Notes under the pieces: generated by a model
Database searches by the model: none
Seen by the model: only the letters and a program-made list of their open reading frames with translations
What the model was told of the DNA's origin: nothing
Shown here: positions 1 through 64,000 of the stretch, one piece after another
Position numbering within the stretch: position 1 is the first letter of the stretch
Layout: each line of letters starts with the position of its first letter
Source of the DNA: an uncultured virus (IMG/VR IMGVR_UViG_3300018023_000193)
Lineage: Duplodnaviria > Heunggongvirae > Uroviricota > Caudoviricetes
Direction: 5' to 3' (one strand)
Virus record (IMG/VR): IMGVR_UViG_3300018023_000193
Length of the DNA: 64,000 nt
Position numbers and translations under genes: made by a program

Positions 1-7
1 AGATGAT

Positions 8-250
8 ATGGCCTTGATGGCTGAAGGATATTATCTATTTAAACCTATTCCAGATTGGGTAACGGAAAGATTGTCACAAGAGGGATTAGATAAACCTATG
101 ATTCCAAGATTTTTTTGTTGGCCTCCTGTAACTGCCAAAGCGATGTATATTAAACGGTTTTTAGAATTAAATGGTGTGAAACTATCAATAGCCACTGATG
201 AAGATTTCTTACAAATGGAGAGAATGAATGGCGCGTCCAAAGAAAATTAA
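8..250 (+). CDS. hypothetical protein (probably 5'-truncated by window edge)
   Basis: ORF overlapping uvsX start; no recognised motif. Confidence 0.5.
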   Translation: MALMAEGYYLFKPIPDWVTERLSQEGLDKPMIPRFFCWPPVTAKAMYIKRFLELNGVKLSIATDEDFLQMERMNGASKEN

Positions 251-1472
251 AGCAGCAAACAAAATTCAACGGGTAAAGAAACCAAGAGCACCTAAACCTG
301 TAAGAGAAAAGAAGGTACGGGAAAAGAAAGTAAAGCAAACGGCCAATATCGCCTTTTTTGAAAAGATAGCCAAAGCAACAGGAAATGACCTTGCTCAAGC
401 GGCTTCAAATGGAATTATATCAGGCGATGTAACGGGTTGGATTGATACGGGTGTATATCTATTGAACGCTCAATGGAGTGGTTCATTATTTGGTGGAGCA
501 CCTAACAACAAGATTGTTGTTTTCGCAGGACCATCTGCTACAGGTAAGACCTATTTCATTTTAGCATTGGTTAAACATTTCTTGGATACGCACCCGGGAT
601 CGGGGATCATGTTCTTTGAAACTGAAGGTGCGATTACAAAAGATATGATGGTGTCAAGAGGAATTGATGTATCTCGTGTATATGTGATTCCTATCGAAAC
701 GGTTCAAGAATTCCGGACTCAATCACTTAAGATGTTGCGCGTAGTGAAAGAAACAAAACCTTCAGAGCGGCAAGAATTGATGTTTGTATGCGACTCTTTG
801 GGAAATCTTTCTACACAGAAAGAAATGGAAGATGCTGAATCGGGTAGTGAGAAACAAGATATGACCAGAACCCGGTTGATTAAATCAGCATTCAGAACTA
901 TTACATTGAAAATGGGTTTATTAAATATTCCATTCTTTATTACGAATCATGTATATAAGACTCAAGATCTATTTTCTCACACAGTCCAATCGGGTGGCAG
1001 TGGGCCACAATATGCCAATTCGCTTTCAGTATTCTTGAGTAAGAGTAAAGATAAAGAAGGAACTGAAGTAGTTGGAGTTATTTTACACTGTAAGTTAGAA
1101 AAGGGCCGCTTGACGAAAGAGAATACATTGATTGATGTATCTCTGGATTATGCGGGCGGATTAGATAAGTATTATGGATTACTGGAACTTGGATTGAAGT
1201 ATGAACTATTCAAGAGAGTAAAAGAGAAGAAAGAGAAAACAGCAACAGAAGGATTTGCGAAACTGAAAGAAGGTAAAGAGAAAGCAAAGAAGGGTGGTAA
1301 AATTAGAATTGGTGATAAGGTAGCAACTGAAAAACAGATCGAAGCAAACCCAGAGGTATATTTTACCGATGAAGTGCTGAAGGCGCTTGATGTATTTGCC
1401 GGTAAAGAATTCAATTATGGTATGACGGTTGAAATGCCGGAGGAAGTAGCGAGTGAGGTTGAGGAAGATTAA
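228..1472 (+). CDS. uvsX: UvsX RecA-like recombinase
   Basis: Walker A GPSATGKT, DTG..LN motif, Walker B region DSLGNL, TNHVY, SGGSG; upstream of gp41 as in T4-like phages. Confidence 0.95.
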   Translation: MARPKKIKAANKIQRVKKPRAPKPVREKKVREKKVKQTANIAFFEKIAKATGNDLAQAASNGIISGDVTGWIDTGVYLLNAQWSGSLFGGAPNNKIVVFAGPSATGKTYFILALVKHFLDTHPGSGIMFFETEGAITKDMMVSRGIDVSRVYVIPIETVQEFRTQSLKMLRVVKETKPSERQELMFVCDSLGNLSTQKEMEDAESGSEKQDMTRTRLIKSAFRTITLKMGLLNIPFFITNHVYKTQDLFSHTVQSGGSGPQYANSLSVFLSKSKDKEGTEVVGVILHCKLEKGRLTKENTLIDVSLDYAGGLDKYYGLLELGLKYELFKRVKEKKEKTATEGFAKLKEGKEKAKKGGKIRIGDKVATEKQIEANPEVYFTDEVLKALDVFAGKEFNYGMTVEMPEEVASEVEED

Positions 1473-1547
1473 GAATTGTTTGACTTTTTGAATTGAAATG
1501 AAAGGTGGTTTAAGTATATAATGGATTGATGTGACGAAAAATATTTT

Positions 1548-2084
1548 ATGACTATAGATGATTTTGTTAATGGATTATTTGATTTAAAATATGATAAACA
1601 TCCTGGAGTAGCAACAAAGAAATATTTAATAAAATGTGATGCTGACTTTATAGAACAACCAAAAGGTAGTCAAAATTTTCCAGATTTTGATCCTGTTGAA
1701 AATATTTTTAAAGAAGGAAAATGCTGTTTTCGGATAGAAGAAAAATCAAATAAAAAACATGGGATCCATGTAAAACCAATGTATAACGGTCATTTTGTAA
1801 AAAAAGAAGATGACGCATTATATACTTATATAACTCCAGATTTTTCTGTTGCTTTTTTGGGAGAACATATTAGTAAAATTGATGATTATATTATTTGGTT
1901 GGAATATATAAAGAAATCTAAAAAACTTGTTAATGAATTTATTCCAAAATTTGGAGGTTTATTAGTACCTTATTTTCGAGCGACAGTGACACATAAAAAG
2001 GGAATTGAATTTTGTTATGGAGAGTTGAACAATGAGGTTATTAAAAAAGATTTGCATAAATATTTGTATGGGCACATTATATAA
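1548..2084 (+). CDS. hypothetical protein
   Basis: 178-aa ORF overlapping the methyltransferase start; no motif recognised. Confidence 0.6.
   Translation: MTIDDFVNGLFDLKYDKHPGVATKKYLIKCDADFIEQPKGSQNFPDFDPVENIFKEGKCCFRIEEKSNKKHGIHVKPMYNGHFVKKEDDALYTYITPDFSVAFLGEHISKIDDYIIWLEYIKKSKKLVNEFIPKFGGLLVPYFRATVTHKKGIEFCYGELNNEVIKKDLHKYLYGHII
2055..2062 (+). promoter_or_regulatory. T4-type late promoter variant (CATAAATA)
   Basis: CATAAATA 5 nt before ATG 2068. Confidence 0.45.
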
Positions 2085-2814
2085 CGAAGATTGTTTTAAA
2101 AGTTTTACCAAAATAGAAAAACATTCTGTGGATTTGGTTTTGATTGATCTTCCATATGGTACAACTGCATGTCCTTGGGATTCTATTTTACCTTTGGATA
2201 AATTGTGGAAAGAATTGAAATTAGTAGCCAAGTCAAATGCGGCATATGTTTTTACAGCACAACAACCTTTTACAACTACGCTTATCAATAGTAATTTGAA
2301 ATGGTTTAAATATTGTTTAGTTTGGCAAAAACCTAATGGTACAAGTCCATATCAAGCCAAATATATGCCAATGAAGTGCCACGAAGATGTTGTGGTATTT
2401 TATGATAAACAACCGACATATAATCCTCAAATGAGAGAAGGAAAACCATATAAATGGAATAGTAAGCGTTCTGGTGGGGAAGCGGGATCAATAAAACAAA
2501 CTAAAGAAACTCCTATTGATAATGAAGGAACCAGATATCCCATATCAGTTTTAGAATTTTCACAAGATCGTGGATTACACCCAACTCAAAAACCCGTGGC
2601 CTTAATGGAATATTTAATTAACACATATTCAAATCCTGGTGATATGGTATTAGATTGTTGTATGGGATCTGGTACTACTGGCGTCGCGTGTGTGAATACC
2701 AATAGAAAATTTACAGGTATAGAGAAGGATAAGAAAATTTATATTGGTGCCGATAAACGCATAAAACAAGCCATTAAGGATAAACCTATAGATATAGACA
2801 AATTCTTCAAGTAG
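2068..2814 (+). CDS. N6-adenine/N4-cytosine DNA methyltransferase (beta class)
   Basis: Motif IV DLPY near N-terminus, HPTQKP, motif I LDCCMGSGTT near C-terminus; start placed at ATG 2068 (MGTLYNEDC). Confidence 0.93.
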   Translation: MGTLYNEDCFKSFTKIEKHSVDLVLIDLPYGTTACPWDSILPLDKLWKELKLVAKSNAAYVFTAQQPFTTTLINSNLKWFKYCLVWQKPNGTSPYQAKYMPMKCHEDVVVFYDKQPTYNPQMREGKPYKWNSKRSGGEAGSIKQTKETPIDNEGTRYPISVLEFSQDRGLHPTQKPVALMEYLINTYSNPGDMVLDCCMGSGTTGVACVNTNRKFTGIEKDKKIYIGADKRIKQAIKDKPIDIDKFFK

Positions 2815-2815
2815 G

Positions 2816-2845
2816 TTGCTATCCACGCGCCCTTTGTGTTATAAT
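2816..2845 (+). promoter_or_regulatory. sigma70-type promoter
   Basis: TTGCTA-18-TATAAT with TGn; near-identical flanks to the promoter at 32965. Confidence 0.7.
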
Positions 2846-2851
2846 GGTGTT

Positions 2852-3139
2852 ATGAGAAAAGAATTGAAGAAGTTTAAACTTGAGAAAGCCTTCCATGAAT
2901 GCGGAGTATCTAAACTAAAACCATTTAATGGTGCTGGTGTAGATTTCTATTATGAGCCATTTGAACAAGTGGAACAAAATATGCGCAGAGAAGATATGAT
3001 GAAGAAATTAACTTCTCCACAACAAAATTTTGTAAAATCTTTAATGGGAGGTGTTTCTATAAAAGAATTGGGTTTGGATAAAGATAAATTAGGATTTATG
3101 GTGAAACAAATTCAAAACGAATTACATACAACGGAGTAA
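2852..3139 (+). CDS. hypothetical protein
   Basis: ATG just downstream of promoter; 95 aa. Confidence 0.65.
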   Translation: MRKELKKFKLEKAFHECGVSKLKPFNGAGVDFYYEPFEQVEQNMRREDMMKKLTSPQQNFVKSLMGGVSIKELGLDKDKLGFMVKQIQNELHTTE

Positions 3140-3141
3140 AT

Positions 3142-3450
3142 ATGAAAAAGAAACCAGTAAAAGAAAATTGGAAGTTAGTGGGCCATATTGGTGTAGATTC
3201 AGGAATGTGTTGGATAGGTGATCCATGTTATATTGGTGATGGATTACCAGAATTGGATGTTAGTAATGAAAAAGGCCCATATATGAAAAGTTTCAACTAT
3301 GAAGCGGGCCATGAAGGATTAGGAGTTTGTGTTTCTACAGGATATGGTGATGGATTTTATCCGGTTCATGCTTTACTTGAAAAAGATGTTTCAGGTAAAG
3401 GAAATAGAATTGCTATGATTGTAATTGATTTTCATTTAAATGCTGAATAA
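3142..3450 (+). CDS. DUF4241-like protein
   Basis: GVDSG..IGD and STGYGDGFYPV motifs. Confidence 0.7.
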   Translation: MKKKPVKENWKLVGHIGVDSGMCWIGDPCYIGDGLPELDVSNEKGPYMKSFNYEAGHEGLGVCVSTGYGDGFYPVHALLEKDVSGKGNRIAMIVIDFHLNAE

Positions 3451-3497
3451 ATTGTGAAAGGTGCCTATATAATGTCTAATGTGACCTATGATATGAC

Positions 3498-4085
3498 ATG
3501 GTGGAAAATTATATTGAGAAGGGTGTAAATTGGCAGATGTATGTGAATAACAATTATACATTAGATCCATTGATCTATAATACCAATAAAGGTCATTTCC
3601 TGAAAGCAGATGAATTAGAACATAGTATTGCTGATTTTAGTAACGGAAAGATCCAGTTTAAAGATGAACAAGGACGAGATCTTTATGTTCCTAAATTTGA
3701 TTTATATGTTGAAGTGAAATACAGTTCTCATGCTTTATATGGTAAGACTGGTTGGAGAGAATGTATTAAGGGAATCCAGTTAATGAAGTTCCGTGGGAAT
3801 AATCATTACAATGTTTTGCCTGAAGACTATTCCCAATTTATTATGGTACTTGAGGAACAGTGTGGTATTCTGGTAAATAAAGATGCTGCTAAAAAATATA
3901 TTGTAGATGCTGACGATGGTTTATATCTCAAAAAGTTTCCTATTGAGAAGTCCTATAAATTATTCGGCCCGTTGGCTCCATCAATATCAGAACACCAAAA
4001 AGATAAAATAATCCAAGAAAACCGCCACGATATGGAGAAATGCCGTATTAATTGGCGTGCAAGACTTGCGAGGTGTAGTAAATGA
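3498..4085 (+). CDS. putative PD-(D/E)xK restriction-endonuclease-fold protein
   Basis: GRD-x9-EVK motif (QGRDLYVPKFDLYVEVKYS). Confidence 0.5.
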   Translation: MVENYIEKGVNWQMYVNNNYTLDPLIYNTNKGHFLKADELEHSIADFSNGKIQFKDEQGRDLYVPKFDLYVEVKYSSHALYGKTGWRECIKGIQLMKFRGNNHYNVLPEDYSQFIMVLEEQCGILVNKDAAKKYIVDADDGLYLKKFPIEKSYKLFGPLAPSISEHQKDKIIQENRHDMEKCRINWRARLARCSK

Positions 4086-4408
4086 AAAGAATATTACCAG
4101 AAGGATATTATACCAATAATGAATCAAATCCTTATCTCGTAACATTAAATATGGGGCCTTATAAAGGACTTAAAATCCAGGTCGCAGAGAAAATTAAAAT
4201 TATACCTGTAAAAGAAATGGATTATAGACCAGGACAACCACAGTTTTGTTATGATTATAGAATTCTACATTATGCAGGGCATAATCCTAGAGAATGTGAA
4301 AAATCGAAAGCACTTTCTCGGATAGTAGCAGCTATAGCACTTGAATTGGTTTGCGAACAAGAAGAAGGTTGGAAATTAACTCCTCAGGAGAACAATGTCA
4401 GACACTAG
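4082..4408 (+). CDS. gp40-like (head vertex assembly chaperone-like) protein
   Basis: Directly upstream of gp41 as T4 gene 40; GPYKG..F.YDY..I..ELV pattern. Confidence 0.45.
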   Translation: MKRILPEGYYTNNESNPYLVTLNMGPYKGLKIQVAEKIKIIPVKEMDYRPGQPQFCYDYRILHYAGHNPRECEKSKALSRIVAAIALELVCEQEEGWKLTPQENNVRH

Positions 4409-5849
4409 AATAGAAACAATTATCCTCCGCCAACTATTTCATAATGAGGAATATACTCGTAAAATTATTCCTTATTTAAAAGAGGAATATTTTAAACAGA
4501 CTCACGAGAAATTAATTTTTACTCATACCGTAAATTATATTGCCGAATACAATAAACTTCCAACAATTTCAGTTATTGCTGTATCGATTGAAAAGGAAAA
4601 TGTAGTTGAAGAAACATATAAAGAAGTATTGGAAACTTTAACAGAATTGGAAGATGATAGTGAAAAATTTGAATTAGATTGGTTAATAGATGAGACCGAG
4701 AAATTCTGTAAAGATAAGGCACTTGTTTGCGCTGCTTATAGATCTGTTGCGATTTTGGAAGGGAAAGATAAAAAACTAGATTCAGGTGCGATTCCACATA
4801 TTTTTGAAAACGCTTTAGCAGTTTCATTTGATCCTTCCATTGGTCATGATTATTTTAATGATGCAGAATTCCGATATGATACATTACATGCGGATGAATA
4901 TAAATTACCTTTTGATGTTTCATATTGTAATAAGGTAACAAAAGGTGGAGTACCTTCCAAAACTCTCAATCTTTTGGTTGGTGGAATTTATGTTGGTAAA
5001 ACATTAGGTCTTTGTCATCTTGCAAAATCCTATATGTGCGCGGGAAAGAATGTTCTTTATATTACTTTAGAAGTTTCAGAAGTAAATATCAATTTGAGAA
5101 TTGATTGTAATTTATTGGATACTTCAATTGATACTATTGAAGATCTTCCGAAGGAAATTTTCTTAAAGAAGATACAAAAGGCACGTGAAAGTACTCCAGG
5201 TAAATTAGAAACTAAAGAATATCCAGCAGGTTCAATCCATGTAAATAATATTCGAGCATTATTAGGAGAATTGAAATTAAAAAAACAATTTATTCCAGAT
5301 GTTATTATCATTGATTCAATGAACTTGATGGCATCTTGCCGTATTAAAGCAAGCGATAAAACACACATTACAATTTTGGCAATTGCTGAAGAAGTAAGGG
5401 CATTAGCCCAAGAATATAATGTTCCTATTTGGAGCGCAACGCAACTTGATGCCGCTGGAATTGAATCTACAGATCCTACAATTACTCAAGTAGCTGGTAG
5501 TAAAGTTGGTTTATTAGCAACTGTTGATCTTGCATGGTTTTTAATTTGTACCGATAAATTGCGTGAATTAGGACAAATGAAGATTATTCAGCACAAGAAT
5601 AGATATAAAGATGCAAGTGAAAACAAAAGATTTTTTATTGGATTAGATCGTAAGAAATTCCGTTGGTATGATGTAGAACAACGTGGCCAAACAAGAGAAG
5701 ATGATCCCCCTGAACAAGATGAACAACAAATGAAGCGTGATGTATCCAAGAGACATGGAAGCCAACCATATGAACCTGGTTATAAAAATCTACAAACCAG
5801 GAAATTTGGGTTGCGTGGAAAGAAAACATTCTCCGATTTTAAAGTCTAA
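4395..5849 (+). CDS. gp41: replicative DnaB-like helicase gp41
   Basis: FD..IGHDY, Walker A-like GGIYVGKT, TLE, KEYP, WSATQ, KNRY. Confidence 0.92.
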   Translation: MSDTRIETIILRQLFHNEEYTRKIIPYLKEEYFKQTHEKLIFTHTVNYIAEYNKLPTISVIAVSIEKENVVEETYKEVLETLTELEDDSEKFELDWLIDETEKFCKDKALVCAAYRSVAILEGKDKKLDSGAIPHIFENALAVSFDPSIGHDYFNDAEFRYDTLHADEYKLPFDVSYCNKVTKGGVPSKTLNLLVGGIYVGKTLGLCHLAKSYMCAGKNVLYITLEVSEVNINLRIDCNLLDTSIDTIEDLPKEIFLKKIQKARESTPGKLETKEYPAGSIHVNNIRALLGELKLKKQFIPDVIIIDSMNLMASCRIKASDKTHITILAIAEEVRALAQEYNVPIWSATQLDAAGIESTDPTITQVAGSKVGLLATVDLAWFLICTDKLRELGQMKIIQHKNRYKDASENKRFFIGLDRKKFRWYDVEQRGQTREDDPPEQDEQQMKRDVSKRHGSQPYEPGYKNLQTRKFGLRGKKTFSDFKV

Positions 5850-5859
5850 ATATTAAAGA

Positions 5860-7938
5860 ATGCTAGATATTGATACTAAACTCGCAGAAATAAAAACTAA
5901 AAGTTATAATGGGTTGTTTGAAAATTTTATTAAACAACCCAGTAATGCTGGTTCCATCCTTGAAGATATAACAGAAATCCTCCAAAGAAATTTTCCTACT
6001 CCTACTAAAGAATTCGAAGATATTGGATTCGAATTTGCGAAACCTACCCAAATCAATTTTAGTAACTTATTATCTTTACAAGATGTATTATCCTATAGTA
6101 ATTTTGAACGATTGGTAAGAATCATTCAAAAAGGACAATTACGAACATCAACAAGTGGAGAAGATGCCGTTTATGTAATCCAATATCATAATCAAAAATA
6201 TATTATTGATGGAAATCATAGAATAGCTGCAATGATTTTATTTGGTAAAACAAATGTTTCTGGGAAACTTTTAGATTTAGATCATTTACCAGATAATTCT
6301 CCTGATAGATTAATTGCTGAATTTAAAAAATTAGGTGTTGTTATATCTTTTTCAGATCATCCAAGAAATGGAGAATTTTTAAAAAATGATTGTTCTATTA
6401 AAATTCTGGATATAATTTTAGGTGTTTTTAAAAAAGCTAAACAAAAAAATTTGAAATTACCTCCTGAAATTAAAGTTGATAATTCAATGGAATTATATGC
6501 TTATTATGATCATATTGATCATTTTATGGGAATTAATACAGGATTATTTTTAAATCCTACAATTACCCATTCTTATGTAATTGATAATGATAAAGAAGCT
6601 TTAATATGGCATGAATTAGGACATATTTATCATGAAAAAACACAAAGTAAAACATTTTCAAAAGAGACTTCATTTTCTCTTAAATTGAAACGAGATATAG
6701 AAGATAAAGTTAGTGAATATGCTGCGGTAAATTCTACAGAATTTGTGGCTGAAGTTTTTTGTGGGAAAATTTTTCATAAATCATTTGAAAAATGGATATT
6801 AGATTTATATAATTATATATTAGATCCAAAAACAGAAGTATTGGGTAGCCAATTTGAATTTAATAAAAAAACTCATCTTATTTCTCTTAGACTCCCAGTT
6901 TCACCTACTGCCAAATTATCTTCAGCTACCATAAAACAAATTATAACTAAATTAGGATATAAAGATGTTTTAAATGAACCTCTTATAGGTATTCCTAAAG
7001 CATTTTATATTATGGTTAAAAATAAAAAAGAAATTATTAATTTTGTTAAACCTATTTTTGATGCTTTAAGAATTTATAATCCTAAAATGAAAGAATTAGA
7101 ACATGAAGGTCCTTACTTACCAGAATATCGGTATATTGAAGTAGGAGATTTTAAAATTTTTGCAAGAATTAAAGATACAATTAAATTACCTACAATGTCT
7201 GCAGGAAGAAAAAATGAATTAGATTTTTATAATGCAATTCATGAATATTTGGAAGTATATAAAAATATTAATATTGAATTCCAAGTTAATGGACGAACAG
7301 ATTTTTTTGTTAAAAATATTACTGATATTATTGATGTAAGTACCAAAAAAACTAAAGAACGTTTAAAAAGTAATATGAATTTGGTTACGTATCGAGGTAT
7401 AGTTCCAATTTCAATCAAACAAGCTGATGCGCCTGGATGGGAATCACCAGAAACATATTGGGGAGAAATTACTCAACATGTATTTGAATATGTATTAGAT
7501 ACTTATCCAAAATTGGTGAAATTAAAAAATAAGAATGGTATATATAATTTGGATCCAGAAATAGATATTCAAACTTCTTCCCAAGAAGCTCAAGATGTAA
7601 TTTTTGGTGATGATATTTATAAACATGGTGCGGTTATTAAACAAACTTGGGAAACAAGATATTTTGATTGGGATTATAGGTTTAATACATTAATTTTAGA
7701 ATGTAAAACCATTATTCAAAATTTAAATGATGTTCCTTTTGAAGATTATCCATTTTTTCAAATTAGAAATTTTGAAAATAAAAATCCAAAATACCTATTA
7801 AAAGGATTAGGTGTATTGGCTGTAACAAAGAAAACTATAGCTAAACGCCATATTCTTTTAGAAAATCAAGAAGCACAAACTGCAAAACAATATGTTTCTC
7901 CAAATTATACATTAGAAAATATTCGTAAAGCCACTTGA
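5860..7938 (+). CDS. multidomain protein: ParB/Srx-like + HExxH zincin-like + nuclease-like C-terminal region
   Basis: IIDGNHR (~aa117), WHELGH (~aa251) with SEYA..N..EFVAE, C-terminal KSN..L..PISIK; CTAAATA late box upstream. Confidence 0.65.
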   Translation: MLDIDTKLAEIKTKSYNGLFENFIKQPSNAGSILEDITEILQRNFPTPTKEFEDIGFEFAKPTQINFSNLLSLQDVLSYSNFERLVRIIQKGQLRTSTSGEDAVYVIQYHNQKYIIDGNHRIAAMILFGKTNVSGKLLDLDHLPDNSPDRLIAEFKKLGVVISFSDHPRNGEFLKNDCSIKILDIILGVFKKAKQKNLKLPPEIKVDNSMELYAYYDHIDHFMGINTGLFLNPTITHSYVIDNDKEALIWHELGHIYHEKTQSKTFSKETSFSLKLKRDIEDKVSEYAAVNSTEFVAEVFCGKIFHKSFEKWILDLYNYILDPKTEVLGSQFEFNKKTHLISLRLPVSPTAKLSSATIKQIITKLGYKDVLNEPLIGIPKAFYIMVKNKKEIINFVKPIFDALRIYNPKMKELEHEGPYLPEYRYIEVGDFKIFARIKDTIKLPTMSAGRKNELDFYNAIHEYLEVYKNINIEFQVNGRTDFFVKNITDIIDVSTKKTKERLKSNMNLVTYRGIVPISIKQADAPGWESPETYWGEITQHVFEYVLDTYPKLVKLKNKNGIYNLDPEIDIQTSSQEAQDVIFGDDIYKHGAVIKQTWETRYFDWDYRFNTLILECKTIIQNLNDVPFEDYPFFQIRNFENKNPKYLLKGLGVLAVTKKTIAKRHILLENQEAQTAKQYVSPNYTLENIRKAT

Positions 7939-7963
7939 CATTAATGAAAAAATCTGATAATAT
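7935..7963 (+). promoter_or_regulatory. sigma70-type promoter
   Basis: TTGACA-17-TAATAT with TGn. Confidence 0.7.
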
Positions 7964-7969
7964 GTAAGT

Positions 7970-9073
7970 ATGAAGAATATTCATTTGCAGCATGTAGAAG
8001 ATTTATGTTTTACAAAAGCTGATCCATTTATTCCATTGAATATTTTGGAACAAGTATATCACTTTTTATGTGGTATAAACACTTCTAATACCAGAATATC
8101 AGTTAAATGGGATGGTGCTCCGGCTTTTATTTGTGGGAAAAATCCTGAAAATCAAAGATTTTTTGTAGGAACAAAAAGTGTATTTTCAGGGAAAATAAAT
8201 TATTGTCATGCTGATATTTTAGAAAACCATGAATCAAAAGGACTTCAAATTACTTTAATGGAACTTTATGATAGATTATGGTATTGTGATATTCCACAAA
8301 TTATTCAAGGAGATGTTCTTTGGACAAAGTACCGCACAGGTGGTGAAATTTCATTTCAACCAAATACTTTAAATTATAAAATTCCTCATCATTTCATAAT
8401 TTCGAAATATATACGGTCTTGTCAAATTGGTTGTGTATTTCATACCACATATACTGGAAATAAAATAAAAGATATGGAAGCTAATTTTGGAGCAAATGCT
8501 CCAGAAAATGCATTTCAAGAACAAATTTATTGTTTTGAACCAGAACTTCCAGAAGAAGAAATGATAGCTCCCGGAGATTGGGGAAAAATTGAAACTGCAA
8601 TTTCTTCATTACGTCATAGAGCAATTGATATTTCTAAAACTGCATTAGCTACTTTAGGATCTAATGATTTATTCCAATTGTATATTAATGATTGTATCCG
8701 AAATGATAAACTTCCATATAGTAATGAATTTCTGTCTTTTGTAATTAGGGATTATACAAAACATCAAGAAACTTTAAAAACAGAAAAAGGAAAAAATGTT
8801 GTTTTTGAAAAAATGACCAAATATATGGCCGGATTACTAGTATATTGTGGTGATATTTTCAATTATTATTTGGATTTAATGAGGTTGAAAGTAATATTGG
8901 TTCGAGAATTAGATAAATTAAATATATCTGTTAATATTTATTTACCTGATGGAACACCATGTGGCCATGAAGGGTATGTAGTAAAGTCATTGGGATATAC
9001 AATTAAATTGGTAGATCGTTATACGTTTTCCAAAGCAAATTTTAATTATGATATGGAATGGAAAAGAAAATGA
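7970..9073 (+). CDS. conserved T4-like phage protein (DUF6267-like) with KxDG ligase-type motif
   Basis: HL.H.ED, SVKWDGAPA, FFVGTKSVF, F.PNT, HEGYV, KLVDR..FS..NF. Confidence 0.8.
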   Translation: MKNIHLQHVEDLCFTKADPFIPLNILEQVYHFLCGINTSNTRISVKWDGAPAFICGKNPENQRFFVGTKSVFSGKINYCHADILENHESKGLQITLMELYDRLWYCDIPQIIQGDVLWTKYRTGGEISFQPNTLNYKIPHHFIISKYIRSCQIGCVFHTTYTGNKIKDMEANFGANAPENAFQEQIYCFEPELPEEEMIAPGDWGKIETAISSLRHRAIDISKTALATLGSNDLFQLYINDCIRNDKLPYSNEFLSFVIRDYTKHQETLKTEKGKNVVFEKMTKYMAGLLVYCGDIFNYYLDLMRLKVILVRELDKLNISVNIYLPDGTPCGHEGYVVKSLGYTIKLVDRYTFSKANFNYDMEWKRK

Positions 9074-9227
9074 AAATTGAAAAGCTCCGAAGTATGTTAC
9101 GTAGTATTGAAATATTAAGGCGCCCGTTGACAGATAATGAATATCAATTGGCTATTTGGTTGAAAAAGGTAATTGATGAGCGGGAATTTAAATTAAATGA
9201 AAAGTGGACTACATACGAGAATTAATC

Positions 9228-9785
9228 ATGAAAACTATTGTAGTCACTTATGGAAGATTCCAACCACCTACACGTGCTCATGGTGAATTATTTTGGGCAA
9301 TGCAAACTGAAGCTGATAAAATATGGAATTGTCCTGTTAGTATTTTCATTTCTCCTAAGCAAGATCATAAAAATAATCCTCTTTCTTTTCAAGCTCGTCA
9401 AGATTATTTGTGGAAATGTGGTCTTACAATTTCGAGAGGAGTAAATCCTGTAAATAATCCATTTCTTGCAGTTTGCCAATTAGGAGATGCTGGTTATGAA
9501 AGAGTAATTTTTTATTGTGGTTCAGATCAATTGAAGAAATATGAAACATGGAAACAATATATCAATCATAAAGATCCAAAGAAAAGGATTCCCGGTGTTC
9601 AAGAATTAATTTTCCGTCAATTTGGATTACCTCGTGGTCCTGTGAATGATATGAATGCCACTCAAGCACGAGAGGCCGCTAAAGCCGGTGACTTTGAGAC
9701 TTTCAATTCCATTGTATTGGGGACCAATTTGGAACAAAATAGGTCACTTTACTTGGATACCGTTTCTGGTCTCCTGGATAAGTAA
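9228..9785 (+). CDS. HIGH-superfamily nucleotidyltransferase (phage cytidylyltransferase-like)
   Basis: GRFQPPTRAH, KNNPL, GSDQ, MNATQAREAA. Confidence 0.85.
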   Translation: MKTIVVTYGRFQPPTRAHGELFWAMQTEADKIWNCPVSIFISPKQDHKNNPLSFQARQDYLWKCGLTISRGVNPVNNPFLAVCQLGDAGYERVIFYCGSDQLKKYETWKQYINHKDPKKRIPGVQELIFRQFGLPRGPVNDMNATQAREAAKAGDFETFNSIVLGTNLEQNRSLYLDTVSGLLDK

Positions 9786-10378
9786 ATATAATGTGATTGA
9801 GACATTTTTTGTTTGGTTTCTTTTGAATGTTTAAATCCTAAATGACTTTTATTCCCCATAGCGGCCAAAGACATATTCTTTCTACTTTCTTGAGAATGTT
9901 TTCGTCCAACATTTCTTTTATTTCCAATTAAAGATTTTGAAATTTTTTTTCTTGTTTCTTTAGAACATTTTATTCCTTTATTCCAAGCCATTTGTAATCC
10001 TTTCTTTCCTTTATTCCAGGGAATTTTACCTTTATGTATTTCTGACATTTTTTGTTTTGTTTTTTCGGATATATGTCCCGAACCATCTCCACCAGGAGTC
10101 ATATTATATCCGTTATGATAAGTATCATACTTCGCAATCATTTCAATTTCTAATTTCTTGGCTTCTTGTAGGGTCAGAATATTATTAATTAGGACTTTAT
10201 GAAGCCATTGATTTTCATTGGGGTATTTTAGGATTGCTTTATGAAATTTTCTTAATCCCCGCTTTGAATCATTTAGATGTATTTTCCATCTTTCTTCAAT
10301 TGTTTTATACGTATATCCGATATAAGATTTTCCTGAAGGACTTGTATGTTTGTAAATGAGATAAATATTTTTAGACAT
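9749..10378 (-). CDS. free-standing GIY-YIG homing endonuclease with NUMOD3 repeats
   Basis: IYKHTSPSGKSYIG, R/E/N catalytic pattern (ERW, LEIEMI, GYNMT), HS.ETK.KMS repeats; start at ATG 10378. Confidence 0.92.
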   Translation of the reverse strand: MSKNIYLIYKHTSPSGKSYIGYTYKTIEERWKIHLNDSKRGLRKFHKAILKYPNENQWLHKVLINNILTLQEAKKLEIEMIAKYDTYHNGYNMTPGGDGSGHISEKTKQKMSEIHKGKIPWNKGKKGLQMAWNKGIKCSKETRKKISKSLIGNKRNVGRKHSQESRKNMSLAAMGNKSHLGFKHSKETKQKMSQSHYIYLSRRPETVSK

Positions 10379-10446
10379 ATGCGATAGAACCTTTCTATTG
10401 CTTTGTTTAGGGACCATGTGGTGCTAATGACACTACTTGGTCCTAT

Positions 10447-10482
10447 TACTATTTATTGAATATTGAGAATTGATAAATAGTA
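10447..10482. promoter_or_regulatory. divergent pair of late promoters (ATAAATAGTA inverted repeat)
   Basis: TACTATTTAT 10447-10456 / ATAAATAGTA 10473-10482 between divergent genes. Confidence 0.55.
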
Positions 10483-10510
10483 GTGTAATCATAGAAGTAG
10501 GAGAACTCTC

Positions 10511-11572
10511 ATGAAATTGGCACGAGATACAAATTTCGGGGATAGATTGGCAAATGAACATGTAATGGAGAACATTCATACCGCTCCATCTTATTCATTT
10601 TCCCATTATTGCGAAATGAAGGAAAAAGAAAAACAGCACAAATATTTTCAAGATGAATTTAATTTATCTGAAGATCGGGAAGTGGTTTTCGGAACTCATA
10701 ATGGTTGTGATTATTGCGAAGGAACAGGTTGGTGCCCCGTATCTAAAGCTTGTATGGTTGAACCACTGCATTCACTTTGGGTACAAGCTGAAGTAGATAC
10801 TCCTTCTGAAGATGGATACCATCTGGTTCAATGCCCAGTGTGTTGTCCATACAATGATGGAAGTAAAGATGTAAAAGATTCTCTTGATGAACATATTGTT
10901 AAAAAAGGTTCTTCATTTGAATTAAAATCCAAAAAATCTGGAAAAAATCTTGGTACTTATCATTCTAAAGCTGGAGCCAAAAAGAGAGAGGCGCAGGTTG
11001 AATACTTTAAACACCTCAAAGAAGATGGTGGTGGGAATCCTTGGAAAACACATTGGGAACAAGCAATCCTTCCTGGTGCGCCTGATCGTGAAGGTGAAAC
11101 TGATAAAGAAAAAAGGATTGAAGAAGCAAACCAACCATCTGATTATAACCGACAACAATCATCAGAAACAAAAGACCAAAAATCTCAAGAACAAAAAGCT
11201 TCTGGTCAAAAACAAAATGATAATCGGTTACAATATGAAAAGAAGAAAAAAGCTGCCGATAAAAAGAAAGCGGAAGAAAAAGAAAGAGAAACTAAAAAGC
11301 TTCTTCCTTATGAATTTACAAACCAAAAAGATGCTGAAAGAGCCGCTGGACATTTAGGCCTTAATGGATCTCATACGACTGGTAATGGAATTTATAAACC
11401 AGGTTCTTCAGATATGTCATTACGTGATGCTGTAGCTCGTAAAAAAGCCAAACAACATATGCGAAGTGGATATCATGAAGAAAATAATAATAACCCTCCA
11501 CCTGCATATCCTTTAGATAAATTAGGTCTTCATGAAACTGTCCAATTAATTAAGGAATGTGTAAGACATTAA
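10511..11572 (+). CDS. probable virion (head-internal) protein with N-terminal Cys cluster
   Basis: CxxC..CPVC zinc-ribbon-like region; E.I.K.G....SKK.GKNLGTY.S..GA.KRE..V.YFK module; many (I/L)xE sites. Confidence 0.6.
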   Translation: MKLARDTNFGDRLANEHVMENIHTAPSYSFSHYCEMKEKEKQHKYFQDEFNLSEDREVVFGTHNGCDYCEGTGWCPVSKACMVEPLHSLWVQAEVDTPSEDGYHLVQCPVCCPYNDGSKDVKDSLDEHIVKKGSSFELKSKKSGKNLGTYHSKAGAKKREAQVEYFKHLKEDGGGNPWKTHWEQAILPGAPDREGETDKEKRIEEANQPSDYNRQQSSETKDQKSQEQKASGQKQNDNRLQYEKKKKAADKKKAEEKERETKKLLPYEFTNQKDAERAAGHLGLNGSHTTGNGIYKPGSSDMSLRDAVARKKAKQHMRSGYHEENNNNPPPAYPLDKLGLHETVQLIKECVRH

Positions 11573-12061
11573 ATGAAAACTTTATCAAGGATTCGGGAAA
11601 TAATCCTTGAATCTAAAGACCTTATTATTCCGCGTGGGCATTTAAATATTCCACGATTTCAAATGCCCCAAATCAAGAAAGAAAATTATCCAGAATTTTT
11701 TCGTCTATTAGATCTTCGCAATATTTCTATTCAAAGAGTAAAAGTTCCCGCAAATCAACTTCTTGCCGCCCAAAATGAAATTAACCATGATAAAGTAAAA
11801 GAATGGATGGTTTCTATGCCTATTGAAGCCCGTGAAAAACCTCTATTAGTTTCATCTGATTTATATGTATTGGATGGAAATCATACTTGGTTAGCTATTT
11901 TAAATCGTGATGAAAATGCTTCAATTGATTCTTGGATTTTAGGATTAGAAATGGAAGATTTATTAAAGGAAATTAAATTATTTGATAAAATCACTTATAA
12001 AACAATTGATGAACATTGTGGAATCATAAATACTTTAAAGGGGAAGATGTTATGTATGTAA
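11573..12061 (+). CDS. ParB/Srx-like nuclease-domain protein
   Basis: PR.QMPQI, L.A.Q.EI..KV, PLLVS.D.YVLDGNH.W. Confidence 0.75.
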   Translation: MKTLSRIREIILESKDLIIPRGHLNIPRFQMPQIKKENYPEFFRLLDLRNISIQRVKVPANQLLAAQNEINHDKVKEWMVSMPIEAREKPLLVSSDLYVLDGNHTWLAILNRDENASIDSWILGLEMEDLLKEIKLFDKITYKTIDEHCGIINTLKGKMLCM

Positions 12062-12633
12062 CAGATATTACTGGTAATTATGATGATTTTTCATTATCAG
12101 AATCATTAGTTAAAAAAGTTCAAAATATTTTAGAAGGAAAAAATCCTTTAAATGAAGTTTCACCTCCTAATCCAAAAATTGAAAAATGGATTAAAGCTAA
12201 TAAAGGAAGATTTGAAAAGGAATATGGGGCTGAAAAGGGAAAAGAAGTCCTTTATGCTAAAGCCTGGACAATGCATAATGAGGAATTAGAAAAAGAGAAA
12301 AAAATCCAAGAATCTATCATGAATGAAGTTTCTCCCCCCGATCCTAAAATAGAACATTGGATTAAGTCTAATAAAGGAAGATTTGAAAAGGAATATGGAG
12401 CCGAAAAAGGAAAAGAAGTTCTCTATAGTAAGGCTTGGAAAATGCATAATGAAGCTTTAGAGGAAGAATTGGAAGAAGAAAAAAAGACTTTAAAAGATTT
12501 TAATGAATTTGATCCTAATGATAGAGAAAAAGAAAAAGAAGAAAAAGGTGGTAAAAAAAGAGAAAAAATCACCTTTAATCCGGTTGTTGAACCTGAAAAA
12601 ATAGCTGAGCCGGATAAAATTACAAAAATTTAA
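12052..12633 (+). CDS. probable virion protein with two tandem ~44-aa modules
   Basis: CATAAATA and SD before ATG 12052; duplicated NEVSPP..KIE.WIK.NK.RFEKEYG..KGKEVLY.KAW.MHNE. Confidence 0.7.
   Translation: MYVTDITGNYDDFSLSESLVKKVQNILEGKNPLNEVSPPNPKIEKWIKANKGRFEKEYGAEKGKEVLYAKAWTMHNEELEKEKKIQESIMNEVSPPDPKIEHWIKSNKGRFEKEYGAEKGKEVLYSKAWKMHNEALEEELEEEKKTLKDFNEFDPNDREKEKEEKGGKKREKITFNPVVEPEKIAEPDKITKI
12151..12451 (+). repeat. imperfect intragenic direct repeat, period 171 nt, 2 copies
   Basis: Copies start at 12151 and 12322 with mostly synonymous differences. Confidence 0.9.
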
Positions 12634-12644
12634 GGAGAATTAGA

Positions 12645-14177
12645 ATGTCACTTTGGACAAAAACTAGCGCACCAAAATTTGCGCCACATGCAGTTCCAGG
12701 GATTGATGGTTGGGTACATCCCGTAACAAATGAAATATTAGAAACATTTGGATCATCAAATAAACCTTCACCAATAGCATCACCTGTTATAGAATCCTGT
12801 GTTCTTTATAGAGCATTTATTGCGGCTTCTGGTGATGTATTACCAGATTTACGAACAAGTTTTCATACAGGAGATTATTTAACTTTTGCAGTAAGATTTG
12901 ATGCACAAGTAACAGTAGTTCCGGATGTTGGTTCACCATATCTTGAAGTAACAATTAATGGTGTTGTAAGAAATGCTGTATATGTTCAAACGAGTTTTGG
13001 ACTTAATACTGCTACATTATTATTTGTATATCAATTACAATCTTCCGATGCAGCTACACCAGGAAATATTAGTGTAGATAGTCAAATACATTTAAGTGGT
13101 CATATTTATAAGCTTGGGACAACAACTCCAGTTACAATAACTGGAATTCCAAGAACACTTTTATTATCATTATCGGGTGTTCAAGGACATTTTGCTGTAA
13201 ATAATGCTATGTCATGTGGTATTGGTTCTGCACAAGGATATGTTGTAGGTTATACACCATCTTCTTCAACTTCAGGTACACTTATTGTAGTTGAAACGGC
13301 AGGAACATTTTCAACTAGTGGAACTGCTGGTATTCACGATATTACAACAAGTGCTAGTGGTATATTAAATGCAACAAATACACAATTATCTGATATCACA
13401 ATTTCATCAACAGTTCCAGGTAATTGTTCAGTGGCATTTGGGGCCTCTGCATATGATTTAGGTGCTCAAGTTGTTCTTACAGCCACATTTGATCGTCCAA
13501 TTACAGTAACAGGCACTCCTAATATTGTAATTAATGTTAATGGTTCTGCTCGGACTGCTGGTTATGCTTCTGGTTCTACAACCGATGCATTAGTATTTAA
13601 TTATACTGTTGTATCTGGTGACCATGGATCTCCAGGAACAGTTTCATTAGTATCTCCAATTAATTTAAATGGTGGAACATTATTGGATGCTAGTAGTTTA
13701 GCACCTTCATTAACATTTACACAACCGGCAGGTATCGCTTCTCAAATTATTGATGGTTCTGTACCAACATTTGCAATAACACTTGAAGATGGTATCCATT
13801 TTACAAATGGTGGAACATCTGGAACAGCCGGTATGGCTGCGGCTTCAGTTATTGCCACATTTAATAAACCAGTTACATTAATACTTGGTAGTGCAGGAAC
13901 CACAGGTATTGAATTACAATTCCATTCTTCAAGTGGAACCGGTGCTGAAACCATACAAACTAGATTTGCAAGTGCTGGAACATCTGGTATCAGTAATACA
14001 ACCATATTAACATTCAATTATACAATTACTGGTAGTGATAAAGCAACGGCTGGTGGAGTTGATGTTGTTTCACCAGTATTGTTACATGGTGGAGCATCAA
14101 TTCTTGATGATGCTGGAAATGCTCCAACTTCATTAATATTTACTCCTCCTGCAACTACTAATGATTACGTAAATTAA
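12645..14177 (+). CDS. virion structural protein with repeated beta-sandwich/Ig-like modules
   Basis: MSLW start; Thr/Ser/Gly-rich; three F...V.V.G.P...ING..R.A.Y..G...L.F.Y-like modules. Confidence 0.7.
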   Translation: MSLWTKTSAPKFAPHAVPGIDGWVHPVTNEILETFGSSNKPSPIASPVIESCVLYRAFIAASGDVLPDLRTSFHTGDYLTFAVRFDAQVTVVPDVGSPYLEVTINGVVRNAVYVQTSFGLNTATLLFVYQLQSSDAATPGNISVDSQIHLSGHIYKLGTTTPVTITGIPRTLLLSLSGVQGHFAVNNAMSCGIGSAQGYVVGYTPSSSTSGTLIVVETAGTFSTSGTAGIHDITTSASGILNATNTQLSDITISSTVPGNCSVAFGASAYDLGAQVVLTATFDRPITVTGTPNIVINVNGSARTAGYASGSTTDALVFNYTVVSGDHGSPGTVSLVSPINLNGGTLLDASSLAPSLTFTQPAGIASQIIDGSVPTFAITLEDGIHFTNGGTSGTAGMAAASVIATFNKPVTLILGSAGTTGIELQFHSSSGTGAETIQTRFASAGTSGISNTTILTFNYTITGSDKATAGGVDVVSPVLLHGGASILDDAGNAPTSLIFTPPATTNDYVN

Positions 14178-14186
14178 GGGTGAAAT

Positions 14187-14705
14187 ATGAATTTAAATAA
14201 AAAATTCCAATCTTTTTTAAAAGAAGATAATACAAATCCTTCAATCCCGTCACCTGGCAATGTGGTGACGGGATTGAATACTTCTGAACAAGAAGCTTTA
14301 TTACGGCATATTAATAGTGTATTGGTTGGCATTGCTGAAGCACCATCAATTAATCCATATTATCAATTAGATCGGGTAAGAGAACGTTTGAAATTGGCAT
14401 TAGGATTAACATTTGACGATGTTTGGTTTTTAAAAGAAGTTGGGTCATTTGAAAAAGTATTAGTTCCTCATAATAATTTAAATGCTGCTACTCCTGCATT
14501 TAGAACCACTAATGATCAAACAACAAGTCCAGGAGTTCATACACATGCGCCTGCTCCCGGTGGAGATGTAATTGATAATGGGTATTTAAATAAATTTCCT
14601 CATGGGTTGGTACTTAAAGTCCAATATTTAAAAAGTAAAACATTATGGTATATAAATGTTGAAATTGTTCCGGCCCCCGATCTTCCTAAAGGAACAATTG
14701 CTTAA
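14187..14705 (+). CDS. hypothetical protein, probable capsid-targeted
   Basis: N-terminal KKFQSFLKE resembles the T4 internal-protein targeting peptide. Confidence 0.6.
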   Translation: MNLNKKFQSFLKEDNTNPSIPSPGNVVTGLNTSEQEALLRHINSVLVGIAEAPSINPYYQLDRVRERLKLALGLTFDDVWFLKEVGSFEKVLVPHNNLNAATPAFRTTNDQTTSPGVHTHAPAPGGDVIDNGYLNKFPHGLVLKVQYLKSKTLWYINVEIVPAPDLPKGTIA

Positions 14706-14723
14706 TGTACTAAATAATTATGA

Positions 14724-15140
14724 ATGATTGATAAAGAGAATTTAACTAATAATAACTTTCTTGAATATGCCATGTCTTCATATATCCATTTTTGTTGGCG
14801 TGGCATATCAGAATTTTATTATGATTTATTAAAAATCAAATATTTGAAACGCCTGTTTCGAAAATATAACGAAATTGGGGAAATTGATGATGCAAGGCTT
14901 AGATTGGCATTAAATCATTTGATTGTTTTTTATAATTTGTTTCCCATTCAAGTGGCCACAAGAATTTTATTTTTTAAATTAGAACCTGCTCTTTATCCTA
15001 TACTAAAAACTTTTTTAATTTTCTTAAATTATCAACCTGCAATAGTTCATGGAATTAATGGGAAAGATATTGTATCCAAAAAAATTATTATTCATGATGA
15101 TATCTTAGAAAGATTAAAAACTTTGGGGAAATTATGTTAG
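14724..15140 (+). CDS. conserved T4-like hypothetical protein
   Basis: LT..NF..YAM, EF..DL..IKYLKRL, RL.LNHLIV.YN.F, LKTFL.FLNY. Confidence 0.8.
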   Translation: MIDKENLTNNNFLEYAMSSYIHFCWRGISEFYYDLLKIKYLKRLFRKYNEIGEIDDARLRLALNHLIVFYNLFPIQVATRILFFKLEPALYPILKTFLIFLNYQPAIVHGINGKDIVSKKIIIHDDILERLKTLGKLC

Positions 15141-15685
15141 AATATTATTTGATGCTCCAAATGATTAATTTACTTGTTAAACCCTGGACAGAAATGCCAG
15201 CGTATAAGCTTGGTATAATTGATGCTCGTGGAAAAGTATTAAAGAAAACTCATCAATTAAAAACCGCTACTGAAAAAGTTGCATACGGAACATTTCAAAA
15301 ATTTTGTTTTAATTTACGACGTTTTATAGAATCTCTTCCTGGTGGGAAAACAAAATTAGCCAAATATTTAACAATTTATGCTTTATTCAAAGAATCTGAA
15401 GATACGATGGATTCAATGTTTATAGAAGAATTTGGTAATATGAATATTAATGAAGCTTTTGAGGAAGATTTATTAATATCTAAAACAATTTTATATAAAG
15501 GAATATATCGATTAATAAATGATATGTTGGATAATAAAGGTAAGATAGTTAAAAAAGGAAATTTTATAACTGTACCAATAGATCAAAAACCACAAATGGT
15601 TTTATTTAATAAACCAATTTTTGAAGTAGAATATAAAAATCAAAAATTGTTAGTATCAACAGATGATATTTCGGATGATGTATGA
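15134..15685 (+). CDS. conserved T4-like hypothetical protein
   Basis: PW....AYKLGIID..G..LKK, F.LRR.I...PGG motif. Confidence 0.75.
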   Translation: MLEYYLMLQMINLLVKPWTEMPAYKLGIIDARGKVLKKTHQLKTATEKVAYGTFQKFCFNLRRFIESLPGGKTKLAKYLTIYALFKESEDTMDSMFIEEFGNMNINEAFEEDLLISKTILYKGIYRLINDMLDNKGKIVKKGNFITVPIDQKPQMVLFNKPIFEVEYKNQKLLVSTDDISDDV

Positions 15686-15891
15686 AAAAATTTAAACAAC
15701 TCAAAGAAGATATAGGACTTTCAACTGGGGCTGGAATGGCTATGTATGATCCAATGTTAGGTGGAACAAGACGCCAAGTAAAACCATGGAATGTTTATAA
15801 ATCTTTAGGTGTTTGTGAAGAATGTATGCTTCCTATGCGTTTAAAGGAAGGTGAAATGACTTGCCCTGGATGTAATAAAATTTTAAAATAA
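15682..15891 (+). CDS. small protein with C-terminal zinc ribbon
   Basis: MKKFKQLKED start; CxxC-x12-CxxC. Confidence 0.6.
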   Translation: MKKFKQLKEDIGLSTGAGMAMYDPMLGGTRRQVKPWNVYKSLGVCEECMLPMRLKEGEMTCPGCNKILK

Positions 15892-15894
15892 TAC

Positions 15895-15923
15895 TTGACA
15901 TTCCATACAACATTTGATATAAT
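15895..15923 (+). promoter_or_regulatory. sigma70-type promoter
   Basis: Consensus TTGACA-17-TATAAT with TGn. Confidence 0.85.
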
Positions 15924-15934
15924 AGAAAGAATAA

Positions 15935-16074
15935 GGGCAGTTTTAAAAAACAAGAGCTACGCTGCCTGCGTAGATTTCTGGTGAAATCAGACTCGGTCGT
16001 CAAGTTAAGCATTCTTTGGACCGTGTTGTTCGTATGGCTTTTATGCGGTTGATTTCTTAATTTTTGAACTGCCC
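15935..16074 (+). ncRNA. candidate structured RNA / primase 5' leader
   Basis: Closing stem GGGCAGTT/AACTGCCC enclosing four hairpins; GC-rich non-coding island right after a promoter. Confidence 0.6.
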
Positions 16075-16086
16075 CGCGAATTCTAA

Positions 16087-17097
16087 ATGTCTCTTTATAT
16101 TGACCATAAATACGTTGCATTTATTTCTCCTCAATTAGAACGATTCAAACGTAAAAATCAAAAAACCTATAATTTTCGTTGTCCTATTTGTGGTGATTCA
16201 GCTAAAAGTAAAATTAAAGCCCGTGGTTACTTTTATGTAAAAAATAATGATATATTTTTTTGTTGCCATAATTGTCATAAAAATTGGACATTAGGTCACT
16301 TCTTAAAAGAAATTGACCAAAATTTGTATGAACAATATACATTTGAAAAGTATAAGGATGTAAAAAAAGACCATGAAGATTTTTCAGAATTTAAAACCAC
16401 TACAGAATTTCATCAAATACCACATGACGAATCTGATTCTATTCTGGATAGTTACGATTGTATTGATAAGTTACCTTCCAATCATTTTGCTAAAGAATAT
16501 CTCATTAAAAGGAAAATACCAGAATTTTTTTGGCGAAGCATATTCTTTATTCCAAATTTTAAGCAATTAGTAAACAAAATAGAACCAGAAAATGAATATG
16601 GATTAAAAGAACAAGATCCAAGACTTGTTATTCCATTTTATAATAAAGAAAATAAACTTATTGCTTTCCAAGGTCGCTCATTTAATAAAACTGGAATGCG
16701 ATATATAACTATTAAAGTTGATAAAGAAGCTCCAAAAATTTATGGATTAGATAGGGTGAATTTAGATAAATGTGTTTACGTTGTTGAAGGACCTTTTGAT
16801 TCTATGTTCCTTTCAAATGCAATAGCAACCGCAGGATCTAATTTGGCATCCAAAGAATTGGAATTTAAAGATAGTGTTTTTATTTTTGATAATGAAAAGA
16901 GATCAAAGGAAATAGTTAAACAAATGGAAAAAGTTATTAATGAAGGCAGAAAAATTTGTATCTGGCCAGATACAATTCAAGAAAAAGATATTAACAATAT
17001 GGTATTAGCTGGTAGGAATCCAGAACAAATTATAGAAAATAATACCTATCAGGGATTAAATGCGAATATTACATTAGCAGATTGGAAACGATGTTGA
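16087..17097 (+). CDS. gp61: DNA primase gp61
   Basis: RCPICGDS, CHNC zinc finger, RLVIPF, FQGR, VEGPFDS, FDNE, KDIN TOPRIM motifs. Confidence 0.96.
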   Translation: MSLYIDHKYVAFISPQLERFKRKNQKTYNFRCPICGDSAKSKIKARGYFYVKNNDIFFCCHNCHKNWTLGHFLKEIDQNLYEQYTFEKYKDVKKDHEDFSEFKTTTEFHQIPHDESDSILDSYDCIDKLPSNHFAKEYLIKRKIPEFFWRSIFFIPNFKQLVNKIEPENEYGLKEQDPRLVIPFYNKENKLIAFQGRSFNKTGMRYITIKVDKEAPKIYGLDRVNLDKCVYVVEGPFDSMFLSNAIATAGSNLASKELEFKDSVFIFDNEKRSKEIVKQMEKVINEGRKICIWPDTIQEKDINNMVLAGRNPEQIIENNTYQGLNANITLADWKRC

Positions 17098-17230
17098 AAC
17101 CCAAAATTTTCAAAAGAGAAAATCGATGGAATCTCCTAATATCTGGGAGTCTTCATATTTTTTGGAGTTGGACAGAAGCAATAGATTTTTTAATAACAAG
17201 AAAAATTAGAAATTTAGAATAGAAGGAATA

Positions 17231-18958
17231 ATGCAGAATTATCTACCTACAGATTACCAGGAATATATTCATCTTTCAAGATATGCCCGTTGGCGCGATG
17301 ATTTACAAAGGAGAGAAAATTGGTTAGAAACAGTAGAACGATATTTTGATTTTTTTGGAAAGAGATTAGAAGATAAATTTGTAGATAGCAGCCGAGAAAA
17401 TGAACAAAGCCCTTTTGAAATCCAATTCCAAGAGGCCCATAAGGCCGTATTGAACCTTGAAGTGATGCCGTCCATGCGGGCCCTAATGACCGCAGGTGAA
17501 GCATTAGAAAAAGATAACAGCGCAGGATATAATTGTGCTTTTATAGGTATAGATCATCCACATACATTTGATGAAATGATGTTCATTTTAATGTGCGGAA
17601 CCGGTTGTGGGCTTTCAGTAGAAAAACAATATGTAAGTCAACTGCCCACAATAGCACCTAAAATGTATCCGACAAATACAACTATTGTGGTTGATGATTC
17701 TAAAATTGGATGGGCAACTGCTTATCGTGAATTGCTTGCTTTATTATGGACGGGTAAAGTTCCTAAATGGGATACAAGTCTTTTACGACCTATGGGCGCG
17801 CGCCTCAAAACATTTGGAGGTAGAGCAAGTGGACCTGGGCCATTAGAAGAACTTTTCCGATTTACTGTGGCCACATTTAAGAATGCTGCTGGTAGAAAAT
17901 TAACTACTCTTGAATGTCACGATATTGTATGTAAAATTGCCGAAATTGTTGTGAGTGGCGGTGTTCGTAGATCTGCATTAATTTCATTATCAGATTTAGA
18001 AGATATGCGTATGCGCGATTGTAAATCAGGTGATTGGTGGAAAACAAATCCACATAGACGCTTGGCAAATAATAGCGCAATTTATACAGAAAAACCTCCA
18101 ATGGGAGTGTTTATGGAGGAATGGTCCTCATTATTCAAAAGTAATTCTGGTGAGCGCGGTATTTTAAATAGAGCGGCTTTAACAAAACATGCTGGTAAAA
18201 ATGGAAGAAGAAAAGTTTTAAATGATGATAAAACACCTATTTTATTTAGCACGAATCCGTGTGGTGAAATTATTCTCCGTAATAAACAGTTTTGTAATTT
18301 ATCGGAGGTTGTTATCCGATCTAATGACACGGTAGAATCCATTAAACAAAAAATAAAATATGCCACAATATTAGGAACTTTACAATCTACACTTACAAAG
18401 TTCCGTTATTTGTCAGATAAATGGAAAGAGAATACAGAAGAAGAAAGATTACTTGGTGTTTCTCTTACTGGTATTTTAGATAATGCTATTCTTTCTGGAC
18501 AAAATAAAGATTATAAGTTAAGTGAAGTATTACAGGAATTTCGACAAGTGGCTGTTGATACTAATAAAATATGGGCTGAATTTTTAGGTATTAATCAATC
18601 AGTAGCGGTCACGTGTGTTAAACCTTCTGGATGTACTACATTAGATACAATTATTAAAACTAAATATGGTGAATTATCTTTATTAGAAATTTTTATGAAA
18701 AATGGTTATTCATTATCATATATAAAAACTTGTCAAGAAAAATGGATTATACCAAAAGTAAAAATAAATGTATTTGATGATAATAATAATGAACAAGAAA
18801 TAACTAAATTATATATTAATGGTATTGATGATTTATATGAAATTGAATGTATAGATGGTAAAAAATATAAATTTACTCCAAACCATAAATTATTAACTAA
18901 AACTGGTTGGAAAAGAGTAGATGAATTAACTGTGGATGATGAATTGATAGAATTATGA
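17231..18958 (+). CDS. nrdJ: class II (B12-dependent) ribonucleotide reductase, N-terminal fragment (467 aa) fused to N-half of a split intein
   Basis: SRYARW, PSMRAL, YNCAF, GGVRRSA, TNPCGEI, FCNLSE, TCVKPSG followed by intein block A CTTLDT. Confidence 0.95.
   Translation: MQNYLPTDYQEYIHLSRYARWRDDLQRRENWLETVERYFDFFGKRLEDKFVDSSRENEQSPFEIQFQEAHKAVLNLEVMPSMRALMTAGEALEKDNSAGYNCAFIGIDHPHTFDEMMFILMCGTGCGLSVEKQYVSQLPTIAPKMYPTNTTIVVDDSKIGWATAYRELLALLWTGKVPKWDTSLLRPMGARLKTFGGRASGPGPLEELFRFTVATFKNAAGRKLTTLECHDIVCKIAEIVVSGGVRRSALISLSDLEDMRMRDCKSGDWWKTNPHRRLANNSAIYTEKPPMGVFMEEWSSLFKSNSGERGILNRAALTKHAGKNGRRKVLNDDKTPILFSTNPCGEIILRNKQFCNLSEVVIRSNDTVESIKQKIKYATILGTLQSTLTKFRYLSDKWKENTEEERLLGVSLTGILDNAILSGQNKDYKLSEVLQEFRQVAVDTNKIWAEFLGINQSVAVTCVKPSGCTTLDTIIKTKYGELSLLEIFMKNGYSLSYIKTCQEKWIIPKVKINVFDDNNNEQEITKLYINGIDDLYEIECIDGKKYKFTPNHKLLTKTGWKRVDELTVDDELIEL
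18632..18955 (+). mobile_element. split intein N-fragment (108 aa)
   Basis: Cys1 (CTTLDTII), block B FTPNHKLLT, GWKRVDEL..DDEL then stop. Confidence 0.92.
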
Positions 18959-19590
18959 CCGCAAGAAAAATATATGAAAATTATTATAATATAATTCTTC
19001 CGAATAAAATGGAAGTTCATCATATTAAACCATCGTTTGATGGTGGCACCAATGATATTGAAAATTTGGTAGCATTTACTAAAGAAGAACATAAATTGGA
19101 ACACCTATTTCGTTATATACGATATGGAAATTTTAAAGATTTATGTTCTTTTTATATGATAGGTTATAATTTTACTGAAGCACATAAAATATCATCTGGT
19201 GAAGGTGGTAAAATAGGTGGTGCCAAAGTTAAAAAATTAAAAATTGGAATATGTACCACAAATAAAAATAAAAGAAAATTATGGGCATCAATGGGTGGTA
19301 AAGTTGGTGGTAAAATTCAATCTGAATTGGGTTTAGGATTTCATAAATATTATCATTTTGATAAAGAAAAACATTTAGAAATATGTTCAATGGGAGGAAA
19401 GTCTTCACCAGTATTTAAAGATTCTAAAAATCAAAGTAAATTTGGAAAAATTGGTGGTCCAAAAAATAAAGGATTTAAATGGTATAGTAATGGAATTAAT
19501 AATTTTAAATACACTAAAAAAGAACAAGAATCATTATCATTTGATAAATTTTTAAAATTAAATCCTCAATTTAGAAAAGGTAGAAAATGA
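18955..19590 (+). CDS. free-standing HNH homing endonuclease between the intein halves
   Basis: EVHHIKP..DGGTN..ENL.....EH...H; Gly-rich S.GGK.GG repeats; ATGA overlaps on both sides. Confidence 0.88.
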   Translation: MTARKIYENYYNIILPNKMEVHHIKPSFDGGTNDIENLVAFTKEEHKLEHLFRYIRYGNFKDLCSFYMIGYNFTEAHKISSGEGGKIGGAKVKKLKIGICTTNKNKRKLWASMGGKVGGKIQSELGLGFHKYYHFDKEKHLEICSMGGKSSPVFKDSKNQSKFGKIGGPKNKGFKWYSNGINNFKYTKKEQESLSFDKFLKLNPQFRKGRK

Positions 19591-19691
19591 AAATAGTTTC
19601 AATACATAAAGTGGAAAAAGATTTTACAGTAGATATTGAAGTTGAAAATTCTCACTGTTATCAATTATCTAATGGAATTATATCACATAAT
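19587..19691 (+). mobile_element. split intein C-fragment (35 aa)
   Basis: Block F (VDIEVENSHCY) and block G ending His-Asn, with Thr+1. Confidence 0.92.
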
Positions 19692-20246
19692 ACGGTTTCA
19701 CAATTAGTAGATTCAGCAAGTGGTATTCATCCAAGATATTCTCAATTTTATATTAGACGCGCGCGCGCAGATAAAAAAGATCCAGTTTCTAAATTAATGA
19801 GAAATGCTGGAGTGCCAGTTGAAGATGATGTAACACATCCCGATCAAACGGATGTATTTTCATTCCCTATGAAATCTCCTGATACTGCTATTTTACGGAA
19901 TGATTTAAGTGCTTTAGACCAATTGCGTTTGGCTATGATTTATCAAAAAAATTGGTGCGAACATAAAACATCTATAACGGTATATGTTCGTGAATCGGAA
20001 TGGTTAGAAGTTGGCGCCTATGTCTATAAAAATTTTGATGAATTAAGTGGAGTAGCATTTTTACCATTTGATAATGGATCATATCGTCAAGCGCCCTATG
20101 AAGAAATAACGGAACAACAATATAATGAAGCATTAGATAAAATGCCTAAAAATATTGATTGGTCACAAATAACCAAATATGAATTAGATGATCAAACTGT
20201 TCATTCTAAAGACTTTGCCTGCGTAGGAAATTCATGCGAATTATAG
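19587..20246 (+). CDS. nrdJ: split intein C-half (35 aa) fused to C-terminal fragment of class II RNR (184 aa)
   Basis: MKIVSI..VDIEV..SH.Y...GIISHN|TVSQLVDSASGIHP; EHK.S.T; QAPYEEI; terminal ACVGNSCEL. Confidence 0.95.
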   Translation: MKIVSIHKVEKDFTVDIEVENSHCYQLSNGIISHNTVSQLVDSASGIHPRYSQFYIRRARADKKDPVSKLMRNAGVPVEDDVTHPDQTDVFSFPMKSPDTAILRNDLSALDQLRLAMIYQKNWCEHKTSITVYVRESEWLEVGAYVYKNFDELSGVAFLPFDNGSYRQAPYEEITEQQYNEALDKMPKNIDWSQITKYELDDQTVHSKDFACVGNSCEL

Positions 20247-20248
20247 AT

Positions 20249-20277
20249 TTGACAATTTAACATTTTTATGCTATTAT
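20249..20277 (+). promoter_or_regulatory. sigma70-type promoter
   Basis: TTGACA-17-TATTAT with TGn. Confidence 0.7.
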
Positions 20278-20297
20278 AATTGCGGGAGTATATAAAA

Positions 20298-20537
20298 ATG
20301 AAGATTCGAAAATATATTGAAAAGTTGGATGATATTTCAACTGATTTGTCTGATTTTAATAATAAAGTACCTATTGATGGATTGGATGAAGAAAATTCAG
20401 CTTATGTAACAGGTGTTTTGGATTCGGTAGTATTAACTTTAGATAATATTGCAAATGCACTTGATAGTATTGCTGATGTTATGGATGAAGATGAAAATGC
20501 GGAGTATGATGAGTTTGTGGGATCTTCTAAAAAATAA
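20298..20537 (+). CDS. small acidic hypothetical protein
   Basis: GGAG SD before ATG 20298; Asp/Glu-rich. Confidence 0.6.
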   Translation: MKIRKYIEKLDDISTDLSDFNNKVPIDGLDEENSAYVTGVLDSVVLTLDNIANALDSIADVMDEDENAEYDEFVGSSKK

Positions 20538-20539
20538 TT

Positions 20540-20821
20540 ATGCGGAGCCAGTGGATCCGGCTCCACCAACAGAGGCCGATCTGGATGAGGTTGTATTTTG
20601 GTATGAAGAAAACTTTAAAGAAATTAACGAATAAAGATATTCGGAAATTAATTCAAGATACACGGGATAAAATTAATGAATTTAACCGTAACTTGAAACA
20701 CGCGCCTTCTGGATCTCAGAAAAATGAATATAAACATTGGATTCATAAAAGCCGAATTAAATTGAATAAATTGGAAGAAATCGCTAAAGAGGGCACTTGG
20801 CATTTGGAGAAAGAATATTGA
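20540..20821 (+). CDS. basic hypothetical protein (start uncertain)
   Basis: ORF filling the gap before the GIY-YIG gene. Confidence 0.45.
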   Translation: MRSQWIRLHQQRPIWMRLYFGMKKTLKKLTNKDIRKLIQDTRDKINEFNRNLKHAPSGSQKNEYKHWIHKSRIKLNKLEEIAKEGTWHLEKEY

Positions 20822-20856
20822 TTCTTATCCACCAGATAAGTAATTTAATATGGACT

Positions 20857-20864
20857 TATAAATA
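20857..20864 (+). promoter_or_regulatory. T4 late promoter
   Basis: TATAAATA 6 nt before ORF 20871. Confidence 0.65.
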
Positions 20865-20870
20865 TTTTAT

Positions 20871-21809
20871 GTGATTCCTTGGATCTATAATGGCGAACCG
20901 ATAACAATTCCTCCAGAAGGAATATTTGGTTTTGTTTATAATATCAAATGTAATTTAAATGGGCGTCAATATATTGGCAAAAAACAGTTTTGGTCTAATC
21001 GTTCTAAAAAGGTTCCTGGGAAGAAAAATAGAAAACATATAGTATCTGAATCGGATTGGAAAGAATATTGGTCAAGTTCTGAAGATGTAAAAGCCGATAT
21101 TGAAAAATTTGGGCAAGAAAATTTTACTCGGGAAATTATCCGAATGTGTCCAATGAAAAGAGATTTGACTTTTGGTGAAGTAGAAATTCAAATAAAATTG
21201 GATGTATTAACGGCCTTGCTTCCAGATGGAACTAGGAAATTTTATAATAAAAATATACTTTCTCGCTGGTTTGTTCAACCGAATTTTAAATCAGAAGAAA
21301 CTAGACAAAAAATGTCTGAAGCCGCTATTAAATTGTGGAAGAATCCAGCACACAAAGAAAAACAGCACCAAAAATCTCAATCCAAAGAAACTAAAAAGAA
21401 ACATAGTTTGGCAATACATAAACTTTATAAAGATCCGGAATATTGTAAGAAAATGAGTAAAGCCCTGAAGGGTCATGTTGGTGTAATTCATACAGAAGAA
21501 ACTAAAAAAAATATTGGTAAGAAAAATTCGGATCATTGGAAAGATCCTGTTGCTAAAGAAAAACGAATAGAAACATTTATAAAAATTAGAAATACACCAG
21601 AATATAAAGAAAAACAAAGTAAGATCCAAAAAGTTGTTCAGGCTGAAGATTGGAAAATAATTTATCCTAATGGTGAAGAAAAACAAATTAAAAATCTTAA
21701 CCAATTTTGTAGAGATAATGATTTACAATCTAGTAATATGATCCGTGTTTCTCAAGGAAAACAAGATTATCATAAAGGATTTAGATGCTTTAAAGTTTTA
21801 TTAAAATAA
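20871..21809 (+). CDS. GIY-YIG (Seg-like) endonuclease with NUMOD-type DNA-binding repeats
   Basis: GFVY..YIGKK, ESDW..YWSS, F.REI, YN.NI; SEETRQKMS repeats; C-terminal NL..FCR.N.L..S.M module. Confidence 0.85.
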   Translation: MIPWIYNGEPITIPPEGIFGFVYNIKCNLNGRQYIGKKQFWSNRSKKVPGKKNRKHIVSESDWKEYWSSSEDVKADIEKFGQENFTREIIRMCPMKRDLTFGEVEIQIKLDVLTALLPDGTRKFYNKNILSRWFVQPNFKSEETRQKMSEAAIKLWKNPAHKEKQHQKSQSKETKKKHSLAIHKLYKDPEYCKKMSKALKGHVGVIHTEETKKNIGKKNSDHWKDPVAKEKRIETFIKIRNTPEYKEKQSKIQKVVQAEDWKIIYPNGEEKQIKNLNQFCRDNDLQSSNMIRVSQGKQDYHKGFRCFKVLLK

Positions 21810-21899
21810 TTTTATTTGGTGCACATCAGGAATTGTAAGTATGCTCATAATGGTAACATTCTTGGCAAATATTTCCATAAAGATATTGTTAATGGCCGC

Positions 21900-21928
21900 T
21901 TGACATTTTAATATCTTTGTGATATACT
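21900..21928 (+). promoter_or_regulatory. sigma70-type promoter
   Basis: TTGACA-17-TATACT with TGn. Confidence 0.8.
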
Positions 21929-21934
21929 TTAAGT

Positions 21935-22648
21935 ATGTCGATACTTATAATTCCAGATATTCATGAAGAAACAGAACAATTACAAAAAATTTTAACCAAA
22001 TACAACTATATTTCCAAAAAAATCTCTTTAGGAGATTGGTATGATAATCATGTAAAAGGTGAATATAATGTTGATTCTGTAGTTGAAACATCCAAAATGC
22101 ATTCAGATTTTGTTGAAAATCCAGACCATATTTGTCTTTTTGGGAATCATGATATGCCTTATGCTTTTCCGGGTATTTATGAATTATCATGTTCTGGGCA
22201 TCGTGGTTGGAAAAGAATGTATATAAAAGTTAATTGGAAGAAAATAAAACTTTTTCAATGGGAAACTCTCAATAAAAAAGAATGGCTTTTAAGTCATGCT
22301 GGATTTCATCCTTGTTTTGCTCCGATAACAAAAGGAAATTTGACAAATCTTTGTAATGCGGCTTTGGAAAACTTATATGGAGCCAAAGTAGATGATATTC
22401 TCCAGGCGGGAGAATATCGTGGTGGTCTTCATCGTTGGGGTGGTTGCACTTGGCATGATTTTAGAGAATTTGTTCCTACGCCTGGTGTAAATCAAATTGT
22501 GGGGCATACTCATAATCCAGGAATTTGGCAAAAACATATTGATGATTCTCAGAATTTTTGTATTGATTTTAAGAATGAAAATGGACAATATTTGGTACAT
22601 ATAGCTATTTTGGAAGATGATGGCACAGTCCATATTGAATGTGTATGA
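21935..22648 (+). CDS. calcineurin-like metallophosphoesterase
   Basis: DIH, GDWYD, GNHD, SHAG, GHTH motifs. Confidence 0.92.
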   Translation: MSILIIPDIHEETEQLQKILTKYNYISKKISLGDWYDNHVKGEYNVDSVVETSKMHSDFVENPDHICLFGNHDMPYAFPGIYELSCSGHRGWKRMYIKVNWKKIKLFQWETLNKKEWLLSHAGFHPCFAPITKGNLTNLCNAALENLYGAKVDDILQAGEYRGGLHRWGGCTWHDFREFVPTPGVNQIVGHTHNPGIWQKHIDDSQNFCIDFKNENGQYLVHIAILEDDGTVHIECV

Positions 22649-23346
22649 GTTATACGAAAACCTTTTTTGAAATTTTAGAAGTCCTTGAAGCTACTTTGAA
22701 AGTTATGGAGGATAGAGGTGAATATATTTCTCAAAAATCTAGTAAAAATAATGGAGAAACACCCACTTCTCATTTTGTAATTCAATATTTAAAAAATGGT
22801 TTAGATAAAACGGTTGAAATGGCTAAATTTTCAGAAAAAGCTGAAGAAATGCAGGCCTATTTTTCGGTAGTTCCTAAAGATCCAAATGATGATTTTTTGA
22901 AAAAAGTTTATGAATTGATGCAAATAAGAACTGTCTCTGAAAAGATGATAGGGTTTATTGTAGCTCTTCCTAATATGTATGAACATACTTTAGGAAGAGC
23001 TAACAAATTAATGAATATAGCCCAAAAATATTCCCAAAGTTCTTATATAGGAACAATTGGTATTCGGGATATTTTTATAGTTAAAGTGGTTGATATTGTT
23101 GAAATGACTAAAATCAGTAATACAACCGGAGAAAAAGAAACATTTTTCTTATATCGAGTATCGGATCGATTGGGTAATATGGGATTATTTTTTAAAAATG
23201 AAAAGAGTGATATGGAACTTTGGGATTGTTTTGAAATGAGAGCCACACCCAAAAAACAAGAACCTAATACAAAAACAGGAATTAAAGAAACACAATTTAT
23301 ACAAGTTCAAATAACTGAATATATCGGAAGAGGGACAGAAGAATGA
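22645..23346 (+). CDS. hypothetical protein (possible C-terminal OB-fold)
   Basis: S.YIG.IG.R...VKV pattern. Confidence 0.6.
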   Translation: MSYTKTFFEILEVLEATLKVMEDRGEYISQKSSKNNGETPTSHFVIQYLKNGLDKTVEMAKFSEKAEEMQAYFSVVPKDPNDDFLKKVYELMQIRTVSEKMIGFIVALPNMYEHTLGRANKLMNIAQKYSQSSYIGTIGIRDIFIVKVVDIVEMTKISNTTGEKETFFLYRVSDRLGNMGLFFKNEKSDMELWDCFEMRATPKKQEPNTKTGIKETQFIQVQITEYIGRGTEE

Positions 23347-23642
23347 TGGAAAATCCATTAATTTCGGTTAAAAAGAAGGGGCCGCAACGGAGACAATTAA
23401 GTCCGGTAGATATAAAATGTCCTCAAAATATTTCTTTATATAAAAGAGTAGATTCGGAAAGTCTTGTTCGAGGAATTCCTCAAAATATTAGAGATAAAAT
23501 TTGGACTTTTTATAGTTCTATTCGTCCAAATGATGAAATTTGGTATTATAATTCACAAGATTCTTCTGGTTATGCGATTGTACGTCATGAATTTACTGGT
23601 CCTGAAGTAGTATCAACTTATGAAGTTTGGAGAAGACATTAA
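23343..23642 (+). CDS. hypothetical protein
   Basis: ATGA-coupled ORF. Confidence 0.6.
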   Translation: MMENPLISVKKKGPQRRQLSPVDIKCPQNISLYKRVDSESLVRGIPQNIRDKIWTFYSSIRPNDEIWYYNSQDSSGYAIVRHEFTGPEVVSTYEVWRRH

Positions 23643-23685
23643 TGGAAAAAGAAATTTATTCAGAAAGAGTTAAAAGTTATAGATT

Positions 23686-24114
23686 ATGAATCTCCAAAAA
23701 CAGATAGAGAAAATACTTAAACTAGATTTTGAAATGTTCCCAGAGAATAAAGAAAAATCTAAAGCTAATATGTCCAAAATTGTGGCTCATTTGGTAAAAG
23801 AGATTGGTGAATTTCATGGTACTTCCCGTTCTTTCTTTGGAAGACAATATTCTCCAGAGAAAGTGGCCACATTGGACCATATTTGTGAAGAACTTGGTGA
23901 TATTTTATTTCTTATAATTGTGTTATGTAAAATGATGGATATTTCCATTAAAGACGCTTTAGATACGGCTATAAATAAACTCCAACAACGGTTGAATGAT
24001 TATAATAAGGCAACTATAAATTGTCCGTATATTCCAAAAAATATAGATAAATTAAAATTCCCTAAAGATCACCAACCATTTAAATATGATACAGAAGATA
24101 AAATTAATCAATGA
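23686..24114 (+). CDS. MazG-like NTP pyrophosphohydrolase
   Basis: L..EIGE ... EELGDILF helical motif. Confidence 0.8.
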   Translation: MNLQKQIEKILKLDFEMFPENKEKSKANMSKIVAHLVKEIGEFHGTSRSFFGRQYSPEKVATLDHICEELGDILFLIIVLCKMMDISIKDALDTAINKLQQRLNDYNKATINCPYIPKNIDKLKFPKDHQPFKYDTEDKINQ

Positions 24115-24776
24115 AATTTAACCATTTAAATATTATTGTTCCACAACATGCTAAACAAATTTCTCCAGATGGTACTGGTAAAAGATTATATCAAACACCA
24201 GAGGGAAAGATATATCCATCAATTACTACAATTTTGGCTCCTTTAAAAGAAGAAATTTTAACTCAATGGAGAGAAAGAGTTGGTGATAAAGTTGCAGATG
24301 CTGAATCAAATTGGGGAAAAGGAAGAGGAACCGCTTTACATTTAGCATGTGAAGAATTGGTACAAAATAAAAGTCTTAAAGGACATCCATTATTGATCCG
24401 AATGCTCATTGAAGATTTGATGCCTTATATCCGAAAAATAGATAATATCCATTGTCAAGAAACAGTATTATATTCGGATAAATTTAGAACTGCTGGAAGA
24501 GTTGATTTAATTGCTGAATATGATGGAAAATTATCTATTATAGATTTTAAAGGATCTAAAAGATCTAAAAAGCGAGAATGGATTACAGATTATTTTATCC
24601 AAACTGCATTTTATGCAGCCGCATATTATGAACGGACTCGATATAAAATAAAACAAAATGTTATTTTAATGGCAAATGAAATTGGTCTTGCGGAAGAATA
24701 TATTGAATATCCTTGGAATTGGTGGCAACAATTAAAAGATATACGTGAAGATTATTATAAAAAGTTTGGTATTTAA
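24111..24776 (+). CDS. PD-(D/E)xK (Cas4/RecB-like) exonuclease
   Basis: YPSITTIL, WR.RVG, RGT..H, AGRVD, IIDFK, YF.Q...Y. Confidence 0.9.
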   Translation: MKFNHLNIIVPQHAKQISPDGTGKRLYQTPEGKIYPSITTILAPLKEEILTQWRERVGDKVADAESNWGKGRGTALHLACEELVQNKSLKGHPLLIRMLIEDLMPYIRKIDNIHCQETVLYSDKFRTAGRVDLIAEYDGKLSIIDFKGSKRSKKREWITDYFIQTAFYAAAYYERTRYKIKQNVILMANEIGLAEEYIEYPWNWWQQLKDIREDYYKKFGI

Positions 24777-24847
24777 TGACTCGAAAAGAAGCGAAGAAAT
24801 GAATTAGGAAATACACCAAAAGAAGGAAATAAAGAGGTAAATGGATT

Positions 24848-25069
24848 ATGAAAGTTTGGGTATACGTAATAGAATCGTTAAGTCCAAAAGGATATAATTG
24901 TTTTGAAAAAGAATTTCCAAATCATTATAAATTTCAAGATTGTATTGATGATTTAAAATGGGATGGAGTATATACAGAAAATGCGAACGGTTCTTTAAAA
25001 GATTATTTTCCTCCAACATCAATTCTTAAAATTAGTATTAATTATACTGAGGAAGGAAATGTAACATGA
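24848..25069 (+). CDS. hypothetical protein
   Basis: SD-preceded small ORF. Confidence 0.55.
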   Translation: MKVWVYVIESLSPKGYNCFEKEFPNHYKFQDCIDDLKWDGVYTENANGSLKDYFPPTSILKISINYTEEGNVT

Positions 25070-25254
25070 AAATACTCCCATTAAAGAAAAGAGAAATTAA
25101 AATTTCGGATTGTGGTGCTTGTCCATTTTTTGATTATGGAAATGATTTATATGACCATAGGTGTAGAATTGAAACTTTAGCTTTTGTTTCAATTCATGGT
25201 ATTCCTCCTGAGTGTCCTTTATATGATGCAATTAGATTACCTAATATAGGATAG
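25066..25254 (+). CDS. small Cys-rich hypothetical protein
   Basis: CxxCP..C..IP..CPL pattern common in phage small proteins. Confidence 0.6.
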   Translation: MKILPLKKREIKISDCGACPFFDYGNDLYDHRCRIETLAFVSIHGIPPECPLYDAIRLPNIG

Positions 25255-25257
25255 AAA

Positions 25258-25482
25258 ATGATAGTTAATAATAAAAAAATTACATATAACGATATTATTG
25301 AAAAAGTCAATGAAGGGTATGATCGTGGTGGTGCAGATGTTCTTAAAATCATTTTAACCACTTTAGATACTCTTTCAGAAAAAAAGGAATTGGAAAAAGA
25401 AATTCTTTTTTGTCGATATATTGTTGAAGCTGTTCGCCAACAATTAGAAGAAATGGTTAAAATCAAAAGCGTAAAGCCTTAA
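25258..25482 (+). CDS. hypothetical protein
   Basis: Compact ORF in gene run. Confidence 0.55.
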   Translation: MIVNNKKITYNDIIEKVNEGYDRGGADVLKIILTTLDTLSEKKELEKEILFCRYIVEAVRQQLEEMVKIKSVKP

Positions 25483-25661
25483 AGATGGTAATGATGTGAT
25501 CTTGGATAACACATATATGAATCCAAGAACTTTGGAAAAATGAAAGAATTTCTGAAACAAGAATTTCCAGAAGTTTTGGTTATTTAGACCACGAGTAATA
25601 CGATTATGGAAATCTATGGGGCTTCCAGTATTTAATGTAGGTAATGGAGAGGAATTTTAAA

Positions 25662-25967
25662 ATGACATTAACAGAAAAACAAAATTATAAAAATGAAATC
25701 TTAGATATTCTCCGTCTTGGTGAATGTTTTTTGGTTTATTATAAACTTAATGGTGATGTAAGAGTAGCTTCAGGAACTTTAAAAAGAGATTTAATTCCAC
25801 CAGAGTTTCTTCCAAAATCTGAAATATCTAGTCCATTAGATCAAACAGAAAAAAATATAGAATATTCTGGTTTAGTTCATTATTTTGATTTAGGTTCTAA
25901 AGGATGGCGGAATTTTTATATGGAAAATTTAAAAAGTATTTCTTTAAGAGAGATTTTATATGCATAA
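25662..25967 (+). CDS. WYL_2/SH3-barrel (DUF2693-like) protein
   Basis: Y.K.NG..R.A.GTL...LIP ... YFDL...GWR.F. Confidence 0.75.
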   Translation: MTLTEKQNYKNEILDILRLGECFLVYYKLNGDVRVASGTLKRDLIPPEFLPKSEISSPLDQTEKNIEYSGLVHYFDLGSKGWRNFYMENLKSISLREILYA

Positions 25968-26199
25968 TGCAATACCTATTGTTGGTTGTGCAGGATGTAG
26001 TGGAAGTGGTGGAACAATGGGTTGTCCTATTCATGGTAATAATATTTATCTTCCTTCAACTTATTATTATCCCTCAATTATACCATATAAATGTCCAGTT
26101 TGTAATGGTAATGGAAAAATGACACATGGGATATACGGAGAAATGTGGGCTCAATGCCATGCATGTAATGGTACTGGAATCATTTGGGGATTAAATTAA
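25960..26199 (+). CDS. small DnaJ-type zinc-finger protein
   Basis: CPVCNGNG and CHACNGTG. Confidence 0.6.
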   Translation: MHNAIPIVGCAGCSGSGGTMGCPIHGNNIYLPSTYYYPSIIPYKCPVCNGNGKMTHGIYGEMWAQCHACNGTGIIWGLN

Positions 26200-26544
26200 T
26201 CTACCAGGACTATATCGTTTATTATTAAAATTTACATATTTTCTTTTAGGTTTTCCAGTAGAATCTAATTTGATGTGACCATCTGGTCCTTTTTCAACTC
26301 CACCATCTGGTACTGAATTTTGCATTCTTCCAAGAATACCATGGAGAAACGCATCTGGTGGGCGAGTGATTCCTAATTTAATGGGATCACCAATCGCTGG
26401 AGCAGAACTTAACCACCAATGGAGACTTTTTTCAGCACCACATTCTGGGCAAGTTTGAGTTTCAGGATAATCAACATCAGCTATTTTTAAATTGGTTTCA
26501 AAAATCATTTCGCATTTATTGCACTTATATTCATAATTCGGCAT
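26191..26544 (-). CDS. FmdB-family zinc-ribbon protein
   Basis: MPNYEYKCNKC...CPECG; own late promoter and SD on minus strand. Confidence 0.85.
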   Translation of the reverse strand: MPNYEYKCNKCEMIFETNLKIADVDYPETQTCPECGAEKSLHWWLSSAPAIGDPIKLGITRPPDAFLHGILGRMQNSVPDGGVEKGPDGHIKLDSTGKPKRKYVNFNNKRYSPGRLI

Positions 26545-26567
26545 TGTTTTAAAAATTACCTCAAAAA

Positions 26568-26575
26568 TATTTATA
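26568..26575 (-). promoter_or_regulatory. T4 late promoter
   Basis: TATAAATA on minus strand upstream of FmdB-like gene. Confidence 0.65.
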
Positions 26576-26584
26576 TAATTCTTC

Positions 26585-26613
26585 TTGACATTTATTTTGA
26601 TTTGTGTCATACT
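26585..26613 (+). promoter_or_regulatory. sigma70-type promoter
   Basis: TTGACA-17-CATACT with TGn. Confidence 0.7.
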
Positions 26614-26619
26614 ATAATC

Positions 26620-27807
26620 ATGGGAAGACATAAAAAAGAACGAACAATTTTCGCAGGGCTTGATGTTACCGAAAAGAAAATTAGGAAAACTAATAAACTA
26701 TCCAAAACCATTATGGGTGGTTCAGAACCTGAATGGATTATGCCTAGTAAATTGTTGTCCGAAAAAGAATCTCAATTAGAATTCCAACTCCAATTGGGAA
26801 AACATTGTAATTGGTATAATGTTTATTCTTCGGAAGCAAAAAAGAAAAAATATTTAATTGAATATACTGAGAAATTTTTCCCCGAAATTGTCTATGTTAT
26901 TGAAAAAATGCCAGAAAAATCATTTGTATGTGGGAAACCTCATGTAATGGCTATGGTTGCTCGTTGTATTTTAAGAGGTGCACCATTACAATATGATGCC
27001 TTTGATAATCAAGGACGTTTAAACCAATTCATTCAAGATATAGTTAAATTGGATGAAAAGGAAAAAAATCAACCTGAACGTAAACGGGCCCGTGATACCA
27101 AAGTTGTTGAATATATCTCCATCGTGGAAAATATTATCGATTATTATTTAAAGCAAAAAGGAAAGATAAAATTTTCTGATCCTTGTATGGTAGATACAAT
27201 TTTAAAACGTGGTGCTTCTAAGGCTCAATTAACTCAAATTAATTACCATTTTTCAAATTTTGTTTCTAATTTGGTTGCATTAAATTCAGGTAAAAAAGAT
27301 GAATATTTGGAAGAAGCATATAGTAATCAACCATTAGAAACTTGGTTAAAATTGTGTGATTGGTTAACAGGTGAACCAAATAAGGAACTCTTGGCATCAA
27401 TTAAAAAACAAAGAAAACCAAGAAGGAAAAAAGTTAAAACTGCGGCACAATTATTGAAATTATTTGTTTATCAAAAATCTGATGAGGAATTAAAATTTAA
27501 TTCAATTGAACCAGAACATATTATTGATTCTACCCAACTTTGGGTTTTTAATACCAAAACAAGAAAACTTGGTGTTTATTATTCTCAAGAAGGTAAAACT
27601 TTAAGTGTATCTCGGAAATCAATTATTAATTATGATGAAAAAATTAGTATTCAAAAGAAAATTCGGAAACCAAAAGAAATTGTTCCACAAATTTTAACTG
27701 CTGGTAAAGTAGCTTTAAAACATGTAATGGAAAAAATTCGAGCAGTTGAATCTCCAATAAAGAGTAGAATTAATGAAACTGTATTATTGTTAAGAGCATT
27801 AAAATGA
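26620..27807 (+). CDS. conserved T4-like hypothetical protein
   Basis: NWYN, RKPR.KK, SI.P..II....LWVFNTK.RKL..Y, K.RKP, RINE..LL. Confidence 0.8.
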   Translation: MGRHKKERTIFAGLDVTEKKIRKTNKLSKTIMGGSEPEWIMPSKLLSEKESQLEFQLQLGKHCNWYNVYSSEAKKKKYLIEYTEKFFPEIVYVIEKMPEKSFVCGKPHVMAMVARCILRGAPLQYDAFDNQGRLNQFIQDIVKLDEKEKNQPERKRARDTKVVEYISIVENIIDYYLKQKGKIKFSDPCMVDTILKRGASKAQLTQINYHFSNFVSNLVALNSGKKDEYLEEAYSNQPLETWLKLCDWLTGEPNKELLASIKKQRKPRRKKVKTAAQLLKLFVYQKSDEELKFNSIEPEHIIDSTQLWVFNTKTRKLGVYYSQEGKTLSVSRKSIINYDEKISIQKKIRKPKEIVPQILTAGKVALKHVMEKIRAVESPIKSRINETVLLLRALK

Positions 27808-28049
27808 AAATTTATTATAATGATAGTTTAAGATATCCTCTTGATGAAGGTATTGGAACCTGCCATTCAGAATTATGCCAATTTAAAAAACCTAGAAGTA
27901 CTTGGATTCAATATATGATGGAATATTATGAAAAAATATTTCCTAAGGCAACAAAAGTTCAATATCATAAATGGGCTGAACATGCAGTAGATCAGGCTCT
28001 TTCAGAATTAGGAGATTATTTTAGTTTTAGTTATTGGAGGCATCAATGA
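27804..28049 (+). CDS. hypothetical protein
   Basis: ATGA-coupled ORF. Confidence 0.55.
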   Translation: MKIYYNDSLRYPLDEGIGTCHSELCQFKKPRSTWIQYMMEYYEKIFPKATKVQYHKWAEHAVDQALSELGDYFSFSYWRHQ

Positions 28050-28249
28050 CCAAAAGTGGAGATGTTAAATTCTATAAAGGGGTGTTTATCAACCAATTAA
28101 TTTTAATAAACCTTTAGTTCATAAATTATGCGATGATAAATACCGATTATATTTTGAATTTGGTTATGAATTCCCAAAATGTCATGATTCTTGGGAGATG
28201 GATACTCTTGGGTTTGAAGGTGTAATAAAATTTTTTATGAGGTAATATT

Positions 28250-28453
28250 ATGGATTTAGATGATGAATATGATTTGATTTATTGTTCTATGTGTGGATCT
28301 AGATTAGATGAAGATGGTTTTTGCCCAAATGAAAATCATGATTATGTGGATAATTTTTGGGATGATGATATTTTTGATGATTATTTTGATTTAAGACCAG
28401 GATATGATTATATAGATCCAAAGGATAATGATGAAGAAGAATTTAAAAGCTGA
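28250..28453 (+). CDS. small acidic zinc-ribbon protein
   Basis: GAGG SD; CxxCG..L...G.CP; very Asp-rich. Confidence 0.6.
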   Translation: MDLDDEYDLIYCSMCGSRLDEDGFCPNENHDYVDNFWDDDIFDDYFDLRPGYDYIDPKDNDEEEFKS

Positions 28454-28688
28454 ATCTTTAGAGATTATACAAGATGCAAAAGATAATGGAGTTATTTCTG
28501 GTCGTGGTATATTAATAGATAAACATACAAGATTTTTATATTTGGTTATCGATCCTGAAAAAGTTAATCATGAATATCTCCAAAAAGAAGCCAAAAATTT
28601 TTGGTTGCTTTATATAAATAAAAATGTAGAAGATAAAACACCTAGTGATAATGCAAATGATACAATTCCTGAAAAATCTATTTCATAA
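28428..28688 (+). CDS. hypothetical protein
   Basis: Overlapping ORF in gene run. Confidence 0.5.
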   Translation: MMKKNLKAESLEIIQDAKDNGVISGRGILIDKHTRFLYLVIDPEKVNHEYLQKEAKNFWLLYINKNVEDKTPSDNANDTIPEKSIS

Positions 28689-29127
28689 ATCTAAAAAATA
28701 TAAATTACTCCGCCTTACTTTAGTTGCTCCTACCTGGGATCGTCAATTAAATACTATAGTAGAACCAGAAATAAATTATGATGTTTATGAAAGTTTGGTT
28801 CGAGAACATAAAGAAGTTATTGAACCACAACCTGGAGATACTCCTGAAATTCTTGCTTCTTTAATGTCCCAGGCCGCTTGTGATAGAGAATTTCCTAGGG
28901 TAATTGTTTATCCAATTGATTATGAAATGCGGAAAAAGGTTGAAGACTTATTAAAAATTACAAAAAAAGTTTCTACAAAAGATGCAAGTGGTAAAACTAT
29001 AACAAGTATAAACCAAATATATCCAATGTATGAATATTATCCTGCATCTATTATTTCTAATGAAGAATTAAATTCCAAAACTTTAATTTATAAGTATAGG
29101 AGATCTAGTAATGCTAAAATTATTTAA
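28645..29127 (+). CDS. hypothetical protein (late-promoter driven)
   Basis: TATAAATA at 28613-28620 upstream. Confidence 0.6.
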   Translation: MIMQMIQFLKNLFHKSKKYKLLRLTLVAPTWDRQLNTIVEPEINYDVYESLVREHKEVIEPQPGDTPEILASLMSQAACDREFPRVIVYPIDYEMRKKVEDLLKITKKVSTKDASGKTITSINQIYPMYEYYPASIISNEELNSKTLIYKYRRSSNAKII

Positions 29128-29359
29128 ACAACTGAAAGCTATTATAGAAGTATTATTTATACCTATTCCAAATGGATTATGGTGTGGTGAACCTGAATGT
29201 ATTCTTACCACATTCCGTAAAATTCAAATAGATGGAACTTCAGTGATGAAATATTGGCATGAGCCATTTGTATGTAATGGAAAATGTAAATATGGATGGA
29301 CGCGTGGTTATGTAAATTTTCGTTTTAATGAAGAAAAATCGATTATTTCATTTGATTGA
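29111..29359 (+). CDS. hypothetical protein
   Basis: Overlapping ORF. Confidence 0.5.
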   Translation: MLKLFKQLKAIIEVLFIPIPNGLWCGEPECILTTFRKIQIDGTSVMKYWHEPFVCNGKCKYGWTRGYVNFRFNEEKSIISFD

Positions 29360-29493
29360 GCATATATTATCAATTGAACTCGGCTGATGCAACCTAGCGT
29401 CTGCCTACGCGAAATAGAGCTATTGTAGATATATAAGCTTATTGTGCTGTACGCTTATTAGCTTTTTATGTTTAGACTCGTGTTTATATAAGC

Positions 29494-29522
29494 TTGACAT
29501 TTGAAATTTTTTATGATACAAT
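29494..29522 (+). promoter_or_regulatory. sigma70-type promoter
   Basis: TTGACA-17-TACAAT with TGn. Confidence 0.75.
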
Positions 29523-29540
29523 AATTATTGAGTAAAATTT

Positions 29541-30440
29541 ATGATTTTAATTGATTTTTCGCAGGTGGTTATTTCTAACCTAATTGTTAATATCAGTCAA
29601 CTCCAAAAAGATGATAAAAAAGAACCAGAACATGAAATTCCTGGTCTTCCTGGAACGAAAACGGTTATAAATGAAGATTTAATTCGCCATATGGTTTTAA
29701 ATACCATTCGTTCATATAAAATGAAATTTGGTGAAATTTATGGGAAAATAATTATTTGTTGTGATAGTAAACAATATTGGCGTAAAGATGTTTTCCCATA
29801 TTATAAAGGATTACGAAAAGAAAAAAGAGAAACTTCTGTTTTAAATTGGCATTTAATTTTTGAAACATTGAATAAACTTAAAGATGAATTAATTCAATAT
29901 TTTCCTTATAGAGTTATAGAAGTTGATGGTGCAGAAGCCGATGATATTATTGCAGTAATTGCCAAACGAGAACATACGGCTGAAAAAATTTTAATTCTTT
30001 CGGGTGATAAAGATTTTACACAATTACAAAAATACCCAAATATAGTACAATATGCACCAATTCAAAAACAATTTTTGGTAAGTAAAAATCCAATAGAAGA
30101 TCTTCGAGAACATATAATGATAGCTGGAGATGATGATATTCCAAATTTTTGTTCAAGTAATGATTCCAAAGTTAAACATATAAGACAAAAATCCATTCGC
30201 AAGGATAATTTGGAACGTTGGATAAAAGAATCTAAACCTGAAAATTTTTGTGATATTAAAATGCTTCATGGGTATAAAAGAAATCAACAATTAATTGATT
30301 TTGAATTTATCCCTAAAGAAATTCAAAAGAAAATTATAGAAGTGTGGGAGCAACCATTTAAAGAAAGTAGAAAAAATTTATTTAATTATTTCCTGAAATA
30401 CAAATTAGTTAATTTGATGGATCATATTCAGGAATTTTAA
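29541..30440 (+). CDS. rnh: T4 RNase H (5'-3' exonuclease/flap endonuclease)
   Basis: ILIDFSQ, RHMVLN, YWRK..FPYYK..R, EADDII, SGDKDF.QL. Confidence 0.95.
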   Translation: MILIDFSQVVISNLIVNISQLQKDDKKEPEHEIPGLPGTKTVINEDLIRHMVLNTIRSYKMKFGEIYGKIIICCDSKQYWRKDVFPYYKGLRKEKRETSVLNWHLIFETLNKLKDELIQYFPYRVIEVDGAEADDIIAVIAKREHTAEKILILSGDKDFTQLQKYPNIVQYAPIQKQFLVSKNPIEDLREHIMIAGDDDIPNFCSSNDSKVKHIRQKSIRKDNLERWIKESKPENFCDIKMLHGYKRNQQLIDFEFIPKEIQKKIIEVWEQPFKESRKNLFNYFLKYKLVNLMDHIQEF

Positions 30441-30499
30441 TCATATCCGAAAAATGAACTGAAATATTATGATCCAGATAATAAATTATATACTTATAA

Positions 30500-30967
30500 A
30501 TGTATGAAAATTCAATGAAAACTATGGAGCAACTAACAATGACTAAAATATTGCCAGAAATTCTGGTTGAAGTGCGGAAATGTAAGACTGAAGATGAAGT
30601 AAAAACAGTTTTATGGAAAAATCAATCACCTGCAATGAGAATGATGTTTCAATATATTTGGCATCCTAAAGCTATTTTTTCTTTCAAGGAACTTCCAGAA
30701 TATAAACCTGATTTAGGGCCAATTGGAATGAGTCCAAATAATTTATATAATGAAATGCGTAAGTTATATATTTTTTTGGATTGGAAAAAGATTCCATTAA
30801 AGAAGAAAACAGAATTACTTATCCAGCTTTTAGAATCGATTCATCCTTCTGAAGCTGTTTTAGTAGGACAAATTTTTAAACATAATCTTGAAATTCCATT
30901 ATTAACTAAAGAATTGGTATTATCTCTGTGGCCAAAAATAAATATGTGGGCCGAATGGATGAAGTAA
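30500..30967 (+). CDS. conserved T4-like hypothetical protein (DUF6433-like)
   Basis: L..E.RKLY.F, IQLLE.IHP.EA; follows rnh. Confidence 0.75.
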   Translation: MYENSMKTMEQLTMTKILPEILVEVRKCKTEDEVKTVLWKNQSPAMRMMFQYIWHPKAIFSFKELPEYKPDLGPIGMSPNNLYNEMRKLYIFLDWKKIPLKKKTELLIQLLESIHPSEAVLVGQIFKHNLEIPLLTKELVLSLWPKINMWAEWMK

Positions 30968-31028
30968 ATATACCAATAAACTAATATAGATAAATAGTTA
31001 TTGATCCTCTTTTAAGGAGAATACTATT

Positions 31029-31448
31029 TTGCTTCCGATTTTACAAAAAATACATGAACCAGGTGAATATAATCCAACATTGAAAGATATTCGTACTTGG
31101 GCAGGGATTTTAAATGAATCTTGTTTTAACGGTGTTATTCCGAAATTTCGTCATATAAAAATTCAGAAAATATCTGGACAATTAGCCGCATGTGATCCAA
31201 TGGGATGGAAAAATGATGATGATATAAGAGAGGCAAATTTACAAATAGATAGTAGTTTTCCAGATTTTAAAAGTTTTATTGTTATATTAGCACATGAAAT
31301 GATTCATGCTTGGCAATGGGTAATTAAAGGGAAAATGACCCACGGAAAGACATTCTTTCAATGGAAAGAAAAATTATTAGAACAAGGTATTCCATTACAT
31401 AAAGAATATCACCGAAAGAAAATACTTGACACCGAAGTTGTAGTGTGA
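31029..31448 (+). CDS. SprT-like zinc metalloprotease
   Basis: N...F.G..P, LAHEMIH.WQ, HG..F. Confidence 0.85.
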   Translation: MLPILQKIHEPGEYNPTLKDIRTWAGILNESCFNGVIPKFRHIKIQKISGQLAACDPMGWKNDDDIREANLQIDSSFPDFKSFIVILAHEMIHAWQWVIKGKMTHGKTFFQWKEKLLEQGIPLHKEYHRKKILDTEVVV

Positions 31449-31454
31449 TAATAT
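31426..31454 (+). promoter_or_regulatory. sigma70-type promoter for the RNA gene cluster
   Basis: TTGACA-17-TAATAT with TGn. Confidence 0.75.
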
Positions 31455-31463
31455 TAAAGAGTG

Positions 31464-31604
31464 ATGAATTATAAATATTTATTTCCAACCATTTTGATTA
31501 TAGAAATGTTGAGTGCTTCAATCGTGTATGGATTTGTGAAGGATTGGAGACATTGTATTTATTGGTTTGCAGGTGCAGTGATAACAGGATCAGTTACATT
31601 TTAA
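31464..31604 (+). CDS. small two-helix membrane protein (46 aa, not in ORF track)
   Basis: MNYKYLFPTILIIEMLSASIVYGFVKDWRHCIYWFAGAVITGSVTF. Confidence 0.7.
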   Translation: MNYKYLFPTILIIEMLSASIVYGFVKDWRHCIYWFAGAVITGSVTF

Positions 31605-31607
31605 ATT

Positions 31608-31684
31608 CGGAAATTGGCTCAGTCTGGTAGAGCATCGGTTTTGGGAACCGAGGGTCGGTGGTTCGAATCCACCATTTCCGACCA
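31608..31684 (+). tRNA. trnP: tRNA-Pro (UGG), CCA encoded
   Basis: Acceptor CGGAAAT/ATTTCCG + ACCA; D arm GCTC/GAGC; anticodon arm TCGGT-TTTGGGA-ACCGA; T arm GGTGG-TTCGAAT-CCACC. Confidence 0.97.
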
Positions 31685-31686
31685 AA

Positions 31687-31815
31687 TTTAGGTATAGGCA
31701 AAAGTTTAAGCCGCCACTATCTATCGGCCGATAGAGAAGGTGTATGTGATAATACACCAACATAGGAGTGGTGATTCCTGGTGGGTTTTCGGACAGCAAC
31801 GACCAGGTACCTGAA
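31687..31815 (+). ncRNA. candidate unassigned multi-junction RNA
   Basis: Closing stem TTTAGGTA/TACCTGAA with nested stems GCCACT/AGTGGT, TCTATCG/CGATAGA, GGTGTAT/ATACACC, CCTGGT/ACCAGG. Confidence 0.6.
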
Positions 31816-31865
31816 ACATTTTAAATAGGAGGTGTCATTATGACGTATTAAGTTAGGAGCGTCAA

Positions 31866-32057
31866 ATGGCAAAAAGAAAAAGTATTCTCAATGGTTGCAG
31901 TTGTTCTCAATGTCGTAGAGGATTACATTCTGTTTTTGGACATATCAAAGTTGGTCAATTGAAACGTTCATTACGGAGAATAACAAAAGAACTATTGAAA
32001 AAAGAAAAATATGATGAAGCCATGGAAGTTATTTTAACCACTGGCTATTTGGATTAA
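31866..32057 (+). CDS. small basic Cys-containing protein (63 aa)
   Basis: AGGAG SD; CSCSQC motif; Lys/Arg-rich. Confidence 0.7.
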   Translation: MAKRKSILNGCSCSQCRRGLHSVFGHIKVGQLKRSLRRITKELLKKEKYDEAMEVILTTGYLD

Positions 32058-32060
32058 GGG

Positions 32061-32178
32061 TTTTAGATACTTTCGTCTAGTAAGTGAGGATACTTCAATA
32101 CTTATTTTATAAAGGCCTTTATGAAATAGGTATTGGGATTTAAGAGAGGGCGTAGCATAGTACGTCAAGTATCTAAAA
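32061..32178 (+). ncRNA. candidate structured RNA abutting the tmRNA acceptor piece
   Basis: 12-bp closing stem TTTTAGATACTT/AAGTATCTAAAA; long G-U-containing hairpin 32096-32135; 6-bp hairpin GGCGTA/TACGTC. Confidence 0.55.
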
Positions 32179-32180
32179 AT

Positions 32181-32445
32181 ATTGCTGTATAAAGACTTGT
32201 ATTGGGATTGCAAACAAGACGGGGTTTCGATTACCCCCGCCTCCACCAACTTCTCCATAGTTTTATATTATGGGGGCGTCAAGGTATCGATTGGTGTATA
32301 TCAGGATATAGGACAGCACGAGCAGAAACTCTCGTAAATCGGAATAAAACAATAACAGCCGATGAAACATTCGACTATTTGCCAATGGCCGCCTAAAACG
32401 GTTACGCAGCGGGCATCCTGGGAGCCTTGGAACAGAATCCCAGGA
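32181..32445 (+). ncRNA. ssrA: circularly permuted (two-piece) tmRNA; acceptor piece ends at CCA 32248, coding piece starts at 32272; tag ORF ADETFDYLPMAA at 32358-32396
   Basis: T arm GGGGT-TTCGATT-ACCCC + CGCCTCC-ACCA lies upstream of GGGGGCG; they pair as an acceptor stem with G3.U70; tag ends AA-stop; outer boundaries approximate. Confidence 0.92.
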
Positions 32446-32455
32446 ATAAAATTAA

Positions 32456-32512
32456 ATGAATTATATTGTTTATAAACATACTAGTCCTTCATGAAAATCA
32501 TATATTGGTCTA
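32456..32512 (+). pseudogene. GIY-YIG homing endonuclease remnant
   Basis: MNYIVYKHTSPS*KSYIG, matching IYKHTSPSGKSYIG of the intact gene at 10378; TGA at 32492. Confidence 0.75.
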
Positions 32513-32522
32513 CTAAAAAGAA

Positions 32523-32963
32523 ATGAATTCCCTAAATATATCCATGAAACTTATATTCCTATTAGTGTTTTTATTCTTACCCCTCCGTAGTCAACCGCTC
32601 ATAGAAAAACAGATAACTTGTATTACTCAAGCTATCTATTATGAAGCTGGAAATCAAAAGACATTAGGAAAAGAAGCGGTTGCGTTTGTAATATTTAATC
32701 GAGTACAAAAATATAATTTAACTCCTTGTGAAGTAATTAACCAAAAAATTGGTAATTTAAAACAATTCACTTGGAAATCTGGTCCAATTAAATGTTGGAA
32801 ACAATATATAACATCTTACCAAATAGCTCAAGATATGTATTGGAATTTAAATAATTATAAAGATCCTACTAAATGTGCTTTATATTTCCATGCATATTAT
32901 GTTAATCCAAAATGGGCCTATCATAGGACAATCCGTATTCAAGATCATATCTTCTTTAAATAA
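32523..32963 (+). CDS. SleB-like cell wall hydrolase (Hydrolase_2)
   Basis: Signal peptide; C...AIYYEA, AVA.VI.NR, QFTW, ALYFHA..V.P.W, I.DHIF. Confidence 0.9.
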   Translation: MNSLNISMKLIFLLVFLFLPLRSQPLIEKQITCITQAIYYEAGNQKTLGKEAVAFVIFNRVQKYNLTPCEVINQKIGNLKQFTWKSGPIKCWKQYITSYQIAQDMYWNLNNYKDPTKCALYFHAYYVNPKWAYHRTIRIQDHIFFK

Positions 32964-32964
32964 C

Positions 32965-32993
32965 TTGCTATCCTATTTGAATTGTGTTATAAT
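32965..32993 (+). promoter_or_regulatory. sigma70-type promoter
   Basis: TTGCTA-17-TATAAT with TGn. Confidence 0.75.
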
Positions 32994-33072
32994 ATAATTG
33001 AAAGGTAAAATTTATTATGCATGATTTTAATTATATGATTGGAATCAAGTTTTAGTAATTAGATTATGAAGC

Positions 33073-33417
33073 ATGAGTTATATAGATGATTGGGAAGAAC
33101 GAATAGAAAAATGTGATGTATGCTCCAATCCATTATATGAACATTGGAGAAGAAAACCATGTATGAAGAAAAAGAAAATAGATGAATCGGTAGACATTTT
33201 ATTTATAGATCATCCATTATATCAAATAACCCCAACAGCATTTTCATTAGAAATTGAAGATGTAGTTCGTAGAGAACGATTAGATTATTTTGATGCATTA
33301 ATGAAATTATGTGAGAAATATGAAATTGAATATGAATCTGTTCCTAAATTGTTAACCAAAACAATGAAAGAAAAATTAGAAATGGTTGCAATAGAAAGGA
33401 GATTATTAAAAGTATAA
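33073..33417 (+). CDS. gp33: late-promoter transcription coactivator gp33
   Basis: F...IE.......DY.DA....CE...IE.ESV.KL....KEKL; upstream of gp59-gp32. Confidence 0.85.
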   Translation: MSYIDDWEERIEKCDVCSNPLYEHWRRKPCMKKKKIDESVDILFIDHPLYQITPTAFSLEIEDVVRRERLDYFDALMKLCEKYEIEYESVPKLLTKTMKEKLEMVAIERRLLKV

Positions 33418-33419
33418 TT

Positions 33420-33542
33420 ATGCTTTTATTTTTATCAAATAAAGAGAAGATGAGTAAATCTCGTAAAGGGATTACTAAATCGGAGGAACATAAAATAAAA
33501 ATACGAGAATCTCATTTAAGGAGATTCAATGTCTCCCTATGA
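33420..33542 (+). pseudogene. homing endonuclease remnant (NUMOD3 fragment)
   Basis: KEKMSKSRKG..KSEEHK.KIRESH without a catalytic domain. Confidence 0.6.
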
Positions 33543-34164
33543 TGCTTTTGAATTATATATTGCCGTAAAAACACATTTTAATAGTCCAAGTTTTGATTTC
33601 CATAAATTCAATGGTAAAACCAGATTAACACCCAATTCATTTGATAAGCGGGAAGATAAAGCATTTTTCTACCGTATTTGTAAAAAATATTCCAAAGCCA
33701 AATTAATTGATTTATTTGTAGCCAATTTTGTAGATAATCCAAATTTATGGATTGGTGATTTATTAGATGAAACTTCGGAAGCAATTTACATTGAATGGTT
33801 AAAAAAGATTGAAAGTCTTACATATCATTTTTCAGAAGAATGCACCGGTTTATTGGAATGGGCTGAAATAAATGGATATACATTTAATGATTTATTTCGG
33901 ATTAAAGAAGGAAATCATCCAATTATTGTTAGAATGGTATTACAGAGAATTATTAGTTTAGAAACATTTATTATTTTAGATCGTATATTAGGATGTGGTT
34001 TTAATTTTAATAAACGATTAACAGATATAATTTGGAAAGATTTTTGGATGAAAATTTGTAAATATTCCCCCTTTATAAATATCAATTTGGAGAAATGTAA
34101 AAAACTACTCCGTGAAAAAATAAAACGGGAATACAAATATGCAATATGCGGAACTTCAAAATAG
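33529..34164 (+). CDS. gp59: helicase loader gp59
   Basis: Y.A.K.HF...FDF.K..GK, F.KR.D..F, W..DL, IS.ET..ILD, KY.PF. Confidence 0.92.
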   Translation: MSPYDAFELYIAVKTHFNSPSFDFHKFNGKTRLTPNSFDKREDKAFFYRICKKYSKAKLIDLFVANFVDNPNLWIGDLLDETSEAIYIEWLKKIESLTYHFSEECTGLLEWAEINGYTFNDLFRIKEGNHPIIVRMVLQRIISLETFIILDRILGCGFNFNKRLTDIIWKDFWMKICKYSPFININLEKCKKLLREKIKREYKYAICGTSK

Positions 34165-34321
34165 TTATAACATCATTTGTAAAAAATTTAATCAAGCGGT
34201 AGAAAAAGCTAATGATGAAATTGCTAAACGAGGTTGTTTAGAAATAGAAATTGCCACATTGAAAGAAGAATTAATCCGCACTTATCGAGAAATTTCGGAG
34301 TTAAAACATGCGAACATATGA
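34139..34321 (+). CDS. small coiled-coil hypothetical protein
   Basis: Overlaps gp59 end. Confidence 0.45.
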   Translation: MQYAELQNSYNIICKKFNQAVEKANDEIAKRGCLEIEIATLKEELIRTYREISELKHANI

Positions 34322-34463
34322 ATTGAAAATTGAAACCAATGATATAGATTTAGTAAAAGAAATTAATGAAATTTTATTAAAATCTCATGATTATAAATTA
34401 ACCACAACTGAAACTGTTATGGATAAACTTTATCCTATTAACCTCAATGAACAAACCTAGCAC

Positions 34464-34499
34464 TTGACATTCTCGGTAATTTATGTTATAATATAAATA
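34464..34499 (+). promoter_or_regulatory. tandem sigma70 (TTGACA-17-TATAAT) and late (TATAAATA) promoters for gp32
   Basis: TTGACA 34464-69, TATAAT 34487-92, TATAAATA 34492-99. Confidence 0.85.
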
Positions 34500-34503
34500 A
34501 TAG

Positions 34504-34614
34504 TAGGTAATCGGGGCTGCCGGAAAGAGTTGTTACCCGGACGGATTACCTATATAACTACTTTCATTATGACTCATGTGGACAAGAAAATAAAAGGAAA
34601 AATAATATAAGCAT
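34504..34614 (+). promoter_or_regulatory. structured gp32 5' leader (candidate autogenous operator)
   Basis: TAGGTAATC/GATTACCTA hairpin, then unstructured A-rich tract to ATG. Confidence 0.55.
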
Positions 34615-35583
34615 ATGAGTTTTGCCACATATAAAAAAAATAGAACAGATTTAACTAAAATAAATAAAAGAGTAGAAGAGATTTCAGAAGGAAATAAAAA
34701 TAAATTTAAAGATTCTCGATTTTGGAAACCTACCGTAGATAAAGCTGGTACGGGTTCTGCTAAAATTCGTTTTCTACCTGCTCCTGAAGGGGAAGATCTT
34801 CCCTGGATCCAATATTACGAACATAATTTTGATGTAGATGGAAATTATTATATTGAATTGTGTCCTACTACACTTGGTCGTGAATGCCCCGTTTGTAAAG
34901 CGAATGGAGTTTTATGGAAGACCGAATTGGATGAAAATAGAAATATTGTAAAAAAGCGTAAACGCCAATTGCGGTATGTTTCTAATATTTTGGTATTAAA
35001 AGATAAAGAAACACCCGAAAACGAAGATAAAGTATTTTTATATCAATATGGTCAGAAAATTTTCGAAAAAATTAAAGGTGCTTTAAAACCCAAGGATGAA
35101 GAAGATCCCGCAATTAATGTATTTGATTTTTGGGAAGGTGCAGATTTTAATCTCGATATCAAAAAGGTTGCAGGATATCGTAATTATGATGACAGTAAAT
35201 TCCGTACCTCTTCACTTGCCTGTAGTGGAGATGAAACCAAAATGGAAAAGATTTATAAACAACTTTATAAATTACAACCATTTGTTGAAGAATCTAAATT
35301 TAAATCTTATGAGGAATTAGAAAAGAAATTTAATGATACAGTTAATGGAGTTAAAGGAAAGATTCAAAAGAAAGCTGATGAATTATTTGGTGAAACTAAA
35401 CTTGCGGAAGATGTAGCCAAAAAATCACCATCTAAAAATGCTAAAGAAGAAAAAGAAACTAAAGCCCCTTGGGAAGAAGCTGTAAGAAAACCTTCCAAGA
35501 AAAAGAAAGAAATAACTACTGATTCAGAAGTAGTAGTTGAAAATGAAGATTCTTTAAATGATTATGAGAAATTATTAGATTAG
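34615..35583 (+). CDS. gp32: single-stranded DNA-binding protein gp32
   Basis: D.RFWKP..DK.G.G.A.IRFLP, YIE.C..T.G..CPVC, FD.W.GA.F, NYD.S.F, acidic tail. Confidence 0.97.
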   Translation: MSFATYKKNRTDLTKINKRVEEISEGNKNKFKDSRFWKPTVDKAGTGSAKIRFLPAPEGEDLPWIQYYEHNFDVDGNYYIELCPTTLGRECPVCKANGVLWKTELDENRNIVKKRKRQLRYVSNILVLKDKETPENEDKVFLYQYGQKIFEKIKGALKPKDEEDPAINVFDFWEGADFNLDIKKVAGYRNYDDSKFRTSSLACSGDETKMEKIYKQLYKLQPFVEESKFKSYEELEKKFNDTVNGVKGKIQKKADELFGETKLAEDVAKKSPSKNAKEEKETKAPWEEAVRKPSKKKKEITTDSEVVVENEDSLNDYEKLLD

Positions 35584-35612
35584 TCTTATCTACCAAGCGT
35601 AGAAAAAGATCT

Positions 35613-35642
35613 TATTCCGTTTACCTCGAGGTAAACGGAATA
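35613..35642. repeat. perfect 30-bp palindrome
   Basis: TATTCCGTTTACCTC|GAGGTAAACGGAATA. Confidence 0.95.
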
Positions 35643-35699
35643 TGCAGAGGGCATTTGTCCAGCAAATGCCCTCAAATTACACACAGAAAGAGGACACAT

Positions 35700-35951
35700 A
35701 TGGATGATAAACAAAAAACCATACAAAATACTATCCAAGAGGGCAATCTTCGAGGTTGGGATGGAAATCACACACCATTTAAAATTAGATTAGATTTATT
35801 ACAATTAGCCCATGATATTTTGACCAACAATTTAAATAAAGAATGGGCGGCAAGAATACAAAATAAAGAGATAGTTGAATATCACAAATATTCTGTAGAA
35901 GATGTTCTTGATATTGCTCAAAAACTCCGTAAATTTGTTGATAATCGGTAA
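35700..35951 (+). CDS. conserved T4-like small hypothetical protein
   Basis: TPF.IRL.LL.LA.D.L ... V...A..L..FV pattern; GAGGA SD. Confidence 0.7.
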   Translation: MDDKQKTIQNTIQEGNLRGWDGNHTPFKIRLDLLQLAHDILTNNLNKEWAARIQNKEIVEYHKYSVEDVLDIAQKLRKFVDNR

Positions 35952-35956
35952 TTTAG

Positions 35957-35975
35957 AGGGCACTATAGTTGCCCT
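35957..35975. terminator. hairpin between convergent genes (possible bidirectional terminator)
   Basis: AGGGCA-CTATAGT-TGCCCT; no long U-tract. Confidence 0.45.
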
Positions 35976-38767
35976 TATCCACCACCAAAAGCATTTAATC
36001 TTCTTGTATCTCTATAAGTATTATCTAAATTATTTGGATCTTGTTGTTGAGATAAAACCGCAGTTGTATTTAAATTTGTATTAGAAGGAATTATAACTGT
36101 AGAATTTGTTCCAGAAGTAGATTGCGTAGCTTTCAGATCTTCATTTTGTTTAGTCATAGCCATTATAGCTACACCAGATTGAGGTGGTGGCGGTGTTAAT
36201 TGTCTAATATTATTTGAATCTGGTATTAAATCAGATGTTAATAAATCTGCATCTTCCTTACGTCTTGCAACTAATCCAGGTAATTCAGAATATCTTTCAC
36301 CTGTTTTCTTATTTACAAATTTTCCTTGAGGGTCTTTGGCTTTTGTATATAATTTCATCCTTTTAGCAGCCCCTCTAAAATCACCTACATTCATATTTTC
36401 GGCAATATTAGGAATACCAGAAGGCACATTATATGCAAAATCAACCAAAGAATCGAACATTTTTTGAGTAACAGGAGTATGCACATATTTTTTAACTAAG
36501 TTTTCTGCTTTTTGGGCATCATGCACTAATAAATTTTCTGCATCAGATTTGGTGATTTTTGTAAAATGTTCATTAGGTAAAATTTTATGGCCAAAACCAA
36601 TTGAATACCCATCTACATCCCAATAAGGTGTTGGATGGAATTTATTACTAGCTTCACTTCCTTTAATTTTTTTATATCCATTATCATCTAGGTGCATATC
36701 TTGGATATCAACCACATTTTCATTAACTCCAGGTATGCCAAGAGATATCATTGTTGGGATTCCTTCAGATGGACCCAATTGTTGATTAATTGGAGACTGT
36801 TGTAGTTCAAGGGGTTGTTTTGGTCCAGTTGTTACAGAAATATTATTTGTTTCTTTTTTATTTGTTTCAGTTCCTGCATTTTCTCCAAGATTAGTATTTT
36901 CTCCAGGAACAGCAATATGAATATTTCCTGTATCAATACCAGTTTCAATTTTTTCTGGTGGTAAAGGTTCTGCGGGAATTTCAGATTCTTTTTCCTTTTC
37001 TCTAGCCTTTTTTCTAAATTCACTTGCTTTATGAGAAGCCCAAGCACCTGGAACCCAATCTAATAAAGAAGCGGCAAAATTATAAAAAGCAATTTCTAAT
37101 GATGCTGTAATTGATTTAAATAATTTGCCTATTTTTTCTCCAGAACTTTGGAAAAATTTAGCTATATTTTCTCCACCAATCCATCCTAATATTCCACCAA
37201 TTGCTGCTCCTAAAAGCCCACCAGCTAATGTTCCTATTACAGGAACAAAAGAACCTATAGTAGCTCCAATTAAAGCCCATTTACCCATTTGAGTAAAGGT
37301 ATTTAACATTTTATTTTTGATAGAACCACCTAACATTCCACCTAAAGTACCAGCTACTTTAGAAACTCCCCATTCACTTGATTTAAAATATCCTAATATA
37401 GAATCAACCGCTAAAAGTAAAATAGAACCACCAACCATTGCAATAGGTCCAGCACTAGCTAATAAAGATCCTATTCCACCAAATTTAGATAATAAACCAC
37501 CAAATAAACCACCTAATAACCCACCAAATATACCATGTCCACCTGCTGCTTGTGTCTTATCAGATTTTTTACCTTTAAGTGATTCAATGGAATCAATTAA
37601 TTCTTTTTGTCTTTTTTCTTCATCTTCTTTTTTCTTTTCTTCAGCATCAAGTTGTTCATCGGTTTGTTCTTTATTTTCTCGATGATAAAGAGCTATTTCT
37701 TTACTAATACCAATTGCAGAAACTTTAATATCCTCTAAAGGTTTTTCAATCTTATCAAGGATCATTGGTTGCCCTTGTAAATCTTTAACCGAAGGAGTTA
37801 TACCATATCCAGATACAAATCTTCCTCCTTCACGATTTCTATAATTCTGCATATTTGGTGCTTCTAGTCTTTTAGGTTCAGAAGGTGGCATTTGATAAGC
37901 TCCACGTTCTAATTGTCGAGGACCTAAATCCATATATTCAGCATCAATAATAGGAGATTCTTCTTCTTGATATGGTGCTTTTAATAATCTTGGAAGAGGT
38001 GGTAATATTTCAGGAGTTAATATTTCTGGAACTTCTTCATTTACAAATTCTTCAGATGTTTGTGGTGTTTCTTTTGTTTTTCGATTTTTAGTTTCTTTAG
38101 TTGATAGTTTTTGACCAAATTTCTTTGGTTTTATATTTCTTTGTTTTTGACGATTTAATAAATCACGATATGCTAATGAATCTATAAGTGGTTGGTGTTC
38201 TTGTTTTTTAGCCGCTTCTTTTGATTCTTTTCTTTTTTCAAGGATATATTTAATACCAAGACCAATAATAGGATTTCTTGAAGTTAATGCTGCGGTAATA
38301 CTAATAGCATCAATTTCATTACGTTTTAAAAAATCGCCAATTTTATGCCCTAATTTAGACCGAGATTTAATTTCTTCATTTAATTTATTGGCCATAAGGC
38401 CATATTGTTCATAAACACTTTGACCTTGTTTAGAAAGTCCTAATGTTTCTTTGGCCATTCCTTCAAGGTTTTCTAATCTTTTTTTATTGGTTTTTAATTC
38501 AAAAATTGAAGATTCTTTAATACTATTGGCAATTTGTTCAAATCTTTTATCAAAAAAACTACCTAGTTCATTTCTTCCTGGTTGACCAGGTACTTTTCCA
38601 GATATTTGGGAAAGTTTCATATTATTTTGAAGATCTAACATTGATACTTCAAAATGACCCAAAGTTTTTTCAAGGTTACCTAAAGATTTTTGGATTCTGG
38701 CAGTTATGGCAGATATACTGGCATCTATTTGTCTTGTATTTAATGTAGGATCTTGTGATAATGCCAT
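35975..38767 (-). CDS. tape-measure/baseplate-hub-like protein with C-terminal GH24 phage lysozyme domain
   Basis: Coiled coil, Gly/Ala-rich hydrophobic segment, then E..PYWD..G.SIGFGH, Q..FD.LV.F.YN, GL..RR.. Confidence 0.8.
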   Translation of the reverse strand: MALSQDPTLNTRQIDASISAITARIQKSLGNLEKTLGHFEVSMLDLQNNMKLSQISGKVPGQPGRNELGSFFDKRFEQIANSIKESSIFELKTNKKRLENLEGMAKETLGLSKQGQSVYEQYGLMANKLNEEIKSRSKLGHKIGDFLKRNEIDAISITAALTSRNPIIGLGIKYILEKRKESKEAAKKQEHQPLIDSLAYRDLLNRQKQRNIKPKKFGQKLSTKETKNRKTKETPQTSEEFVNEEVPEILTPEILPPLPRLLKAPYQEEESPIIDAEYMDLGPRQLERGAYQMPPSEPKRLEAPNMQNYRNREGGRFVSGYGITPSVKDLQGQPMILDKIEKPLEDIKVSAIGISKEIALYHRENKEQTDEQLDAEEKKKEDEEKRQKELIDSIESLKGKKSDKTQAAGGHGIFGGLLGGLFGGLLSKFGGIGSLLASAGPIAMVGGSILLLAVDSILGYFKSSEWGVSKVAGTLGGMLGGSIKNKMLNTFTQMGKWALIGATIGSFVPVIGTLAGGLLGAAIGGILGWIGGENIAKFFQSSGEKIGKLFKSITASLEIAFYNFAASLLDWVPGAWASHKASEFRKKAREKEKESEIPAEPLPPEKIETGIDTGNIHIAVPGENTNLGENAGTETNKKETNNISVTTGPKQPLELQQSPINQQLGPSEGIPTMISLGIPGVNENVVDIQDMHLDDNGYKKIKGSEASNKFHPTPYWDVDGYSIGFGHKILPNEHFTKITKSDAENLLVHDAQKAENLVKKYVHTPVTQKMFDSLVDFAYNVPSGIPNIAENMNVGDFRGAAKRMKLYTKAKDPQGKFVNKKTGERYSELPGLVARRKEDADLLTSDLIPDSNNIRQLTPPPPQSGVAIMAMTKQNEDLKATQSTSGTNSTVIIPSNTNLNTTAVLSQQQDPNNLDNTYRDTRRLNAFGGG

Positions 38768-38782
38768 AACTTTTCCTTTAAA

Positions 38783-39004
38783 TTATTTTCCTTCTATTTT
38801 TCCTAATTGTTTTCCAGTTACAAAGGTACAAAAAGCAGTACCAAAACTTTGATATACTTCTTTTTGGTGAGAAGCAATACCATAAACAGTTAATGAGAAT
38901 AACATTACAATAATTGCACCACTTAAACTCAATGCTTCAAAAAACTTATAAATCCAATTAACATTGTCTTTAGATGGTATTAAAGTTTCATTATCTGGGA
39001 CCAT
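38783..39004 (-). CDS. small membrane protein
   Basis: Two hydrophobic segments, 73 aa. Confidence 0.55.
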   Translation of the reverse strand: MVPDNETLIPSKDNVNWIYKFFEALSLSGAIIVMLFSLTVYGIASHQKEVYQSFGTAFCTFVTGKQLGKIEGK

Positions 39005-39182
39005 ATTTTTTCTCCAATCTTTCGTTTTCTTCTTTAATCCATTTAATTACTAATTCTGTATATATTTTACGTTCCCAAGGAATCATATTTTCTAACTCAG
39101 TCAACGAATATTTTTGATGCATCATTAATTCGTGATTCCATAATATTAAGTTTGGAAGGGTTTCGTGGCTGAGGCCGAGGCT
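38991..39182 (-). CDS. gp51: gp51-like hub/tail assembly chaperone segment (probably reached by -1 frameshift; first ATG at 39125)
   Basis: LSHETL..L...N..LM.HQKYSLTELENMIPWERKIY; absent from ORF track. Confidence 0.8.
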   Translation of the reverse strand, partial: SLGLSHETLPNLILWNHELMMHQKYSLTELENMIPWERKIYTELVIKWIKEENERLEKKYGPR

Positions 39183-39958
39183 AAAAAACTTTTAGTCCCT
39201 TCAATAACAATATTAGCTTCATGTTTACATCTAGGACAATGGAATTTAACTTCTACTTTAATTTTAGGTAAAGTTTCAAAAAATTTCATAATTTTAACAA
39301 ATTCTAATTGTGGAAGAGATTCTAAAAATTCAATCACTTCGGTTTTTTCTAAATGTTGTTTTTCATAAGTTTTATTATCTGTAGAATCATAAATTAAAGT
39401 AATACATTCAGCCACAACAGATAAATTTCCTTCAATATCATTTTCATTTTTTACTTTTAATAAATGTTGAAGAGTTTCGATTGTAGGATAACATAATACA
39501 ACTGTAATTCCTTCTAATAAAGAAATTTTTGGATCATTTGTAGGATCTTTTGTAACTTCTACTTTATCTAAATTAATAGGGACATTTACTATTTGTCCAC
39601 AATAATTTCTTTTATTTCCTTCAGAATCGGTTAATATTTGCCCTTCTGGTAAAGGTTGCCGGCATTCAAAAGGTACAGTTACAATTTCTTCAACTGACCA
39701 CCGACGAATTTTTAACCAAAGATAATCAAGGTCAAATAATGGTAATTTTTCAACATTTATTTTTTTACCAGCTTCATTTGGTAAAATACAATTATTTAAA
39801 ATTTGGCGTAAAGTTCTAATTTGAACTTCTTCATCATCATCCGCCGCTAGTAATAATAATTTTTCTTCCTTTACAGTAAAAGGAGTAAAAAGAACTTTTT
39901 CTCCTGTTGAAGGAAGAATTAATGAATGTATTGGTAATTTAATTTTTGGTAGACTCAT
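39146..39958 (-). CDS. gp26: baseplate hub assembly chaperone gp26
   Basis: MSLPKI..P...L.LPSTG..V...PF.VKEEK.LL, FD..Y..L.IR..SV.E, F.....P, C..C, IEG..SF. Confidence 0.9.
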   Translation of the reverse strand: MSLPKIKLPIHSLILPSTGEKVLFTPFTVKEEKLLLLAADDDEEVQIRTLRQILNNCILPNEAGKKINVEKLPLFDLDYLWLKIRRWSVEEIVTVPFECRQPLPEGQILTDSEGNKRNYCGQIVNVPINLDKVEVTKDPTNDPKISLLEGITVVLCYPTIETLQHLLKVKNENDIEGNLSVVAECITLIYDSTDNKTYEKQHLEKTEVIEFLESLPQLEFVKIMKFFETLPKIKVEVKFHCPRCKHEANIVIEGTKSFLASASATKPFQT

Positions 39959-39964
39959 ATTTCC

Positions 39965-40765
39965 TTATTTGGATACCGAAATAGTATTTCTAAAAGGTGT
40001 TGGAGGGGCCCCTCTTGGTTGGATACTAGTTGGTGTTCCTGTATTCACTTTCAAATTTATCCATTTACGATATGTAAATGTGACAGGTAAAACATGGTAA
40101 GAATTCATATCGGCATATTCTAATTTCAATTCTCCAATATTGATAGGCCATGCCTGAAATAATCTTACCCCATAATTGCTATTATTATATTCATCCATTT
40201 GAAGAATATCAACCGTAGTGGCATATTCATTCACATAATTAAAATCAGAAGATGATGGATCTTGAATTGTATAAGACCATGCATCAAAAAAATCTCGCTC
40301 AAACATATCTCTTCCAACAATAAAATATAATGTAATATTAGAATAAACATCTACATTAGGCATTTGGAAAATAGCACCATATGTTTTAGCATCTGTAGCA
40401 GAAAATTGTTTTCCAGGTAATTCAACACGGCAACACATTATATCTAATCTATCAGGAGAATTAGAAGCAGATAATCCCATTATTGTAAAATAATCTTGTA
40501 CAATTCCTAATGATTGCGGACTTTGCCCTTGTAATTGAGCATATCCTTGTATATTTTGTTGTGCTTGTGGTGATAAACTATTTGAAGCCACATTAGAAAC
40601 TATTCTTGGTGGAACAATTTGAACTGAAAATCTATTTGTTCTTGAAACTCCACCAGCATCCATTATTTGAGAAATTATTTCTTGAATACCCGATGTAGGA
40701 CTACCAGATCTTAGTAATGAAGTTACGTAAGATGATACCTGGGAAATTGTGGAAGCGATTGGCAT
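39965..40765 (-). CDS. gp54: baseplate-tail tube initiator (gp54-like)
   Basis: GG..R.NRF.V, C...LPG, FFD.W, L..AWP..I..L, L.VTF.YR.W; TATAAATA at 40772-40779 (-). Confidence 0.75.
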   Translation of the reverse strand: MPIASTISQVSSYVTSLLRSGSPTSGIQEIISQIMDAGGVSRTNRFSVQIVPPRIVSNVASNSLSPQAQQNIQGYAQLQGQSPQSLGIVQDYFTIMGLSASNSPDRLDIMCCRVELPGKQFSATDAKTYGAIFQMPNVDVYSNITLYFIVGRDMFERDFFDAWSYTIQDPSSSDFNYVNEYATTVDILQMDEYNNSNYGVRLFQAWPINIGELKLEYADMNSYHVLPVTFTYRKWINLKVNTGTPTSIQPRGAPPTPFRNTISVSK

Positions 40766-40774
40766 ATAATATAT

Positions 40775-41512
40775 TTATATCTTATGTGGTAATCCATTTG
40801 TATTAACTGTTTTTTGAACCGGAGAGGTTGTCACTGTTGGAGTATGTGGTATATTTGTTGTTTTAGGTAATCCTGTCGGCCCTTTCTGTTCTCCAGAAAT
40901 AATTCTTTCTGAATCAGCCCAAACAAATGTTTTGCTCCGTTTAACAAATTGTTCAACTGGAAGAAATAATGCAGTTTCCCAATCAGGTGAATTAATCCTT
41001 ACATAATGTGATCTTACATGTTGAAATAAATATTTTTTCAAACAAGGTTTAAAAGCTTTAAATCTAGCAAAACCTTTTAACATCCTATATGCTATTTGAA
41101 TACGGGCCCGTGGATCATTTTGATTTCTATTTGACATTAATTCTAATTGTCGGAAAAGTTCTAATCGAGTATTATATCCAAGATAATGTAAATTTAATCC
41201 TATAAAACCTTCTCGATTATAATCAATGGGGAAAACTAAAGGAAATCTATCATAATATGGAAGAACCTTTTTATATTTTGGATCATAATAAAACAAATAC
41301 ATTAAACCAGGTAAAATATTTTCCGTACTTCTATTAGGATCGGCTAATAAATGAGGACGTAAAGTATCTCCTCGATAAAAATGTCCTGTAGGACTTTCAC
41401 TTAATTTTCTAATTTGATTTCTATACCATTTTATAGAACCAGCTTGAGTATTTGAAAATGGTTCTTTCTGAAGTTTTTCACGAACACGATCTAAAATAGA
41501 AATATATGCCAT
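40775..41512 (-). CDS. gp2: DNA end protector protein gp2
   Basis: S..WY, G.MY.F.YDPK.K..LPYYD.FPL, GLNLHYL, W..A..LP...F, VW.DS. Confidence 0.93.
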   Translation of the reverse strand: MAYISILDRVREKLQKEPFSNTQAGSIKWYRNQIRKLSESPTGHFYRGDTLRPHLLADPNRSTENILPGLMYLFYYDPKYKKVLPYYDRFPLVFPIDYNREGFIGLNLHYLGYNTRLELFRQLELMSNRNQNDPRARIQIAYRMLKGFARFKAFKPCLKKYLFQHVRSHYVRINSPDWETALFLPVEQFVKRSKTFVWADSERIISGEQKGPTGLPKTTNIPHTPTVTTSPVQKTVNTNGLPHKI

Positions 41513-41520
41513 ATAGATAT

Positions 41521-41955
41521 TTATCTCATGCATTCCGTTTCAGTCATGAGTTTAAAAATATAATCATGAGCAATACACCAATTTTTGGCGGCTTCCCATT
41601 TAGATAAATTTATAGCATATCTTTCTACCGCATTATAATATGATTTGGTTTTTCTTTTAGGAATTTTAGGTGGTTGAGTAAATTTATATGGTTTAACTTC
41701 AATCATATATTTCTTTTCTTGTTTATTTTTATCCAAAACTTTTACAAGAAAATCAGGAAAATATTTATGAACTTTTTGATCAACTGGAGATACATAAGGA
41801 ATAAATGATTCTTCTGAAGCCCAAGCTAAAACATTTGAACTAGAATCAAAAGTTCTCATACAATTTCGTTCCCAAATAGAACGATAAATAATATTATGTG
41901 GGTTTCCTTTATATTTTTCAGGATGTATAAGTGTGAATTTTCCTTTATAAGGCAT
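41521..41955 (-). CDS. gp4: head completion nuclease gp4
   Basis: YKGKF...P.KY.G, YRS.WE, W.SEE..IPY.SP.D, YFPDF, IEVKP, KW.AA. Confidence 0.95.
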   Translation of the reverse strand: MPYKGKFTLIHPEKYKGNPHNIIYRSIWERNCMRTFDSSSNVLAWASEESFIPYVSPVDQKVHKYFPDFLVKVLDKNKQEKKYMIEVKPYKFTQPPKIPKRKTKSYYNAVERYAINLSKWEAAKNWCIAHDYIFKLMTETECMR

Positions 41956-41957
41956 AG

Positions 41958-41973
41958 TATAAATAATATTTAG
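41958..41973. promoter_or_regulatory. adjacent divergent late promoters (gp48 +, gp4 -)
   Basis: TATAAATA 41958-65 (+) and CTAAATA 41973-67 (-). Confidence 0.65.
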
Positions 41974-41978
41974 ACAAT

Positions 41979-42959
41979 ATGATGCCATCTATTCCAACTT
42001 CAACGGGGTCAGTTTTACCACCTAATACATCTAATCCTTTAGCTAAATTAGAATCAAATGGATATAATGTATCCAGTTTTACTTATCCAATAGATTTAAC
42101 AAGCGATCCTGGAGAACAACATATGGTTTTATTTTATATTAATACTATAAAATCAACTTTAGGTGTTAGTGGTTCACAATATGCAACAAATGGTGGTACA
42201 CCTGTAGATTCAAATGGAAATCCTGCAACACCACAGGTAAATTCAAATAGTAATACAACTACATATAATAAAAATAATATTAATAGAGTTTCGACATTAA
42301 TTGCTTTATATATACCTTCTTTTCAAACCACATATGCAACAGATTGGGGACAACAAGAATTTGGACAATTTGGTGCTATAGGTAAAGCTCTTGCAGGAGG
42401 AAATTCTTCCATACAAAGAGCAATTGAAGAATTTGGTCTTCAAATAGGTGTAGGTGCTGTAAAGGATCTTGAAGATATAATATCTAAACATATAGGATTA
42501 AATGCTCCACTTTTAGAAGCTGGAACTTTTATAACTAAAACTGCTATTAATCCTCATTTAGAAATGTTATTCCGAGGAATTGGATTTAGAACTTTTCAAT
42601 TCCAATTTAAATTTACTCCTAGATCTGAACAAGAAGCTCTTACAGTTGCAAATATTATTAGTGCATTTAAATTTTATTCTGCTCCAGAGGTTAGATCGGA
42701 TAAAAATACAGCTAAATTTTTAATTTATCCTTCTGAATTTGATATTGAATTTTGGAGTAATGGAAAACAAAATAATTTCTTAAATAAAATATCTACCTGT
42801 GCTCTTACATCAATGACAGTTGATCCTATGGCATCGGGTGCATGGTCAGCATTTAGACCAGGAACTAATATTAATGGTATGGCAGTTGAAACAAATCTTT
42901 CATTAACATTCCAAGAACTTGAAGTTATTACCAAAAATCGTATATATGAGGGTTACTAA
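41979..42959 (+). CDS. gp48: baseplate tail tube cap gp48
   Basis: YP.D, I.LY.P, NP..E.LF.G..FR.F.F.F...PRS..EA, YP..F.I, L.F.E. Confidence 0.88.
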   Translation: MMPSIPTSTGSVLPPNTSNPLAKLESNGYNVSSFTYPIDLTSDPGEQHMVLFYINTIKSTLGVSGSQYATNGGTPVDSNGNPATPQVNSNSNTTTYNKNNINRVSTLIALYIPSFQTTYATDWGQQEFGQFGAIGKALAGGNSSIQRAIEEFGLQIGVGAVKDLEDIISKHIGLNAPLLEAGTFITKTAINPHLEMLFRGIGFRTFQFQFKFTPRSEQEALTVANIISAFKFYSAPEVRSDKNTAKFLIYPSEFDIEFWSNGKQNNFLNKISTCALTSMTVDPMASGAWSAFRPGTNINGMAVETNLSLTFQELEVITKNRIYEGY

Positions 42960-43004
42960 CTTCTTTATTTTCAATAAGTTATGATATGATGTATAAATAC
43001 TTTT

Positions 43005-43730
43005 ATGTATATCATTTACAAACACACTAATATAATTAATGATTTGGCTTATATTGGTTATACTTGCCAAACCATTGAAAATCGTTGGAAAGCACATATA
43101 AAATCGTCTTTAAAACAAGAATGGAAATTTAGTCAAGCAATCAAACAAATTCCCTATCAATTTTGGGACCACGAAATCCTTATAGATAATATCTTAACTT
43201 TGGAAGAAGCCAAGAAATTAGAAATTGAAATGATTGCCAAGTATAACACTTATTATAATGGTTATAATATGAATTTAGGTGGATCTGGCAGGCAAAAATA
43301 TACTATGTCTGAAAAAATAAAAAAGAAAATAAGTCAAGCAACTAAATTGGCTATGTCTCGACCTGAAATTAAAAAGAAAATGTCAGAATTCCAGAAGAAA
43401 TATTTTAAAGAACATCCAGAAAAACATCCTATGAAAGGGAAAAAACATTCTCAAGCATCTATTGAAAAAATGTCAAATTCTCATTTACAAATGACAGAAG
43501 AAACGAAAAAGAAAATTGGTCAAGGATCTAAAAAGACTTGGAAAAATCCTGAAACTCGTAAAAAAAGAATACATCACCTTCAAAATATGTCTCCGGAAAC
43601 TCGGCAAAAGATGTCTTTTGCCAAAAAAGGAAAACCATCTTGGAATAAAGGTAAAAAATGGCCAAAAGAAACAATTGAAAAAATGCGCCAAACAAAATTA
43701 GGTAAAAGAAAATTAGAGGTATGTATTTAA
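43005..43730 (+). CDS. free-standing GIY-YIG homing endonuclease with NUMOD3 repeats
   Basis: IIYKHTN..N...YIGYT, RW, LEIEMI, GYNMN.GG; TATAAATA at 42992-99; close paralogue of gene at 10378. Confidence 0.92.
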   Translation: MYIIYKHTNIINDLAYIGYTCQTIENRWKAHIKSSLKQEWKFSQAIKQIPYQFWDHEILIDNILTLEEAKKLEIEMIAKYNTYYNGYNMNLGGSGRQKYTMSEKIKKKISQATKLAMSRPEIKKKMSEFQKKYFKEHPEKHPMKGKKHSQASIEKMSNSHLQMTEETKKKIGQGSKKTWKNPETRKKRIHHLQNMSPETRQKMSFAKKGKPSWNKGKKWPKETIEKMRQTKLGKRKLEVCI

Positions 43731-44269
43731 TGCCAACATCCTATTTTTCAAAATTTCCAACTACCATATATGATATAGATAATACTGGAACAAATGTCCG
43801 TTTTATTACAGATATTATTCATAGAGCCAAATTTCTTGAGATTGTTCGAAAAAATATAATCGTTTTTTATCCTTATCATATTAAAGAAGGAGAAACACCA
43901 GATATTATTGCTGAAAAATTATATGGATCTTCCATGTATTATTGGGTAGTAATGTTTGCAAATAATATTTTTGATATTTGGAATGATTGGCCACTTTCTT
44001 ATGACCAATTTATTGCATATTTAAATAAAAAATATGGATCGGTCCAAGTGGCTCAATCAACGATAGATCATTATGAAGACAATTTAGGTGCTTGGATTGA
44101 TTTAGCCACATATAATGCCACATTTGCACAAGGTAGTATAAAAGTTTATTCTTATGATTATGAAACTACCTTGAATGAAGAAAAGAAAAATATACAATTA
44201 GTGGATCCTCAATATATAACAATAATCGAAAATGAATTGGATGCATTGATGGTTCCTCCATCACAATAA
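43730..44269 (+). CDS. gp53: baseplate wedge protein gp53
   Basis: YFS.FP...Y, Y.I..GETPD.IA.K.YG...Y.W, DWP, YE...NE.K. Confidence 0.92.
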   Translation: MPTSYFSKFPTTIYDIDNTGTNVRFITDIIHRAKFLEIVRKNIIVFYPYHIKEGETPDIIAEKLYGSSMYYWVVMFANNIFDIWNDWPLSYDQFIAYLNKKYGSVQVAQSTIDHYEDNLGAWIDLATYNATFAQGSIKVYSYDYETTLNEEKKNIQLVDPQYITIIENELDALMVPPSQ

Positions 44270-44270
44270 T

Positions 44271-45533
44271 ATGGACAGACATGCTACAGATTTTGAATTA
44301 AAAGAAGTTGTATTGGAAAGTATTACTGGAGATAATATTGATTTAGTATTATTGGTTACTGAAATTAATGTTTATGAAAACCTTTTTAATTCTTCCATAA
44401 CAGCAGATTTTGTAATTAACGATGCATTAAATACAATTAAAAATTTACCTATTACAGGACATGAATGGATTAGATTTTCATTTAAAACACCAGGAAACCC
44501 AAATTTTATCCAATTACATTTAAGAGTTTATAAAATTGATGCAAGAGAATTAGAAAAAGAAAGAAGACAATTTTATATTTTACGGTGTATCGATAATATA
44601 GAATTTATCAATGCTCAAACCAGAATAAGTAAATCTTATAAAGGGATGTTAATTTCTGATATTGCTAATGATATTCAAACCAATTTTCTTTCTTCTTCTT
44701 TTATTTCGATTGAACCAACAAAGAATCTTTTCCATATTATTCCTCCATATTGGACTCCTATTAAAACTTTAAATTTTTTGGCATCACGAGCAAATAGTCA
44801 AAAATATGTTGGATCAAATTATGTTTATTATCAAACTGTAGATGGTTTTAATTTTGAATCAATCGAAAGTCTTTGTGATACTTATCCTCCAGTTCAAAAT
44901 TATATTTTTCAAACAGCTAATGTCCGTAAAGATATTCCTGAAGGATATAAACCACGAACAGTTGATTTAGATCAAATAGCTTTAGAATCCTATAAATTTG
45001 CAAATAATTTAGATACATTGGAAAATATTACAAATGGGATGTATACCAACCGCCTTATATGGCATGATATACAAAGAAAACAATTTGGAATTAATGATTT
45101 TGATTATCCTAATTCTTATCCAAATTTTCAACATATTGAACCTAATAATGTAAAAGGTGGATTATCTTATCTATGGACTTCAAAATCAGATTTTAATACT
45201 AATGTATATGGTGAATGTAAATTATATCCCATTGGTTTACCAGGACAAGAAAATCATGTGGCAGATTGGATGCAGCCAAGATTATCTCAAATGCAACAGC
45301 TTCAAAATATCCGTTTATATGTCACTATTCCTGGAGATAGCCTTCGGCGTGTAGGAGATTTGGTTTCTGTTACTTTACCTTCACCTGAAGCTTTAGTTGA
45401 AGATCAATTACAATTAGAAGATTATTTAACCGATCGATATTTGGTTGTAGGGGTACGTCATACAATTAACAAAGCTAAATATGTAACACATTTAGAATTG
45501 GTAAAAGATTCAATTTTTAAAGCTTATCCATAA
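44271..45533 (+). CDS. baseplate hub protein (gp27-like position)
   Basis: I.VYE.LF...ITA...I.D, LPI.G.E, IP...P, GF.F.S, PGD...VGD, YLV..VRH. Confidence 0.7.
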   Translation: MDRHATDFELKEVVLESITGDNIDLVLLVTEINVYENLFNSSITADFVINDALNTIKNLPITGHEWIRFSFKTPGNPNFIQLHLRVYKIDARELEKERRQFYILRCIDNIEFINAQTRISKSYKGMLISDIANDIQTNFLSSSFISIEPTKNLFHIIPPYWTPIKTLNFLASRANSQKYVGSNYVYYQTVDGFNFESIESLCDTYPPVQNYIFQTANVRKDIPEGYKPRTVDLDQIALESYKFANNLDTLENITNGMYTNRLIWHDIQRKQFGINDFDYPNSYPNFQHIEPNNVKGGLSYLWTSKSDFNTNVYGECKLYPIGLPGQENHVADWMQPRLSQMQQLQNIRLYVTIPGDSLRRVGDLVSVTLPSPEALVEDQLQLEDYLTDRYLVVGVRHTINKAKYVTHLELVKDSIFKAYP

Positions 45534-45540
45534 ATAGAAC

Positions 45541-45569
45541 TTGACAATCTATTCTTTTTATGATATAAT
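45541..45569 (+). promoter_or_regulatory. sigma70-type promoter opening an accessory island
   Basis: Consensus TTGACA-17-TATAAT with TGn. Confidence 0.85.
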
Positions 45570-45575
45570 AAAATC

Positions 45576-45797
45576 GTGGATGAATATAAAAATCAAACTC
45601 CTAGGCCAATTCCAGGAGATATAATTATAAAAGAAATAAAATATCCCATTTGTAAAGAATGTGGATTTTTAGTCGGAGAAACTGGTGGTTGTGCTTATGG
45701 GTGTCCAAAAGATTATGACCACTATCCTAAAAAAGATATATTCTATGCTGTTTATAAACAAAGTATGGAATTTTTGAGAGATGAAAATGTGGAATAA
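45576..45797 (+). CDS. small zinc-ribbon hypothetical protein
   Basis: CKECG..GC..GC. Confidence 0.55.
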   Translation: MDEYKNQTPRPIPGDIIIKEIKYPICKECGFLVGETGGCAYGCPKDYDHYPKKDIFYAVYKQSMEFLRDENVE

Positions 45798-46074
45798 ATT
45801 AAAACATTTATGGCATGAATTTGATTTTTGGTTTTGTAAAGATCTTATTGAAGATGAATTAACACAAGCTTTACATCCAGATTTTGGATATGTATGGATG
45901 GAAGGTGGGGATGGAGATAGATTTATAAAAGAAGCTAGGCTTCAAGGATTTAAAGCGGGACAAAAAGATATTTTAGGTGAATTTAAAGATTTGGAAGAAC
46001 TGGAAAATCATTTCTTTTTGGAAGGTTATGATTTAGCTCATAATGATTGGCCACTTTCTTATTACAATCATTAA
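45781..46074 (+). CDS. hypothetical protein
   Basis: Overlapping ORF. Confidence 0.55.
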   Translation: MKMWNKLKHLWHEFDFWFCKDLIEDELTQALHPDFGYVWMEGGDGDRFIKEARLQGFKAGQKDILGEFKDLEELENHFFLEGYDLAHNDWPLSYYNH

Positions 46075-46412
46075 AATTTGATAAGATCCATATTCAAATA
46101 GAAGTTTGTAAACTTGTAGGACGGGCAGCTAAATTTCGTGGTAAAAAAAGAAATAAAGCTTGGCAAAAACAACAAATTCTTTGGTGGAACGGCAAAACTT
46201 ATAAGCGTGATGGACCAGAATATCAGAAATTATTGCATAAAGCCTATCGTGAAATGTTTAATCAATCAGAATCCTTTCGGCGTGCTTTGGTTGCTTCCAA
46301 AAATGCTGTTTATTCTCATTCTCTTGGATCCAATCGAGAAGAAGAAACCGTTTTAACAGAAAGAGAATTTTGTAATATATTAACTGAATTAAGAACAGAG
46401 GTATTAAAATAA
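46047..46412 (+). pseudogene. N-terminally truncated T4 gp30.3-like (NADAR-family) protein
   Basis: LQSLKF..Q.EVC.LVG.AAK, W...Q.L.W.G...R...YQ.LL..AY, F..AL.A, H..G...TVLTE.EF; N-terminal LSNF..F..DG..SME region not found. Confidence 0.65.
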
Positions 46413-46413
46413 A

Positions 46414-47490
46414 ATGAAGACGATTTTATTATTCCTTGCTTTTGCAATGGGATTATTCGCACAATCATATCCGTTTACATTTTCACCAACAACGGTTAAT
46501 GCAACCGCAGATCCTTGTGCTGGTGGAATACAAGTCATTTCACAATTGACAGTTTCTTTACCAGCAACAACTGTTAGTTATCATGCATATCAAATTATAG
46601 CTGGATATAATCCTGCATATTCTGTTGTACCAGTTACGCCGGGTTCTACAAATCCTGGATCTTTAGAACCGGGGCAAAGCGCAGTATTTGATATTGAAGT
46701 TAATGCTAATAATTTAGCACCAGCAACATATACAGTTCCAATTGAAATAAATGATATAACTACTCCTCAAAATACACAACAAGGGGGATTTACTATCAAT
46801 TTAACTGTAGCTTGTGGATTAAATGATTTTCCTCAATCTAATACATTAGTTGTTCCTCATTTAACTTCAGGTTATGGATGGCGTACTATTTTCCAACTCA
46901 CAAATCCAACATCTACTATAAGCTTGGTAGATATAAATTTCTATAATGAAGCTGGATATTCTTCTCTCTTTAAACTCCGTGATTATACTAATCCAGAATT
47001 TAAAGTAACAGTTCCTATCCAAGCATTTTCTACAACTAATGTTATTTTAGAAGATCCAACAAATCCAAATACATTAACTGGATCGGCTGAAATTACTCCT
47101 GAAGTTGGAAGTCCTACAGTTGGTTTAACAGTTATATATGAAACTCTGAATTCTGTTCCATATGATTCAGCTTATACACCATCTACATTGAATAAAACTT
47201 TGAATTTCTGGTATGATAATACAAATGGTCGCCAAACTGGATTAGCATTACGAAATTCATTAAATTATTCATCTAATATATCATTGACTTATTATGGAAT
47301 TGATGGTACTATATTAGAAACAAAATCTTTAACACTTGCAGCTAAAGGGCATACTTCATTCCTTTTAAATGATGTTGCTTTATTAAATCAAACTGGGTTA
47401 TTGGTTGTATCAACAACATATAATGTTTTATCAGGACTTGAAATGTTCTTTAATGTGAATTTCCAATTTATTCCTGTTAGTTCATTTTAA
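46414..47490 (+). CDS. secreted/surface beta-rich protein
   Basis: Signal peptide MKTILLFLAFAMGLFA-Q; PHL..G.GW.T.F.L.N and .DNT.G..TG.AL.N..L...GHTSF.L modules. Confidence 0.75.
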   Translation: MKTILLFLAFAMGLFAQSYPFTFSPTTVNATADPCAGGIQVISQLTVSLPATTVSYHAYQIIAGYNPAYSVVPVTPGSTNPGSLEPGQSAVFDIEVNANNLAPATYTVPIEINDITTPQNTQQGGFTINLTVACGLNDFPQSNTLVVPHLTSGYGWRTIFQLTNPTSTISLVDINFYNEAGYSSLFKLRDYTNPEFKVTVPIQAFSTTNVILEDPTNPNTLTGSAEITPEVGSPTVGLTVIYETLNSVPYDSAYTPSTLNKTLNFWYDNTNGRQTGLALRNSLNYSSNISLTYYGIDGTILETKSLTLAAKGHTSFLLNDVALLNQTGLLVVSTTYNVLSGLEMFFNVNFQFIPVSSF

Positions 47491-47529
47491 ATGCCTTTAA
47501 TTTTACCTCTTAAAGTCGGCGTATGCAAA

Positions 47530-47577
47530 ATCCCGCCCAGGAAACTTCATTGGGATGAATATAATCCTGGGCGGGAT
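47530..47577. repeat. 13-bp GC-rich inverted repeat (stem-loop)
   Basis: ATCCCGCCCAGGA / TCCTGGGCGGGAT with inner TTCAT/ATGAA. Confidence 0.85.
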
Positions 47578-47752
47578 GGTCCATTAGTTAATTGCCATTA
47601 TAAAACAGCCATTTATCCAGAACAATATGATAATTATATTTCATATAATAATCATGAATTTATAGGAAAAGTATTTACTAAAGAACAGTGGGATAAATTA
47701 CCTAATCAAATAACCTTAAAAAATGGAATGGTAGATAAAAAGGCAATATTTT

Positions 47753-48022
47753 ATGTATAAAATTGTTTCAAAAATATTTAAAACTATAATAACTTTCTTT
47801 ATATGTTTTCCTCAAATTAATTGGATACATATTTTGAAATTAACAACTCAAACTACTTTTCCAAATGGATTAGAACCAATTGCTCTTTTTTATAGTCCTT
47901 TTTCAATTCCTATTGCCTTCTTTTTACATACAATACAACAATATCATAATATTATGGTTATTAATGCATTAAAAAAATTGAATAAAATTACAGATGAAAT
48001 ATTAAAAAACCATGAACAATGA
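47753..48022 (+). CDS. hypothetical membrane protein
   Basis: Two hydrophobic stretches. Confidence 0.5.
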   Translation: MYKIVSKIFKTIITFFICFPQINWIHILKLTTQTTFPNGLEPIALFYSPFSIPIAFFLHTIQQYHNIMVINALKKLNKITDEILKNHEQ

Positions 48023-48278
48023 TTCATTAATTGAATATCAAATTATCCTTAATGTATATCTTCCTGCTAATGGTGGGAGAATGATTAAACAAGTTGTTAG
48101 ATCTTCTGATAGATCTACAGCTATTGAGAAATTTAAATATTTAGGTAAACTTGTAACTGAAAAGAAAAATTCCAGAGAATTAAGAGAATGGTGTGCTGAA
48201 AATCTTCAACAACCAGGAGCTATTATCACAAGTTCTGATGGATTATTTGCAGTTTCATATGTAAAAATTTTACCATAA
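48012..48278 (+). CDS. hypothetical protein
   Basis: Overlapping ORF. Confidence 0.55.
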   Translation: MNNDSLIEYQIILNVYLPANGGRMIKQVVRSSDRSTAIEKFKYLGKLVTEKKNSRELREWCAENLQQPGAIITSSDGLFAVSYVKILP

Positions 48279-48286
48279 ATATAGGT

Positions 48287-48673
48287 ATGGGATCAATTAA
48301 TTCTCTACCATTACCTCTAATTCCTGGAGTACCACTTACACCACAACCAAATCTCCCTGAATTACCGGTTTTAGCTGCATTACAAGCATATTCAAATTCT
48401 TCTACAGTTAAATGTTTAGGGCTTCCTGCCTTACCTGGTATTCCTTCTTTACCACCAATTCCTAATTTATTTTCTGCTTTAGCAGGATTGGTCAAATTGG
48501 CAATACCAGCTATACCAGCAATTTCTTTAACTCCTGAAATTATGGTTACAGTTAATTGTCTTCCTCCTGTTGCATTTTCTACAAATTTTACTCCAAATTC
48601 TGTAATTCAAAATCCAACACAAATTATTACACAATTAAAATCTTCAGTTACATCTGGAATCTTAGGTATATAA
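48287..48673 (+). CDS. Pro-rich late protein upstream of gp5
   Basis: CATAAATA just upstream; LP/IP repeats. Confidence 0.65.
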   Translation: MGSINSLPLPLIPGVPLTPQPNLPELPVLAALQAYSNSSTVKCLGLPALPGIPSLPPIPNLFSALAGLVKLAIPAIPAISLTPEIMVTVNCLPPVAFSTNFTPNSVIQNPTQIITQLKSSVTSGILGI

Positions 48674-48674
48674 T

Positions 48675-49868
48675 ATGGCAAAAGAAACATTTTATATGGG
48701 TCATGAAGGTATGATTTGGTTTATGGGAGTTGTTGAAGATAGAATGGACCCAAATAAGTTAGGAAAAGTAAGAGTAAGAATTTTAGGATGTCATACTCCC
48801 GATAAAACATATATTTCAACAGATCAATTGCAATGGGCATATGTTTTATTACCAATTACTTCAGCTTCAATAAATGGGATTGGTGAAGTTCCTTTAGGAT
48901 TAGTTCCAGGTACTTGGGTAGTAGGATTTTTCCGTGATGGTCCTGCAATGCAAGAAGCTGTTATTTTTGGATCAATAGGTGGTATTCCTCAATTAGCTCC
49001 AGATCCTACAAAAGGGTTTAATGATCCACGTAATGATCCAAAATTAATTGAAACATTAGCAGGTGCACCACGTCAAATTGCTTTTCGTTCTTATTCTAAA
49101 GATGGAACAGGTGCCCATTTAATTAATGGAATTCAAGGGCCACAATATCCTCAAACAGATTTCTTAAATGAATCTGATACAAATAGAATTGCACGAAATG
49201 AAAAAATAGATAAAACTATATTAAATGTCCTAAAAAATATAATAGTATCAGAAGTACCAATTGCTTTTGGAGGTACTTGGGCAGAACCTCCACTTTATTA
49301 TAATGGTGTTTATCCATATGTCCATGTCACTCAAAGTGAATCAGGTCATGTTAAAATTATAGATGATACTCCTAATTTTGAAGGTCAGTTAGATATTGAT
49401 CGTTCAGGATCTTTTAAAGAATATCTGACTGATGGAACTAAAATTGATAAAGTGGTGGGTGATGGATATGAGATTGTTATGCGAGGACATAATATCCTCA
49501 TTATGAATCAAAAGAATGAAACTGTAAATAAAGATTATAATCTTTTGGTTGGTGGAGATTGGAATATTGAAGTTGTTGGAAATATTAATATTAAAGCAGA
49601 TCGTGGAGCCGCTTATATTACAGTTCAAGGTGATGCAAATATTAAAGCTGGTGGAAATGTAAATGTGGAAGCTTGTGCAGATATAAATGTATTAGGTTCA
49701 CGTAACGTGAACATTAGTTCAGGTAATACTGTAACATTACAATCATTACAAGCTATTAACTTAATTTCTGGAACTTCTATAAATATGGATGCTCCTTTTA
49801 TTTGGCTTAATACTCAAAAATCTACTGGAGCTACAGTAATCCATGCAACAGAACCTAAAGTAGAATAA
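48675..49868 (+). CDS. gp5: baseplate central spike gp5 (OB-fold + beta-helix, no lysozyme)
   Basis: WF.GVVEDR.DP..LG.VRVR..G.H, G.WV.GFF.DG, YPY.HV..SESGH...DDTP, V.G repeats. Confidence 0.93.
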   Translation: MAKETFYMGHEGMIWFMGVVEDRMDPNKLGKVRVRILGCHTPDKTYISTDQLQWAYVLLPITSASINGIGEVPLGLVPGTWVVGFFRDGPAMQEAVIFGSIGGIPQLAPDPTKGFNDPRNDPKLIETLAGAPRQIAFRSYSKDGTGAHLINGIQGPQYPQTDFLNESDTNRIARNEKIDKTILNVLKNIIVSEVPIAFGGTWAEPPLYYNGVYPYVHVTQSESGHVKIIDDTPNFEGQLDIDRSGSFKEYLTDGTKIDKVVGDGYEIVMRGHNILIMNQKNETVNKDYNLLVGGDWNIEVVGNINIKADRGAAYITVQGDANIKAGGNVNVEACADINVLGSRNVNISSGNTVTLQSLQAINLISGTSINMDAPFIWLNTQKSTGATVIHATEPKVE

Positions 49869-49875
49869 ATATTAT

Positions 49876-50025
49876 ATGGTTGAATTTTCAAAATTAAAAG
49901 TAAAAGAAATTCTCACTTTAAAAAAATTTGATGCTTCTAATGGTGAATTAATGGAAATAATTTTATTAGAAGATGGAAAAATAATAGATAGAATTACGGA
50001 GAAAGAAAAATTATGCCACTTTTGA
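49876..50025 (+). CDS. small protein (49 aa, not in ORF track), probable partner of next gene
   Basis: MVEFSKLKVKEILTLKKFD...; ATAAATA late box upstream. Confidence 0.55.
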   Translation: MVEFSKLKVKEILTLKKFDASNGELMEIILLEDGKIIDRITEKEKLCHF

Positions 50026-50399
50026 ATTCAGGTGTTTCCGCTTTAGCCGGGTTAGCAACAGGTTTAGGTAGTCCTGCATATGATAATACTCATGCATATA
50101 TTGGAATAGGAGATGGGACTGCGGGTTTTAATGTATCTCAAACAGATTTACAAGCATCATCTAATAAAACATATCTTCCAATGGATATAGGATATCCTAC
50201 TATTTCTACACCTTCTATTACATTTGAAGCAACATTTGGAACAAATGCTGCAAATTATGATTGGAATGAATGGGTAGTTTTAAATGGTTCTAATGGTACA
50301 GCCGGAACAGCATTAAATCGAAAAGTAGAAAATTTAGGTACCAAACCAAATACACAAATTTGGGTTTTATCAGTTACATTAACATTTAGCACCCCTTAA
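50013..50399 (+). CDS. phage tail-associated structural protein
   Basis: AYIGIGD....F...QTDLQA..NK....MD.GYP, F...F....AN..W.EW, LNRKV..LGTK. Confidence 0.7.
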   Translation: MPLLNSGVSALAGLATGLGSPAYDNTHAYIGIGDGTAGFNVSQTDLQASSNKTYLPMDIGYPTISTPSITFEATFGTNAANYDWNEWVVLNGSNGTAGTALNRKVENLGTKPNTQIWVLSVTLTFSTP

Positions 50400-50410
50400 A
50401 GGAAATATAA

Positions 50411-51457
50411 ATGATAGAACTTTACACCGGATTTGATACATTAGTTGCTCCTATTTTTGTAAATCTTGGAGAATTCGATTCATATCCTATACCTACCGGA
50501 AATAGTGAGACAGGTAGATTTGGAGGATATAGTACTTATAATTTTCAAGCATATAAAACACTTTCAAGAATATCTGGTCCTCGTATTGTTGGATTAGCAG
50601 TTTATCCAAATAATGGTTATCCATTAGAAGCTGATACTCAAGGTTTAATTACATTTTGGGATGATGATAATTATGAACAAATTTATTTAAGATTTTTATA
50701 TGATGGGAGTTTAGCAGTTTATAGTGGAAATCATAATGGAACTGGCATTTATAGTCCTGTATTATTAGCAAAAACATCTATTAATATTATGGTTGTTAAT
50801 GCGTGGCAATATATTGAATTTTCTGCTACTATAGGAGTAAATGGTTCTTTTGAAGTTAGATTAGGACAACAAACTATTTTATCAGGATCTGGTGTAAATA
50901 CCATGAATCCTTTATCAACAAATGCCAATACAAATAGAGTGCAAATATATAGTTATGGAGCTAGTGTTTTTTTGGATGATCTTTATATTTTAAATACTTC
51001 TGGATCTTATAATAATGGATTTCTTGGAGAACAAAAAGTATTAACTACTGTTCCAGCTTCTAATGTTTCGGTTCAATTTTTAAGTAATGGTACTGCTGGT
51101 AATTGGCAAAATTTGCAAACTAATGATGGTGATGTTACTTATAATTATTCAGCAACAAGTGGTGATACTGATTATTTTAATATGTTAACATTAGGAAGTT
51201 ATGAAAGTCAATCTTTTAAAGGTAATGAAATTCAGGCAACTAAAACAACTATTATTGCTAGAAAAGATGATGTAGGAGAAAGAGATGTTGCCAATATAGT
51301 TACATCTGGGATGACTGTAGACCAATTTAATGATAATGTTTTACTTTCTACATACCAATCATTTTCTAATTATATGGAAGTAGATCCAGCAACCGATGCT
51401 CCTTGGACTCCAGCAGCCGTTAATGCATTAGAAGTCGGCTATAAACTTACAGCATAA
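50411..51457 (+). CDS. virion structural protein with concanavalin/LamG-like domain
   Basis: W.YIE....G..EVR, DDLYI...G...N.FLG, DP.T...WT...VNA...G. Confidence 0.7.
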   Translation: MIELYTGFDTLVAPIFVNLGEFDSYPIPTGNSETGRFGGYSTYNFQAYKTLSRISGPRIVGLAVYPNNGYPLEADTQGLITFWDDDNYEQIYLRFLYDGSLAVYSGNHNGTGIYSPVLLAKTSINIMVVNAWQYIEFSATIGVNGSFEVRLGQQTILSGSGVNTMNPLSTNANTNRVQIYSYGASVFLDDLYILNTSGSYNNGFLGEQKVLTTVPASNVSVQFLSNGTAGNWQNLQTNDGDVTYNYSATSGDTDYFNMLTLGSYESQSFKGNEIQATKTTIIARKDDVGERDVANIVTSGMTVDQFNDNVLLSTYQSFSNYMEVDPATDAPWTPAAVNALEVGYKLTA

Positions 51458-51466
51458 AGGATAAAT

Positions 51467-52642
51467 ATGGCAACACAATTTAGTGGTGGTACTTATATTG
51501 ATACAACATTTGTTCCATTAGTCAAATCTGATTTTCAAGTTAATATAGCGGCTGCTTTAATAAGTGCAGGATGGACAAGCAAAGCTATTGCTTCTGGACA
51601 AGGATTAGGAAATACTGGCATTGTTACAATTTCTATTGCTAATCCTGGAGTTGTAACCTTTAATTCTCATGGATTTTTAGGTAATGAAGCTATTATATTA
51701 CAAACTTCAGGAACTTTACCTAGTGGATTATCTGTAAATACTATTTATTATGTAAATTATATTGATGCTAATACTTTCCATTTAGCCTCTTCTCCAGGTG
51801 GAGGTAATATTACTACAACAGGTTCTCAATCAGGTACTCATACATTAAATACACAATATTATCTATTAGAAAGTACAACACAAACAAATGTCACAAATCC
51901 TATTAGAGTACGTTTAATTGATAATGTCCATAATTGTATTCAAGTTCATATAGAAAGCCAAGATGGTACTATTAAAAGTTCAAACCAAACGAACCAAAAT
52001 TATGGTGGAGAATTATATCCTAATATTGGTAAAACTTTTGGAATTATAGCAACACAATATCATTTTTTATGTTTTGTTGTAGGAGCAGGTGTAAATCGTG
52101 ATTTTGTTATGGCTGGTATGTTATATGTTCCTAGTTTTATAACTGGTATAGCTAATGTAGGATACATGCTCAGTAATGCTGATAGTGATGGAGATACTTC
52201 TTTACGTTCTAGTTTTCGAGTTGGAGTTAATTTATATGGTGGAGGAACTCAAGTAGGTAATTTGAATAGTAATGGAAATACAGAAGTTATTTGGGATACA
52301 AATTTCTTGGAAGGTGGTAATAGTAGTAATTTTTGTCAATTGGGTGGTGGGCCAGAAATTGTAATTCCAGAAATTGGTAGTATTTACAATTTAGTAACAA
52401 GAGGATATTTGTGGGCTAATGGAGATATTAATACATCAGATGTATTATTAACTTCTGGTTTAACTTCTCAATCGGATGTTGGTACTCTCAAAGGACAATT
52501 TTTCGATTTAATTTATGTAGCTGAAGCATTTACAATTGATGCTACTGATACTTTTAATAGCCATAATTGGTATAATTTAACAAACAATAATAATGGAGCA
52601 TCAAATTACGCTCGTGGTAGTATGTGGATAGCAACAAGTTAA
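51467..52642 (+). CDS. putative tail fibre/receptor-binding structural protein
   Basis: Gly/Asn/Thr-rich; TISIANPGVVT...HG....TSG.LP.GL....YYV module. Confidence 0.65.
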   Translation: MATQFSGGTYIDTTFVPLVKSDFQVNIAAALISAGWTSKAIASGQGLGNTGIVTISIANPGVVTFNSHGFLGNEAIILQTSGTLPSGLSVNTIYYVNYIDANTFHLASSPGGGNITTTGSQSGTHTLNTQYYLLESTTQTNVTNPIRVRLIDNVHNCIQVHIESQDGTIKSSNQTNQNYGGELYPNIGKTFGIIATQYHFLCFVVGAGVNRDFVMAGMLYVPSFITGIANVGYMLSNADSDGDTSLRSSFRVGVNLYGGGTQVGNLNSNGNTEVIWDTNFLEGGNSSNFCQLGGGPEIVIPEIGSIYNLVTRGYLWANGDINTSDVLLTSGLTSQSDVGTLKGQFFDLIYVAEAFTIDATDTFNSHNWYNLTNNNNGASNYARGSMWIATS

Positions 52643-52657
52643 AAGTGAGAAAATATT

Positions 52658-53737
52658 TTGAGTACTTACGAAGAAATTACCTACCGTAATCCATCTACCA
52701 GTACTCTTCCTTCAGATTCTCCATCTACAGTTTTAATGGTTACGGCCACTAAAACTTTAATTATTAATTCTGGTTCTTATGTTGGACAATATTTACCTCT
52801 TTTAAAAAATATTGTCGATACCGATGTACAAACAGAAATATTACATCGGAGTCCTTCTACTAATACTCTTCCTTCAGATTCTCCATCTACAGTTTTAATG
52901 GTTACGGCCACTAAAACTTTAATTATTAATTCTGGTTCTTATGTTGGACAATATTTACCTCATCTTAAATATATTTTAAGAATTCCTAGTTCTGTTCCCA
53001 TTTATCCAATAAATGATACAGATAATTTATCTATTCAAATTTCTGAAAGTTCAAATCGTATTATAGAATTTCCTATAATTGATTTTGATTCTTTAGATAT
53101 CCAAATTTCTGAAAGTTCTTCTATACATATTACTTCTAGGATTTTAGATTCTGATACTTTAGATATCCAAATTTCTGAAAGTTCTTCGTTATATGGTACA
53201 ACACAACACGCTTTAATAACTGCATTATATAATGAAATATTAGTATCTGAACCATCGGATGCTAGGATAACTTCATTATATAATGAAACTTTGGTATCTG
53301 AACCATCGGATGCTAGGATAACTTCATTATATAATGAAACTTTGGTATCTGAACCATCAAACACAAGAATAACTCAATTATATAATGAAATATTAGTAGC
53401 TCTTTATAGATTTCACCTTTATGATAATTGCCAAATACAAATTGTAGAAAAATCTTCCATAACAATTAAAACACAATCTTTAGATATTTGTTCTTTTCAA
53501 ATCCTTGATGAACATCATCCAGTTTTATTTGCTATTTATCCAAATATATTACCAGAGTTTCAACCAAATGTTACTTTAACTTGTATTGGATGGGGATTTT
53601 TACCTACTAGTATTATAGTTTGGAATGGAATTAATATTCCTACAATTTTTATTTCACCTGAAGAATTGCAAGGTATTTTACCATCAATGGATATAAATAT
53701 GATTGGAAATGTACCAGTACATATTTTGGATCCATAA
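52658..53737 (+). CDS. repeat-rich structural protein with C-terminal IPT/TIG-like domain
   Basis: Three internal repeat families; TLT..G.GF...S...WNG....T.FIS...L. Confidence 0.65.
   Translation: MSTYEEITYRNPSTSTLPSDSPSTVLMVTATKTLIINSGSYVGQYLPLLKNIVDTDVQTEILHRSPSTNTLPSDSPSTVLMVTATKTLIINSGSYVGQYLPHLKYILRIPSSVPIYPINDTDNLSIQISESSNRIIEFPIIDFDSLDIQISESSSIHITSRILDSDTLDIQISESSSLYGTTQHALITALYNEILVSEPSDARITSLYNETLVSEPSDARITSLYNETLVSEPSNTRITQLYNEILVALYRFHLYDNCQIQIVEKSSITIKTQSLDICSFQILDEHHPVLFAIYPNILPEFQPNVTLTCIGWGFLPTSIIVWNGINIPTIFISPEELQGILPSMDINMIGNVPVHILDP
52702..52961 (+). repeat. 98-bp perfect direct repeat, period 162 nt
   Basis: 52702-52799 identical to 52864-52961. Confidence 0.95.
53216..53398 (+). 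repeat. 51-nt tandem repeat (17 aa, ITSLYNETLVSEPSDAR), about 3.6 copies
   Basis: Units start at 53216, 53267, 53318, 53369. Confidence 0.95.
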
Positions 53738-54075
53738 TGCAAATATCTAATACATTATATGTTGAAGTTCAAACTATAAAACGTGCAGTTCGATTAGGTG
53801 ATATATCTGCGGGTAATTTTCCTCTTCCACCAGAACCAAATATACAAGGGTCTCCAAGTGTATTTGTCAATGGGCTTCCATGGCATAGAGTTACAGATCA
53901 TTGGGATATTCCTAATCCTTTAAATCCAATTGCAATATTAGGGTTTGGATCTAAAACTGTATTTGTTAATGGATTAGCAGCCGGAAGAAATGGAGATTTT
54001 ATTGTATATCCTTCTGCACCTACAATTGAAATTGATTTTGCAGACCAGGCCAGTCCCAACGTATTCTGTGGATAA
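53737..54075 (+). CDS. gp5.4: PAAR-domain spike tip protein (gp5.4-like)
   Basis: AVRLGD, GSP.VFVNG.P..R..D, GS.TVFVNG..A.R.GD, SPNVF.G. Confidence 0.88.
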   Translation: MQISNTLYVEVQTIKRAVRLGDISAGNFPLPPEPNIQGSPSVFVNGLPWHRVTDHWDIPNPLNPIAILGFGSKTVFVNGLAAGRNGDFIVYPSAPTIEIDFADQASPNVFCG

Positions 54076-54083
54076 ATATTTAT

Positions 54084-54245
54084 ATGTATATCATTTATAA
54101 ACATACGAGTCTTACTGGTAAATCTTATATTGGATATACTTGCCAAGGATTAATAACACGATGGAATCGTGAAATTTCCCATTCTAAGAATTTTCAAAAT
54201 AAAAGAAAACTTGATTATGCCATTAGAAAATATCCAAACAAATAA
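54084..54245 (+). pseudogene. truncated GIY-YIG homing endonuclease (53 aa)
   Basis: MYIIYKHTSLTGKSYIGYTCQ...RW...AIRKYP* stops before the conserved Glu/Asn. Confidence 0.8.
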
Positions 54246-54313
54246 GACGCCAATTGAAGAGGATAAAAATAAATGTCGGATAAATGGCTCCAAATGTATT
54301 ATAAATATAACTG

Positions 54314-54715
54314 ATGACACCTTTTATAACTCCAACAGTTAGATATACGGATTTATCACTTGCATTTAATGCTAATCCTGTTACAGGAGATGTAACAACT
54401 TTAACGGATGATGCAGCTATTAAAGCTTCTGTTATAAATTTAGTATTTACAATGAATTATGAAATTCCTTTCCATCCAGAACAAGGATGTGCGGTCTATA
54501 GTTCTCTTTTTGAAAATATTTCACCAATGACGGCTGCTAAAATTCGTAGATCAATTATGGACGTTTTACAAAATTATGAACCTCGGGTAATTGTCCAATC
54601 TGTAAATGTTATTCCTGCACCAGATCAAAATTCTTATAATGCAACAATTACGTACCAAATCCTGGGCCAACCATTAACTACAACCATTACAGTTTTCTTG
54701 GAGAAACTTCGGTAA
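54314..54715 (+). CDS. gp25: baseplate wedge protein gp25
   Basis: Y.DL.L.F..NP.T.D, AIK.SV.NL..T...E.PF.P..G, YEPRV; TATAAATA at 54300-07. Confidence 0.95.
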   Translation: MTPFITPTVRYTDLSLAFNANPVTGDVTTLTDDAAIKASVINLVFTMNYEIPFHPEQGCAVYSSLFENISPMTAAKIRRSIMDVLQNYEPRVIVQSVNVIPAPDQNSYNATITYQILGQPLTTTITVFLEKLR

Positions 54716-54721
54716 AATAAT

Positions 54722-56533
54722 ATGGCAAATTCTTCTAATAGTTCCAAATTTAATATTTCTTCATTAGATTTTGATACAATCAAAGCCTCTTTAATAAATT
54801 TCCTCCAGGGACAACCAGAATGGACAGATTATAATTTTTCTGGGTCGGGGTTGAATTCTATTCTAAATTTGCTCAGTTATAATACCACGTATTTAAGTTT
54901 TTACCTTAACATGGTCTCTAACGAAATGTTCCTGGATTCAGCGGACCGAAGAGAAAATATCGTAAGTGTGGCCAAACAAATTGGTTATTTACCAACTTCA
55001 AGAAAATCGGCACAAGCAGTCATTAATTTTGTATTAACACCTCCATTAATACCAACACCTCCAGCCACTTTAGTGGTACCAATTGGAACAACTTTTAATA
55101 CAATGGTTAATAATGTGAGTTATACCTTTGTGAATTTGGAAGCTTTCACATTAATATATGATGCCATCCATAATCAATATGTGGCTACAAATGTTCCTAT
55201 AAATGAAGGAAAATTATATACTTATCAATATGTGGTAAATTTTTCTAATCCTGTCAAATATTTAATCCCAAATTCTTCTATAGATACAAATACATTATCG
55301 GTTGCTATTCAAGATAGTCCTGAATCGGCATTATTGGTTACTTATAATTTATCAACTGATTTAACTACCTTAAATGGAACATCAAATGTTTATTGGTTAC
55401 AAGAAGATGATAACGAACAATATGAAGTTTATTTTGGCGATGGAATTTTAGGGTCAGCTTTACAAGATGGTAATGTAATTTTCTTAAATTACCTTGCATG
55501 TAATGCTGCTGCTCCTAATGGAGCCAATTTATTTACACTTTCTGGAACAATAGGTGGATATACAAGTATTGTAATTACTACAATTAATCCAGCTTCCGGT
55601 GGTGCTGAAAGAGAAACAAAAGATAGTATTCGCTTTTCGGCTCCAAAAAATTATCAAACACAAAATAGATGCGTTACGGTAAATGATTATGCAACAATTA
55701 TTATGAGAGAATATCCTAATGTGGATAGTGTTGCTGTATGGGGTGGAGAAACAAATAATCCTCCACAATATGGAAAAGTATTTTTAAGTTTAAAACCTGT
55801 TTCAGGATATACGATTACAAATTTAACTAAACAAAGTATCATTGATAATATTCTTTCACCAAGAAATATTGTTTCAATTATTCCTACTATTGTCGATCCA
55901 GATTACATTTATTTGATAGTAAATTCTACAGTTAAATATAATGCCCAAAATACTACCAACACTTCAGGAACAATTCAGTCATTAGTTACTACCACAATTA
56001 ATAATTTTGCTGAAGAATATGTAGGACATTTTGATGATATTTTCCGTTATTCATTATTAACAAAATTAATTGATAATTCTGAACCTTCTATTACTAACGA
56101 TTTAACTACCATTTTAATAAAGAAAAAATTTACTCCTCCAATAAATACAACAGATAATTATACCATTACTTTTAATAATGCAATTCAACCAAATACTTTA
56201 ACTAGTGGATCATTTATTGATGCCACAGATGTAAATTATGTATCGGGACAATTATATTACTTTGATGATAATGGAAATGGTGTAGTAAGAACTTATAAGT
56301 ATGTGGGTGCTGTAAAAACTTATACCAATTTAAATTCAGGAACAATTGATTATATAAATGGTATCGTTACTTTAACAAATTTTGAACCTTCAAGTATTAC
56401 AGATAGTAGTGGTCAATTGAGTATAATTGCTATTCCACAAATTAATGATATTATTCCTTATCAAAATAATATTATTGTTATTGATCCTTCAGATGTAACG
56501 GTAAATATGGTCATTAATCCTTCTCTCGGATAA
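54722..56533 (+). CDS. gp6: baseplate wedge protein gp6
   Basis: LDFD.IK..L, DY.F.GS.L, NE.FLDSA..R, FGDG..G, Q.R.VT..DY, WGGE...PP.YGKV. Confidence 0.96.
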   Translation: MANSSNSSKFNISSLDFDTIKASLINFLQGQPEWTDYNFSGSGLNSILNLLSYNTTYLSFYLNMVSNEMFLDSADRRENIVSVAKQIGYLPTSRKSAQAVINFVLTPPLIPTPPATLVVPIGTTFNTMVNNVSYTFVNLEAFTLIYDAIHNQYVATNVPINEGKLYTYQYVVNFSNPVKYLIPNSSIDTNTLSVAIQDSPESALLVTYNLSTDLTTLNGTSNVYWLQEDDNEQYEVYFGDGILGSALQDGNVIFLNYLACNAAAPNGANLFTLSGTIGGYTSIVITTINPASGGAERETKDSIRFSAPKNYQTQNRCVTVNDYATIIMREYPNVDSVAVWGGETNNPPQYGKVFLSLKPVSGYTITNLTKQSIIDNILSPRNIVSIIPTIVDPDYIYLIVNSTVKYNAQNTTNTSGTIQSLVTTTINNFAEEYVGHFDDIFRYSLLTKLIDNSEPSITNDLTTILIKKKFTPPINTTDNYTITFNNAIQPNTLTSGSFIDATDVNYVSGQLYYFDDNGNGVVRTYKYVGAVKTYTNLNSGTIDYINGIVTLTNFEPSSITDSSGQLSIIAIPQINDIIPYQNNIIVIDPSDVTVNMVINPSLG

Positions 56534-56537
56534 AAAT

Positions 56538-58748
56538 ATGGCAGAAACAGATTTTCCATTTATTAGTGAAATTGTTCCAGTACAACCTGGAGCTACACTC
56601 TATATTCGTAATCAATTTCCAACTATATTAGATTTTATTCAAAATTATTATGAATGGTTAGAACAGAATCAAAGTGCAACACAATTAGGTGTAATTCAAG
56701 GAATTTTCGAATTATTGGCACAGAGAGATATTGATTCTACTCTTGCCCAATTTTTACCATATTTCTTTTATGAATATTTAAATAATATTCCTAATACAAT
56801 TCTAGCTGATCCAAGAAAATTAGCCAAACATATAAAAGATTTTTATCTAGCACGCGGTTCAGAAGGTTCTTATAAACTTTTATTCCAAATTCTCTATAGT
56901 GATCCAATACAGTTTTATTATCCTAAAAATGATCTTTTTATAGCTGATGGTGGTATTTGGTCAGTTGATACTATTATCCGAACAACAACTAATAATAATA
57001 CTTATGAATTTATTGGTAGAAAAATTACTGGTGTTACTTCCGGGGCAACAGCTTATGTTGAACAAGTAGTACAATACCAAATCGAATCAAATTTAGTAAG
57101 TGAAATTTATATTTCTGGGCTTGTGGGTATCTTTTCAATTGGTGAATATGTAAATGTTACGTTACCTAATAATAGAACTGTTCAAGAAACAACTTATGGA
57201 TTAGCAACAGGCATTCTGTTGACAAATCCTGGAACAGCATATCAGCCTGATGATATTATTACGGCAACTGGTTTAAATACAACTACCATTTTTTCTGTTG
57301 ATGTCATTAACGGAACAGAAATAGGAAGAGTTGTTCAAGCCACATTTGAAAATGACCCACAACCCCCAGCTATTCAATTAGCATCTTCAGCATCGATGGT
57401 AGATGGATATTATAATAATATGGAAATAACCATTACAGATGGTAATGGTAATGGACAAACTAAAAAGATTATAAATTATATCGGTGAAAATCAAGTAGCA
57501 ATTATAGATTCAAATTGGATCATACTTCCTGATATCACAAGTCATTATAGCATTTCTTTAGGTAATATTCAAACAATAAAAGTAAATGATTTTGGAATTG
57601 GATATACAACACCAATAGCAGCGAATTTTTCATTATCTGGAAATGGTGATGCAACTGGAACAATCATGGTTGGTGCTGTAGGTCATTATGCTGGTCGTTT
57701 TGTAAATGATTCTAGTTTTATTGATTATAAAAAATATTTGGAAGATGATTATTATTATCAAGCATTTTCTTATGTGGTTAAATCTCATGAAACGTTAGAA
57801 CAATATGAAAATGTGGTTAAAAAACTTTTACATCCTGCGGGATTAGCTTTATTTGGTGAAGTAATTTTAGAAAATGTTCCTTTTGTGCGTAAAAGTCATG
57901 AAATTTCTGGATTAGCAACAACTGCTGGTTTTAGTGGTTTATTACCTTCTGGTGTTGAAGCACAATATTCCATGATGGAAGATTTGACTAATTCACAACT
58001 TTTATATGACGATAGTTCAGCATATCCAAATGGATATAATGGATATTTAGGATCTACACCTAATATTGATATTGATGATCCAAATTGGGGAACAACAGGT
58101 GTTGAGTTTTTAAATACTTTTATTACTGATACAAGTTTAATGCCAAATAATTTAGAACAAACAATTGTTGTGGTAGCTAAGATAAATGAATTGGTTTCAA
58201 ATTCTTGTTTTATTGGTTCTATTGATACTACGAATGATTCTGGAATTTCTGGATATCAAATTTTTATTAATTCAGATGGTAGTATTTCATTTAGAACACA
58301 AAAAATTAATCCAAGCCAAAATAATTTAGTAATTAAATATCCTGCGGGTTCTATTAATACTTCTGATTATTTCTTTGCATCTTTACGGTATTTAAATAAT
58401 ACCATAGTTGCAAATTTAAATCAACAACTTCCTATTTCTGGTAGTTTTGGATTTAATATTGATGCCACTTCAGTTTTAAATAATTCACATGGATATTATT
58501 TTGGGATTGGAGGATATCATCCAAGTTATGATCCTATGTCACCATTATATGCAGAAAGTTTATTTAAACGTGTAATTCCAGGAATTCCAGGATCATTGAT
58601 TCTTCCTGCAACTATTTTACCAGGATATTTTAATGGTATTATTTCTTATGCTATTATTTGGAATAGATATCTTTCAGATCAAGAAATAAGTAATGCATAT
58701 CAATTTATTAGACCAATCATGATTGGTCGCGGTGTTCCCTTATACTAA
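56538..58748 (+). CDS. gp7: baseplate wedge protein gp7-like with C-terminal LamG-like extension
   Basis: F...YYEWLE, IKDFY..RG...SY..LF..LY, D..YYQ.FSYV.KS, LLHPAG. Confidence 0.8.
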   Translation: MAETDFPFISEIVPVQPGATLYIRNQFPTILDFIQNYYEWLEQNQSATQLGVIQGIFELLAQRDIDSTLAQFLPYFFYEYLNNIPNTILADPRKLAKHIKDFYLARGSEGSYKLLFQILYSDPIQFYYPKNDLFIADGGIWSVDTIIRTTTNNNTYEFIGRKITGVTSGATAYVEQVVQYQIESNLVSEIYISGLVGIFSIGEYVNVTLPNNRTVQETTYGLATGILLTNPGTAYQPDDIITATGLNTTTIFSVDVINGTEIGRVVQATFENDPQPPAIQLASSASMVDGYYNNMEITITDGNGNGQTKKIINYIGENQVAIIDSNWIILPDITSHYSISLGNIQTIKVNDFGIGYTTPIAANFSLSGNGDATGTIMVGAVGHYAGRFVNDSSFIDYKKYLEDDYYYQAFSYVVKSHETLEQYENVVKKLLHPAGLALFGEVILENVPFVRKSHEISGLATTAGFSGLLPSGVEAQYSMMEDLTNSQLLYDDSSAYPNGYNGYLGSTPNIDIDDPNWGTTGVEFLNTFITDTSLMPNNLEQTIVVVAKINELVSNSCFIGSIDTTNDSGISGYQIFINSDGSISFRTQKINPSQNNLVIKYPAGSINTSDYFFASLRYLNNTIVANLNQQLPISGSFGFNIDATSVLNNSHGYYFGIGGYHPSYDPMSPLYAESLFKRVIPGIPGSLILPATILPGYFNGIISYAIIWNRYLSDQEISNAYQFIRPIMIGRGVPLY

Positions 58749-58764
58749 ATAATTAGAGAGACTT

Positions 58765-59913
58765 ATGGCTAATAAAGCAATCGAATCAAATATTTTTCGT
58801 ATATATTCCTCTCAAAAGTTTCTTGAGGGATTATTTCAAACTCAATTAAGTACCAATAATCTTTATGTTTATATAGGACAATCGATTCCTTGGACAGATG
58901 ATACTAATCCTCCTCAACCTAACGATACTGTAGAATCTCGCGGATCATTATTTTCAATTATGTTGGCAATTAAAAAAGTTTCTCCATCAGATGCCATTTT
59001 AGTTATTCCAAATTATCCCTGGACTTCTGGAACAGTTTATTCTCAATATTCAAAAAATGGTGCTACAGTAGGAGGAATATCATACGATCAATTTGAACCT
59101 ACTTTAAGTATTGAACCTTTTTATGTTATCAATACTTCTAATAATGTTTATAAATGTTTAGGGAATAATAGTGGTGGTGCATCTTCAATTATGCCTACTA
59201 GTACTGGAACAACACCTGTTACTTTAGCAGATGGGTATATTTGGAAATTTATGTTTCAAGTATCACCAGAAAATGCACAAAAATTTTTATTAAATGCCGA
59301 TTCTTCTATAAGTGGTTGGATTCCAATTTATACTTTACAATATAATGATGGTTCATTACAATGGGCAGTTCAAGATACGGCTTCATCCACCGATGGATCT
59401 GGTATACCAGGTGGACATGGATCTGATCCAGTAAATGAATTAGGTGCTATGTATGTTATGATTGATGTTGATTTTAATTATGATGAATCGGGGAAAATTA
59501 CAACCGATAATTCTTATAGAGAATTTGGATTACTTTTAAATCCACTTTCATATGATTCTGTTATACCATATACTGCATTAATTGGAGTAGGTACTACAAA
59601 TATTCCAATTTCAAGTGTTACGGGAACGTTTAATCCAAATGACCAAGTAAAAGGAACAACAAGCCTTGCAACTGCTTATATTGTTGATTATAATATTTTA
59701 CCTGGTATTTTAAGATTAACGCAAGTATCAGGTACTTTTGTAAATGGTGAAACTATAACAGATATTACAAGTAGCGGGACAGCAATTTCTGGAACACCTA
59801 TTAATCCTGATATTACACCTAATACAGGACTTATTCTTACAGAAGAAAATATAAGTCCTATAAAACGCGCCTTAGCACAGATAGAGGATATTAAAATTAT
59901 TATCCCTTTCTAA
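58765..59913 (+). CDS. gp8: baseplate wedge protein gp8
   Basis: Y..IG...PW.D...PP.P, W.SG..Y, VYKCL.N, DGY.WKF, GHG.DPV.ELG, Q.EDIKI. Confidence 0.9.
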   Translation: MANKAIESNIFRIYSSQKFLEGLFQTQLSTNNLYVYIGQSIPWTDDTNPPQPNDTVESRGSLFSIMLAIKKVSPSDAILVIPNYPWTSGTVYSQYSKNGATVGGISYDQFEPTLSIEPFYVINTSNNVYKCLGNNSGGASSIMPTSTGTTPVTLADGYIWKFMFQVSPENAQKFLLNADSSISGWIPIYTLQYNDGSLQWAVQDTASSTDGSGIPGGHGSDPVNELGAMYVMIDVDFNYDESGKITTDNSYREFGLLLNPLSYDSVIPYTALIGVGTTNIPISSVTGTFNPNDQVKGTTSLATAYIVDYNILPGILRLTQVSGTFVNGETITDITSSGTAISGTPINPDITPNTGLILTEENISPIKRALAQIEDIKIIIPF

Positions 59914-59929
59914 CAATATAAATATTAAT

Positions 59930-62900
59930 ATGCCACTAACTTTCGCTTCATCTCCATTTTACGATGATTATAATCCTTCTAAAGAATTCTATAAAGTTCT
60001 TTTTCGGCCAGGATACCCTGTTCAAGCACGGGAATTGACACAATTACAATCCATTATTGCTGAACAAATTGCCCGATTTGGACAATATGTATTCCAAAAT
60101 GGAGCAATGGTTACTCCAGGACAAATTACTTATAATCAACAACAATCTTATGTTATTGTATTACCGAATTATTCAAGTGTTCCAGTTGATTGGGCAGCAT
60201 TAACTCCCGGAATCCAAATTCAAGATTCTGCCGGAGTAGTAGCAACAGTTATTTCGGTAGATTCAACAAATAATGTAATTTATATCCAATATACCACTTC
60301 AGGTACTTCCGGAACAACAAAAGTATTTGCAGATGGAGAAGTATTAAATATTCTTCCCGCCAATACAGGAATTGCACAAGCTATATCTTCAAATTCTACT
60401 GGTGTTACGGCTTCAGCTTCTATTGCTGCAGGTGTTTATTTTATTTTCGGGATGTTATTAGATGTTGCATCACAAACCATAATTCTTTCTCCAGTTAATG
60501 GAACACCTCCACCATTAGGATATTCTTTTCCAAATGTTCGGGTGGGATTAGAAGCTATTGAAACCATTGTTACACCTGAAATTGATTCTTCTTTAAATAG
60601 TAATGCAATTGGTTCTCCAAATTATGCGGCTCCTGGAGCAGATAGATATAAAATTGTTCTGAATCTTACTGCAATTGATATTAATGCTACCGCAGATAAT
60701 AATTTTACCGAATTAATGCGGATTCAAAATGGAGTGATTCAAACACAAGTTCAAAATACTGCTTTGAGCGAAATTATGACTACATTAGCTCAAAGAACAA
60801 TGGAAACTAATGGTAATTTTATTGTTTCTCCTTTTGGATTTGATTTGCATGAAAGTTTATTAGTGGGTAGTAATGGTGGGATTTATACAAGTGCAGGTGG
60901 CGGCCAAGCCGATCAATTAGCATTAGGTGTTGAACCTGGTAGAGCATATGTTGATGGGTATAGAATTCAAACCATTTCTAAACAATACTTACCAATCAAT
61001 AAAGCAAGAACAACTAATTTTTACCAAAATAGTCATACAAGAGCTTATCTTGGAAATTATGTTTATATTAATCGCTTATTTGGTTTACCAAATTACGATC
61101 AATGGCCAAGTGTTAATTTGTATGGGACACCTATTGTTACAGATGGAGTAGCTCCTTTAACCAGCGTAATTGGTACAGCTACAATTCGTGGGTTACAATT
61201 TCAAGAAGGAAATTTTCAATCTATTGGAAATCCTGGTCCAATTTTTGAAGTATTCTTAGCAGATATTAATATTACTGCGGTAGGTTTAGGTATTGGAGAT
61301 GTTAGATCTTTTGCAGTTTCCGATGGTGTTTTAACTACAACCGCAAATGTTCTTTCACAATTAGATATTGTAAATGTTGTTGGTGATTTCACTGTAGGGG
61401 ATACAATAACTGATGGAACATATGTTGAAAATATATATGCTTGGGATACTATTAATAATTTCCTATTAACATTACCAGTTACAGTAAGTGGTTCGAAAAC
61501 AATAGCAATTTCAAATAATGTTCCTATAACAAGTGCTAGTGGAACGGCAAATATTTTACAACGAATTACATTATTCGATACTCCAGATAATATTTTATTA
61601 TATCAATTACCACAATCTACGGTTTCTACAGTTCGTGATTTAAGCGATGATGTTTCAACTTCATATTCTTATCGGAAAGTTTTTTCAGCAGTAGCACAAA
61701 ATCCTACTTATGGAACAGTTACATTTGCTACTGGAGTAAATGAAATTTTTGAAGCTTTATCGGTGGAAGATTATGTAGCTACTATTGAAACAGGAAGTAG
61801 TGCGGGTAGTGCAGGAACATTAATTGATATAGTTCCAAGTGCATCTTTTGCTTCAGGTCTTTCTCAAATATCATTTAATGCGCCAGTAGGAACTACTGTT
61901 AAATTATCAGCTACGGTTATCAAAGAAATTGCCGCAGAAAAAACCAAAACTTTGAATTCTCAATCATTGACGGTTCTTTCTTCATTATATACTGGAGCTA
62001 CTAGTTTAGTTAATTTAGGAAAAGCAGATATTTTTGCATTAGATAGTATAATAGATAATGATACTTCAACTGATATAACTGATTGGTATACATTAGATAA
62101 TGGACAAAGAGATAATCGTTATGATTTTGGACAATTAACTTTATTACCAGGTTATCCGGCTCCAAGTTCTATTACAATAACATTTAGATATTTTACCCAC
62201 AGTTCTGGAGATTATTTCTCAGTCAATAGTTATAATAATTTTATTACTTCACCTGCTGGAATAGATTGGTACGCATTAATTCCTTATTATGTTTCTAGTG
62301 GTACATTATATGCTTTAAGAGATTGTTTAGATTTCCGTCCAAGAGTGGATGATGTTTCAGTATTTCCACCAGTTGCGGCAGTTCCTACAGTTCCTACATA
62401 TACTACTGTTGGTGGTTTGGTTAAACCAAATGATGATATCGTTACAGATTTTTCATATTATTTAGGACGTGTAGATAAATTATATCTGTCTTCTTCAGGC
62501 GCATTTATTGATTTACAAGGAACACCTGCACTTCAACCACTTGCTCCACCAGATCCAACAGATGGAATGGTTTTAGCTATTCTAACATTACCAGCTTATA
62601 CATTTGTTCCAAGTAGTGTTACTATCAAAACATTACCTAATAAAGTATATACAATGGCTGATATTGGTAATTTAGATAAACGTATTACGAATTTAGAATA
62701 TTATACAGCATTAAATTTATTAGAACAAACTACAGCTAGTATGCAAATTCCAGATGCTACAACAGGTTTAAATCGTTATCAAGCAGGTTTTATTGTAGAT
62801 CCTTTCCAAAATATGAATGTGGCAGATTATAATAATCCAGATATTTCATTTTCAATTGATGCAGCGAATGGAATCATGCGGCCAGAATATGTAACTAATT

Positions 62901-64000
62901 CAGTAAATATGCAATATGATTCAGTAGAAAGCGATAATATTGAAGTTAATACATTAAAACCATTAAATAATATAGCAACATTACCATATACTGAAAGCCC
63001 AATTATTACACAACCTCTTGCTTCACGCCAAGAAAATATTAATCCATATAATATTTTTGCATGGGCAGGATCTATATCATTAACTCCTGCAACCGATACA
63101 TGGATTGCAGTAGATTATTTACCAGATATTACAATAACTGATAATACTTTATTTAATGCAACACAAGCACAAGACCAAGCAGATAATATTTTAGGTACGG
63201 TTTGGAATGCTTGGACAACAAATTGGATAGGTGTTTCAACAAGTGTAAGTAATCCAAATAATATTAATGTTGGCCCAGGAGGAAATAGTGATACTTCCAT
63301 TATGGGTGCTGTAGGTAGTGCAGCAGCCCAAGGAGTTCCAGTTCTTCCAACCAATACTTTAGCAAGTACAACTACAACGTTATCTCAACAAACGAGAAAT
63401 GGAACCCAAACTACATTAGTAAATGTACCAACACAAACAATTGATAATAAAATTGTTAGTACTGGAGTTGTTCCTTATTGCCGTGCAAATAATATTAGTT
63501 TCGTTGCTAAAGGATTAAAACCACTTACACAATTTTGGGCATTTATGGATATTACTCCAGTTAGTTCATTTTGTACTCCAACTGGAGGAACATTAGGTGA
63601 GAAATTAATGTCAGATGCAAATGGTATGGTTTCTGGTGTTTTTGCCTTACCTAATCCATCAACATCTACAGTTCAATTTAGAACAGGTACCAGAATATTT
63701 TCCTTAGTTAATGATATAAATAATGTTGGAGCAAATATCACTTCTTATGCTCAAGCAAATTATATTGCTTCAGGAACATTAGATAATGATCAAGAAACAA
63801 TTACTTCAATTGGAGTTCCTGAACTACAAACGCAACAAGTTACCCAAACTGGTGCAGTTCAATCAACAAATCAAATAACTACTTATGTTATTGTTGGTGG
63901 TGCAGGATATGTCGATCCATTAGCACAAGCATTTTTAGTCGGAACATTGCAAGGTGGTTTCTGTGCTACTTCAATTGATCTTTATTTTGCTACTAAAGAT
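59930..64000 (+). CDS. large virion structural protein (DUF4815/VrlC-like), 3'-partial, not in ORF track
   Basis: MPLTFASSPFYDDY....FYKVLFRPG.PVQARELTQLQSI, NYAAPGADR, DNGQRD..Y, DFRP, DPLAQ.F, IDLYFATKD at window end; TATAAATA at 59917-24. Confidence 0.9.
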   Translation, partial: MPLTFASSPFYDDYNPSKEFYKVLFRPGYPVQARELTQLQSIIAEQIARFGQYVFQNGAMVTPGQITYNQQQSYVIVLPNYSSVPVDWAALTPGIQIQDSAGVVATVISVDSTNNVIYIQYTTSGTSGTTKVFADGEVLNILPANTGIAQAISSNSTGVTASASIAAGVYFIFGMLLDVASQTIILSPVNGTPPPLGYSFPNVRVGLEAIETIVTPEIDSSLNSNAIGSPNYAAPGADRYKIVLNLTAIDINATADNNFTELMRIQNGVIQTQVQNTALSEIMTTLAQRTMETNGNFIVSPFGFDLHESLLVGSNGGIYTSAGGGQADQLALGVEPGRAYVDGYRIQTISKQYLPINKARTTNFYQNSHTRAYLGNYVYINRLFGLPNYDQWPSVNLYGTPIVTDGVAPLTSVIGTATIRGLQFQEGNFQSIGNPGPIFEVFLADINITAVGLGIGDVRSFAVSDGVLTTTANVLSQLDIVNVVGDFTVGDTITDGTYVENIYAWDTINNFLLTLPVTVSGSKTIAISNNVPITSASGTANILQRITLFDTPDNILLYQLPQSTVSTVRDLSDDVSTSYSYRKVFSAVAQNPTYGTVTFATGVNEIFEALSVEDYVATIETGSSAGSAGTLIDIVPSASFASGLSQISFNAPVGTTVKLSATVIKEIAAEKTKTLNSQSLTVLSSLYTGATSLVNLGKADIFALDSIIDNDTSTDITDWYTLDNGQRDNRYDFGQLTLLPGYPAPSSITITFRYFTHSSGDYFSVNSYNNFITSPAGIDWYALIPYYVSSGTLYALRDCLDFRPRVDDVSVFPPVAAVPTVPTYTTVGGLVKPNDDIVTDFSYYLGRVDKLYLSSSGAFIDLQGTPALQPLAPPDPTDGMVLAILTLPAYTFVPSSVTIKTLPNKVYTMADIGNLDKRITNLEYYTALNLLEQTTASMQIPDATTGLNRYQAGFIVDPFQNMNVADYNNPDISFSIDAANGIMRPEYVTNSVNMQYDSVESDNIEVNTLKPLNNIATLPYTESPIITQPLASRQENINPYNIFAWAGSISLTPATDTWIAVDYLPDITITDNTLFNATQAQDQADNILGTVWNAWTTNWIGVSTSVSNPNNINVGPGGNSDTSIMGAVGSAAAQGVPVLPTNTLASTTTTLSQQTRNGTQTTLVNVPTQTIDNKIVSTGVVPYCRANNISFVAKGLKPLTQFWAFMDITPVSSFCTPTGGTLGEKLMSDANGMVSGVFALPNPSTSTVQFRTGTRIFSLVNDINNVGANITSYAQANYIASGTLDNDQETITSIGVPELQTQQVTQTGAVQSTNQITTYVIVGGAGYVDPLAQAFLVGTLQGGFCATSIDLYFATKD

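Follow-up and report, generated by a model that had tools for sequence, protein, structure and literature searches.

The reason why lytic phages carry tmRNAs and tRNA-like RNAs, such as RNA C and RNA D of T4, is an old question. It is raised again by a cassette in the stretch of DNA analysed here, a 64,000-nt window from a T4-like phage (UvsX, helicase, primase and baseplate genes are present). In this cassette, one promoter is followed by a small hydrophobic ORF, a tRNA-Pro gene, a folded RNA (RNA1), a minigene, a gene for a 63-aa Cys protein (hereafter the Cys gene), a second folded RNA (RNA2) and a permuted tmRNA gene, the whole being surrounded by the genes for RNase H, gp33, gp59 and gp32. 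The first-pass annotation had listed these parts behind one promoter, and all of them were recovered by ORF, tRNA, fold and Rfam calls. The new element is RNA1, a previously unlisted family of tRNA mimics lying inside a phage tmRNA/tRNA cassette, while the tmRNA itself is ordinary.

Conservation of the cassette

The same DNA is found on six IMG/VR contigs. Relatives gathered by a gp32 search and an RNA1-loop search amounted to seven genomes (L011, L012, L013, L014, L015, L090 and L148), which with the window form a clade of eight. L016 is identical to L015 over the region and L090 has near-identical copies; L017 was excluded from the counts because its contig begins too late to show the cassette. 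Across the clade the Cys proteins are 30–62% identical, the single exception being the L090/L148 pair (89%). The order promoter, tRNA-Pro, minigene and Cys gene, permuted tmRNA and gp33-gp59-gp32 was found in the window and its seven relatives, and is kept despite unrelated ORFs inserted between the parts in several genomes. The tRNA-Pro, Cys and permuted tmRNA genes are present in 8/8 genomes in constant order, the minigene in 7/8 and RNA1 in 6/8, so that the search for this gene order in other phages proposed by the first-pass annotation showed the core to be co-conserved. Downstream on the + strand (32523..35583) are the genes for a cell-wall hydrolase (Hydrolase_2), the late coactivator gp33, the gp59 loader and gp32.

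The absence of a visible smpB, noted in the first reading, extends to the relatives: none was found in five virus records searched, three of them near-complete relatives, with a control that matched in 10 of 14 genomes. No CCA-adding enzyme or PTH2 was found in the three near-complete relatives, all of which encode an Rnl1-type RNA ligase. Phage tRNAs and RNA repair have been reviewed as responses to tRNA cleavage (PMC7824862).

Promoter, 46-aa ORF and tRNA-Pro

The promoter (31426..31454, + strand) is of the sigma70 type with an extended -10 element (TTGACA-17-TAATAT with TG). Although the promoter scan taken in full did not rise above chance (34 sites vs 38.6 in shuffles), a matching promoter lies at the same place in all seven clade genomes where the region is visible. 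The next ORF starts 6–9 nt past the -10 box, and its message is probably leaderless. In 15 stretches from these phages, 57 further TTGACA matches of the same promoter type were counted; 19 of them also have a start codon 5–10 nt downstream, so the short spacing is a general habit of these phages. No terminator-like site was detected on the + strand between the promoter and the tmRNA, and no promoter-like site just upstream of the tmRNA; with one promoter and no terminator, a single precursor is likely.

The hydrophobic ORF (31464..31604, + strand; 46 aa, or 47 aa from the GTG at 31461) has homologues in 5 of the 7 visible clade genomes and 28 database relatives at E ≤ 0.001 among 94 candidates, with no Pfam or NCBIfam match. 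It is followed by a tRNA-Pro(UGG) gene with an encoded CCA (31608..31684, + strand; anticodon TGG in the DNA), which occupies this slot in 8/8 clade genomes, the L148 copy being cut by the contig end. In four related records (L103-L110), the main tRNA arrays yielded 61 tRNA calls, none of them for Pro, so the Pro gene has stayed with the tmRNA.

The permuted tmRNA

The tmRNA gene, on the + strand, consists of an acceptor piece with a CCA end (32183..32248, the 5' end being approximate and taken from the Rfam match), a 23-nt intervening sequence (32249..32271) and a coding piece (32272..32445) with the tag frame at 32358-32396 and a 3' hairpin at about 32416-32445. This intact two-piece gene matched the permuted tmRNA model RF04321 with 114 bits (cut-off 47); the nearest further model was the betaproteobacterial RF01850 (83.5 bits, cut-off 84), and the alpha tmRNA model scored 66.7 bits (cut-off 50). 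The G3.U70 pair, A73 and CCA needed for alanylation are present, as is a tag, ADETFDYLPMAA, with a resume context and a hydrophobic end; ARAGORN called it at a relaxed threshold (on the identical contigs), not at the default one. Because the alanylation marks and a degradation-type tag are kept, the tmRNA could supply rescue with the host SmpB. The first-pass annotation had suggested that the unit supplies or redirects ribosome rescue; the evidence is in line with supply and gives redirection little support, as all tags read end in AA. A role against host tRNA- or tmRNA-cleaving defences, also put forward there, would be conjectural. Clade tags, three of them called by ARAGORN and the remainder read by eye, begin unlike most other phage tags compared. 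A differing tag start could change adaptor binding.

Neither the tmRNA nor its place is new. The Methylophilales phage Melnitz is described as having a two-piece ssrA at this slot, and 53 two-piece forms are counted among 133 phage tmRNA structures (PMC9004378). The present tmRNA shares with the Melnitz ssrA (RF04321/RF01850 type) the permuted form, an intact tRNA-like domain and a T4-like phage as carrier, as well as the location upstream of the late transcription coactivator and behind an early promoter (PMC9004378). Unlike in Melnitz, the betaproteobacterial model and not the alpha model is the closest here, there is no glutamine riboswitch match, and tRNA-Pro, RNA1, the minigene and the Cys gene precede the tmRNA, none of which is mentioned for Melnitz in the excerpts of that report (PMC9004378). 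A permuted tmRNA before gp33 was also found in distant T4-like loci that lack the other cassette parts, while a generic permuted-tmRNA pattern search gave mostly chance matches. In aquatic phages of the T4-like kind, a tmRNA in front of gp33 is an old feature. This published slot had been overlooked in the first reading, as had the tRNA shape of RNA1 and, probably, of RNA2.

RNA1 is a rebuilt tRNA

RNA1 (31688..31818, + strand), recognised by folding, covariation and a covariance model, has folding z-scores of -3.8 to -4.7 and can be parsed as a 7-bp acceptor stem, U8, a D arm, an anticodon arm (enlarged in the window by two hairpins), a short variable loop, a 5-bp T stem capped by a conserved 21-nt loop with an inner 3-bp tetraloop hairpin, and a 4-nt 3' tail, N-N-C-A. 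All seven full copies fit the same cloverleaf, 7/7 acceptor pairing having been a condition of the parse; L015 also holds a degenerate second copy (24.7 bits). The same cloverleaf was returned by RNAalifold unaided, and the alignment is gapless, with the stems at fixed distances from the invariant loop letters. Over six rows, 95.1% of 144 cells are paired, and compensatory change is seen at 17 of 24 pairs, among them every acceptor pair (seven) and the central one of the inner T-loop hairpin. Pairing fell to 34–47% when the partners were slid as a control. The shuffle control ignores relatedness, and two of the seven full copies are close relatives. A covariance model built without the window scored the window RNA1 at 68 bits (E 1.7e-14), and its next-best matches were true tRNAs, aligned with the T-loop dropped, which points to a tRNA ancestry. 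RNA1 matched no Rfam family at the gathering score and was missed by ARAGORN.

Like the canonical tRNA (RF00005), RNA1 has a 7-bp acceptor stem, U8, a 4-bp D stem, a 5-bp anticodon stem, a short variable loop, a 5-bp T stem ending in G-C and a 4-nt 3' tail, but it differs in its 21-nt T-loop, in a D-loop without GG and in keeping neither an anticodon nor identity pairs. The 21-nt loop, which replaces the 7-nt T-loop consensus, is near-invariant and of the same length in 7/7 copies, whereas the anticodon loop ranges from 6 to about 50 nt with variable sequence and no triplet kept. Pairs 1-72, 2-71 and 3-70 and N73 also vary, leaving no synthetase identity pairs conserved, and the encoded 3' end is CCA in three copies, ACA in two and GCA in two. 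As the decoding features vary while the non-tRNA loop features are fixed, the working surface of RNA1 seems to be the rebuilt elbow, which would bind something. RNA1 is not a tmRNA fragment, since it has a D stem and G3.U70 is missing in 6/6 copies tested.

Three other ideas were discarded: i) a role as anticodon decoy was ruled out by the lack of conservation in the anticodon loop; ii) pairing of the RNA1 loop with the tmRNA found no conserved complement, each tmRNA offering 5–8 nt at differing places; and iii) a supposed likeness of the T-loop to the helix-8 loop of SRP RNA gave no SRP match at E ≤ 10.

Two known kinds of phage RNA invite comparison. RNA C and RNA D of T4 (rnaC and rnaD), whose role is not established (PMC3014915, PMC9697503), are small folded tandem RNAs with tRNA-like 3' ends located directly behind a tRNA gene, a position like that of RNA1. 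The RNA1 model did not match either of them at E ≤ 5 with filters off, and rnaC keeps a normal T arm whereas RNA1, which is linked to a tmRNA, forms a complete cloverleaf whose T-loop has been rebuilt. The mycobacteriophage DS6A is described as encoding a TLD-only tmRNA, proposed to be an SmpB sponge (PMC4131195, PMC11915505); it and RNA1 are both small phage tRNA-like RNAs that may titrate a host factor.

Distribution of RNA1

Within the clade, RNA1 is absent from L011 and L012 and is therefore dispensable; L011 was tallied as lacking it on the basis that its two tRNA-like stretches, seen by eye, were not scored by the RNA1 model. It is single-copy in three records, absent from a fourth, and lies 3–5 nt behind the CCA of tRNA-Pro in 4 of the 7 full copies. 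The seventh copy is on L150, a contig of different gene content from an unrelated phage, where a gap of 132 nt separates RNA1 from a downstream permuted tmRNA, behind which lie genes for tRNA-Tyr, -Pro and -His; no tRNA lies directly before this copy, and no Cys gene was found in 3.2 kb. Thus 7/7 full copies lie upstream of a permuted tmRNA, six of them sharing descent. The RNA1 family was found in none of 25 other permuted-tmRNA loci, four of which are just ~635 nt long.

Among 50,697 isolate phage records, nothing matched RNA1 in a meaningful way. One exact motif match in the GTDB species genomes received no score from the RNA1 model, and L101, L151, L156, L157 and further motif matches (best 17.7 bits) were treated as chance. 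Since exact-motif scans miss diverged members, the known range of RNA1 is a lower bound. No account of RNA1 was found in the open-access literature covered; the 10,006 candidate viral RNAs of PMC10690425 might include it.

RNA2

RNA2 (about 32061..32178, + strand) is strongly folded compared with shuffles (z -5.7 to -5.9), with a fold energy of -39.3 kcal/mol on the + strand vs -24.7 on the other, and all four non-Watson-Crick pairs of its long hairpin are U-G on the + strand. It is probably tRNA-shaped, if loosely: the parse gives a 7-bp acceptor-like stem (32066-32173), a D-arm-like arm, a 22-bp central hairpin and a T-arm-like hairpin without the T-loop consensus. The likeness of its D arm to tRNAs is modest, the best score (22) staying below the highest of 60 shuffles (24) and the mean of the top five (21.0) lying above the highest shuffled value (20.2). 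No homologue was found in 276 loci, an exact 18-mer matched only the six identical contigs, and folded stretches at the equivalent slot of L012, L013 and L014 were not above shuffles (z +1.9, -0.9 and -0.4). With no homologue, and with the Cys gene abutting the tmRNA without an RNA2 between them in L011 and L090, RNA2 is not needed. The first-pass annotation had regarded it as a possible dedicated partner, a role that its presence in just one of the eight clade genomes does not support.

Minigene and 63-aa Cys protein

Upstream of the Cys gene, a Shine-Dalgarno sequence leads a three-codon minigene (31827..31851, + strand; ORF 31840-31851), after which a second Shine-Dalgarno follows. The minigenes of the clade have 3–5 codons and a TAA stop in every case, and they are specific to the Cys gene, none of 49 other GGAG-led starts having one. 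A cis-acting minigene in the axe-txe operon is reported to raise translation of the next gene (PMC8708949). The phage minigene is likewise a very short ORF just upstream of a gene and could raise its translation and mRNA stability; it differs from that of axe-txe in its 3–5 codons, its own strong Shine-Dalgarno and its location within a phage RNA cluster.

The 63-aa basic protein (31866..32057, + strand) has a CxCxxC knuckle, a long basic helix and a C-terminal Y-x-D. A single-sequence search returned only the protein itself, whereas 128 clusters were recovered with a profile (E ≤ 0.001). A single Cys and a single Arg never vary in this family; Y-[TLY]-D forms the C-terminus of 99 of 117 members, and the net charge has a median of +9. 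The three nearest clusters in the Atlas are unnamed, with 71–89% of the members that have a record being viral. No Pfam, PHROG or NCBIfam family was matched by the protein; among 117 members, neither SmpB nor another Pfam rescue factor was matched, and four unrelated families appeared with one member each at E ≤ 0.01. The predicted structure (pLDDT 83) shows a Cys knuckle, a long helix and a tail. No fold match was found (Foldseek pdb returned 0 rows), which is not evidence of a new fold; in a comparison with ribosomal proteins, the helix of archaeal-type uS4 gave E 0.093 and the best VIA Z was 4.1, none reaching 5. Searches by tblastn with five members, such short queries being insensitive, found no homologue in isolate phages, and the open-access literature covered held no account of the family. 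Five entries, two of them one and the same record, were searched for further copies, and each has the gene once.

Judging by its composition, the protein probably binds zinc and probably also RNA or the ribosome; it would be an early protein and is common in phages. Its neighbourhoods were counted over 2.5 kb at 35 loci (30 distinct proteins) from two other subfamilies: tRNA genes surround 13 of them, a permuted tmRNA lying near 2 of those 13, and no tRNA was found in the other 22, of which 12 come from one close clade. The protein thus appears to be a general phage protein leaning to tRNA arrays, in a count made without a background control, and no tmRNA cofactor, so that the suggestion of a dedicated partner is not borne out for it either.

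Possible functions of the cassette

The reading that we favour, and hold to be somewhat more probable than all its rivals together, is that the cassette gives an early transcript which supports translation and is processed by the host. It would have accumulated at the long-standing tmRNA slot of T4-like phages, and RNA1 would be a tRNA mimic that does not decode. Host RNA polymerase would read from 31426 through the cassette, and host nucleases, most likely the tRNA-processing nucleases RNase P and RNase E, would cut wherever an element is tRNA-shaped, so that tRNA-Pro, RNA1, a short mRNA and both pieces of the tmRNA are set free. We infer this processing from the anatomy of the cassette and from what is known of permuted tmRNAs; against it, RNase P may recognise RNA1 poorly, given its 21-nt loop and a D-loop without GG, and CCA is encoded in just three of the seven copies. 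The tmRNA would be charged with alanine and, together with the SmpB of the host, rescue ribosomes that have stalled and mark their products for proteolysis, topping up or replacing the host tmRNA. The minigene would load ribosomes at the fresh 5' end, protect the mRNA and couple its translation to the 63-aa gene, and RNA2 would be a replaceable passenger. RNA1, derived from a tRNA, would act in trans. Since its stems are held for shape and the D/T-loop corner in sequence, protein binding is the most likely mode, and we tentatively propose that RNA1 binds a host tRNA- or tmRNA-handling protein as a decoy or sponge.

Alternatively, RNA1 and/or the 63-aa protein may form a dedicated ribonucleoprotein unit with the phage tmRNA, acting directly on it to keep a host nuclease off, to adjust how SmpB is used or to alter the outcome of rescue. 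The location of every full RNA1 copy upstream of a permuted tmRNA, that of the unrelated L150 included, is what such a unit predicts, as are the Cys gene preceding the tmRNA in 8/8 clade genomes and the unusual start of the clade tags; host systems predicted to target tmRNA have also been published (CoCoNuTs, PMC11090510). Other loci speak against it, however: besides the 25 permuted-tmRNA loci without RNA1, the Cys gene occurs in 0/23 permuted-tmRNA loci not selected through the protein, and a tmRNA lies within 2.5 kb at 2/35 other Cys-family loci. The two candidate partners also occur apart, L150 having RNA1 without the Cys gene and L012 the Cys gene without RNA1, while the RNA1 loop has no conserved complement in the tmRNA and the tags keep their AA ends. 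A dedicated unit is therefore unlikely, and the dedicated partners envisaged by the first-pass annotation are for the most part not supported.

Ranking slightly lower, and improbable, is the view that RNA1 and RNA2 act in cis as tRNA-shaped cut signals with no later job, the cuts freeing tRNA-Pro at its 3' end and both the Cys mRNA and the tmRNA at their 5' ends. With tRNA-Pro immediately in front of RNA1 and the tmRNA immediately after RNA2, the two RNAs are suitably placed for this, the stems covary freely, U is found at -1 in 7/7 RNA1 copies, and the tmRNA has no promoter-like site just before it. Yet a near-invariant 21-nt loop exceeds the needs of a cut signal, the Cys gene abuts the tmRNA without RNA2 in L011 and L090, and L150 has no tRNA directly before RNA1 to be freed. 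Least probable is an insertion hotspot behind a strong early promoter whose parts form no functional unit and are linked by descent only: differing ORFs and folded RNAs do occupy the slot in each genome, RNA2 is private and distant T4-like phages have a permuted tmRNA before gp33 without the other parts, but the RNA1-tmRNA link is kept in an unrelated phage, tRNA-Pro remains here apart from the main arrays, the minigene is specific to the Cys gene and each part is under selection.

Going beyond the favoured reading, RNA1 could be the first of a class of rebuilt-elbow phage tRNA mimics that travel with tmRNA and protect or steer trans-translation, perhaps as a sponge for a host nuclease directed at tmRNA or tRNA, or by gating SmpB, and the Y-x-D-ended zinc protein could be a ribosome-binding factor, widespread among phages, that is made in connection with termination at the minigene; we regard this combination as doubtful. 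Through the 63-aa protein, an unnamed family comes to light that spans at least 128 sequence clusters and has kept its C-terminal motif. The RNA1 family is small and well-defined, and in it the shape, given by the covarying stems, can be separated from the likely working surface, the invariant 21-nt loop. As standard tRNA finders and Rfam miss RNA1, RNAs of this kind may be under-counted in phage genomes.

tRNA-Pro and folded RNAs around the cassette

Outside the clade, Pro(UGG) was the nearest tRNA on one side of the Cys-family gene in 4 of the 13 loci in which that gene lies in a tRNA array (L116, L121, L130 and L131, from other subfamilies), at a distance of 2–198 nt. This neighbourhood may reflect shared descent.

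Other folded or tRNA-like RNAs were seen near the cassette. In the relative L011 (3218–3330 and 4012–4305), a promoter with an ORF start is present in duplicate, flanking tRNA-Pro on both sides, with two tRNA-like stretches having enlarged T arms nearby. An additional folded stretch in the relative L013 (about 2697–2945) has RNA1, the tRNA-shaped RNA, on one side and the minigene on the other; it is similar to T4 rnaC in having a normal T arm and CCCA at its end, and its folding was not above that of shuffled sequences. In the unrelated contig L150, the space from RNA1 to the tmRNA is taken up by a GC-rich RNA of four hairpins (about 2362–2485, minus strand; z = -5.5) that had no Rfam match, and a tRNA match of 112 nt occurs at 2997–3108. 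In the window, an 11-nt stretch is common to the RNA2 hairpin (32066–32173) and the acceptor piece of the tmRNA (32197–32207), a recurrence that is due either to local duplication or to chance.

Insertions and interrupted genes

The Cys gene and the tmRNA are separated by a metallophosphoesterase-like ORF, with motifs recognized by eye, in two relatives (L014, 4194–4784; L015, 3601–4119), and by an 820-nt insertion in L148 (about 395–1220, reversed strand, as printed). In L090, a GIY-YIG-like ORF lies after the tmRNA (3309–3992, reversed strand, as printed). Three GIY-YIG-type homing endonuclease genes are present in the window, at 9749–10417 (minus strand), 20871–21809 (with an additional match to a PHROG labelled NAD synthetase) and 43005–43730. 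The B12-dependent ribonucleotide reductase of the window is split into pieces (17231–20246); this region shows intein signals and contains a 211-aa intervening ORF. The gp32 gene of L015 and L016 is interrupted by a group I intron (7269–7651), and that of the relative L017 is likewise split.

Promoters and possible leaderless starts

Outside the cassette, the start codon was located 5–10 nt past the -10 box at 19 of 57 early promoters in the window and related loci. Early promoters of this close-start type occur at 7935, 21900, 31426 and 45541 of the window as well as in related loci. Since so many early promoters have this arrangement, these data suggest that leaderless mRNAs are frequent in this phage clade.
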